Below are positions 1-55,132 of a stretch of DNA of 55,132 nucleotides, piece after piece; position 1 is the first letter of the stretch, and each line of letters starts with the position of its first letter. A program made the position numbers and the translations under genes. The notes below the pieces were generated by a model. That model saw only the letters and a list, made by a program, of their open reading frames with translations, was not told the DNA's origin and ran no database searches. Origin of the DNA: Thelocarpon superellum (taxonomy: Eukaryota). The stretch spans positions 124,001-179,132 of the forward strand of contig JAPEUG010000001.1 of assembly GCA_026025795.1 (NCBI GenBank), written 5' to 3'.

Positions 1-1760
1 AGCTAGACATCCTTATTAGCCTTCTTCTCGCTACAAGCCATAGGTCGCATACTCAAGCAAGCCATGTCAAACGCATGATCATCCCGAAAGTGAAAGTCTC
101 GGTAGAGTCCTCGATCGTAAAATTCCACCGTCACCGTGTAGTGTTCGTCTTGATCCACCGTCCACACGGCACCGATCAGATTTAAACCTGTGCAGGATTA
201 GTATGATCCCTATACACGACTCAGCCAGAAACACCTACACAGATACCTCCGGTTTCCTCTCCAAGGCGTACTACCCGGTTGGAAGGGGTGATGGATTTGT
301 GGCTGCCACGCGCCATATGTCGCCCGCCGTTTACCTCCCGCATGGTCCAGGTCATCCAGGTCACCAGTCGTCCGCTTTCCGTTCCCATTGATTCCGTTGG
401 TGTATCCGGCACCATCGTCGTCGCTTACGAACCCATCGTCATCTTCGTCATCCTCATTCATCAGGTCGGGACCCAGGATATCGTCGATGGAGTCAGGTGT
501 GCCTCGTCGTGGCCGTGGACGGCCGACTACCTTGTCTCCATGGATGGTGGGTGGCCGCGGACGTGCCGAACCATCTTCTTGCGGGTCATGGATGAAAGGC
601 GCGGGCTGGAGGCTCTTCTCCAGCAGCGAAGCACGCTCTGTGGGGACGAAACCAGGGAAAATGAAGAGCTCGCCGTCCGTATTGGTAAAGGATAAGATGT
701 TCTCGCTCGGATGCCAGGCCAGCGACATGACTTTGGGGTAATCATATCTGTGCGCTAATGAGCATCACAATGAGATTGTTGCCAAAGCACCTACCGGGCA
801 ACAATGGTCTGCGTCTTGGTCTCCCACAGCAGCACCTTGCGATCGTTACCAGCGCTGGCCAAGAGGGCCCCATTCGGAGACCAGGCCACCGCTGTGATAT
901 CGCCCATATGGCCCGTGGCAAACGCACGCTGCCACGCCCAGTCGGATCTCGACATGACCTGAATGTCTATCCGGTGTCAATGCGGATCCTGGGGGTGGGA
1001 TGACATAGTTCATACCTCGGGTCGACGTGGGTGCGGCAAATGCGCGGCCATCGGGGTGCCAGACCACGCGTGAGCTGATCTCGATATCGGTATCCAGGCT
1101 CCGAATGAGCCCATCCACCTTCTGGACGAGCTCCGGCTCGTCCTTGGTCACGTCGTAGACGTAGACCACGCCATCCGAGCCGGACGCGGCGAGATAGATA
1201 CCATTGGGATGGAAGGAGAGGTGCTTCGCAGGCTTGGGCAAGTCGCGGATGTACTTCACCTCCCTCATGTCCTGTGTGTTGACCATTTTGATGACAAGCT
1301 CACTGGACGACGTTAGTCCATGCGGCGGGCCGAGGGTGTGACGGGGCAGCTTACTCGCTGGCGACGGCAGCCCAGAGACCGTCGGGCGACAGGGCGACAT
1401 CCCGGACGGGGAGGGTACATCGTATGAGCACTTTGTCTAGCGAATTCGTCTCAAGAGAATAGAGGCACACCGTGCCATCTTCGGAGCCGGTGATGAAGAA
1501 GGCGTTGGTGGCAACGATGGCAGTGTTCGATTCCTGGGAGTCGTCTACGTTGACGGGTTCGCCATCGGAGCCGGTAGTGTAAATTCGGATGGCATTGTTT
1601 GATCCCGCCGTGATCAATCGTCGTCCATTCGGGGTATATGCGAGGTAGGTCAAGCCCGGTGTGTCTGCAGGCCCAAAGCTTAGCGGAGCTTCGGTGGATT
1701 TCGTTCGGGCATCTTACGAGCCGGCCGCCCTCTCAGCCGTTGCTGCGTGACCGTCGTCAT
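1..1760 (-). CDS. CTF4: Ctf4/Mcl1/SepB replisome WD40 protein (5' part; 3' end beyond the window start)
   Basis: ATG at 1760 (MTTVTQQRLRGRPAHTPGLTYLAYTPNG after splicing intron 1665-1717). N-terminal WD40 repeats (WHPDGRAFAAP, LAWHPSENILSFT), acidic linker, then HPFQPGSTPWRGNRRYLC and the TVTVEFYDR SepB-type motif. Five GT-AG introns visible. Confidence 0.93.
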
Positions 1761-1876
1761 AGCACGAGCAGGGGAGTCTCTACTGGAGGATAATGGGTCT
1801 AAAAGAGGCACCGTGACAGCAAAAGCATTGGTGTCGGTCAATGCGTGGTGGGGATGGACGACCAAGAGCCGGGGGG

Positions 1877-1976
1877 ACGCGCCGCAAAGCAGTTTCGCGT
1901 GCCTACGCGACTGGACTCTGCGGACTGACGGAGAGAGGCCGGTCACTACGGTGCGCGACAGGGCGCATGGCACGCG
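1877..1976. promoter_or_regulatory. Cluster of MCB/SCB-like CGCG boxes upstream of CTF4
   Basis: ACGCG at 1877, 1905 and 1972, plus TTTCGCGT at 1893-1900 (ACGCGAAA on minus), 120-215 bp upstream of the CTF4 ATG. Fits G1/S MBF regulation, but CGCG is frequent in this GC-rich DNA. Confidence 0.4.
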
Positions 1977-2315
1977 CTAAGGACAGTAGCTGTGCGGCCC
2001 CGGCACGTGACCTAGCATGGTAGTGAGGCGGCACAGGCCCTGAAGACTCCATTCTCTACAGTCAATCAATGGGCCCATCGCTACTGACCTCCCTACCCGA
2101 CCGTGCGAACGTTGCAACAGCACGCATGGAGGTCCGTACGCAACTTGAGACAAAAATGGAGAGACGGAGAGCAAATCTGGTGGGCATATGTACGGCCCGT
2201 AGCGGACAGGTGCGGTGGGTCTACAGATGAACAGAATGTACATGATGAAGTAGTAGAGGAGCAACGAGATGAAGAGTGGGGGAAGTGATTCAATGAAGAA
2301 ATTAGAGAGCCCAAG

Positions 2316-5079
2316 TCAATACTCGACCTTAAGCACCTTCTTCAGCGCCGTGCTCTCCTTTTCATAGCCCTCGATCTTCTCGTGCGCCGTGCGCAGTTTG
2401 CCCAGAAGCCATCGAACCCTCGCTTCGACCCCCTGGCCTGAGCCCGGCAAGCTCCCCAGCAGACCGAGCTCCGACTCATACTTCTCGATGCCCTGGGTCT
2501 CGAGCTTGATCAGGCTACTGAAGGTGGAGAGATCCAGTCGTGATCGCAAGACGTGGTCTTCCGTGAGAAGTCGAAAGGCTGCCGTGTAGACGGGCTTGCC
2601 GGGCCGAATGGCAAAGGGGCGTCCGTTGTTAGAATGGATGGTGATGAGCTCGGCCTGCTCCAATGCCTGGAGCACCGCCTCGCCATCGGTCTTGAACGTG
2701 TCGGAGAGGAGGATTTCGTTGTACCGAAGAGATTCGTGGGCCGCAAGCTCCTTCACTAACAGCCAGGCTTGCTCAGACGTCCACGCATGGCCGCCGCGGC
2801 CGATGTCGAGCAGATACATCTTGAGAATCTCCGAGGCACTCTGCTCGATGATCTCACGCACAGCCTCTGCCGTTTCGTCAGTACGACGCGCCGGGCACTC
2901 GCGGAGAGGACATACTCTTGGGCGTCTCGCCCGTCTTCATCCGTCGCGCGAGAAACTCGAGATCGGTCAGACGGCCGCCCAGGGCCTCGATGGTCTCGTC
3001 CAATTCGCCAAGATCGGACCGGCGCTGTGACGGCGTGAGCTTGCCCTCGCCGTCACCAACGTCTTCCACCTCTGCATCCAGATGCGTGATGACGAATCGT
3101 TTGGCCACCTCAGGTGTAAAGTCCCCCAAAGATATCTGGCGGAAGACGCGGTCAGGGAGGGCCTTGCTTAGAGATTTCGAAAAGGAGACGTCGTGCGTGA
3201 GGAAGATCACGTGCGCGATGTTGCTCGTCGTGAGCGCGGCCGCCCTGCCATACCGTCAGCCCCAGACTTTGCCACGAGCCTCGAATCCCCCACCATTCCG
3301 AAATTTTGTCGTAGACCAAGGCGCTCTCCTGGCTGCGGTGGAGGAAGTTATCGACGACGACGACCGGTCGTCGCTCCGGGTGGGCTTCCAGGTAGGTGTC
3401 ATCATCCAGGCTCGCGTCCTTGTCATCCTTCTTGCGACCCTCGAGGGCGATCTGTTTGAGAGCGGTCGCGGTGTTCTGCCAGATCTTGGCCAGTTGAGTG
3501 TCCAGGGTCTCGGAGAATCCTGCGCAGGTCGATCGGTGCGGTCAGTCTCCGGCACGGCCGCCATCACAGGAGGGAGGCAACAACGAACCAGTCTTGGTCC
3601 CGATCGTGCCTTGTGCAGCAAGATCAATCAAGCTGCTGACGCTGTTCATCCACGAGAAGACGGGTTTATATCCGACCGCCGCCGCCGCCGCGCCAATGGT
3701 GGCACTGTCACCCTTGGCCTCTTGGATGGGCTTGCAGTCGATCACAAGGGTATGGCGGCGGTTGTTGAGGGCCTGGTCGACGACCAGCTCCTTCTTGCCC
3801 GACCCCCGTGGGCCTTGCACGACGATGAAGGTGTCGGCGGTCTCCATCAGCCAAGTCTGGATCTGCTCAATATTATCCTTGCGATCCTCCCACAGGGCCT
3901 TCATCGACGCATCTTCGGCCTGACGTGAACGAAAGGCGAAGATGTCGGTAGCCTGAGCGCGAAACCATCGATAGATGCGACTCTGCTCCAAGTGAAAGGA
4001 GTGCTCCACGTGTGCCTTGATGAAGAACGTGCGGATGGGGTCGAAGATGGCGACCGTGACCGTGGCAAGGATGGCGGCGACGGCCGGGACGACAAATCGT
4101 GGGTGATTGACCAACCAATCCCAGATCCAGTGCGGCTTGGCTTTGCGCTCAAATGCAACCCGCAGCTCCGTTCCTACCGGCCCACCACCCTCGCTTTCGG
4201 GCACGTGGTAGCCGTGCATGCAGTTCTTGGCCATGATGGCATGTCGCATCCGTGCGAAATCGAGCAGGGCGAAGCGCGGCATGACCTTGGAATCGGTGGG
4301 CTGGACGACGATGTCGGCCAGCTTGCCGTATTGCCGAAAGGAGGCGTAGAGCTGCTCTTGAGAGAGCTCGGCCGCCGAGCCACCGGGAGCGGTGGGGACG
4401 AATTCGACGCGCAATCGCTGGCTCGGGAAGCGATAGAGGTCCTCGAGCCATGGTCGACCGCGGACGAGAAAGGTCCGGACGGGGTGTAGAGGATTGAACC
4501 AGGGTTTGATGGGCTTGCTCTTGAGATAGGCCTTCACCGTGCCTTCAATCTCCGCGGCGGTAATGCCGGCCGGGTGGGAGAACTTGACAAAGGCGCCGCC
4601 ATCGCGTGGACGGGGTAGGATCTCGTTGATGGCCAGCGGTATCTCGGGTGGGACGGCACGTTTGATGATGTTGATTGGGTCGATCGGTCCCACGTATTGA
4701 TTGTTGAGGCGTTTCATGAGCTCCGGCAAGGAATGTTCGGCGTGGATGGGGAGTCGAATCAGCCATTTCAACCTCACGGGAAACAAGTCTAGACAGAAGA
4801 TGAGCACCAACGGATTGACGGGGCCAGTCGAGCAGACACACTATCGAAGAAGAGGATTCCCTCATTTGGTCCGGCCTTGATATGACCGGTTTTCTTTTCA
4901 CCAGCCTCGGCGGTCTCGTAGCTCTTGGTCGAGTACCTGAGGCATCCAAGGGAGGGCCGACAGGCTGAGTGGGTCTTACCTCTCCAAGCCGGCTGATCTC
5001 GGCCAAGAGCGCGGGCACCAGAAGACACGCATCGTGCCCCGCGCCAGGGCACAAAGGGCTTTAGAGTGACCCCAAGCAT
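2316..5079 (-). CDS. YME2: Mitochondrial escape protein 2 (RRM + RNA12 P-loop domain)
   Basis: Basic presequence-like N-terminus, KTGHI..NEGILFFD, GRPWLEDL, RRM (LYASFRQYGKL), one TM segment, FIVVQGPRGSGK P-loop, LGGRLTDLEFLARR. Four canonical introns. Confidence 0.93.
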
Positions 5080-5174
5080 GCCCTCGACGTCGGCCAATTG
5101 TTCCGTTGCTGAACCTTTGTACCGCCTGTCCCACATCTCCTTTCCCAGCGGCCACGAAAAGCGCGGTTCGCTCG

Positions 5175-5193
5175 GTGACGTCGACGTCACGTG
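5175..5193. promoter_or_regulatory. Perfect 16-bp palindrome (CRE-like pair) overlapping a GTCACGTG E-box in the YME2/EMI1 divergent promoter
   Basis: GTGACGTCGACGTCAC at 5175-5190 is its own reverse complement; GTCACGTG at 5186-5193. Confidence 0.45.
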
Positions 5194-5330
5194 GACTCGT
5201 CTACAACGACGTGAGCTGAATTGCGTAGTTCGTCCCGGCCAGAAGGCTCACGCATGGATGGTGGTCGACTGCTGCCGTAGAAGTAGAGATTCATTCGTGT
5301 AAACATCCTCACCCTGCACCGCGCGCGAGA

Positions 5331-5918
5331 ATGGGCTTGGGCTTCTGGGCCCTTCCTGCAAAGGCTGGGGATTCTGTCTCCGCCCCGGAGGAGGCCACGA
5401 GCAAGTCCCTCTCGCCTTCCGACACGCAACATGCCGAAAAAAGCGTCCCTCGCAAGCTGTCGCGCGATGAGCAAGCCGAGCTCGAACTACAAGAATTCAT
5501 CGACCAAGTCTCGGCCGAGCCATCTCGGCCCTCGAATGTCTCTCCCACTGATGCCGCCTCCTCCCCGTCTCCCTCGTCCATCTCTCCCGACTCGCTCTTC
5601 CCCACCAGCATGTCCTGTCGACAAGCCTTTGACAGCGCCTTCTACTGCCAGTCCATGGGCGGTCAATTCAACAATGTCTATCGATATGGGGGCATCAAAG
5701 ACTGCAGCGAGCATTGGGGTGCCTTCTGGTTCTGTATGCGAACGAGAAGTTACAGCGACGAGGAGCGGGCCAAGAAGGTGCAAGATTTCTACCGTGGTCG
5801 AGCAGTAAAGTACAAGATCGGGCCAAGCAGCGAGGATGTGTGGGAGGTCAGAAGGGAGCCGGTCACTGGGGCATTCAACGCCGAGCTTGATGCCGTGGAG
5901 CAGAAGGATACTTCATAG
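5331..5918 (+). CDS. EMI1: Emi1/DUF3128-family twin CX9C protein
   Basis: Intronless 195-aa ORF with CRQAFDSAFYC and CSEHWGAFWFC (twin CX9C), GGQFNNVYRYG and GPSSEDVWE motifs. Confidence 0.85.
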   Translation: MGLGFWALPAKAGDSVSAPEEATSKSLSPSDTQHAEKSVPRKLSRDEQAELELQEFIDQVSAEPSRPSNVSPTDAASSPSPSSISPDSLFPTSMSCRQAFDSAFYCQSMGGQFNNVYRYGGIKDCSEHWGAFWFCMRTRSYSDEERAKKVQDFYRGRAVKYKIGPSSEDVWEVRREPVTGAFNAELDAVEQKDTS

Positions 5919-6186
5919 AGGTATTTTGTTGCGGCAAACGGCGTAAATATGTAGCCATACGCTTTGTACAGATACCGGCTGCCTGAACGATCGTTACTTT
6001 GGGTGTTCGCGCGCTCGAAGGCGGAAGATTTTGGAAGGTTCGGTTGACAGGCGCTGGGGCCCGGCGGCGTGGAACAGCTCACAACTCCCCTCATCATCGA
6101 CCGTATCGAGCGCCTCGGATTGAGAAAGTGTCCGGTGGATGATACTCCTCCTAGTGCAGCATATCTTGGCGTAGCACAGGACGTTC

Positions 6187-7153
6187 ATGAGCAAATCACT
6201 GTCCATCCGAACGTTTTGCTCCCGGCGCCAGGTCTCGGCCGTGGCCAGGCCTGGCGCATCTCTTCGTCTATCCTGTCGTCACCCCACGACACCCTCTCGT
6301 GCTCTTGCACAGTTGCAGACGGGACTACGTACGCTTCCCGATGTGTGGTTCACCAGCTTGGGGCCTTTGTCAGGCCCGGCAGAATCAACTGCGGAGCAGA
6401 AGCCGCCGCACGATGAGCGGACGTTGAAGCTTGGGAAAAGTACGTCTCCAATCTTGGTCTCGATTGTCTTCCCCCAGATGACTGATCTGCGTAGCCATTC
6501 GAATTTTACAATCCCGTCTGCCGACGTTGCTCCAGACGCCGCTGCCCCCGGAAATCCTCTCGCCGCAGATCACGCTGCATCTATTTCCCTCAACTCACCC
6601 GCACCTTCCGACCGTGAGCGGACGAGTGGCGTACCATGCGGCGCTCTGGACAGCACCTGTGGCTTGGGGGCGGGTGCCGATCGTGGACAACGTGAAGCTC
6701 AACATCCTCTCGGAGCGTATGGTCAAAAACGGCTCAAGCAGCTTGGGGGCAGCCTCACGGGCGGAGAAGCTGGTAGTCCGGTGGCGCACGCAGGGCAAAA
6801 CGCGAGGCAAAGGTATGGGCGCCTTCTATCGCGGCATCGGCGCGAACGAGCGAGTGGACAAGATTACGGAGTTCTTGGGCGGGGATGCCAGAGACGACGA
6901 GGAGTTTACCGGGTTGTTTGTCTTCGAGTTTGATGAAGAGGGACGCATCGTCAGTCACATCATCGAGCATGTCGAAGAGGGAGGGCATTGGGATAAGATG
7001 CGAGTGGTGACGGTTACAGATTGGTTACTGGGTAAATTTGGGGGAGATAAGGAGAAGGAGATCCCCGGCCTGGCGATGCCCTGCTGCAATGAGATCAGGG
7101 CTGTGTGGAGCGACGAACGAGAAGGAGGACGAGAGGGTTATGCTGGACGATGA
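6187..7153 (+). CDS. Conserved fungal protein, DUF2358/NTF2-like, probably mitochondrial
   Basis: Intron 6440-6493 joins ...PPHDERTLKLGK to TIRILQSRLPTLLQTPLPPEILSPQITLHLFPSTHPHLPTVSGRVAY. C-terminal FTGLFVFEFDEEGRIVSHIIEHVE resembles the end of an NTF2/SnoaL-like fold. Arg/Ser-rich N-terminus. Confidence 0.75.
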
Positions 7154-7785
7154 TGTCCGATGTGTCTTCTACCGGGCGTCTAGGGCGACTCTACTACATG
7201 ACTATCTTAGGTGATGGCGTTTACTTACTTTGTTTGATGCAAACGCTTTGAAGCATGGCTTACAACCGCTGGACACGGGTCTAACGTTCGGCCCCAGGCC
7301 CCAGACTGACCAACCTCAGCACCAGTCCATTAGATAGCTAGTTGGGAGGTCCTCGGTTCCGGAGAAGATAGGCCGGAGCACTCCCTCCTATATTGCCGCA
7401 GATGTCTTCCGTAGCACGGAGCCCCTCCTAACGCACAATGGACGTCTGCAATTTGACGGTATGGTCGGGCGTACGCATGCAGACTCCAATTCGGCGATCG
7501 TGACATTATCCCGCCATCGAATGGCACAGCGCGATGCTAACACAGACCCGGAACCATCCCGTAAGGATTTCCAAATGCTAATCAAAATCCTTACAACGTC
7601 AATGATCTGAATGTCTCCGAACATGTCATAAGTGGCCGGACGTGTAGTCGATGACAAATGTCCGTTCGTCACCTCGGAGACATAGGAGTTACGCTGGATG
7701 AGGTTCTGAAAGCTACAGCTTTAAAGCGAGCGTCTTCCCCTACAGCTTTCTTTACTGATATTCTAATGGAGAAAGAGCAAGAGCC

Positions 7786-8928
7786 ATGACGACCGAAGTA
7801 AGTGGATATGCATCTCAATGGGCAACATGTGCTAAAGCCCCAAGACCGCAGCAGCAGCACCGGTAGATGCGGACAGCGTTCGCAAGCAAGCATCGTCAGA
7901 TGGACGTTTCCACCGACAGAACTCACAATTCCGATCCTACGTCTCGAAGGATCCGTCGGCGGAATTCCCCGCCGAGAAGGATCGATATGTGCTATATCTC
8001 AACTACGGATGCCCGTGGGCACACCGCACCAATATTGTACGCAGCCTAAAGGGGCTGGAATCCATCATTCAGATGGTCGCCATGGACTTCATCCTCACGA
8101 CCGAGGGCTGGCTCTACACCGGGAACGGGGGCACCGCGGCCCAAGACCCCTTACACGGATTCAAGAAGCACAAGGACCTCTACTTGAAAGCCGACCCGAG
8201 CTACAAAGGCCGCTACACGGTGCCCGTGCTGTGGGACAAGAAGAAGGAGACAATCGTCAGCAACGAAAGCAGCGAGATCATCCGCATGTTCTTCACCGAA
8301 TTCGACGACCTGCTTGCGCCCGAGCTCCGCGAAGAGAATCGTCCAGCCGGCGGCTTTCTCCCGTCGCACCTCCTCGCCGACATCGACGCCATCAACGAGT
8401 GGATCTACGACACGGTCAACAACGGCGTTTACAAATGCGGCTTCGCGAGCACGCAGGAGGCGTACGAGGAGAACGTGCACCCGCTCTTCCAATCCCTCGA
8501 CCGTCTCGAGGCCCGGCTGGGTGGCCTGGACCACTCGCCTTATCTTTTCGGCGCTCACATCACCGAGGCTGACATCCGCCTCTTTCCCACCTTGATCCGC
8601 TTCGACGCCGCATATCACACCCTTTTCAAATGCAACCTCAGGATGATCCGCTACGACTACCCCAATCTACATGCCTGGCTGCGCCGTCTCTATTGGGACG
8701 ACGGCCCTGAGACAAAGTGGGGCGCGTTTCGGACGACGACGTATTTCGACCACGTGGGTTTTTCCCTTCCTTGCTCCAAGCTACCGTCTCTGGTGAGGTC
8801 CATGGAGAGTGACGCTGACGGTGACGGTGGGCAAATTCCAGATCAAAAAGGGTTATGCGGCCATTCTAAACCCGTCCATTGTCCCGGTTGGGCCGGTGCC
8901 TCATATTCTTCCTCTTCCTTCCGTGTGA
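7786..8928 (+). CDS. ECM4: Glutathionyl-hydroquinone reductase / omega(Xi)-class GST
   Basis: MTTE|TAAA via intron 7798-7844 (GTAAGT..CTAA..AAG). Motifs DGRFHRQNSQFRS, EFPAEKDRY, CPWAHR active site, YTVPVLWDKK, NESSEIIR, NNGVYKCGFA, TEADIRLF. Final intron 8754-8841, then IKKGY..VPVGPVPHILP*. Confidence 0.92.
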
Positions 8929-9172
8929 AGTACCCTACCTCTTCATCACGCCCGCGGGACGGTGGACCATCACTCATTGAATCATCCCAAGTGCTCGCCA
9001 ACCGCTTTCAAGTTTATGCAATGTAATAATAAACGCTATGACAGTATGACGGTCGGTAGGACGGTATATGGATAGGTACATGGATAGGCATATGATGGGC
9101 TGGAATGACCTCGTTCTGTTTCCTCCACTCCCACCACCATCTTACTTGGAGGCTCTCAAACGAAATCCTCAC

Positions 9173-11660
9173 TCACGCGGCCTCACCAAAAAGATAGTTC
9201 GCCTCGAGACAGTACCCGCCCGACGCGCCCTGCCGGCCCTCACTGGCCCAGCAGACAACAGCCGCGTCGACCACACCAGCCAGAACGCCCTCCATGGCGC
9301 CCAGCACGCCCCAGCCAATCGCCCCGGCGATGAGACCAACCACATACGCATACAGGCTGCCGCGCACGCCACTGGTGGCGCCATCGACGGCTAGCATGCG
9401 CGCGGTGCTGACCCATCCGCCGAATCCGAGGGCAATGGAGGTGAAGATCCGAGTGGCGTTGAGGAGCAGCTTGGCGAGACGATACGGGAGCAGTGGAGCC
9501 GAGGAGTGCGCATGTGAGGGCGAGAAGGCCCGCGGATGGAGAGTGGTGGTGGGCGAGGAGGGCGAGAGGAAGGTCATCTGGCTGAGGGCGCGCGCAGATA
9601 CCGAGAGTGGTTGCGAATGAATGGCCGCGTGGGTGAGAGTGAGAGGATTAGTCAGGGCCGCCACCGACGTGGGGACGAGTGAGTAGGCAAACAGACCCAC
9701 CAAGCCCGTGAGGCGGCGTGGTAACAGAAGGATCGGGAGGCGGACGAGGAGGGCGAGGAGGGTGGACAGGCAGATGGTGCCAAATTGCGTCGTCGTTGCA
9801 TGGCTGAGGGCGGCGAGCACGACCTGTCGTGATGACGGAGCCGGGATAGCCAGCCGGTGGAAGTACCACTGGCTGACGGTCGCGCCTGTCGCGGCTCGCT
9901 GGACCCCACTGCCGACGCCCAGAGTCCACAGGTACATGAGCACAAAGTAGACGCCCAGCCACCAGCTGCCGGTGTCGATGATAAAGAGGTTCTTCGAGGC
10001 GGAGAGATGACCGCCCAGGAAGACCCGAGTGAACATGCCCATCCAGATCCACGTCCAAGTCACCACGCCGACCAGGGCCCCAAGGCCGAGGCCGAGCAGA
10101 GCCGGGTTGGCCGCGAGGATCCGACACGCAAATTCGAGGATGCCGATGGCTTTGTCGAGCGAACGTCGTCCGCGGTACACCGTGTAGGTCCAGACGACCG
10201 CGGACGCGGCCGGAACAATGGACAACCATCGCATCGCCCGATCTTGGACACTCGACCCATCATACGCTCCTCGGAAGCTAGCGACAAATGGATAGATGGC
10301 AAACGAGATCAAGATCACGGGCGCCGCGACGAGGATGAGGTAGACGAGCGGTCGTACAAAAGTCCTCAACAATGAGAGCCAGAGCAGCGAAACGATGACC
10401 GCCACCAGTGTATCAATGGCGAGGAGATGAAAGGACGACGTCAAGGTCGTGTAGATGGTGTCTCCGAGAGGATGTTTGCGAGAGGGTGCGGATGTATGCA
10501 GGTATACGAGAAAGAAGCTCGCGAAGAGCGATGCGAGGCAGATCACGTATAGAGAAGCCCAGAACGAGTCGTGCTTCGGCGGCTCGAAGGTGGGGTAGGT
10601 CAGCGTAGGTGGGACCTTGAGCCGTCAGTCATGAGTTGAAGCGATTCTCCAAGAAACGTCTTACCGAAGAATCTTCCGAGCTACGACGCCCCGCCTTCCC
10701 AGCACCCTGGTCTCCAGTCGCGTGCTGGGCCAGATAGGGCGTCGTGTTGGCGAACCGAGGATCAGACGGAGGTGGAGGTTTCCGGAACTGCTGAAAGGCA
10801 GGGGGATCATCATCAGGAGGAATCTCGATGGCAAAGTCCGTGGGAGGAATCTACATGCATCTCTTGTGAGCATCGTCCGCGAGTAGTCTCATGGAATCGG
10901 CTTACCACGTCATCCCGCTCGAAGTCCGCACCTTCGTGAATGACCGAATCCAAGCCAATGTCCACCATCTTCCCCTTCCCGCGGCTACTGCTCACACTGA
11001 CGCCGTCGTGGCCATTCTCCGACTCCTCCTCGACCATCTCGATGCCCGTTCCTCGTTCTCGTCCGCCAGCTTTGTCGCCCCGCCAGCTGCTCTTGATGCC
11101 GCCCGTTCGCATGGAGCCTCGTTCGTCGGCATCGCGCCCGTCGCCCTCGGCGTCGAGGCCTGACTCTCGGCTCGTGCTCTCGTCAGCCTCCGATGAATCC
11201 TCCAGGTGGCTGGCACCAAACTGTCGGCGCGAACGCTGGAGCGCGTAGAAGTCGGCCACCTCTCGCTCGCGCTCCACCTCGTCATCTTCCTCTCGGAACT
11301 CGTCCGTGGCGCTGTAGAAGAGCGGGGCCGCAGCACTGTTGCGTGAGGCGAAAGGAAACTGCGCGAGCTGCGACGTGGTGACCTGATAAGGGTTCCCTAA
11401 CGTGGGTCGTTGCAGATATGATCTCGAGGCCGGGAAGCGTGTGGTCCCGGCGGGTCGCGTTCGCGGTCGGTCGGAGGGGTTACGCGTCGAGTCACTGGGG
11501 TTCTCTGGCTTGGGCTGCAGGAAGGAGATGCGGGACTGCGACTGGGCCAGGAAGCGGGAAGCATCTGTTGCTTTCTCTCAGCGATGCTCAACCATACCGA
11601 CACTACGTGGACGAGCGGCAGCCATCGGGTGGGACGGGGAGTCATACATTCAGAGAACAT
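9173..11660 (-). CDS. Choline transporter-like (CTL/PNS1 family) membrane protein
   Basis: MFSE|YASRFLAQSQSRI start, long hydrophilic N-terminus (EREVADFYALQRSRR), then a multi-TM domain with QRAATGATVSQWYFHR and TTQFGTICLS. Three introns. Confidence 0.85.
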
Positions 11661-12622
11661 GACGGCCTCGGGCCGCGATGAGGTCAGTGGTGCTGCCCAG
11701 GATCAAGATCGCGTCTTGCCTGGGTCGAGGAATACGGTTCGTGCGTGACGGAGCCGGGAGTGGATCAAGAGCATCCGACAAAGTCGACAGCGGTCCGCGG
11801 GGGTGGGGTGGCGGTCGAGCACGAGATAGGCAGACGTGCACGGGAACGTCGGTGACCAGGGTCGGAGGATACGGTTACGACCACAGTCACGGGTGGCGTT
11901 CCATCAACACCGCGACCACTGATGGCGACATCTACGTATACGGCCACACAAACGAGCAATTCGACTCGGACTCTGACGCTGTGTCAGACAGATAAACGGC
12001 GCGATGACTGAGCTGGGAGAAGTGCAGCAGAGCCCTTCGATGGTTGCCTCTTCTTCCCCAGAGGCACTCACACCGCACGCTCGCTTGGTGCAGTACGCTT
12101 GTTTCTATCAAGCGATACGTCTATTAGACGAGCCCATCACGCGGTGGTCACCGGAATTGGGCGGCGCGGCAGATCCAGGCCACTCAGTCCCACAGTGGCA
12201 CGAGATCTACGCACGAGGCCGCATTTAGGACAGTGCGAATGAAGGAACAAACCCGTCAAGACCTGCGACGAGATCGCGGGCTGAACTTGAACAAGAATCT
12301 CTTGATTAAAGTGACTCACGGCTAATGCTCTCCATCGCGAAATTGATCGAGTGCTATTCCAGCCGTCAGCCTGATCTCACTCCGCTACCCCACCAGGCCG
12401 ATCCTGCAGCCACCCAGTCAGGCCCATGACGCAGTGACATTCTAACCGACATCCCGGGTCTCCGGGGAACTTTCCCTCTGCTGTTATCCTTGTGTCCTTA
12501 CTCAGATTTACAGATCGACACTCATGCAACAGCGTCACCAACACATGCACTTTACCATCCTGCTCCCTCTTTTCTCGCCTGTGCAATCTAGAGCTTGTCG
12601 GCTTCGCCAATTTCTATTGTGA

Positions 12623-13464
12623 ATGTCGCAACCATGGGACTATATCGCCAAGTTAGTCTGTATCGGCGATTCGGGCACGGGTAAATCAAGTGTAGGTTCT
12701 CCTGCGCCGGCCTCAGTCGGCCACCGCCACGCTCGTGTTAATCCCTAAAGCAGCTCACCATCCGCCTTTGCGAGGGGCGCTTCAGCTCCACACACGATGT
12801 CACCATCGGGGTGGAGTTCGGATCCCGGGTGGTGCCAGTCGGCCCGCCAGGCGTGTCAGGATCGCCGTCGTCGCCGAGCCCGAAACACATGAAGCTATCC
12901 CTTTGGGACACGGCGGGGCAGGAGACATACAAATCCGTGACACGCTCCTACTTCCGCGGTGCAAGCGGCGCCCTGCTGGTCTATGACATCACTCGCCGCG
13001 CGACCTTTACCCACGTTACCGACTGGCTCGCAGACCTACGCCAGATCGCCGATCCCGACATTGTCGTCGTGCTGGTGGGCAACAAGTCCGACCTGGCGCC
13101 CTCCAGTGACGTCAGCAGCAGCACCAGCGCCCCTGGCTCAAGCCAATCCAGCACCGACGAAAACAAGCGCCAAGTGACTCGTGAGGAGGCTGAGGAATGG
13201 TGCAAGGCGAATAACGTGCTAAAGTTCGTCGAGACCAGCGCCAAGAGCGGCGAGGGCGTCGAGCGCGCCTTTCTCGAGGTGGCTCAGCGCATCTGGCACA
13301 ACATCGAGGCTGGCCGCTACGATCTCAACGATCGACGGAGTGGCGTCAAGACGGCGGCCGCCCGCGGCGTTGGCTCCAATACTGCGCGTGCGCTCCGCCT
13401 GGGCATGAATGACGCCGCCGCCTTCCGGGAGAGCGGGGCGGGTTGGACCGGCGGTTGTTGCTGA
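12623..13464 (+). CDS. Rab-family small GTPase (Rab2/4/14-like group)
   Basis: MSQPWDYIAKLVCIGDSGTGKSS|LTIRL (intron 12692-12753); VTIGVEFG, WDTAGQE, GNKSD, ETSAK motifs; C-terminal GGCC prenylation signal. Confidence 0.93.
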
Positions 13465-13801
13465 GGCGGCGGAACTACGTCGTCAGAGCGGTGCTTGTTG
13501 CGTACATTGGCAGCGTGCATGGGCTACGGCGTAGAATGGAGCTCGCAGGTGCGCACATGAGCATGGGCGACGGGATCTGGGCGGGTCGTCATCCATTTCA
13601 GGTGTCTACCGATGCATGTATCATATGAAGAACAAGTACATGAAGAATCCCAAAGCCAGAGAAATAGAAGACAAGGAACCGAAGGGGATGAGAGAGAGGG
13701 AAGGGGAAGAGGAGACAGGAGATCTCGAGACATTTGTGCTTGGGGTTGCAGCGCCGTGAGGATCTCGAACGAGTCACGCTCTTGGCTTGGTGGTCGCCCG
13801 T

Positions 13802-16269
13802 TTAATCAGTGATGCGCCACGTGTCTAACCACCGCAGATGTCGCCATTGCTTCGACGATCCCACCATACCAAAGGAGATGGGACTGAAGAGAATAAAGAC
13901 GCCAATCACGAGCGCGTACATGGCCAAGGAGAGGCCCCACTGCGCGGTGCGTGGGAGCGGCCGAGTGAAGTGGTCGTAGACGAAGCCGAAGCTGAGGATG
14001 GCAAAGTAGAGGGCCGGATAATAGTGGTGCACATATGTGACCCGCGCCATGGCGATGAAGGGCACGTAATGGAGGAACCAGCCTATCACGGGATAGAGAC
14101 CGGCGTAGTGGATCTGGTCGATATCCGTCTGTTTCAAATCTTCAAAGCCCCGTTGCCATCGTACCAAGTACCATGCCACCGTCAGGGCCATGATACCTAG
14201 ACTAGCCGTCGATCCCCAGTACACGACTGGGTTACCCAGGAGAAAGTACTTGACGACTGTAGAACTTGTGAGCAGGTAGTCCTACAGCTCCGAGTGCAGA
14301 CTTACTGTGGTCGTCCCAGCCACACATCCGGAGGCCAACGTTGAGGATCGGCCACTGCCAGAACTGCGACGCGAGGTCATCCTGCTTGTCCGGATCCGGC
14401 ACCAGGGCATTGTTGGACGTCATCATGGCCACGTTGAGGTGGAGGAAATCGCGGATGAAGGGGGATTTGTACGAGCCCGGATCCCCGGGAGGCACTGCCA
14501 GATGCTCAGTCAGGCACGGTCCATTTTTCGGGTCACCAGAACTTACATCGATCATTGACATGGGACTCCACGTTCCAGTGGGTGTACACGTCGCGGGGTT
14601 GGTTGGTCTTGGTGCATGTCACCTCGATCTGCTTGAAGCCCCACTGGGGGAGGTTGACGTTGCCCGCTCGCAGGTAGCATCCAAGGGCAGCGTGTCGCAG
14701 ACGGAAGGCCGTGGTCAGCGTGCGGATGCGGGATCGGTCGCTGGACGCCGCGTCGCTGACGACTTCCACGATCCAGTGATCCTTTTCGTCGCCCACCGTT
14801 GTGTTACCATAGCACGAGACTTCCCAATCAGCCTTGGTGACGGGCGCGCCCACAGTGTGGGAATGCAGATTGCGGCCCGTCTGAGAGTGGATCAACCGGA
14901 TCGTGTCATGGTTGCCCACGAACTTGAGGGGCGCCTCCGGGTCGAAATTGGGCTCGTGGCGGCTCGGGTAGAAGAACCATTCGTTGTTGGCGTCCTTGTG
15001 GTGGTAGCAGGTGATCTGCTGCTGCGTCGAGCCTTCAGGGTACGTCTGCACATGCGAATGGAGCAGGCCGCCACCATAGCCCATGTTCTTGAGTGTGGCG
15101 CGCGACCCAAGGGCCACCTCGAGCGGACTGTCTTTGCCCACGGTCGTGCCTTTCAGGTTCGCCTGGAACAGCGAGCTCATCTGCGCATCGCCGGGCCCCG
15201 AGTTCTCCAACACGAGGAAATGGAGCCAGAAGGAGAACATGTATACCAGCATGGGTACGATGATCAGGCCAATGACGCGCGCGGCGACGTGTTTGCCGAG
15301 CTCGACCTTGGGCATTTTAACCTCTCCGAACTTGTTCCAGAGATCCTCGACCGTGTAGAGGCCAACGAGGGCGGTACAGAAGAGCCCCACCCATTTCACG
15401 CTACACACGCAGCCAATCGAGATGCCGGTCAGGAGGATCCAGAGCCACCATTCCGCTGAAAAGCTTTGTTGTTGCAAGCGGTGAAACCGGGCCCAGCAAA
15501 GGACGGTGGTGAAGGTGAAGAAGAGCAGCATAGCATCCAACAGGATGAAGCGGCTGATGGTCGCGTAGGAGTTCTCACACAGAACCATCAGCGTCACCAA
15601 CCAGACGGCCGGACGTCGGAAGTTCAGTTCACGGGCTGTGTAGTAAGCCACTGGGACGCAGAGGGCACCAAAGGTGGCGTTGAAGATGCGCATGGCTTGA
15701 TAGTTGACTTCCGGGGGATAGGTTTCGCCCGACTTAAACTCGAAGGAGCCATTGTAGCCAGCCAGGTAGCCGGAGAGCCCCACAAGCATCTTGCCCAGCG
15801 GGGGGTGGACATCGAAGTAGAATTCGCGCTTGAGGTAATGTGACCCAAACTTTCCAAAACTGTCCAGGGCATGCATGTCAGCGTTGGTCGTCGCATGGAG
15901 GGTGCCACGGTCATTGTTGGGGACATACTGAGCCTCATCCCACGTCACGATAGGTGACAGGCCGATCCGGTACATGCGGGTAAAGAACGACAAGAGGGTG
16001 AAGACGACAGGGGCGAGAACGACCTCGTGATCATCGAGGAAGGAGAGGATTGACGTGCCGGACTGCCGAGGCCCACGCGTCAGTACTGATGCCTTGTCCT
16101 CGTCATCGCGTGCCTGATCACGTACTGGCTTCACCGCGGACTTCTTATGATCCGGCTCCTCGAGGGGCGCGGCAGCACCATTGGCCGGCTGCCCGGCTAC
16201 ATTCCGTCGCTTCAGACCTTGGGCATCGAAGTCGGCACCTGTCGACACGGCCCCTGCGGTAGAAGCCAT
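13802..16269 (-). CDS. PMT2: Dolichyl-phosphate-mannose:protein O-mannosyltransferase, PMT2 subfamily
   Basis: VTWDEA|HFGKFGSHYLKREFYFDVHPPLGKML; MIR domains (LLHSHVQTYP, GRNLHSH); C-terminal WQWPILNVGLRMCGW and RVTYVHHYYPALYF. Four introns. Confidence 0.95.
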
Positions 16270-17303
16270 GGTGCCACGTGAAGGACACCAGTTTGACCGA
16301 GGCGAATTCAACGGTCCGGTGGGGGGATTAGATGGTGAGGGCGTGGGCGGGTACGGAGCGACCGTGAGGTCGTGGCCGCAAGAGGCACGGTGACGGAGGG
16401 AGAGATGGAGATTGACGAGCGAGGGAAGAAAGAAGAAGGAAGAAGGGGGTACGAGCAGGTCGGTGCACTCGTCTGAAACAAGAATGCTTGAGATCCAATC
16501 ACAAATGGGCCTATACTGGCCGAGTTTGAAAAGAGGCAGAAGTCACGTCCACCGGTCGAGGGACGAGGACCTTCGAGCCAGCATCGACGGCCGATAAGGA
16601 AGAGAGGTCAGCAGCAGTGCAGATGAATGCTGTGGCTCCTCAAGGCGGCGTACTCGTAGGCTGAGACGAATGTTTCCCGACTGGCCCCCCAGCAGCTGAA
16701 GTTTAGGATGATCCAAGCGATCGCCCAGGCTCGACGTGACAGGCCCAAGACTTTCGTTCCAGCAAGTTCACGCCCGCCGCAACGAAAATGGGCTTTTGGC
16801 GAGCGGAGCCAGGCAAGGGTTGGGACTAGCCTTGCATTAGCCCGGGGACTGCACCCAAGGTCGACGCGGCCAACGGCGGGTAGGCGTCGGTCCGGGCCTG
16901 CGTAACTATCAGACCACAGTCCGAACGCTCCGGAAGACACGGTCGCCCGTAGACAAGCGACAGGGAGGTATGAGGGTAGCACAACTTTAGGACATTGTGG
17001 ACGACCAGCACTGCCGGGTACTACACCAGTCAGGGTTGAGGGTGACGGTCCTGGAACAGATCATAGCATGCGAGCGATGGCTCCAATGGATCGAAGTGCT
17101 GTGGGTGAGCCATCCGTGGCGCCGGCGATCGCAGGCGACAGTCAGAGGATCGCTAGTGCAGGACCATCGGGAATACTCAGAATGACGATATTCGTACTCG
17201 TACGCGACACGTCCGACTGAATGAATGCTAAGATGAAAGAGAGACGCATTCTACAAGATCGCCTACCAGACGATGGGTATAAAGAATCCCAGACATGACC
17301 GTA

Positions 17304-19709
17304 CTAATCGTCCTCGCTTTGATCGAGGGGCCGATAATCGCCATTCTGGCCGTTGCTCGCCTTTCCATTGCCACGGCCACTCCGCACCATGCGCGAGATC
17401 CAACCGCCGACCCCTTCCGTCCCTGACTCTTGGCCCTCGTCCGTGGGCAGCTGCGGTTTGCCATTCTCCACAGACACGTCCGGGGGATCGATGTCGAGGC
17501 CCGGAATGGCATTGCCGGGGTCGAGGATGCCGCGTCGAAGATCCATTGACTGCGGCGACCCCACTCCGATGAGAGAGCCCCGCTCCGCTTGCGTCGCCGG
17601 CGTCGTCATGGTGGTCGTCGCGTCGCCAAAGAGCGCGTCCATGTCCTCGAGTCGGACGCCGCACGTTTCGGGATAGAGAAAATAGACTGGTGATGGATCA
17701 GCGAGTTGGTACCCCACGGGCAGCAGGGCAAGGACACATACCGACGACAAAGCTGGACGCGCAGGAAAAGGCGTGGACCAGGTAAAGTCGCCACTTAATC
17801 CACTCCTGCAGCACTGGCGTCATCTCACCCACCAGCCAGTTGCAGGCCCAGTTGGCCGCCGTGCTGAGACTCGCGCCCTTGGCCCGGATACTCAGGGGTA
17901 AGATCTCGGGTGGGTAAAGCCAGGGGATGGGTCCCCACGAGTAGCCAAAGGCCGCATTGTAAATCATGACAAATGCCACGACCAGCTGCGGTGTCGCTTG
18001 CACGTCGATGAAGATGAAGTACGAGATTGCCGACAGTGAGATTGCCATCGCCACCGCCCCTGTCAGCAGGATGAAGCGACGACCCCATCGATCGACCAAA
18101 TACCACGGCGGGATGGTGGAGAGCAGATAGGTGATGCCGTTGATGCCCGTCATGAGGATTGCATCGCGACCCATCCAGCGCGCCTGCTCGAAGACGAGTG
18201 GTGCGTAGTAAGAGATGACGTTGATCCCGTTCAGCTGCGCAAACGCCTGGGCGGACATGGCGATGAAGACGCGTTTGTAGTACCGCTTGAACATGTCCGA
18301 GTATGACCGTTCGCCTTCCTGCCGCTGTATGAGCACATCCATCTTGATCTCCCGGTACTCCTCTCGCGCCCGCGTATTATGGATGTCTCCACCTCCGTAG
18401 AGATTGGCAATGACCACGATGCCTTCTTCGTCATGGTCGTTGTCCAACAACCATCTGGCGCGTCCGTCAGTGTCTCTTCCGTGTTCAATCGCACGATTCC
18501 TCAACCCACCTTGGGGATTCACAGATGATCAAACTCCCGAGCCCCAGTAACGCGCCCATAACGCATTGCATCACCAGCGGCACACGCCAGGCCCAATCGC
18601 CCTTAATGTAGCTGCAAAAGTAATCCACCCAGACGCTGGCGGCGTAGCCCAAGATGTTGCCCGAGAACTCGATGCACGCCAGCTTCCCACGATTGTGCGG
18701 CGGAGAGATCTCCGACTGATAAACAGGCACGATGGTCGACAAAGCACCAACCCCGAGACCAGCGATGATGCGGCCCACCAACATCATAGGCATCCCGTTG
18801 GCAAAGGACTGCAAACCCCCCCCGAAGAAGAAGATGATGGAGCCGTAGAGAATGGTCTTCCGGCGACCGATAATGTCACCGATCTGACCAACTCCCAACG
18901 ACGAGATGAAGGCCCCCACCTCGAGGATGGCCACCATGGTGCCGACCTCGGCCCGGGTAGGCTGATTGAAATAATCCTTGAAGTATGAACCTCTGCGTAC
19001 AGCCGTCAGCTCGGTCGGTGGCACGTCGCGGTAATGCCGCCCCGGAGGAAGAACCTACGTGATGATGCCCGACATGACGCCCTGATCATACCCGAAGAGG
19101 AAAACACCCAATGACACGAAGACGCTCGTAAAGTATCTGTCGTGGATCAGTCGAGCCATCCATGCACGCATCAAGGAAGGGAGTAGCGGACAACAACGGT
19201 TTGCCGGTCAGGCCGTGCATCTGGCCCCCCCGACCGCCACTCATTATGGCGGCAAGAATCTTTTCGGCCGTGGAAATCGTCCGAGGCTTGCCCGCGGGGA
19301 TCTCGATGTCCTCTTTATCGATTCCAGCTTGAGGATGTTTACGTTCCGCCGAGTCGGACGACTGATATCGCACGCGTTTAGGCGCCCGGCCCCGCGAACG
19401 TGCGGCGACGCCAAAGACGGCTTCGTCCAGAGACTCGCGGAATTTAATCTGAAGAGGATCTTCTTCGTTGGCCAGCTGCTCGGCGAGGTCACCCGTGTCG
19501 CTCCACAGCGAGAAGTCCGACCCCGCCGAATCGTCGGAGCGGGCGGAGAGCGAGGAACGCGGGTGACCCTGCTTCTCGTCCGTCACGTCGGGTCGAGACG
19601 ATGAGCCGTGGCCGGCGGCCGGCGATGGGAGGGTGCGGAGGGGGATGTTGGCCGGACGGCGGGGAGTTGAGGAAGGAATGATGATGGGTGTGGGGCTGAA
19701 GCGCAGCAG
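17304..19709 (-). CDS. MFS sugar porter (monosaccharide/polyol transporter); start codon uncertain
   Basis: HGLTGKPLL|YFTSVFVSLGVFLFGYDQGVMSGII, IGDIIGRRKT, VPVYQSEISPPHNRG, ESPRW, QLNGINVISYYAP, DRWGRR, WGPIPWLYPPEI, PETCG. First in-frame ATG is at 19244, but the frame is open to 19751; the end coordinate given is a candidate CTG. Confidence 0.88.
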
Positions 19710-21189
19710 CCCTTCTCTGCCAGTTATATCGACGATGGGCCGGGACCGGATTCACGGATGATGAAAGGGACCAGGCGGATCGCAGCGTGGTGTCCGTGAC
19801 GGCGTGGCAGGCACGGCACTGAATGACCGACCGTCGGGATGATTTAGGCTAGCGACGGGTGTGGGGATGGATCACGCATCGAAGAATGGGTCGCCTGCGG
19901 GTAAGGAGGGGGCATAGGATAGGATAGGCGTTGGGCCGAATGAGGCACGCGATGGAAGTTGGGGTGGTCAGGCTTCGATTTTCGGTATCTTTTTACAGAC
20001 AAGACGGGGTCTGACAGGGTCGGCACGCATCGGAGTATGAAACGAAAGTATCGTCCGACGTAGTCAGGCTGGCAAGCTTCCTCGTCCCCGTCCTATCGTG
20101 CTCCCCGTAGTCCTTACCTCATCCAAGTGCCACAACGCCACAGGAGAGGTAGGCAAGGGCCGTCTTTAAGGAGAAGGGACGCTTCCAGAGGAATGTTCAA
20201 CGGGAGCTAGGTCACTCAACGTCCACGCCTCACTAACCCGCGCTGTACCACGAGAAATTTCTATCAACGGGCCTGTAAATGATGTACTTACGCACAGCTC
20301 GGCTCATATTAGACTCTTGTGATGTCCCCGGACAGTAACTCGACTGGACCCTGGCGGACGCTATACCACCCCAACCGAGGATGCACCGACCAGCGTCCCA
20401 TCCATCAAGTGGGGCGGCACTGTTTTTGATAGGCTCTCATTCAGTCTACCTGCAGCCAGGCGTCGTGCACCCGACCAGTTCCTACTGTTTAGGTCGACCC
20501 AATCTCAGCTGGTCACGTCGTCGCATCAGGCGGCTACGTTCCGCCTCGCTACACTCACGTGGTGGGAGGCACGGTGGCAAGCGATCATTCGAATCAGCAG
20601 TTGGGAATGTGTGAGCAACGGCATAAATGGTCGACCGGACCACGGCAGTGTCTAACCATCGCCCACTGGAGGCAGATATCTGAGCAGGTCGCACCAGAAT
20701 CTAGAGCGACTTCCTTGTTTCTCTCGAAAAATGTCACCAATCAGTGAGCATGATTGTTAAATGGCACGTTTGACCGTCGCTTTAGATTGCGACTGCCTTG
20801 CACAAGAGCATCGCCCAACATATTCTTAGTGCCGAGCCCATCTACGAGTATGGTCGAGGTCGGTTGAGGTCGGAGATGGGAGCATCAGTCTTGTAGCTAT
20901 ACATAGCCTGTATGATCTACTCACGTACGGATGCGTACGACTTTACGTACACTTGCAGTGTACGTTCGCACATGCATGAAGCTAAGCCCAAGGGAAACGG
21001 CGCCGCCAGCCTGCACTTCCAAGATACACGACTATCGAATAGTCCATTCTTGCGCTGGATGCAAGTCCTCTTAGCTCTGGCCGGAGCACCTAAATGTGGG
21101 GCACGGCCAGGAGGGCGGAGCAGAGGGTCACGTTGATGACGTATCGCACCAGCCTGCCAGCGAAGCCACCCTACAGCTTGCGGAGGGTG

Positions 21190-21225
21190 GTGGTGAGGGC
21201 AGTGGTGAGGGCAGTGGTGAGGGCA
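21190..21225 (+). repeat. 12-bp tandem repeat (GTGGTGAGGGCA) x3
   Basis: Read directly in the intergenic region between the sugar porter and the Chs7-like gene. Confidence 0.8.
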
Positions 21226-22379
21226 CAGGCAACGGCGGTCAAGGCGCATGGTGGCGAAATCGGTACCAACAGAAGTGTGATCGACAACGGCCATCGTCGA
21301 CAAGGATGACTGGGCTGCGCCTGGTTCGTGCTGAAACAAGAAATGGTCGCGCGAACCCCGGCCACTTCCTCCGCTTCTTCGCCCGTTCCGCTGGCAGGGC
21401 CTGGAAGCCTTACCGAGTTGCGTATCGCAGCTAATCCTCGATTAAACTGGATTTCTTGTCGCGTCCCTGCGGGATGTCGCGTCGCGCATAGTCATTATCC
21501 GGAGAGGGAGGAACGTGGAAAAATAAGCTCGCCCATCCGCCAGCAGCCATCATCCGGAAGTGGACATATGAGACGGTCGGTGCCTCCTTCACTCCTCCAC
21601 GACCCAGCGATCGGGCGAGTGGCGTCTGGCACTGGGGCACTTCGGCAGGTCCACCCGCTCAGTTGGCCCTGCGGAAAGCAAGCGGAGCTAGAAGGGCTAG
21701 GCCCAATATCGGCCGGCTCATTGGCTGACGGCAGGCTTCTCGGTTCGGTTACCCGTCCTGCTCATTTCCCCCATCGCCGTTGGTCGGTTTAGAGAGAGGG
21801 CGACAGGGACGTGCGGCCGGGTGCTGCTACTCGTACAGCTGCCGCTGCGCCGGTCGAGGCTGCGTGCGCACCAGCGCCTCCGAGCTCTGTCGTCGACGCA
21901 TCGCTGTCGTCCCCGGTTGTGCCAGTCATCCCAATCTCGGCCGCCCCCACACCTGCGCCAACTCCGTGCATCGGTCAAAGGTTGCAAACCCTGCTCGTTT
22001 CGTTCCGAGAACATGCACACGTCCCCGTACATGATTGCGCGAAGCCCCCGCCGGTGACCAAAACGCCTTCCATTCAAGCTTCGGTGCGCCTTCGATTCAT
22101 TTCGGCTTCTTCCAGCCCCAAGCACAGGCTGGCCCGAGATCCGTCACCGCGAACGACGGTCCACCATCGTCACCTCCGTCACCGTCATCATCAGCATCAC
22201 CGTCTCCACCACAATAGGCACACCGGTGCCACTGCCCCGGCCCTCCTCCAGCTCCTCCCGCGCACGCGCGGGCTGATTGATCCTCGCACAAGCCTCCAAC
22301 GCCGTCCCAGCGGCGCTGCTGAGGGCGAGGATCGAGTCGAGAGAGACCGCTCCTCGACGCGCCTCGATCCGCCGCCACG

Positions 22380-23488
22380 ATGGGCTCCACTCAGTTCGGC
22401 GACTTTCACAACTTCTGCCGGGACTCCAACCTCCCGGTGTGCAACCTCTTCCTGGAATCACCGACGCGGGATGGGTTCGGGTATGGCGGATGCACCTTAG
22501 AGGGCATCGCGCTGAAGAATGGCGAGCATCTCGCGAATCTCGGTGCGTGTGACCGGAGCGGCCTCAATCAGACCTCACTCGTGGCTGACGAGCGTAGGGG
22601 ACATTCTATTGTGCGGCGTCGCCATCCTAGTGGCGACGTTCTTGATCTGGCGGTCGGAGAGGAAGCGGGCCGCGGTCGGTCGACGGTGAGCCCGTCCTGC
22701 GAAAGCACCACGCGGCATTGTGGCTGATCATCCTGGCATGGCAGGGAGATGCAGCTGTTCCTCTTCGGCTACATCCTCATCTCTCTGTGTGAGATCTTCA
22801 CCATTGGCGGTTTCCCGCTGAATACGACGGTTCGAATCGTAGGAGCTTCTCTGACGCCATCCTCGCGTGGGCAGTGCTGACGTGGGCCCTCCAGGCCTTC
22901 ACGGGCATCCACCTAGGCGCCATCGTGGCGACAGCTTGGATCCTCCTGCTCAACGCCGTCGTCGGCTTCCAGATTCTTGATGATGGCACCCCCATATCCC
23001 TCGGCCTCATCCTCCTCTCCGCGGCGGCCCTTTTCATCGGCACGGGCTACATTGCATTAGACACCGGGTACAGCTGGACCGGCCATTTCGACAACACGTT
23101 GAACGATCCCAACCGCAGTATCGGGCTCTACGTGCTCTATCAGTTGATGCCACTGGTCTTCCTTTTCGGCTTCGTGGTGCTCGAGACCGTCTTGGTGTTG
23201 CGAGTCCTCGGCGAGCGAAGACCGATGGGTATGTACTCGGGTTCCGTACCACCTTCCACGATGGCCGGCTGATGGAAGATAGTGTACCTGGTCGCGGCTG
23301 TGCTCTTGTTCGCCATCGGCCAGATCTTCCAATACATCGCCAGCACTCATATCTGTCAAGGCACGGGAGGTCGGATCGATGGCTCCTTCTTCGAGAACCT
23401 CTTCACCATCTTCGCTGTCGTCGTGCTCTGGGTTTTCTGGTCGAGCATCACGGAAGATGACTGGCCGGCACCGGCCAATTATCCCTGA
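22380..23488 (+). CDS. Chs7-like chitin synthase export chaperone family protein
   Basis: MGSTQFGDFHNFCRDSNLPVCNLF, RKRAAVGRR|EMQLFL, LLLNAVVGFQILDDGT, ICQGTGGRIDGSFF, FWSSITEDDW. Four introns. Confidence 0.9.
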
Positions 23489-24070
23489 CCCTCATCAATC
23501 TAATCCCGACAATCACATGCGTCATGATTTTGAATGCGTTTAGCGACGACTGCTTCTTGTCCAACTCCCGCACTATCTGTACATCCCGGTCTTGGTCTCA
23601 GCATTCCTGGTTACGCTGGGCAAGGATTGCCCCCTCGCAAGCCGATCGGTGGGCACGTTCGAGTAGGAGATGGACGATACCCCTGTCACGTTACTTTATC
23701 TCGCGTTGCACGTCGTGGCCCCTTCTTATGCGCGCTTCAGGGATTGTCCGTGTTTCAACCGCCGTCGTAATTAGCACACCCGTCACGGGATGTGGCACCA
23801 ATATGCCCACACAGATAATGATCACATCCGCAGAGGGAAAATCAGAACTGTCCTGTCCTGTGCTTTCCCCTGTACTGTGTTTTATCGTTTCGTCTTTGTG
23901 TTTCTGTGCTTTTGACACTATCGATTTGTCAGTATGTTTCGCTCGCCTGGTTGCTTATGGGATGAGCCATCTGGAATCATCGACAAGGTGCAATTCACAT
24001 CATTTATGTGTCACAGATGTGCTTGACGTTGGTGCATGCAGCGTTGGTGTGTGCAAAACGTATGCAATAC

Positions 24071-24089
24071 CACGTGACTTTATCACGTG
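24071..24089. promoter_or_regulatory. Paired E-box CACGTGAC-N3-ATCACGTG (copy 1)
   Basis: CACGTGACTTTATCACGTG about 400 bp upstream of the lactonase-like ATG; same architecture recurs at 27378. Confidence 0.5.
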
Positions 24090-24485
24090 ATGCCACCCGC
24101 ATAGTCTGTAATGAATATGTTAACAGCTAAAATCCCAAGTCAGTGAATCATCTCACAACTTCATGCATGGATGCTACAGGTGTCACATGATGGGCGGTGA
24201 CCATGGGGCCACCATCTACGCCTAGGGAAGACCAGAATTGCACCCGCCGAAGCTTGGATTAACACTGACAGATGGAGGAGCGTGAATGGCCTCGTCCCAG
24301 GCGCGCTGGTTGGTCTGGTTGCCCGCCTGGCTGCTACACACTCGTGGTGGAAGATGGGACTCGACTCTCCTTCCCTCGAGACTGAGCAACTTCAAGCAAC
24401 AAACGCCACCTTCGCTCACGTTGACAGACGTTTCCGGTGCCAATCATCGACCAAACTCTCCACACTCTTTTGCCCATCTGTCATC

Positions 24486-25992
24486 ATGTCAATTGCATCG
24501 CGCTTCCTCATGCTTTGGGTGTTCTTTTTGCTCCCCACCTTGCTCCACCGTGGGGTGACGAAGGCGGCCCGCTCCGACTTCGTTGCGCGTGAGGTCACTG
24601 CCAATTCCTCGATCGTGCTCCAGGCCGTGCTCTACGTCTCGTCGTACGCCGGCTACATCGACACCATCGCCCTCTTTCAGGATCATCGGGGCAAGTTCAA
24701 TCTGAAGCTGATCGCCACAAATCATGCCTCGGTGTCGCCCTCGTGCCTTTTGTGGGACGCGCAGCATGGGAATCTCTACGACATCGACGAGTACTCGACT
24801 CCTGGTAAAGTGATCAGCCTCCGCGTCCAGCAGAACCGGACGCTGCGTCAGCTTCATCAATTCTCGAACGTCAACGGCGGCGTGAGTGGTGCCTTCTACA
24901 CGGATGCGCAGGGACGGCAGTCCAACCGCGCGTTAGCCATCGCGGACTAGTAAGGCTCCCACTGCGCACATGTCCTCACGCAATCTCGATCAAGTTGCTA
25001 AGTAATTCGCCATTTCAGCGAAGGCAGCGCTCTGAGTACCTTCACTCTTGAACAAGGTGGTGGTGGAATGTTATTCCCGTCGCAAAATTTCACCTTCTCG
25101 TATGCACAAGATGATGAAGATGCTGGCGAGGACCTGCTCTCGTCGCAAAACGATACCTTTGCCTTGCATCGGCCTGCGCCGGCCACCTCCCTCGCGAGCG
25201 CTATCAGCCCCACCAACAAACAGGATGCTCCTCATCCTCACAACGTGGTGGTCGACCCCAAAGGTCTCTACTTGCTCGTGCCGGATCTCGGCTCGGATCT
25301 TCTGCGCATGTTCGGCATCGCTGCCGATAGCATCAAATTGGAGGAGCTGCCCCCCTTCGCCGTGGATTATGGGAGCGGACCTCGACACGCGCTCTTCTTC
25401 ACGTCGAACGGATCCACTTGGCTCTATCTCGTTAGCGAAATCGCCTGCACCATCACGGCGTACTACGTCGAATATCCGGTGAATAACCACTACCCTCTTC
25501 TGTTCATCGAGGTCTACAAGAGCAGCACGGTCGGACCGGGGAGAGTGGCTCCCAACGGGACGGCAGCCGCTGAAATTGCCATCCAAGTAAATGCCTTCTG
25601 CTTCTGTGCTTTTCCAACGTCATGGCTCTTGCTAAGCCTCGCGACATCAGGGAGACAAGGTCTACATCTCGAACCGAGGTGACGGGAGCTTCGGGCCCAC
25701 CAACGACTCAATCTCCATTTTCAGCATCAACGGCACCGACGGCACCTTGCATTTCGACGGCCTTCATCCCGCCTTTGGTTATGCCCCTCGCTACTTCAAC
25801 TTCAACAAGCATGGCGATCTGATGGCCCTCGGCGTCTTCCAGAAGCACGAATCGGGATGCAAACTGCACCAGGAAGCCATCTTGGTGCTCGTGGAGCGGG
25901 ACGTGGAGACTGGGAAGCTCTGCTCCGCTCCCGTGGCAAGCCTCGCACTCGGCGTCCCGGATCAGGTGACCTGGATCGTCTGGGATGAGTAG
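24486..25992 (+). CDS. Secreted lactonase-family 7-bladed beta-propeller (6-phosphogluconolactonase / carboxymuconate cyclase-like)
   Basis: Hydrophobic signal peptide, LYVSSYAG, QDAPHPHNVVVDPKG, VPDLGSD, GSGPRH, AAEI, YISNRGD, PRYFNF, terminal WIVWDE*. Introns 24950-25018 and 25587-25650. Confidence 0.88.
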
Positions 25993-26180
25993 ATACGATC
26001 TACTGTCCACACCGTCCGACTACTTGTGCGGCCGTATGAAAGCACAGGGAGGGTGGGCGGCAACTGATCAGAATGCGTTACATTTTCTTCCATGACAACC
26101 AACAGATGTGCGCTGGATCCAATGTGTCATCTAGACTAGCACACTCCGCTTGTCTCCCCTCATCCACAAAGAATTCTACT

Positions 26181-27157
26181 CTAGATCATAATTCTCGTGA
26201 GGCTGATATCTACTATGTCAGCTATCGGCTATCGGCCCGAGGCCGGAGAGGTGTTGTTGATGCAGCTGCTTCCATCACCAGCTTACCCCCTTTGCCCACT
26301 GGGAAAGCCAATCCCGACCAAGATTGCAGGCTCGTCGATGCTATGATGCTGGTAGCTGGAGGGATGTTAACGACCAGACCTCGCAGGCGATGATGAGGAT
26401 TGGTCCTGACCTTAGGACCCCAATGCCTCCAGGCTCGAGCATCATTGAGAGGGGAAAGTCCAGAGGGTATCTGAGCCAGCGCTTGACAAAGGCTCGAAGG
26501 AGATGACCGTGTGCCACGAGGACGACATCACAAAGCTTTTCTCCGTGCATATTCGGCGCCTGTATAGCATGAATCTCTTGGATGAGGCTGTCGAGCCGAC
26601 ACGTCACCTGTTGAGACGTCCTGTGGTGCTTGAGCAGGAAACACACATGCTTTGTAGAGCAGGGAGGTGGCGTACTCTCCACCCTCACACCCATCTCTCC
26701 AGATGTCCCACGGCGTCTCTTGATCCAGACCGTGTTCCTTCCTCAGGGCACGGATCTCCCTGGTCGAGAGCCCTTCGTATAGACCATAATCCCATTCGGC
26801 CAGCCTCTTCGTCGTTGAGATCTTCTGAGCCGCCTGTAGGCTCTGCTTGTCGTTCTCCTCGAAAAGGATGTCGAAGGTCATCTGCGCCCGCTTGCGCGGG
26901 CTGATGAAGACATGGGCAAGCTTCGTGGGGTCTATGAGCTTGCCGGTGCCGATGATGACCGTGCCAGAGCCTTTCACTTGTTTCACCCCATCGGCTGTAA
27001 GCTCGAGTTCCGTGGTGCCGGTGTAACGGCCATTCTTTGTCCATTCCGTCTCGCCTGATGTGAGGCAGCGTTAGCTCCTGGAGGCCATCCACTTGGAGCG
27101 CCTCGTACCATGACGGGCTATGTAAACTCGGGGGGTTGAGGCGTCCTTATCTGCCAT
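26181..27157 (-). CDS. SHB17: Histidine phosphatase / phosphoglycerate mutase family, sedoheptulose-1,7-bisphosphatase-like
   Basis: MADKDASTPRVYIARHG|ETEWTKNGRYTG, SPRKRA, LAEWDYGLYEG, WDIWRDGCEGGE, DVVLVAHGHLLR. 3' end is 26222 if the last intron is retained, 26181 if spliced. Confidence 0.88.
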
Positions 27158-27377
27158 CTTCGAATGGAAGGGGCAGATTTTGGACACTTTGACGGATTCT
27201 AAAATATTCAGCTCGACCTAGAATTGAGACCCGTGCGTGCATATCTTCCCCCAGAAACCACAAGAATGACGAAATGAAAATGGTAATATTTTATTCATTT
27301 GAACGGATATCATACTCCTGTAGGAATCAGAGCTGAATTGCTAGTCTACGCGTGTCTGGGATAGTAATAGGAGTGGC

Positions 27378-27396
27378 CACGTGACCAGATCACGTG
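27378..27396. promoter_or_regulatory. Paired E-box CACGTGAC-N3-ATCACGTG (copy 2)
   Basis: CACGTGACCAGATCACGTG about 220 bp upstream of the SHB17 ATG. Confidence 0.5.
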
Positions 27397-28732
27397 CGCG
27401 CTTCTACACATGGAACTTTTCGAGCTTCGCGTTCTATGTGCGGAGCGATGCGCAGGGAAGAGGAATATGGACTGCAGAGAGCGAGGCTACACGAGGACGG
27501 CCTGTGTCTAGATGCAGAGGCTGCTGTTGCACGCCTGCACACTCTGCTTTACCTCATCACCATGGGGCATTCCGAGGTGCCGTGCAAAGGTGCAAGCCAC
27601 TGCTCCTGTGGCCGTTGTGCTGCTGCTGTGGCCCGGAGATCACATTGAGCAAGGGCCGCGATGATTGCTGCACACCACCAATGGTTGGCTCCATTCACTT
27701 CGAGCACGTACTTGGACACTTCCGTCCAGGCATCTTCTTCCGACGTCAGGGACACGCGGGGCGGCATGCATCCTTGACGCGACTCGGCAAGCCGGCTCAA
27801 CGTCCCACGATGTCGAACCTCCACAAAGCAGCGGCCAAGCCGGGCGCTTGTACAGCAACCCCGTGCGATGGTCACAGCGCGGGGTGGAGTCTCAGGGAAA
27901 GACTGCAGCCGGACGACTCCGTTCGTGCGCCGGAGAATGACCGCACTCCCGGAGCCCCGCAACGTGAGTCCCCGGCATAAGTGACTCCCGTCGCCGACAT
28001 GCATTCCCTGGCATGTTCCCGAGTACGTAAGAGCACATTTCAATACCGACTCGTTCCGATCGTGGCGGGCGCATCTTAGGGGGGGCTGCGCACTCAGCGC
28101 TAGGAACTACTCTTGCGGGCTCTGAAGGCTTGGGAAGATTGAGCCTGAGGGGCCCCGCTTGGCATACACTTGGGAACCGTCCCGGCAGCAGGAACGCCGG
28201 TGGACCCGGACGGGGAGACTACAAGAGTCCCAAGGTGGCAATCCGATGGCTCTTGGTGAGGTGCAATCTTCGGTACCTGTGACCACTGTACGGGGTCCAT
28301 CTCGACGGGGAAATATCGTGTAGTAGACTGCCGCGTTATCGTTGAGGGCGCACGAGTCTTCTCTGCCCGAGCCATCTGTACGTTTTGCGGCAGGCTCGAC
28401 CAAAGAAGACGTGATGGTGGGGACCCCAGTGCCACTGGGGTGTCAACGACTAGGGTACGGACGACGCCAGGGTGAAAACGGGACATCTCATTCCAATTGC
28501 GCTAGCTCTCACGAACAGGAGGGTCCCCTCTCTGAAGTAGCTGCCATACCTCTGGGCGCGGAGACCCGTCGTTGGTGAAAGCACCCCGAGGCTGGTGCCG
28601 TAGTGAGGAACGTCGTGCTCGGTTTGCACCGAGGTCAAGCGAAGCTGTAGACCTCACCGAACTTTGCATCGTCACGGAGGTAAGGCTCGCCAGCTCGACG
28701 AGATCCACGCCACTCATGCATGTGCCCACGCC

Positions 28733-30261
28733 ATGGCAGATTCGGACGGAGAGTACGTGGAGGAGCGGTCGGACGACGAGCCCCGTGGCCAGCAGCTGAC
28801 GCGCGCCACTGGGCCCGGCACACGGTCGGTGGGCCGTGGCGCTGCCCCAGGCGCGCAGCCCAAGGCGCGATGGGAGGACATTCAGCGCAGCTGGGACAAT
28901 GTGCTCGAGGGAGCGGATGGAAGCATCAGCAGCGCTGTGGCAGGTTTGCTCGAGGCGGGCAAGAGGAAGCGGTGAGTCTCATGCCGGTCCACCCCGGCGG
29001 CGGGGCTGATGCCGTCTCGCACAGCTTGCTCCGCGATACCACCCCGCTGCAGCGAGGCATCATACGGCACCTGATCTTGGTCTTGGATCTCAGCACGGCT
29101 ATGCTGGAGAAAGACCTCCGGCCTACGCGATATCTGCTCACGATCCGGTATGCGCAAGAATTTGTGACGGAGTTCTTTGAGCAGAATCCCATCTCCCAGC
29201 TCGGGGTCATCGGCATGCGCGATGGCTTGGCCGTGCGGATCAGCGACATGAGCGGGAACCCCGCCGACCACATCGCTGCGATTCAGGTGCTCAGGATACA
29301 GGAAGCGACAGGCCAACCCAGCCTGCAGAATGCGTTGGACATGTGTCGCGCCGCGCTGTATCATGCTCCCTCACATGGCACCCGCGAGGTGGTCGTGGTG
29401 TTCGGCGCCCTGCTGTCCTCCGACCCCGGCGACATCCACCACACCATCCAGGCCCTTGTGACGGACAAGATCCGTGTGGGCGTGGTGGGACTGGCGGCGC
29501 AGGTGGCCATTTGCCGCGAGCTGGTCGTCAAGACCAACGGCGGTGATGAGTGTACGTGAGCGTGGTGATCTGCCGCGAGGCCACTGGCTGATCCTCCTGC
29601 AGCTGCCTACGGCGTCGCCCTGGATGAGCAGCACTTCCGCGAACTGCTGATGGAGTCGACGACTCCGCCGGTGACGCACATGATGGAACAGTCTGCCTCA
29701 TCGCTCCTCATGATGGGCTTTCCTTCTCGTATCGTAGAGACGAAAGCTTCCTTCTGTGCCTGCCACTCCAAGATGACCCGGGGTGGCTATCTCTGCTCTC
29801 GATGCTCCTCCAAGGTCTGCTCGCTGCCGACAGAATGTCCTGCGTGTGGACTGACTCTCATTTTGTCCACCCATCTTGCTCGATCTTACCATCATCTCTT
29901 CCCGCTCAAGAACTGGGTTGAGGTGCCATGGAAGCGAGCCGGGCGATCGACTGCTTGCTTCGGCTGTCAGACGCCGTTCCCTGCCGTGCCGACGGATCAG
30001 ACGTTGGCGGCCAAGGAAGCGGCGGCCAAGGCCACGTCGGGGACGAGTCCGAGCTCAAGATACGAGTGCACGGTCTGCCGAAATCACTTCTGCATCGACT
30101 GCGACGTCTTTTCTCATGAGGTCGTCCATAATTGTCCGGGATGTCAAAGCATTGCGTGGCCGGAGCAGGAGACGGACGGGGCGAACGAAGGCGTCAGTGC
30201 GGAGCAGGCCAATGGTCATTCCCAGGCACATGAGCCGGCAGATAGAATGGAGATTGGCTAG
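28733..30261 (+). CDS. SSL1: TFIIH subunit Ssl1/p44 (vWA + Zn-finger domains)
   Basis: MADSDGEY, RWEDIQRSWD, LRDTTPLQRGIIRH, EFFEQNPISQLG, PSLQNAL, CACH..CSRC..CPAC, LARSYHHLFPL, FCIDCD..HNCPGC. Two introns. Confidence 0.96.
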
Positions 30262-30441
30262 GAAGGAGCCATGGGAGACCTCCATGACCTGCTGTAGATA
30301 CCTCTACGGAGAGTTGTCGCCCAAGTATCTCAAGGGATCTCCGGGGAAAGCGTGATTATGTAAGCAAGACCGTCAGCTTGACCTTGAGGACCGCAACCTG
30401 TGCTTCAGAGAAATGACAACGTCCTCCATGTACCGATCAAG

Positions 30442-31265
30442 ATGCTTCAACTATTATCCTTGTTGTTGCTCGTCCCCCTCAGCATCTCTGCCGCCTCCCT
30501 CGCCTTCGTCACGCCTCCCAACATTGCCCCTTCCCTTCCCCCATCGACGGTCGCGCAACTTCGCACACTTCACCACCATTATACAGCCCCACTCGACCGG
30601 TCCGGACACTTCACCTTCCGGAATGTGAGCGCGGGCTCCTATCTACTCTCTGTCTACAGCCAACCCTATGTCTGGACGCCGCTGCGGATAGACGTCGGTG
30701 ATGGCGTGGACGCGACGAGTGAGCTCGGGCGGGTCAAGGTGTACCAGACCGTGCCGGGAATCGAATGGGACAACAAGGGCGTGGAGCTTGCGCAGAGGCC
30801 TATCGAACTACAACTCGCTGGCAAGAAGAACTTTTACACCAAACGGGAAGGATGTTCGTTGCTTCGCGACTAGGACATCGGCGGCACGAGCTAACTCAAC
30901 GACAGTCTCGCCCATGAGCTTCCTGAAAAATCCGATGATCTTGCTGGCCGTGGTCAGCATGGGCATCATGTTTGGCATGCCTTATTTGATCGATAACAGT
31001 ACGTGTTTTCCTCACTCCAGATAACTCCAGATACAGTGGACGGATCCTGATCGGGGTGTGGATAGTGGACCCGGAGATGCGGGCTGAGTTCGAGGAACAA
31101 TCCAAGAAGAGTCCCTTGACCGGTGGTCCAGCAGCAACCAACCCGCTCAAGGACTTTGACATGGCGGCGTGGATGGCGGGTACACCAGCCGCGTCCAGCA
31201 GTGGATCGAGCAAAAAGGTCGAGGTAGGGAAAGCACGGGAGGGGGGGTCGAAGAGAAAGGCTTGA
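30442..31265 (+). CDS. EMC7: ER membrane protein complex subunit 7 (DUF2012)
   Basis: Signal peptide, FTFRNVSAGSYLLSV, YTKREG|FSPMSFLKNPMILLAVV TM segment, LIDN|MDPEMRAEFEE, FDMAAWMAG, basic tail. Two introns. Confidence 0.88.
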
Positions 31266-32079
31266 TGGGGATGGTGTAGATATTTCCGGACTTTCAGTAT
31301 CCTCTCCTAGTAGGACATCTAGGGAAGCTCAGAGCTTCGCCATGACACCAAAGAGTGGAGTTAGAGTGACGGAGAAGTCCGTAGTCTTAGAACAGCGCCG
31401 GCGGCAAATTACTGTGGATGCATCTGCCGATCTCGCAGTCCATTTGGTCTCAATTTGAGCCAAAACCGGATTCTGAAAAGACAATGCGAGAACCAAAAGA
31501 CCAAGCAGCTGAAGGCTGAGATCGAATGGCCAGTGAATTGGCATCTGCCTGAGCATAAACCTACAGAACACGTGCGCGGGGGGTTGGGTCAGCGCCGTAT
31601 ACTTCGGACGTGGTCACGGATGACGACAGGCCGACGATGAACAGAATGTACGAGAAGTTACGTGGACATGGAACCTCGGTGCGCGACGCAGAGCCCTCGG
31701 CATATCGAAATACCGGTGGCTTGTGTCAAGCTGGCTTGAGGCGGTGCATCGACATCAGCCACACGAATGACGAATCATAGCCGAGCGCCCATCGGCGAGC
31801 GGCCGAGGGTCACCCGTCTTCGCCTCCGGTGCGATTTTGCGTACTTATGGGGAAGTAAATGCCGTGGGCAACCCCGTGGCACTGACAGCCTGACTACGGG
31901 TAGCTTGACGATAAGCTATAAATTGCGGTTCTGCAGAACCCCTCATCTGCGTCCCTCCACCCTCTCGACTCGTATCTACCTCACCTCCTCACGCCATCGA
32001 TTCCTCACCTCCACCTCTCTTGTTCATGCTCGACGCACCCTCTCTCTAGACCGAGTGGTTTAACTCACGGGGATCTGCC

Positions 32080-33148
32080 ATGGCAGACGCCTTCGCCCCC
32101 CCATCCGGGCCCCCGCCGCCCAAGGTGCCCGAGGGCTGGAAAGCACAATACAACGATGAATACAAGGAATGGTCAGCAGTGATCTACCTCGGTTGATGAC
32201 GACGACTAACTCTCGAGCAGGTTCTACGTCAACATCTACACGAAGAAGTCGCAGTGGGACAAGCCGACCGAGCCCGTCTACCCGCCTGCGGAGGCCAACG
32301 CCCCTGACGGCCCACCACCAAGCTATCTCGCTCCGTCATCGACGGCAGCAGCTACGAGCGACCGAAAAGATGGAACCCTAAGCTCGAACAATCCGTTCCA
32401 GCCGTCGCCGTCGCCGAGCCTTGATGAGGACGCGAAGCTCGCCGCTCGTCTCCAAGCGGAAGAAGAGGAGAATGCACGGAGCGCGGGAGAGTCAAGCAGC
32501 AGGCAACAGGCTCCCTATGGCCAACAGCAAGCTCCCTATGGGCAGCAGCAGACGCCCTACGGCCAAACGGGTTCGCCCACGCCCTACGGACAACAGGAGC
32601 TCCCCCCACGCCCGCAAGATCGTGGAGCCAGGGGAGGCTTCTTGAGCAAGCTCCTTGGCAAACATCCACAATCCGGGCCGCAGGTGCCGCACGGTCAAGC
32701 CTACCCCCAACAAGGCTACGGCCAAGGCGGATACGGGTACCAGCAACAGCAGCCCGGATACGGATACGGCCCCCCACAACCCGGCTACGGAGGGCCTGGG
32801 TACGGTCCCACCCCTGGGGGATACTACGGCGGTGGAGGAGGATACGGACCACCGGCAGCAGCACCGCAGAAGACGGGCGGAATGGGAACTGCGGGCGCGG
32901 CCGCTCTCGGCGTCGGCGGTGGTCTATTGGGTGGGGTCCTCATTGGCGAAGCGCTGGAAAACCACGACCAGAACGAGTATAACCAGGGCTACCAACAAGG
33001 GGACCAGCAGGGATACCAACAAGGGCAAGATAACGGGGGTGGTTATGACAACGGCGGAGGTTATGACAATGGAGGAGGTTATGACAACGGCGGAGGAGAT
33101 TATGACGGAGGGGGAGGCGACTTTGATGGCGGCGGCGGTGGTTTCTGA
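32080..33148 (+). CDS. WWM1: WW-domain, Gly/Tyr/Gln-rich protein (Wwm1-like)
   Basis: PPPPKVPEGWKAQYNDEYKEW|FYVNIYTKKSQWDKP WW domain (intron 32172-32220), DEDAKLAARLQAEE, GVGGGLLGG, GGYDN repeats. TATAAAT at 31917. Confidence 0.8.
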
Positions 33149-33320
33149 GCGTGACTCGACCGGGTACCTACAGCGGTCAGTGAGAGAGAGAGAGAGAGGG
33201 AGGGACTGGATAGAGCAAGTGAGCAAGCGGGAGTTGCATAGCTTGAATAGGCAGATTCCAGCAGGATCCAGAATGGCGGAATGAAGCAATGAACAAGCCA
33301 AGCAGATGGAGTGAGATCTA

Positions 33321-33450
33321 TCGAGTCAGAGCAAGTCAGAGCAAGTCAGAGCAAGTCAGAGCGAGTCAGAGCAAGTCAGAGCAAGTCAGAGCAAGTCAGA
33401 GCAAGTCAGAGCAAGTCAGAGCAAGTCAGAGCAAGTCAGAGCAAGTCAGA
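33321..33450 (+). repeat. 10-bp minisatellite (GCAAGTCAGA) x13
   Basis: Eleven exact units plus two variants (TCGAGTCAGA, GCGAGTCAGA). A (GA)n tract lies nearby at 33182-33198. Confidence 0.97.
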
Positions 33451-33682
33451 GCAGAGAGAGCAAGGCACGATCCATAGATCCACCAGTACCAGAATGGAGG
33501 CACAACACAACCAGTTCACTCGCTGGCTGTATAATAAATCAAGGATCCAAATGATCGCAATCCAATGCAATGCAAGCGCCCACGAGACCAGCCCCGGATT
33601 GAGCAATTGATCAAGCAAGCCAGCAAGCTAGTACGCCACGCGCCCTCTCCCTCTCTCACTTCCTCCAACTCTCCACACTTCT

Positions 33683-34080
33683 TCACTCTCCTGCTCCTCC
33701 CCCACGTGTCCGATTCGGATCGAGCTGCCCCTCGCCCCTCCACGGCCGCCTGGCAGGGCGCTCCCCGCTGCGCTTGGCGACTCTCGACCCGACGACGTGG
33801 TCGCGAGAACGAGCAACACCTTCACCTGCACCTCGAGACGGGGGCAAGAGGGAGGGTTGGGGCGAATAGCGCGGCGAGGCAGCGGGCGGCGGAGGAGGCG
33901 GCCGAGGCAAGTGGCGCGGCGAGGGCGGAGGAGAGTAGAGGAGAGGATGGCGGAACATGTCCGAGTCGTCAGAGGAGGAGGAGGAGCTGTCCTCTTCGTA
34001 GTATTCTTCGTCGTAGCTGTAGCCCGGCCCGCCGTAGGCTTCTTCGTCCTCTTCGTACGGCGCCTCTTGCATGTCTGTGT

Positions 34081-34117
<37 letters not shown>

Positions 34118-36711
34118 CTCGTCTTCCGTGTCTGAGGCGGGCGCGGCGGCGGGACCCTGCGCTAGAGAAGCCCGGAGCAAACGTAGTTGCTGGAAGGGCT
34201 GCGCGTCTGCTTGGGCCTGTGCTTGCGCCACGGCCCGCGCCGACCCGAACCGCAGAATCTCCTGTTCCTGCGGCTGCGGTTGCGGCTGCGGTTGCGGCTG
34301 CGGCTCTGCCTCGCGCGCTACGTCGATAGGCCGCGGCTGCCCCGGGAGCCCAAACCGCTCGTAGTACGGGTGGCTCTGCAGCTCCATGGGGAGCTCTGCT
34401 GCTGTGCCCTTTCCCGTGCCCGCTCCCGTTGCATTCCCGGGCCCCGGCGCTGCTGTGTTCTGTATATTCAGTAGGATGCCCGCCGCGAGCTCCTGTTCGT
34501 GGTCGTCGGCTGCAGAGCCCTGCTCCTGCGCCTGTTCGGCCGGTCCTCCGGCCCACGGTGGCTTTGGTCCTCGTGGATTCCCGTCGTCCGAGGGCGAGTC
34601 TGAGAGGGCGGCATTATGGAAGTATTTGACCCGGCCTCCATCATCGGGCCGTCCGAGGACCGGAGGAGGCGCGACGCCGGCGCCGGGCTGCGCCGCTCCA
34701 GTTTCTCCTTCTCCCTCTCCCTCTCCCTTTCCCTCGTCACCTCCACGCGCCTCGAGTGTAGTCGGCGCAGGTTGGTCGGGCACCGGGGCAGGCTCTGTCG
34801 GGTCGGGAGCCACGCCTGCGGTCTCCTGCAGTGCGGTGGGTCTCTCGTCGTTCCAGGTCTTGGGCTGGTGCCCCATAAACCACGGGTAGGTCACGAGGGC
34901 CTCCAGGTACGGCCGATCGGCCTCCTGAGGCCGGAGCATGGCCGTCAGCACCTCCTTACATTCTTGGGAGAGATCCCCGCGCATCTGCAATGGTTTGTGC
35001 GTCATGTGGTAGCGGCGCGCCTCGCGAAGGCTCAACATCTCCGACGTGACCGTGGCTGTGTTGAGGGCGAAGTTGAGGGACAAATCTGGCCTCTCATAGT
35101 CCGCCCAAGGCGAACTGCCGTGTAACAGCTCGAAGACGAGGACGCCGAATCTCCAAGTTTGCTCGAGCCGCATGTCCTGCTCACAAAAGACCGTCAACCT
35201 ACTTTTGGGATCACTTTGCTTGGTCAAATGTTGCTGCTGCGCAACTGCCCGGAAGACTCCCGGCGCGGTCATATGCTCGGTCCAAAAGTTCGCCATGGCC
35301 TGGTAAGCCTTGCAATCTTCCGTCTTCATCATGATGAAGACTTGGTCGAGGTCGATCAACTTGGCCTAGATCAGGTCAGATACACGTCAGTTGCCATCGA
35401 GCAGAGGCCGAGTGGTCGCGAAGACCCCGAATATACACTCACACCGTGCCTCACTGGGTCCACCATGTAGTTCCGGTGACTCAGGTCCCGTTGAATCATG
35501 TTGTGATCCCTGAGGTCCACCAACCCGCCGAGGAGCTGCCGGGCTATTCTCCGCACACTCGCCTCAAAATAGTGAGGATGCTTTCCGGGGATGAGGCACT
35601 CGCCGTTGATGCTCGAGATTTTGTAACGAGTGTTACTCCAATCGCGTTGCTCCGGCAGCGCATCATACTGGTGCGGATTTACCACCCCGAGCAGCTCCAT
35701 CACAATATAGCTGATCGGTCCGTGCTGATAGGCCGCGTAGGTGCGGCCGATGTGCTTGGAGCGGCGTAAGAACCAGCCGTGAATGGCCTCGCGAGACACG
35801 ACTTGGTCTTCGTTGGGGGGGATTCCAAGAGCGACCGTGACCAGGGAGGTACCTTCCTGGCTTCGATCTCTCTCTGCTGCCATCACCTTGACCGCGTAGT
35901 GGCGTGGTCGGCGTCCCGCACGGGGCCGGCGTTCCCGAGCGGCGAGAACGGTGCCAAAGGCTGAAGCACGCATGGGTCAGACGTGCCAAGGGTCCAGCAG
36001 CGGGAATCAAGAAGAGGGCGTCAAGGTGAACTTACTGCCTTCGCCGAGGAAACCATATACCTGGAGCTCTTCCAGGACGCATTTGCACTTGTAGTCATCA
36101 ACCAGCTTCAAGAAGGCGCTGGCTCTAGGACTGTTCTTAGCAGTCTCAACGGCCTCCCAGGACGGCTTGTCGCTATCCGCGCATCTGCAGCGAAAGAGCC
36201 GCGCTTTTGCTTCAGCCGAGTCGACCCGAGGGAAGAGGGCGAGCTGTCTAGGGTCGGCGTTAGCCCAGAGATATTGCATCTCCTTCCACGGGACCCAGCT
36301 AGCCTGCCGTAGCCCTCGTTCCGTCAGAAATGGACTCATCGGCGGGAGGAACTGGGGTCCCTGCGCTCGGTTCGTTGGTGGCGGAGAGGGGCCCATGGGC
36401 GGGTGGTCCTGCGTGGCGGATTGCGATGGCGGAACGAATTCCCCAGGGCTCTCATAATCCGGAAGGCTAGAAGAGTTTGTGCTCTTCTCCCCCGAACTAT
36501 CCAGCGCTGCCAGAGCTTCCTGAGCTAACTGTGCTGCCACCGCTTCCTGGGATGCCTGATCTTCCTGGACTATCGGAGCCACCAGGGTAGCCGGGCCAGC
36601 CGGGCCAACAGCAGCAAGCGCGGGAGTATCGGTTGGGAGAGGTACTTGGTGTGGGAGGAACTGATCAGATTGTTGGGCAGATGGTTCCTGGGACGGCGTT
36701 CGGGGCGCCAT
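33683..36711 (-). CDS. Divergent Ser/Thr protein kinase-like protein with low-complexity flanks (~958 aa)
   Basis: Exons 36711-36036, 35960-35443 and 35365-33683 splice in frame. Motifs: LGEGTFG, YAVK, YIVME, QRDLSHRN, KLIDLD, TWRFGVLVFELLHGSSPW, DRP..YPWF. Confidence 0.8.
34081..34112 (+). repeat. (CGG)10 trinucleotide repeat encoding poly-Ala in the kinase tail
   Basis: Read directly. An adjacent hexamer repeat at about 34268-34303 encodes (PQ)n. Confidence 0.9.
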
Positions 36712-37567
36712 GATGGTGGGAAACGCTACACCCTAAGGGAGGAGAGCACAGGTGATGAGACGAGTCGAGATCAGCCGGAAGGAAGGAAGTGAGACGGGAC
36801 GGATGAAGACGAGGATGAGACTGTGGATGCCGGAAGGGTCTTGGATGAGCCCAAGGGGGACGAAACGGTAGGAGATGGCAGGGTAGCGCCCGAGACTGTC
36901 TGAGTTGGAGAAGAACCACCATGGAGGGAGAGATAGAGACCATTATATAGGCGCCCGGCGTCCTGCAGCACTCACGCATCTTGCCTTCACGTCGTCGGAC
37001 ACAATGGGCGGATCCAGTCCGTAGATTATTGTCTGGAGGGATGGCACAAAGGGAAGCGGCGTCAATGGCTTGGTGTGAATCGGGGCCGGACAAAGAGAAC
37101 AACAAGCCTTGGTGTCATACTTATACTCATCCTCAATGTCTTTGTCTGGGGCGCGTGAGTGAATCGTCATACCATCCCGCACAAAGACATTCTTGATGCC
37201 GACACCCTTCAAGGTTTAGATTCTCGTGCCATTCAGACATAAAAGACACACAGCATCAGGCTGTCTCACAAATACACAGCTCAAATGGTCGTTGAATCTC
37301 TGACGCAGTGGCTCATTATGTGAATCGTACAGAAATGGAAAGGGTCAAAGACAAATGCTATTGGCGCGATAGGATCTCCCATGCTTGCGGGGAAGCTCGG
37401 AGAGGCTGGGAGATGTGGCGGTGGTTGGAGGTTGGGAGCGAGAGTGAAGGTGAAGATGAGATCGAAGGAATGATCGCTAGCGACGGGAAAATGACAGCAA
37501 GACAGACGCAGAAAGGAGGCTCCGGGGCGAGACATGGTCACCCATACACGCCAGTCGATCACGCACA

Positions 37568-40500
37568 TCATCGCTGCACGGTACCGAGCAGATGATCCGC
37601 AGCCTAGAGCGAGGTCAGTTCCTGCGTTCCGTACTCTCGCTCGCACGCGACTTACCTTATCGATGTTGTAGTCGTAGCGCTCTAGCGCGGCAAGGGCGAC
37701 ATCCCGCGCGTAGCCCAGCCCCGTCAAGCGCTTCAAGATTGGATCATCGTGCTCCGTGCCATCAGTGAGAGCTCTTCCCAGAGGTGGCTTGGACGCCGAT
37801 GACCCGGACGTGGTCTCGAATGGCTCCTTGGGCGGTAGCCCGGGCTGAGAGGTCGCGGTGGGGGTGGTCCCGTTGGGATTATCGAGGCCAGCGAAGATGG
37901 CATCCCAGTCGTGTGAAAGAGGCGCGGCCGGTTGCGCGGGGGCCTTGGACCCGTTGGTGATCTGGCTCGATCCACCATGATTTGGCTCGAATTCATTGAA
38001 GCTGTCGGTGGGCGCCATGGAGAGTGACGTCGGCTGCGAGATCATCGTGTTGGTCTTCGATGGGGCGGGCGAGTCGAAGACGGGGTTGAACTCGTCCAAG
38101 CCTTCGGGATGCGACGCGACGCCAAAGTCCTCCTCGCCCCGACCGTCCGCCTCCTTTGCCTCGGCCAAGTCGGCAAAGTCCCGATCAAAATCAGCGTCAA
38201 AGGCTGCCTTGTGCCCGGGCGGGCCTTGGGTAGAGATGGGCGAGGGTCCTATGCCGACACTGCCCTGCTCGACCGCCGACTGATAGGTATCCGACGGCGC
38301 CGTCGAGAGAGGTGTGTTCGACAAGGGCGGGGACGTTGGAAAGGTGCTGGGAACGGTGGGAGGTAGGACCTTGGTCGTGTTCGAAGGACCAAAGCTCGCT
38401 GCGTTGCTCGCGGATCCCGACGGGGACTGCGCGTCTGGACGCGCGGGGAGAAGACCCGTGAACTCGGCCGGAAAGGAGCTTGAGTCGCCGTGGACATTTC
38501 CCTCCCTGCTCGCTGCCCCGACCGTCTGATCGTAGGTCGGTGGCGACACCTGTGCCGAGGCGGGAGGAGGCTGGCCGATGAAGCTCATCTCGCTCGCCAT
38601 CGGCGCAGGTCGCGAGCCGAACGTGTCACTACGCGTGACGCCCTCTCTCGTGTCGGCGCCACTCAGGACCGTGTCAATGGGCGCGGCGGCGGTCGTCCGT
38701 CGCGTGTGTGGGGGAGACGGCGTGGTGAAGTTATCGTCAAAGCCGTGCTCATCCCCAGTGTCGCTCTCCTCGTCGTTGCCAAATTCTTCGATGGGTGGAA
38801 ACTCGGAGCTGCTCTTGGGCACGCCCGCGCCCGCTCCGGCCACGCCCTCGACTGGCGATCCGCCACTAGGCTGCGCTTCCTGCGGGCCCCGAGGCGGCTC
38901 GAAGCCAGCAAAGGCCGCGTCAAAGTCCTCTTTCGTGGCGGTCGCAGTCTTGGGGAGGTGGCTGGGGGGAGCAAAAGGGTCGGAGCTGGCCCCCAATGGT
39001 GTTTCTGAGCGAGCATCGGATGCCGCCGCGGCCGCGTGGCCGTCGTCAAGATTGTTGCTTAGGGAGCGCTCACTCGTCGTGCTCCCCGCCGCTGGTGGAT
39101 TTGCCTCTCCCACGCTGGCGCCCGATGTGGCGTCTAACGCAGGGGACGGGGTGGCCAAGGCGCCGGCTTGCTCCTCATGCTCTTGACGTGGGGTGTCCCG
39201 AGCGGAGCCAATCTGGTGGTTGGGTGTTGCCGCTTCGGTAGAGGTGTGGCTCTCGTATCGACTGCCCGGTGTAGCAACCTGCACGGAGGAAGTCACCGAG
39301 TCGCCACGTTGCAGCAGCGGCAGCTGGGTCGAGGTTACCTGACGCGACTCCGGCGGGGGAGGGGGCTCGGTCGGTCGAGGTGAGTCATAGCGCGAGGACG
39401 GGGCCGGGGAGCTCGTGGGCGTCACCATCTCGCGTGCAGGGCCGGCGGACAGAGCCCGAGGTTCAGCTTCCTTGGCCGGGGACGTCGCCGCCACTTCAGG
39501 GACGGCAGCCGCGAAGGGGGGACCAAAGACTTGGTCAAACGACGAATGAGATTCAAATGGCGGGGCGGGGGCGACGGGTGGCGTGAGGGTGACGGGAGGG
39601 CCCCCGCTCTCGGAGGCGGTGTTGCGTCGGAAGAAGGGGTTGGTGCTTTGACTGGCGGCCGAGGGTGCGGGGCTCGCGACGGGGGCGGGACTGTGGACGA
39701 GAGACGCCGAGGACATGCCTCGGGTAGGTTCGCGTGGCGCTGGGCGCGGAGCCTCCTGAGCCGCTTCCCGTACGGCTTCCTGGGCGGCCTGCACCTCCTG
39801 GGTGGCCACGTCAATCTCACCACGCAGCTTCTCTCGGTCGCTCTCGTTCGTGGCTAGTTGCTTCTTATTGATGGCTACCAGGCCCTTCTGCTGCCGCGCC
39901 TCGGACCGCAGCTTGTCGAGCTGCGGTCGTAGCTGAGAGATGTCAGTGTTGACAAGGCGCATGCGCTCCTTGAGGTTCGCGTTCTCGCGTAGGTCCGCCT
40001 CCAGCGCCTCCGCAGCTTGGCGGTGTTGGGTCTGCAGATCGCCGTAGGTGCCCTCGATCAGGGCCAGGTCCTGTTGGATCTTCCGGGTCTCGTTCCGCGA
40101 GGCCGCCAGGCGTTCGGCTAGACCTTTGACCTCCTTGACCTCCTGCTCGTACACGGCTCGCAGCTGGGAAAGGCGCGATTCAAACTCCCGCTTCTGTGTG
40201 GTGGCCGTCGAGAGCTCTTGTTCGGTGGAGGCGCGCTTCGACTTGACTTCTTGCATCTGCGTCGACAAGGTCCCCACTTGGTTGGACAGATTGGCCAACT
40301 CGCTGGTCTCCGCCGTGAGCTTCTTGCTCACCTCAGGATCGTTGTCCCCCAGCAGATCGTCGGCGGCGGAGGGTGCCGGCAGCGTCACAGCTCGGGCGGG
40401 CGGCACATTCGAGCTGCTCGACCCACCGGTGGCCTGCGTCGTCATGATGGTCTGACCAAACGAGGATGAGGGTACAAAGGGTTTGAAAGTCGAGGTGGCC

Positions 40501-42074
40501 GGCGAGCTCTGCGAGGCCGCCGGTGACGAGGTGGCCGTGGCTCCGGTAGCATTGGTCGCGGCGGCTGACGTAGGGGTCCCAGCCGACGCAGGCGCGGGCG
40601 CCGGCGGCGCGGAGGAAAGGGCATCAAGGCCAAAGAGGTCGTCCGCTGCCGACTTGGTGGCGGGCGTCACAAACGCGGGTGCGGTCGGCTGGGCGGGCGG
40701 GCGGATCTGCTGACGCATGCTGGGAGGAATCAGGCCGGGCGGTAAAACGGCGGGCAGTCCCTGCGGGTTGCTACGCTGCTGGCGGATGAGATACATGGCG
40801 ACGGCAAACTCATCGCGGTTCAGATGACCCTCAGAGTTGATATCGGCCAGGTCCCAGATCTGAGCCAGCACCTCCTCTGGCAGACGAGAGTTGCTGAAGA
40901 AGCCGACGGCCTCTTCGCCGGTGATGATGCCACGGTTGGCCTTGTCCAGGCTGGCAAAGACACTGTCAAACTGCGTCTTGTCGCGGGGATTGATGGCCCA
41001 CTCTCCACCCGTTGGCTGGGCAGCCTGGAGCGGAGCGCCAGAGGCTGGGCGTGCCAGAGGGCTTTGCGTCCGGGGCACACCCGATCCGCTGAATTGCCGG
41101 GGAATGGCCGGGGAGACGGCCGCGCCGGAGTATTGCGGCCGGACGGGATGAACGCGGCGGGCGGCGGCATCATAGAGGCCCGGGGGCAGGATAGATGGAA
41201 TGGCACGCATGGCACCACCCTTGAAGGAGGCCAGGAGATGCATGGCGATGATGAATTCGGTGGCTCCTAACGCACCCCGTTGTTCCGTATCGGCCAAGTT
41301 CCAGATGCGGCCTAGCACATCGTTGGGCAGTCGGGCCCGTTCGAAGATCTGCTTGGCTTGATCCCCGGCAAGCACGCCATTCTGTGCACCCGACTTCTCA
41401 AAGAGCGAGGAGTACTCTGCCACTTTCTCCGGCGTCAGGGGCGGGACGCGGATGGGCCCGCCGCTGGATTGCGGCTGAAGGGCGGCGAGCGCTGGAGCGG
41501 CGGGGAGTGCCGGTGCATTGAAGCCCTCGAACTTGGGGAGCGGACCACCTGTGGCGTAGGGACGGTCAGCCCGTCAGATGCACGCAGGACCTGGCCCCCA
41601 GACACCTGGGCAACCTACGACGATAGGCCAGTTCGGCCGATGGTTCTAAACCCGCCTGCACTTGTCCAATCAGCCTCAGGACGAGGCCGAAGCCGGCGGG
41701 GGTCAGGAAGCCGCGATTCTCCGTGTCGGCGATCTGCCAGATCTTTGTGGCCAAGCCCGCGTCAGCACGGGTCGTCGGAGCGTCGCGGACGGTGACTCGT
41801 CTCCACTGACCTCTCCAAGCACGCGCGGTTCCAAGCGGCTCTTCTCGAAGAACTTGACGGCGACGTCGCCAGTCACCACGCCCACATTTTCCGTGTCGGC
41901 GGCGTGGAAGAGCTGTCCGAAGAGCCGTTTCTCGTCGGGAGAGAGGTTCAAGGTCGGATTGGCTGGGACGGCGACGAGCCGGTGCGGTCAGTCCATCTGC
42001 ATCTGCGCAAATATGCTCATACGCGTGACGGAGGTGGACTTACCCAAATCCGCGATCCCGTTGACGTCGGCCAT
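37568..42074 (-). CDS. EDE1: Endocytic scaffold with three EH domains, coiled coil and C-terminal UBA (Ede1/Eps15)
   Basis: EH repeats (IWQIAD, IWNLAD, IWDLAD..EFAVAMYLI), coiled coil (SEARQQKGLVAINKKQL), NPF motif, UBA (DDPILKRLTGLGYARDVALAALERYDYNIDK|AADHL). Four introns. Confidence 0.95.
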
Positions 42075-43316
42075 CGCGTGGGCGTGGGTGTGGTCGTAGG
42101 CAGGACAAGCTCCCGCCGATGATCGATGGCCGTTGGTCGACGTGCTCGTACCGAGCTGTGCGACGGGGACGGAGGGCACCAGTGGCAGGAGAGAGAGCTC
42201 CGCAGCTGGGTCAAGTCGGTCGTCAACCAGCGATCTTATGGGGACCCGAGGCGTGACGTGCCGACGTGATGAATAGCACGAGATGGCGTCGCGCCGGGGC
42301 TGGGATGGGATGACGGGCTGCCCTGAACCAGTCTGCAGCGTCGGTCTTGCTTCCACGATCCGTGGTGGACAGTGCACGAACTGCTCGACACGACCAATCC
42401 CTGCCGGGCGTCGGCCTTCTTCCACCCAGGCCGGCTACGGGCGGTGGCAGCTCGTACCAAGTACTTCGCACTTCGTGCTATCCCATCCTCTCCTGACCTG
42501 TATGGCACTTCGTACTTCGTACGAGTATATGCACAGAACCTTGGTCCTGATTCGCCAGTGGTGGAAGCATGAGCAGCACGAGCGAAGCTACTTACCTAAC
42601 GGATCCGCATGCGCCTGCAGTCCTCGCATCTACGGGGGTGGCCAGTCGGCCGAAATACTCGTCCTACTCGCACGAACAGGAGTACTCGTCCCTCTGCGCG
42701 CTCGTATCGCGAGGTGCAGGGTAGCTGATCGACAAAATATGCGTAGCGAGCCGGACGTTTCATGGATTTGCGGCCGGGAGTAACACTTGGACGAAATCAG
42801 CCGCACGCTGTAAGAGGAGGAGGGAGGAATGCTGTATTATTTCACTTTCCATCACCCTTGTGCGAAGAAATACGGGCTACATCCACACTCTCTGGACCTC
42901 TGGGTTGATCCGAGGTGCGTACCGCCATGGACCCTGGTGCGTCGTTGGCTGAGACAAGGACGGATCATGGTCAGGCCGCCGGCGGTCTGGGTTGGGCAGC
43001 AGGCGGATGGCATTCCGGGTGGGTCAAGCTGGTCGTTATAGCTCGTGGTTTGCGTATACCTTCTACCAAGTCATGCGCCACGAGCAACGGAGCTGCTACC
43101 ATACGGATGCGCTCGCTCGCTCGAAAGAGTGGATGAGGGGCTCGAGATAGAAGTCAAGTAGGTACGTGGCCCAAGGTCCTCCAGCTCTCACATAGGAGAG
43201 GTGAAGGTCGAGGTGCGGGGTGAAGGGGAGGAGAGAAATGCAGTCATTAGCACGGAGAGTTCCAGATCGCTACAGCATCATCCGCGCCGCGAACCCGCTC
43301 GCTCCATCACCCCCGC

Positions 43317-45140
43317 TCAGTATTCCGCCTCGACGCCCTCCTCGCCCTCGGCCGAGTCCGTCGCCACTTCCTCGTAGTCGCGCTCGAGCGCGGCCAGATC
43401 CTCGCGTGCCTCGGAGAATTCGCCCTCCTCCATGCCCTCGCCCACGTACCAGTGCACGAAGGCGCGCTTGGAGTACATCAGATCAAACTTGTGCGACAGC
43501 GCGGACCAGGCCTCGGCGATGGCCGTCGTGTTGGAGAGCATGCACCTGCGGGTCCCCACGGTCAGCTGAGGTCGGCGGGTCTCGCGGGGGAATCCAACGT
43601 ACACGGCACGGTTGACCTTGGCCAGGTCGCCGTTCGGCACCATCTGCGGCGGCTGGTAGCAGATGCCAATCTTGAAGCCCGTCGGGCACCAGTCGACGAA
43701 CTGGATCGTGCGCTTGGTCTTCAGCGTTGCCACGGCGCCGTGCACGTCATTGGGCACCACATCGCCGCGGTACAGCAGGCACGTGGCCATGTACTTGCCG
43801 TTGCGCGGGTCGCACTTGACCATCTGGTTGTTGGGCTCAAAGCACGACATGGAGATCTCCTGTACCGAGTTGGCCTCGTGCGACGCCTTGGCCGCTGAAA
43901 CCACGGGCGCGTACGCCACCAGCGGGAAGTGGATGCGCGGGTACGGCACCAGGTTCGTCTGGAACTCGTTGAGGTCGACATTGAGCGAGCCGTCGAAGCG
44001 GAGCGACGCCGTGATGGATGAGACGACTGGCCGGCCACACGTCAGTCATGCTCTTTGCGCCTGGTCTCGTCCCGCCCCCCTGCGGCCGCCTACCTTGCGC
44101 GATGAGTCGGTTCAAGTTCTCGTAGTTGGGTCGCTCGATGCCGAGGTTCCGTCGGCAGATGTCGTAGATGGCCTCGTTGTCGACCATGAAGCTGCAGTCC
44201 GAGTGCTCGAGCGTGGTGTGCGTTGTGAGAATGGAGTTGTACGGCTCCACCACCGAGGTGGCCACCTGCGGCGCCGGATAGACGCAGAACTCCAGCTTGC
44301 ACTTCTTGCCGTAGTCCACCGACAGACGCTCCATCAACAGCGCGCCGAAGCCCGACCCCGTGCCGCCGCCAAAAGAGTGGAAGACCAAGAAGCCCTGCAG
44401 GCCCGAGCAATTGTCCGCCACACGGCGCACCTTATCCAGCACCTGGTCGATCAACTCCTTACCCACGGTGTAGTGGCCGCGCGCGTAGTTGTTCGACGCA
44501 TCCTCCTTGCCCGTGATCATCTGCTCCGGGTGGAAGAGGCTGCGATACGTGCCCGTCCTCACCTCGTCCACCACGTTGGGTTCGAGGTCACAGTAGATGG
44601 TGCGCGGCACATACTTGCCCTGTCCTGTTGATCACCATCACAAGAAGCGTCAGCCATGGTCGACGGCGCTCCAAGGGGGTCGGTGGTCCAAGGGGCCACG
44701 CGGAAGGCTGACCAGTCTCGGAGAAGAAGGTGCTGAAGCCCTGATCCGGGTCGGCCACCTTGCGTTCCTCGGTGAGATAACCATCGGGCTGATGGCCAAT
44801 GCTACGTCAGTGATCCATGCGCACGTCCGACCGGGCACGTGGGTCTGGTGGTGGGGGCAGGTGTCCGTACCTGGATCCCGTGCTCAAGGCAGTACAGCTG
44901 GGAGGCGTCAGCGCGCCCCTCACCTCTGATGGAATATTGGAAAATCTTCATCGTGGGGCGAATTCGACCTCCAGACGTACCTCCCAACATGAATTCGCAA
45001 TCTGGCATCCAGCCTGGCCGACTGCGATGCACCGGGTCAGCCGCCTGGGACACGCTCACCAAGCCACCGACTACCGGATGGGAAAGCGGGGCAGTGGGGG
45101 GGTCGGGGAAGATACCATTCAAACTGATTACTTCTCTCAT
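43317..45140 (-). CDS. TUB1: Alpha-tubulin
   Basis: [53 protein letters not shown]-terminal EEGVEAEY. Six canonical introns. Confidence 0.98.
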
Positions 45141-46075
45141 GGCGACGGCTCGGTCACGGTCGTCACGGCGCAGCGGCGTTGATACGGCACCGATGAAGGG
45201 GACGGTCTGTCGATGGAGTAGGTCACTGGTCGAAGACAGAAGGTCTTGAGTCACAGTGGGAGCAAGACGTGGTACGGTGTTGACGAAGTGCAGACACGGG
45301 CAGGTGGTGGGATCGGCAGGGGACCCGGGGAGATTGCTCGCGTCTTTTCTCGGTTGTTGTGGTTTGTGATTTTGGATAACGCAGTTAGGCAGGGACTGAA
45401 TTAGCCGAGTCTTGCACGTGCACCCGCATGGACGTAGTCGAGTGGCACCAGACGCCGCCCACTAAATCAGAGATAATTGGACGGCAACTCCCGACCCAGT
45501 GAGCATCGAGACACACCCGATGCACGCGGGATGGTGTGAATGAGATGGATTTCTTGGTCAGGGAATAGAAAGTCACGACGATCGAAAAGAGTGTGCAAGG
45601 AGTCCCACTCCTGACAATGGAGATGTGGCACCCTTCTCGGGGTCTGGGCTGGTAGACACGGAGGATGAAAGGTTGCACGGTACTTGAACCAGACCACAGA
45701 TTTCTGCCCCAACCCATGCGGTCTACGGCGGACGAAGCCAGCTAATGTCGCCGGACTTACTGGCAGCGTGGCACATCGTGGCACTTTTGAGGGCGGCCCC
45801 ATGCTTACCGCAGTAAAGGCTAATGGGACCGGCTGCGTAGGTGCGCACCTCTCCGCCATCGGACCCGTACGCGCTTGATACGTGAAGCTTGACAGATCAG
45901 CTGTGGAACATGGCACCGAATGAAACAGCTCCCACAAGAAGCTCCAATAGCTGCGTCAAGAACGTCGGCAACGCCGGCGTCCTAGCTTGCGAGTATTGTC
46001 CACCTAGGTTGATGGTCATCCCATATCCCTCATGTGCATCACACACCGACCTGGAAGCCAGCTGAACCGTGCAGA

Positions 46076-47012
46076 ATGGCTGTAGGGAAGCTCGGCCTCC
46101 TTGTCATGACCACAGTCCTCCTGCTCGTACAATGTTCCCACGCCAACCTTGAGAAAGTCGTCTTCCTGGGCCCGCCTCCTTCTGTCCTCCCTTATGACTC
46201 TCACCCGATACTGGATACGAGTCTCCGTACCTTGTCGCCCACACACCCCGCCATTGGAGCCCTTGTCCCAGCTGCCTTCCCCGCAGAACACGCCCCGAGA
46301 GGCGCGGAGACTTGGCTTTTGCTCCAAGACCTAGCGGAGGGTCAGCGATACGAAGTCCGTATCTCTTGGGCTGCCACGGTGGGTGCGCTTCTTCCATCGC
46401 CATGTCTCGCCATCATTCTGTGAATATCAGTGATCAGTCGCCTCGCCGATCGGCCGAGCATTACATGAAGCAATGTGAAATCGTGTCTTGTACCTGATCT
46501 TTAGTGAATCTATGGATTGGAACTCACCATTGTTGCAGCAGCCAACCGCATTCTGGCTCGAGCTGCACACCCTACCGCAGATCCTGGACGACCTTTCCCT
46601 CAGGGTCGCCTTCACAAAGTACGCCAAATCGAGCGCAGTCATAGCACCTAAGGCTTCCTCTCGACTGACCGACCCTTCCCCCGCTCTCGTGCTCCAGCTC
46701 TTTGCCGCGGCCGACTATTTCACCGACAACCAGACCTTGATGCATCACGTGCCCGCCGTCCATGTCGACCTAGGTGCGCCCGCTCCTCTCAGTCCAACCC
46801 GATGGCCCAACTGACCGTGCATCTCAACAGTTCTTGATCCGTACTTGTGGAACGTCCTCCCCCGATCGTTAGGCCCTACCGCTGGATATATCGTGACACT
46901 AGCGGTTGGCAGCTATTTTCTCTCGGCCTGGATCTGGGCCTTCGTGCACGGTCTTGGCCAGAGCGCGTCTGTGACCAGGGTATCCCCACCATCTTCGTCG
47001 AAGGCCACTTAG
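46076..47012 (+). CDS. PGA1: GPI mannosyltransferase II co-activator (Pga1 family)
   Basis: Signal peptide then ANLEKVVFLGP, GQRYEVRISWAAT|QPTAF, AAADYF, V..D|VLDPYLWNVLPRSL and a C-terminal TM helix. Introns 46379-46538 and 46774-46830; TAG at 47010-47012. Confidence 0.82.
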
Positions 47013-47027
47013 ACGACAACGATCACG

Positions 47028-47405
47028 ATGCACGGGTTCTACGTTCTCCCATCGGAGATGGTAGATGAAATTATCTCCTACTTGCGGCCGACGGACATGG
47101 TCAATCTGGTCTTCTCGAACTACCATCTACTCTGCTTTCATGGGCTGGCACCTCGACTATCGATCGACCGTCTCGCCACCCTCCTCGCGGCCCCTACGCT
47201 CCGTGGGGATCGAGTGGTCCCACCCCTCTACCGCCTACCCACGGAGTTGCTCATCTACACCATGTCCAAAATGGATCCCCTTGGGTTGGCTACCTTCGTC
47301 TTTGCGCAGTACCCCCATCTTCTTGCCCGAGGCATCGCGCCCGCTCTATCAGGTGGAATGTCACCGCAGTTCATTAAAGCGAGGAATCGTGCGATCCGAA
47401 GCTAG
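47028..47405 (+). CDS. Small protein of two tandem F-box-like repeats (125 aa)
   Basis: Repeat 1 FYVLPSEMVDEIISYL..LVF..Y..L..GLAPRLS and repeat 2 LYRLPTELLIYTMSKM..FVF..Y..L..GIAPALS. Both carry the LPxE F-box start; the internal duplication argues the ORF is coding. Confidence 0.65.
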   Translation: MHGFYVLPSEMVDEIISYLRPTDMVNLVFSNYHLLCFHGLAPRLSIDRLATLLAAPTLRGDRVVPPLYRLPTELLIYTMSKMDPLGLATFVFAQYPHLLARGIAPALSGGMSPQFIKARNRAIRS

Positions 47406-47652
47406 GAGATGGCGGCTGCGCCGTGCGGCGCTGCATTCGTACCTCAAGGTGGGTCCTGAATGGACAGGACGTCACGGCCTTGGGATTCAACTGCTGTCGT
47501 GAAATCATGTCGAGTGTGAGAAAGAACATCTCGGACCTCGTTACACCCCCCTCGTGAAAGCCGATGTTTGCGCCTGCAGCCCGTCGAATCAAACTATGAT
47601 ACAGAAGACTATTATGGACAACACATGACCATCTAAGGAACGCACAGTGAGT

Positions 47653-48854
47653 CTATTCCTCTGCCGCAGCGATAGCGGACGCGGTCGCGGTGCTGTGCGT
47701 CAGGCCAACGGATCCAGTGGCGATCAGGTTCAGCCATGCTGCAAGACGATATCCAGCTGCATGCGAAGTGGTCAGCGCACGACCCATTGCGACCTCGGCG
47801 GGGAGAGTACTCACCTTTGGCGATCTGCAGTTCGAAGACCGGGATGGCAGACGTATAGTAGTCGCCATCAAGCTCGGCGCCATCGAGCACGTCCACGCCG
47901 TCCGGCAAGACCGTGGAGCAGACGTAGGCGTTGGAATCCGACGCCCAACCCATGCTGGTGGTGATGGGGTCCGTCACGTCGATACCGCTGAGCCAGGATG
48001 CCGCTTGCGATGAGTAGTCACCCGATTGGATCGACTGGGTGAGCTTGCTGGCCCAGTCCTGAGCCGTCTGAATATCCGAGCCGCCGGTGTATTTCTCCAG
48101 CATGTTCGTGTCCCAGATGTGATGCAAATTCGTCTTCGTGCCGCCGCTTCATCGCCAAATTAACATCGGCCGTACTCGTGAATGCGGGGATGAGACATAC
48201 AAGGTCACCTCGACATCATTGCCGCCAAGATCTACGCCCGCCTTGTTAGTCTCGAGAGGGGGATCAGAAGCGCGTATCGACATACCCAGATTCTCGTCAT
48301 GGAGCGGCTGGTGCACATCGCCCACAAACTACCCACGACGTATTTCAGTGCCGTCGACCGAGGCAATGACACCAGGAGAGCCACTTACGTGGATGACAAA
48401 TTTCAGGGCCTCGAATCGATCCTCCTGAGAGAGGGATGTGTCCTGGATGCGCGTGGTCTTTGGGGACAGACATCAGCCTGTACTTTCGACCAGCCTGCTA
48501 CTCCTAGGAACTTACATAGTTCTGAATAGCCTGCACGACACATCCACCCTTGCCACAGTCACGCTCAAAGTCGACTCCACAGCTATGCGGGGGGTCGTCT
48601 TTGGCATCGATGAAGTGGTACGGAGCCGAGAAGCGTCCGGCTTTGGTGTAGCGGAAGGTGTCAGCCCAGGGGGCCACGCTGGCCAGGTACGAGGACGACG
48701 TATCCGACAGGAGGTCCTGGCAGTACTTGGCCGTCTCCGTCGTCACCAGGCTGCTCGCGATGAAGGCCACCGTCTCGTGACCCATGCCGCCCCAGGCCTG
48801 GGACGCCGGTATCGACAGCAGCGGGAGCCATAGGTAGGAGAGTGCGGACCGCAT
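47653..48854 (-). CDS. S1/P1 nuclease (secreted Zn nuclease)
   Basis: Signal peptide + WGGMGHETVA, WAD, HFID, ALKFVIH|FVGDVHQPLH, LGGN, NLHHIWD, AGYRLAAWL. Five introns including 69-, 43- and 31-nt exons. Confidence 0.95.
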
Positions 48855-49808
48855 GATGGAAGGTGACGGGACTCGGACGAGGCAAGAGACTGAACAGGTA
48901 GAGGGGATAGTGGATCCGACGCACGAGGTGAGCGGGCTTGGGCGTTCTTATAGACATCCTCATCCTTGCGACGTTGTCTACGACGGCAGCATCAGACACG
49001 CTTCGAGGTCAACGTCTCGTTGGCAGTGGTCGGACGTCGCCGGGGGTGGGGTGGGGTGGGAGGGGGAGGCGGGCACGTCGGTGGCCCTGGCTCTCTTGCG
49101 GAGACTATCCCCGTTGTGGAAGCTTGTGTGGATTCGGGGCGCACGCGTATGGACGAGTCCGATGATTCGATGGCTGGATGGAGGTGAAACACGGACAAGT
49201 GCCTCGTTCAGTGACCCTCGAGATCCAGCGCCTTCATCCTGGCTGTCTTGCCGTCTTGCCGCCTTGCCGTGGGCTACGCAGTACCTCGCCCGTGACTACG
49301 TGGGACCGAGTTTGGGAAGTGGGGGAGGTTCACGTAGATGGGTCGCTCGCCCCGCAACTGAGCCGACCGGTCCATCGCTACCGTAATAGATGGCGCACGG
49401 GGATGGACGCTTGATGGTCGTGTCCATGGAACCTGAGCCTCGACACAGGCGAATACGTCTTGCCACGGGCCGGCGCTCGACAAGCATCGGGTTGAGAGGT
49501 CCGCCACGATCTCTGGAGCTTGACGATGACTGGTGCTCTCGGCCGATGCTTGATCGTCGCTTCGATCTCACGGGCCCCCGCTTGGCGAAACTCAATCTCC
49601 ACCTTCCTCAACCGCCACTCTCCCGAACGACGACGCCTCGCCCATGCGGATGCTCCGGTACTTGATTCCATGGAATGTGATTGGGGCCCGCGTCTGTGCG
49701 TTCGTCAGATGCCAAGACCTATCCACGTGCTCATCATCCAGGTCCACAGGGTCGTATGCACGTTGTGCGGGACTGGCTTCTCATGCGTCGACCGGTCCGC
49801 TTGCAGGA

Positions 49809-51223
49809 TCAAGATGCGGAAGGACCCCGGTCTTTGCACCGCGGGCAGAGCCATCCCGGCTGTCTTCGAACCAAGCCGACACAGGCACGATGGTAGACTC
49901 GATGTGGACAGGCCTGGCCGCGTGTCGTCAGCTCCCCGCCGCTCTCGGATCCCGTTCCTGAATATCTCATGACTGCACTCACCTCGCCTTCACAGATGGC
50001 CTCGGAACCCACACTCCAGGGCTTTCCGCATTCGCAGAGTGCAGAGTTGGGTGAGATCTGATCCCTGGTCTGCTTTGCCATATCCTCGGCCCCGCGCCGA
50101 CCGTGACGATCCGGGCGGCTTTGATCTCGTCCTGTGTCTCGAGCCACGTCGTCGCTGGCTTGCTCGTCCGCCATGATCTGTGTCTCTGTCCTTGTCGTAC
50201 CATCGTATTGTCGCTCTTCTCGATGTTCGTTCTGCGTCGACGACGGTGGGTTCATAATTATGATCGCGCAGGCTCGCATGACACTTCGATCGAGGCGGCC
50301 GTGGAGGACTAACATCGACCCGTGCTTGAGAAACTCCATGGAGACCTCAGATTTCCGAAGCCATTCGACGTTGGTGTTTACGAAGTCGAACAATGTCTCC
50401 GGAAGATGGACGTCGGCGGGGGTGGGCTGTGTTGCCATGAAGCGATCGAATCTCTTGATATACTCTTTCTCCGGGGTTAAGAGATCGGTGAAGTCGTCAA
50501 TGATATCATCGTGCTTTCGCAGCAGCCATTCTTCGTCGGGATCTTCGTCACTGTCGCTCACAAGATCGCCTTCTCTTAACGCCTGCTTGGTGACATTTCG
50601 GAAAAACACCCTGTTGCTGGGATGTTTCGGGACCGGGTGTTTCGCCTTGGATGACATGGCGAAGTCTTTGGTCTCGGTTGTCGACTTTGACGGGGGTGAC
50701 CAGGTCAAGAAGAAGCCCTTTGGGTGCGGCACATATGGCCGGTGGGTGGGGATTATTCAAGTTTTGCACTGCCGTGAGATATCTTCACTCGGATACAGCG
50801 CGCTACGTGATCCAGACCGGCATCTTCATACTGGAACATGCTGTGGTGATGGTGAGGGCAGGTGAAGAGTGGTGATGCCGAGCCAAAGTCTTGCTTCATG
50901 CAGAACGGACAGATGTAGTCAGGCAGCGTGTACGCGCGATGACACCTGCACTTCCTCTGCCATTGAATGCACCATGGAGTGGTATGTGACGCGCGTGACG
51001 CGCTGTGGCTGGGCTGCAGAGGCCGGAGTTGCTTGAAGGATGTTCTGGATGGCCTTATTGAAATTGAATTACAGATCCGTTGGTCTACTTCTACCTCCGA
51101 CCAAACGGCACTACAGGATCCTTCCCACACATGCGGTCCAAGGTAACGCTGATGAGGCGTTCGTCTCACAGTAGGAATGCTAGTAATCTCTGAGACTGGA
51201 GCTCCGAAGTGGACGACGACCAT
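49809..51223 (-). CDS. SUZ12: SUZ12-like Polycomb protein (Zn-finger remnant, VEFS box, C-terminal PHD); 5' part appears disrupted
   Basis: VEFS box FFRNVTKQALREGDLVSDSDEDPDEEWL..IIDDFTDLLTPEKEYIKRFDRFM. PHD C4HC3 after intron 49914-49982. Upstream YICPFC..HSMFQY finger is in a different frame, separated by stops at 50753-50759. Confidence 0.75.
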
Positions 51224-52016
51224 GTGCGCCTAGAAGACTACAGGGTAGTGCCCTATCCCAGTGTTGGCCCGCATCTTACGGAGGGATCCAACTAACCGTC
51301 CCACCCTAACGCACGTTTCCAGGTCATTCCGAGGGCACGAACCTGAGGAGATATCGGCGCTGCGCCTGAGAGTGTCCGCCTCCTGAGTGACCTTGACTGC
51401 ACCGTGATAAGGCTGGAGGTTGATCGCTTCCACTTCGGTCCTACTGTGCAAACCGTGAAATGTGAACAGACGCACATTTGTATGTTCAAGAGTCATTCTG
51501 AGTAAAGACTCAGACACAATCTACTGCGTGACTGAAAGATGCACGGGCCAGTTCTTCATCTTGGACCACGGGTACGCATTGTGGTTGTACTTATGCGGAG
51601 CCGGGCGATACAGGTCTTCCTACTCTTCCCGAGGAAGGTGCAGCTTAGGGGTGTCGTTACAGTGCGGGATCATCGGATGCAGCTAAGCCGGTCGGCGACC
51701 TGCTACCGCCGCTTATCTAGGAGTCGGTTAAGCCCAGTTCAGGCCCGCTTTCTCCGCCACCTCAAGTCACAGATGAGACGATGAGTTGGAACGCATGGCC
51801 TCCCTCAGCGATCCAGCAAGGAGATCTGCTCCCTGTCACTGAGGTTTCTTCTCTGTAGCCGTGACGGGAGGCCCGCACTTTTGCGCTAGATCAAGGCTGA
51901 CGTAATGCCGGAAGGAAGAGATTCGTCTCTTCGTTGGACCCAACTGACTCAGATCACCTCCATCGCGGAGACGCCAACACTGACACGGTGGAGAAAACGA
52001 CCCCACGCTCCCGGTC

Positions 52017-53828
52017 ATGGCCTCGGTGGGCATGGCTGATGCTGGCGCGGTGTTAGTCTCGCGGCTGAACGCTGCGGCGAGGCCCACCACTCGATCGTCC
52101 CGGAAGCGGCGTCGTCCGTCGGATTCGCCCCCTCCGGGCCACGACCGTGCTCACAATTCCCGCGGACCGTCGTGGCAGGGTCTTCCGTATCATGTGTGGC
52201 TACGTGTCTTCACATTGGCGAGTGAACCTCTACACAACGAGCACTTTGGAGGACTCCCTTCCGTTGGATGGCTGGTTCGAGTGGCGCGGACATGCAAGTC
52301 CTTTCACGAGCCAGCCCTGACGGTCCTCTATCGCTGCCCACCGCTGGGCTATCCGCAGCGGCCGCATGACTTCATTCGTCTTGTCGCGCTACCCTCCGAG
52401 ACCGTCAGCCTCCCGTACGCCAGCAAAGTCCGCGGGCTGGAGATCGAGGCGCAGCAAACGCTCATGGTCACGACACCAGGCGAAGGCCGTCTCGATCTGG
52501 CGAAGCTAATCAGCCATCTCCCGCAGCTGGAGCGGCTCGAGATCTTTCATGTTGCGGATCGCGTGCCCTACCGCGACGCGCCAGCGGGACCGCGATGGGC
52601 GTATCCCGATGCGTTGTTTCAAGCCATGGAGCGGTCGGGGATCTTCCTCCGCAGCTGGCGATGGAACGGGAAATTCATTGTGCCGCTTCAACCGCCGCGA
52701 GTCCTATCGGAAATCCATCAGACACGCTCCTTCCACTATCTCGAGCGCCTCGCCATGGTGAACTACAAGGCGCCCCTACGCCGGATGGGACAGAGGGAGA
52801 GCGCGTCGGCGGAGCTCGCCAATGCCATCATGGCACTCCGACGTCTGCAGCACCTGCGGCTGGAAAGTTGCCAGCTGATTGACGAGGAGCTTCTGGAGCG
52901 GCTACCATCGCAGCTGCACTCCTTCGCCGTGGTTCATTGCGAGAATGTGACGTCAGACGTGCTGCGCACCTTTTTGCTCACGGGCGGAGCTCAGCTGCGT
53001 GAATTGATCCTCCTTCACAATCCGTCGCTGAACTTGTTCTTCTTACCCGACCTCGCGGCAAGCTGTCCGTCGCTCGAGGTACTCAAGATCGACCTGCAAT
53101 ACTACAGCCATGTGTCGACGCTCCACGCGATGCCGAAGTATGAGCATCTGCTCCTTCCGGAACAGATCCCGACGTGGCCGTCGTCGTTGCAGGTGATTGA
53201 GTGCCTGCAACTACGAAATTGGACACAGACAAGTGCGGAAGGCTTCTTCGAGTCGCTGGCACGTTCGGCAGCCTCGCTTCCCTTCTTGCGGCGGCTCTTG
53301 ATCGCGGCCATCCTGAAAGTGGAATGGCGCGACCGCGCAAAGTTCCGGCAGACGTGGACGCGCCGGCTGGAGCGGATCTTCCGCCGCAGGGTCCATCCCA
53401 GCCCGCTTGAGCCTTCCCCCGCGAAGACGATGCCATGGCCAGATCGTGGGGCGGCAGAGGAGTCTGTCTCGTCGGCGCGACGACGCTCTGTCCGTGCGTC
53501 TGGTCGACAGCGGGAGAACCGCGGAACGGGAGACTCAGCGGGCGTCGAGACTCGTGATCGACGGACACGTGCCTCAACGCGTGACCAGCTATATGGTCCA
53601 CGCAGTGAGCCCAATCAGCCGCCGGTCTCCGCGGGTGCGGATGACGACGATGTCGAGCTAGGATATGCGCGACAGGGCAAATGCGACGTGGTCGATATCG
53701 TGATCGACAATGTCCGTCCGATGGAAATCCAATACAAGGAAGAAGACTTCTTGGACGAGGAGATCAGTGGGGATGAGGACTGGGATGGCGATGATGGAGC
53801 GCCGAGCGATGACGGCTACGCGTGGTGA
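52017..53828 (+). CDS. F-box-like / RNI-type LRR protein, conserved in filamentous fungi
   Basis: Intronless 603-aa ORF: WQGLPYHVWLRVF..ARTCKSFHEPALTVLY F-box-like region, LxxLxL repeats, acidic C-terminus (QGKCDVVDIVIDNVRP..EEDFLD). Start codon not certain. Confidence 0.8.
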   Translation: MASVGMADAGAVLVSRLNAAARPTTRSSRKRRRPSDSPPPGHDRAHNSRGPSWQGLPYHVWLRVFTLASEPLHNEHFGGLPSVGWLVRVARTCKSFHEPALTVLYRCPPLGYPQRPHDFIRLVALPSETVSLPYASKVRGLEIEAQQTLMVTTPGEGRLDLAKLISHLPQLERLEIFHVADRVPYRDAPAGPRWAYPDALFQAMERSGIFLRSWRWNGKFIVPLQPPRVLSEIHQTRSFHYLERLAMVNYKAPLRRMGQRESASAELANAIMALRRLQHLRLESCQLIDEELLERLPSQLHSFAVVHCENVTSDVLRTFLLTGGAQLRELILLHNPSLNLFFLPDLAASCPSLEVLKIDLQYYSHVSTLHAMPKYEHLLLPEQIPTWPSSLQVIECLQLRNWTQTSAEGFFESLARSAASLPFLRRLLIAAILKVEWRDRAKFRQTWTRRLERIFRRRVHPSPLEPSPAKTMPWPDRGAAEESVSSARRRSVRASGRQRENRGTGDSAGVETRDRRTRASTRDQLYGPRSEPNQPPVSAGADDDDVELGYARQGKCDVVDIVIDNVRPMEIQYKEEDFLDEEISGDEDWDGDDGAPSDDGYAW

Positions 53829-55132
53829 GCCAGTGGAAGCCTGGTCGAGGAAATCTAGGCAGCGACTTGTGATCAGCGTGATGATCACACGTCTACGAGA
53901 AGAGACCTGGCTTCCTCGTGAAGGAGCACAGGTACATGCTGCAGATTCTCATCGACCATATCAGAAAGCAGGTTCAAGCGACTTGACAAGGAGGAGTAGA
54001 TGATCTAACCCTATTCATGCCCAATCCGATCATTTTTAGTGTCCCTTATCACACCCGGAACCTGCCTCGTCTGGACGCCATACACCATGCAGACAAGACA
54101 AATTTATCGCGTTCAGACAACAAACGTACTTCCCTTTGCCTTCGCATGCTCGTCCTGCAAAATCACTAATCGTATAATCAGCTGCGGCCTGCTAACCTAA
54201 AGCTCAAGTGATCAGAGGATGTACTCCACAAGAGGGGTGTATCCACTACTAAAGGTACAGGTAGCTGCAGCCCATCAATCTGAAGTTCAGATGATCAGAG
54301 GCAGTACTTGAGCGACTGCGCCCCTACGTCGACCTGGGGAGCTGCGTTGATCTGGATAGCACAGAGCGCCATGGCCAACGGAATAGACAGACCAGTCGTG
54401 CGGTGTAACATCTTCTCAGGGCGAAGAAATCGGAACCGAGAGGCAAGAATTCAAGGCTGTACGTTGACTTGAGACTTGCTTGGAAAAAGGTGCGGGTGGT
54501 ATGTTGAGTTGGGACTTACTGGGAAGCAGGTGTGGGTGGTAGCAACACTAGATAACTCAGGCTGTCTGTTAGTGGCCCACTGAAGGATCGCAACGAAGGG
54601 TCTGCCATGAGTTCGAAGGATGGCGGAGCGAAAAACAACCAATTTCTCGCAGTAGTATGCCATACGTTGTCATGCGATAAATTCGAAAGAAGATCAGAGA
54701 TGCCAACTTGTCATAGGTCGACATACTAGAAGTCAATACGACGAGTTCGGGACGGATGCGCGGGATGGGAGTCCAGGATGGCTGGAAGACCCTCCGATTG
54801 ACTTCGACGATAGGTAACTCGTACGAGTCCTGACTAACGACTCGGGGGACTAACCTACGGTTATGCCAGCTGAGTAGTGCGGGTGTGCCCCCGTACAAGT
54901 AGTCCGCGTTACAACTGGCGCTTGCCTGTCTATCCGCGTCGAGTGCTGTAGAGGGTGATTACGGCAGCTGCGGCTGCCGGAATCGTAGCGCACGTGACCA
55001 AGACTGCCCTGTACAATAGCTCGCGGAATAGCCTCCGCAGACTAGACCACCCATTCCAGCCTACAACTCGGGGTGCGTCAGTACCGAGCCTTGCCACGCG
55101 GACAGTGGCCCCACGACCCTACGACGCACTGG

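Follow-up and report, generated by a model that had tools for sequence, protein, structure and literature searches.

A 125-codon open reading frame (ORF) of Thelocarpon superellum opens 15 bases past the stop codon of a gene resembling Pga1 and in the same frame, which raises the question of whether it is a gene in its own right and whether its product is a separate polypeptide or an extension of the upstream protein. We examined the locus within the window, that is, the whole stretch of 55,132 nucleotides analysed. Splice-site enumeration gave an upstream gene model of three exons (46076-46378, 46539-46773 and 46831-47012) encoding 239 amino acids and ending, after AAG GCC ACT, in a TAG at 47010-47012; positions 47013-47027 read ACG ACA ACG ATC ACG, an A/C-rich spacer in which ACGA occurs three times, and the downstream ORF begins at the ATG at 47028, with an A at position -3, and runs on the plus strand to 47405. 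In the frame of 47028, the TAG at 47010 is the sole stop within 46833-47027. The features of the locus are the following.

46076..46378, plus strand: exon 1 of the Pga1-like gene, with a signal-like N-terminus and the start of the luminal domain (splice enumeration; weak Pfam Pga1 match; 42% identity to P0016)
46379..46538, plus strand: intron 1 of the Pga1-like gene, 160 nt, GT..AG, GC 0.48 (splice enumeration, composition)
46539..46773, plus strand: exon 2 of the Pga1-like gene (splice enumeration; aligns to P0005, P0016, P0034 and P0042)
46774..46830, plus strand: intron 2 of the Pga1-like gene, 57 nt, whose ATG at 46802 is the nearest one 5' of the F-box start codon (splice enumeration, ATG scan)
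46805..47027, plus strand: ATG-free stretch of 223 nt directly 5' of the F-box start codon, which could be the leader of a nested transcript (ATG scan)
46831..47012, plus strand: exon 3 of the Pga1-like gene, encoding the hydrophobic C-terminal segment and 21 further residues up to the TAG at 47010-47012 (sequence, splice enumeration, hydropathy)
47013..47027, plus strand: 15-nt spacer between stop and start codon, with no significant RNA structure (read from the sequence)
47028..47405, plus strand: gene for a small double-F-box protein, 125 codons plus TAG, no intron needed (ORF list, Pfam, orthologues, profile search, AlphaFold model, coding composition)
47046..47162, plus strand: F-box-like repeat 1, residues 7-45 (Pfam F-box over residues 7-27; repeat alignment; predicted helices 9-17, 21-30 and 32-37)
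47235..47351, plus strand: F-box-like repeat 2, residues 70-108 (repeat alignment; predicted helices 72-80, 84-93 and 95-100)
47406..47632, no strand assigned: 227-nt region between convergent stop codons, with the first AT-richer patch past the Pga1 stop (47590-47649, GC 0.40), the probable site of 3' ends
47633..48103, minus strand: 3' part of a convergently oriented S1/P1 nuclease gene (Pfam PF02265, E 3e-11)

The sequence and the ORF listing agree with the original prediction on the TAG at 47010-47012, the five sense codons that follow and the in-frame ATG at 47028, splice-site enumeration likewise places the start of exon 3 at 46831, and the 15-nt gap leaves, as had been argued, no room for a promoter or terminator between the ORFs. 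The shared phase of the two ORFs has a 1-in-3 probability by chance; the unusual feature is the gap itself, the next intergenic gap, from the stop of the ORF to that of the convergent S1/P1 nuclease ORF, being 227 nt. With the F-box ORF starting 15 bases past the Pga1-like stop, the genes must have a common transcript or overlapping ones. The local RNA fold around the TAG and spacer was nothing special compared to shuffled sequences (z -0.65) and does not mark out the stop; at minimum energy, a one-base bulge leaves the A of the UAG unpaired and outside any hairpin loop.

The identification of the upstream gene as Pga1-like rests on its alignment to P0016, a gene model from a distant fungus, and on the Pfam match of P0016 itself. 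The upstream protein is 42% identical to the N-terminal part of P0016 over 179 amino acids (E 8.6e-34), and this part of P0016 scores 23.3 bits (cut-off 20) against the Pga1 profile PF10333, covering profile positions 2-150 of 175. The exons of the window gene were scored one by one: exon 1 alone reached 12.2 bits against the cut-off of 20, and exons 2 and 3, scored singly, had no PF10333 match; P0005, P0034 and P0042 also fell below the cut-off. The hydropathy of the 239-residue protein exceeds 1.5 at residues 1-25 and 199-218 and nowhere else, consistent with the Pga1 layout of a signal sequence, a luminal domain and one C-terminal membrane segment. A search with exon 2 among longer relatives found P0005 alone (36% identity), and the C-terminal tail is similar in length to that of P0005, the single orthologue compared. 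PF10333 is the family of the GPI mannosyltransferase II co-activator, a housekeeping cofactor of the GPI pathway.

Several lines of sequence comparison indicate that the 125-codon ORF is a real, conserved gene. Its GC content by codon position (0.60/0.43/0.67) resembles that of the long ORFs of the window and its best codon score is in frame 0, its orthologues are 99%, 72%, 69% and 67% identical and leave 69 alignment columns invariant, and a profile search without length limit retrieved 108 cluster representatives at E<=0.001 (42 at E<=1e-10), mostly stand-alone proteins of 90-185 amino acids. In the Atlas, the family is represented by clusters of 67 and 82 members labelled 'hypothetical protein', in which Ascomycota is the most frequent taxon; a look-up of P0016 there gave no usable match. 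Some relatives (P0011, P0018 and P0024) carry long N-terminal extensions that are not Pga1. The single locus retrieved from metagenomes with alignment A1, L001, was judged spurious because a stop lies within its match and it has no Pga1 match.

F-box domain proteins serve SCF ubiquitin ligases as substrate adaptors. Aligned to each other, the two halves of the ORF are 37% identical over 41 amino acids (E 4e-8), and the ORF matches Pfam F-box PF00646 at 22.2 bits (cut-off 20.5) over residues 7-27, corresponding to profile positions 4-24 of 43 only, with PF12937 at 18.7 bits staying under its cut-off of 24.3. Alignment A2 comprises the window ORF and 39 relatives; of its 40 rows, 38 match PF00646 and 35 match PF12937 at E<=0.01, the best at 3.5e-11 and 1.5e-11, respectively; repeat 2 of relatives matches Pfam F-box-like by itself, and both LPxE-type motifs are present in 94 of 111 relatives at a median spacing of 61.5 residues. 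An AlphaFold model of the ORF (pLDDT 90.8, pTM 0.81) predicts three helices per repeat. With the whole model as query, Foldseek found nothing in the PDB at E<=0.001, and in VIA-align no F-box match rose above noise, the best Z being 2.7 and an AnkB F-box/Skp1 entry reaching 2.1. We conclude that the ORF encodes a small cytosolic protein predicted, from its sequence and model, to consist of two homologous F-box-like three-helix repeats. Judged by the motif, its most likely role is putative Skp1/SCF binding, as an adaptor or competitor without a substrate-binding domain; its restriction to F-box units points to a regulator of Skp1/SCF, or a competitor, more than to a substrate adaptor. The original prediction had called the ORF a tandem-F-box gene, and both parts of that description hold: the repeats through the half-to-half alignment and the above-threshold PF00646 match, and the gene through its coding composition, its orthologues and the 108-representative family.

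Gene models from distant fungi point to the age of the pair. In P0016, P0034 and P0042, the N-terminal part corresponds to Pga1 exons 1-2 (32-42% identity to the window Pga1) and the C-terminal part to the double-F-box ORF (28-33% identity), and P0016 passes both Pfam Pga1 and Pfam F-box. The occurrence of three such models in distant fungi implies that the same-strand neighbourhood of Pga1 and double-F-box gene is old, and by these comparisons the pair is taken to be old in filamentous ascomycetes. All three models skip exon 3 or lack a recognisable exon 3, and each bridges the gap differently; the P0042 linker gave no significant local alignments to Pga1 exon 3 (E 1.3 and 3.1), is not hydrophobic and was counted neither way. 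A word search limited to longer proteins found no fused form at E<=0.01 among 1174 candidates, the three fused models coming from the profile search without length limit, and a hydrophobic or Pga1 exon-3-like segment ahead of the repeats was present in 0 of 111 relatives, signal peptides of the fused models aside. Of the conservation in relatives that had been proposed as a check, adjacency stands, by the three fused models, and spacing and phase do not: in the close relatives P0002, P0006 and P0007, protein-level comparison indicates an open frame across the position homologous to the TAG.

These observations bear on whether the two ORFs could yield one protein. Readthrough of the UAG, or its A-to-I editing to UGG during sexual development, would give a protein of about 370 residues in which Pga1 and its membrane segment carry a cytosolic double-F-box tail at the ER. 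The ORFs are indeed in frame and five sense codons apart, the resulting topology, with luminal domain and cytosolic tail joined by the single C-terminal hydrophobic segment of Pga1, is sensible, and the bulged A of the UAG is unpaired. A-to-I editing is known in some ascomycete lineages only, and an A at +4 is not known as a leaky stop context. Fungal editing favours a U at -1 and often acts at UAG (PMC11156358; PMC4817773; PMC13123824). However, the common phase arises by chance in one of three cases, the fold is no better than that of shuffled sequences and places the A outside any hairpin loop, and the F-box ORF retains an AUG of its own with A at -3. The fusion of both proteins by stop suppression or editing, entertained in the original prediction, finds no counterpart in the 111 family proteins, and at the protein level the relatives have neither a stop-free fusion nor a conserved junction. 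As the Pga1 membrane segment precedes the repeats in none of the 111 relatives and the frame of close relatives stays open at the homologous stop position, we rank readthrough or editing as least likely compared to a nested transcript or re-initiation, and consider it improbable. The architecture of P0016, P0034 and P0042, three independent gene models, could instead reflect alternative splicing that joins Pga1 exons 1-2 to the F-box ORF, producing a secreted or luminal Pga1 domain with repeats. In the window, however, the exon-2 donor is in phase 1, one base of a split codon preceding it, and the frame of the ORF would be missed if the AG of the TAG served as acceptor. Biologically, F-box repeats would have little business in the ER lumen, genes lying close together are often merged by gene predictors, and each of the three models bridges the gap in its own way; we consider such splicing highly improbable.

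We favour a separate protein made from its own AUG, through either a nested transcript or termination and re-initiation. Our leading reading, held tentatively, is that the ORF is a genuine gene inside the Pga1-like transcription unit and that a separate polypeptide is made from AUG 47028 mainly via a nested transcript. Such transcription would start within Pga1 intron 2 or exon 3, the leader would be up to 223 nt long and AUG-free, and the transcript would end in the AT-richer patch near 47590-47650; the F-box protein would then be translated from AUG 47028 separately and not as an extension of Pga1. Positions 46805-47027 contain no ATG in any frame, and ATG gaps this long make up 2.8% on the plus strand of the window; in addition, a TATAT string lies at 46887-46891, 137 nt 5' of the ATG at 47028. 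The TATAT sits in codons of a conserved G-Y-I motif, however, and may be meaningless; the ATG-free stretch, a single case in a tail of roughly 3%, could reflect the C/T-rich exon of the membrane segment. Pga1 mRNAs would probably share the 3' end of the nested transcript, and if they reach it they would physically carry the F-box ORF too.

Re-initiation would make use of precisely such mRNAs: one Pga1 mRNA would serve both ORFs, with termination at UAG 47010-47012, scanning over the 15-nt spacer and re-initiation at AUG 47028, giving two proteins in coupled amounts. The locus has same-strand ORFs and a short gap without promoter or poly(A) signal, as in the dicistron of Glarea lozoyensis, and the 15 nt leave no space for one transcription unit to end and another to begin. 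No AT-rich patch was found between the Pga1 stop and about 47590, so that Pga1 mRNAs probably run through the F-box ORF, and the Pga1/F-box neighbourhood of three distant fungi, merged there by gene predictors, fits a shared mRNA as well. Translated dicistrons are very rare among eukaryotic cellular genes, and re-initiation is classically inefficient after long ORFs, the upstream ORF here having 239 codons. In Saccharomyces cerevisiae, Pichia pastoris and Aspergillus nidulans, however, re-initiation after long ORFs is efficient over spacers of 9-26 nt (PMC10352335), a natural dicistron with a 26-bp spacer exists in G. lozoyensis (PMC4471562), and the IGG6 spacer yields re-initiation at 31-76% of the upstream protein level in yeast and also works in A. 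nidulans (PMC10352335). Given this efficiency, a Pga1 mRNA running through the ORF could suffice without any nested promoter. The unstructured, A/C-rich spacer resembles the 9-nt IGG6 element (PMC11677970), a likeness of composition and not of sequence. Re-initiation leaves the 223-nt ATG-free stretch without a role, and the start codon of close relatives lies anywhere from 1 to 15 residues ahead of a conserved Gly-Phe/Leu-Tyr, so that a fixed stop-start geometry is not conserved. The published short-spacer dicistrons (PMC4471562; PMC10352335; PMC11677970) make the bicistronic proposal of the original prediction a legitimate candidate, and we regard re-initiation as a distinct possibility.

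A broader form of this proposal, which we think unlikely on balance, would make Pga1 and the double-F-box gene an ancient translated housekeeping dicistron of filamentous ascomycetes, delivering an ER-luminal cofactor of the GPI pathway and a cytosolic two-F-box protein in fixed proportion across a spacer of about 15 nt. If true, this would be the first conserved operon-like pair outside secondary metabolism in Ascomycota and would place short re-initiation spacers, known until now from Glarea, in a natural setting. We found no literature linking Pga1 and F-box proteins. Among titles and abstracts on fungal dicistrons in Pezizomycotina, Glarea alone was found, its split secondary-metabolite synthetases being the only ascomycete dicistrons that we found experimentally demonstrated in those sources. 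A conserved pair that includes a gene of an essential pathway would offer a natural test bed for whether short-spacer re-initiation is general to fungal ribosomes and why the pair has been kept together. The family of small two-F-box proteins is itself widespread, predicted to fold confidently and apparently undescribed, as our literature search for such a family found no description and one irrelevant plant paper. The locus also accounts for the merging of the two genes by gene predictors, and it cautions annotators against naming the F-box ORF a Pga1 extension.

Compared to known F-box proteins (PF00646/PF12937), the ORF shares the LPxE(L/M)xxxIxxxL motif followed by two further helices, here present twice, but it differs from them in having two F-box-like units inside 125 amino acids and no WD40, LRR or Kelch substrate-binding domain; the window protein also matches only the first half of the Pfam model, and its whole predicted model has no clear PDB match. 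The junction resembles the A-to-I stop-loss editing sites of Fusarium and Neurospora in that a UAG stop is followed by an open frame, whereas the known cases (PMC4817773; PMC11156358; PMC13123824) add short or destabilising tails and not a conserved independent gene, and the UAG here has no hairpin-loop context. Mushroom-forming fungi carry adjacent same-strand genes on one long-read transcript, but those polycistrons are from basidiomycetes and were found by long-read RNA sequencing (PMC4503453). A further parallel is the glpks3-glnrps7 pair of G. lozoyensis with its IGG1/IGG6 spacer (PMC4471562; PMC10352335; PMC11677970). There, experiments established one transcript, two proteins and re-initiation, and the partners are split secondary-metabolite synthetases, whereas the pair described here is known from DNA, combines a GPI-pathway cofactor with a small F-box protein of no evident common pathway and has a spacer whose sequence differs from IGG6. 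Both loci nevertheless consist of two same-strand ascomycete ORFs (with a Glarea spacer of a few bases to 26 bp), separated by a short A/C-rich gap without polyadenylation signal or promoter, and in both two separate proteins are expected.

The Pga1-like gene closes with AAG GCC ACT TAG (stop at 47010-47012), and the sequence, read directly, continues through five sense codons, ACG ACA ACG ATC ACG (47013-47027), to the ATG at 47028 that opens an ORF for a protein with two F-box-like repeats. This 15-nt spacing is as the original prediction described it, and we agree that it leaves no room for a terminator plus a promoter. The shared reading frame also holds, as the TAG at 47010 is the sole stop within 46833-47027 in the frame of the ATG at 47028. 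The model of the upstream gene was derived by enumerating GT..AG combinations that kept the frame open and taking the most plausible one; position 46831, where the predicted feature had begun, is the first base of its exon 3.

Genes around the junction, in their order along the window
43320-44045, minus strand: tubulin gene (Tubulin_C, Pfam E 4.5e-48)
46076-46378, 46539-46773 and 46831-47012, plus strand: exons of the Pga1-like gene, 239 aa (splice enumeration)
47028-47405, plus strand: double-F-box ORF, 125 aa (ORF listing)
47633-48103, minus strand: S1/P1 nuclease gene, a convergent ORF (Pfam)
49812-50756, minus strand: VEFS-box gene, polycomb-type (Pfam E 1e-16)

The Pfam Pga1 profile matched single exons of the upstream gene weakly (12.2 bits versus a cut-off of 20), but the Pga1-like protein aligns to the N-terminal part of P0016, a related database protein, with 42% identity over 179 residues (E 8.6e-34), and this part of P0016 exceeds the cut-off with 23.3 bits (profile 2-150 of 175). 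Judging by sequence, and through transitive homology, we regard the upstream gene as Pga1-like. In the spliced protein, hydrophobic windows are confined to residues 1-25, at the N-terminus, and to residues 199-218, the latter followed by a 21-residue tail. A word search retrieved a single full-length Pga1 orthologue, P0005, which is 36% identical to exon 2; its C-terminus likewise consists of a membrane segment and a tail about as long, so the TAG at 47010 stands at the usual end of a Pga1-type protein. Intron 1 (46379-46538; 160 nt) contains four ATGs, is the most AT-rich stretch at the locus (GC 0.42-0.48) and has alternative in-frame donors (46354/46378) and acceptors (46539/46542); the models of two further relatives, P0034 and P0042, have no counterpart of VRISWAAT, as if the upstream donor were used, and P0005 apparently retains an intron-like insert at that place.

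Several measures indicate that the double-F-box ORF is a real, conserved gene. Its GC content by codon position (0.60/0.43/0.67) agrees with that of six long reference ORFs of the window, and its codon log-odds are best in frame 0 among the six frames. A word search returned four orthologues of 125-138 aa (99, 72, 69 and 67% identity), which share 69 invariant columns with the ORF. Searching a profile of these five sequences against 1.84 billion representatives yielded 108 proteins at E<=0.001, 42 at E<=1e-10 and three at E<=1e-30, mostly matches of 90-185 aa covering the whole profile. The LPxE-type motif, sought by regular expression in 111 relatives (P0001-P0004 and P0006-P0112), occurred twice in 94, once in 16 and not at all in one, with a median motif spacing of 61.5 residues and a median protein length of 146. 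The closest relative, P0001, is an intact, 99% identical copy on an ENA contig of 1536 bases, differing only by Asn31 to Ser and probably from another strain of the same species.

An alignment of the ORF with 39 relatives gave the consensus LPxELxxxIxxxLxPxxFINFxFAxYxLLxxxGLAPxLS for repeat 1 and, after a variable linker, LPxELxLxIMxxLxPxDxMxFVxANYxxLxxxGIAPxLT for repeat 2. Aligned to each other, the halves of the window protein are 37% identical over 41 residues (E 4e-8), and therefore reflect an internal duplication; together with a narrow pass for PF00646 (22.2 versus 20.5 bits; residues 7-27, profile 4-24 of 43), this confirms the tandem-F-box character originally proposed. In the family as a whole the F-box assignment is clear: PF00646 matched 38 of the 40 aligned sequences (best E 3.5e-11) and PF12937 35 (best E 1.5e-11), the scoring repeat being the first in some relatives and the second in others. 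AlphaFold2, run on the same alignment, produced a confident, compact, all-helical model (m295f724ce6a2; mean pLDDT 90.8, pTM 0.81) with helices at 9-17, 21-30 and 32-37 in repeat 1, at 72-80, 84-93 and 95-100 in repeat 2, and two more besides. Foldseek returned no match to the whole model at E<=0.001, and VIA-align against 48,161 chains gave a best Z of 2.7, an F-box/Skp1 complex scoring only 2.1; as modelled, the whole fold has no clear solved counterpart in the PDB. The product is thus a small protein composed of two F-box-like units, with no substrate-binding domain; the motif predicts Skp1 binding, and in the model the two units may be packed against each other instead of against Skp1.

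Three of the 111 relatives, P0016 (391 aa), P0034 (301 aa) and P0042 (332 aa), are long proteins whose N-terminal parts match exons 1-2 of the window Pga1 gene (42, 32 and 32% identity; E 8.6e-34 to 8.3e-17) and whose C-terminal parts are the double-F-box unit (33, 33 and 28% identity to the window ORF), a similar divergence of both genes, as would be expected of an orthologous pair. All three lack a recognisable exon 3, their Pga1 portion ending with exon 2; the P0042 linker is similar to exon 3 in length, but it is not hydrophobic and shows no significant sequence similarity to it (E 1.3, 3.1). In these gene models the two genes have been merged and, however the models were produced, they place a double-F-box ORF downstream of Pga1, on the same strand and at merging distance, in three distant fungi. 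On this neighbourhood evidence, from three of 111 relatives, the pairing is old.

How the second ORF is translated has several possible answers. The original prediction offered readthrough or A-to-I editing of the TAG, giving Pga1 with an F-box tail, and UAG is indeed favoured by fungal A-to-I editing (PMC11156358). We consider this very unlikely: hydrophobic or exon-3-like segments ahead of the repeats are absent from all 111 relatives, apart from the signal peptides that the fused models carry, many stand alone, and P0011, P0018 and P0024 carry long serine/proline-rich N-terminal extensions unrelated to Pga1. Counted back from the conserved His of a His-Gly-Phe-Tyr motif, the window's TAG is seven codons away; the called proteins P0002, P0006 and P0007 have 12, 15 and 7 residues ahead of this His and so are open at the homologous position, whereas P0003 and P0004 begin six residues before the His and are uninformative about the stop position. 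Judged by called protein starts, the spacing and phase for which conservation had been proposed as a check are thus not kept, even at 53-72% identity. Around the stop, the RNA is predicted to fold no more stably than shuffled sequences do (z -0.65), the A of the UAG is a one-base bulge and not a hairpin-loop base, and nothing specific at this locus points to editing. Within the junction, ACGA recurs three times with a 6-nt period across spacer and start codon (ACGAca ACGAtc ACGAtg, 47013-47030), and an ACG six codons before the conserved His, one transition from ATG, coincides with Met in P0002 (internal Met 7), P0003 and P0004, which suggests that the start codon recently shifted or that a short duplication occurred.

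In a 60-nt composition profile, the first AT-richer patch after the Pga1 stop is at 47590-47649 (GC 0.40), inside the 227 nt between the stops of the F-box ORF and the convergent S1/P1 nuclease ORF; as none precedes it, we infer that the transcripts of Pga1 extend across the F-box ORF, end near the patch and so would physically carry both ORFs. GC skew stays negative, without interruption, between about 46090 and 47350 and reverses beyond that, consistent with one or two units on the plus strand and then a gene on the minus strand. The 3' ends of the F-box and nuclease genes must overlap or abut within these 227 nt; the Pfam match of the nuclease ORF (profile 169-246 of 258) stops at residue 98 of 156, so that the ORF has either some 46 extra residues at its C-terminus or an unrecognised intron. 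As the route to translation we tentatively rank a nested transcript first. The end of intron 2 and the whole of exon 3 (46805-47027) form 223 nt without an ATG in any frame, a gap matched by only 2.8% of those between successive ATGs on the window's plus strand, and a transcript starting there would meet the F-box AUG first, with A at -3. An ATATAT(C) string at 46886-46892 (TATAT at 46887-46891), 137 nt upstream of the F-box ATG, could serve it as a TATA-like element; the string falls in Gly-Tyr-Ile codons of the Pga1 membrane segment, and P0005 has the motif too. Termination-reinitiation on a dicistronic Pga1 mRNA is possible but somewhat doubtful, and we place it second because the ATG-free stretch is the sole discriminating evidence and the classical prior is against re-initiation after an upstream ORF of 239 codons. 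A nested transcript and a dicistron can coexist.

In databases the family is represented by hypothetical, unnamed Ascomycota proteins with an F-box, and its Atlas clusters have 67 and 82 members. The open-access literature searched yielded no paper on a two-F-box small protein or a Pga1/F-box link, and no conserved Pezizomycotina dicistron other than that of Glarea lozoyensis, where two ORFs share one 12.5-kb transcript across a 26-bp gap without poly(A) or promoter signals (PMC4471562). IGG6, a 9-nt derivative of that spacer, is described as letting ribosomes re-initiate behind long ORFs in S. cerevisiae, the downstream product reaching 31-76% of the level of the upstream one, and as functional in P. 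pastoris and A. nidulans (PMC10352335); its sequence appears in the Methods of PMC11677970. The window spacer is of the same length class as IGG6 and likewise A/C-rich, but its sequence differs, and the locus is best filed as a candidate for the closely packed or dicistronic fungal gene pairs, a kind already known.
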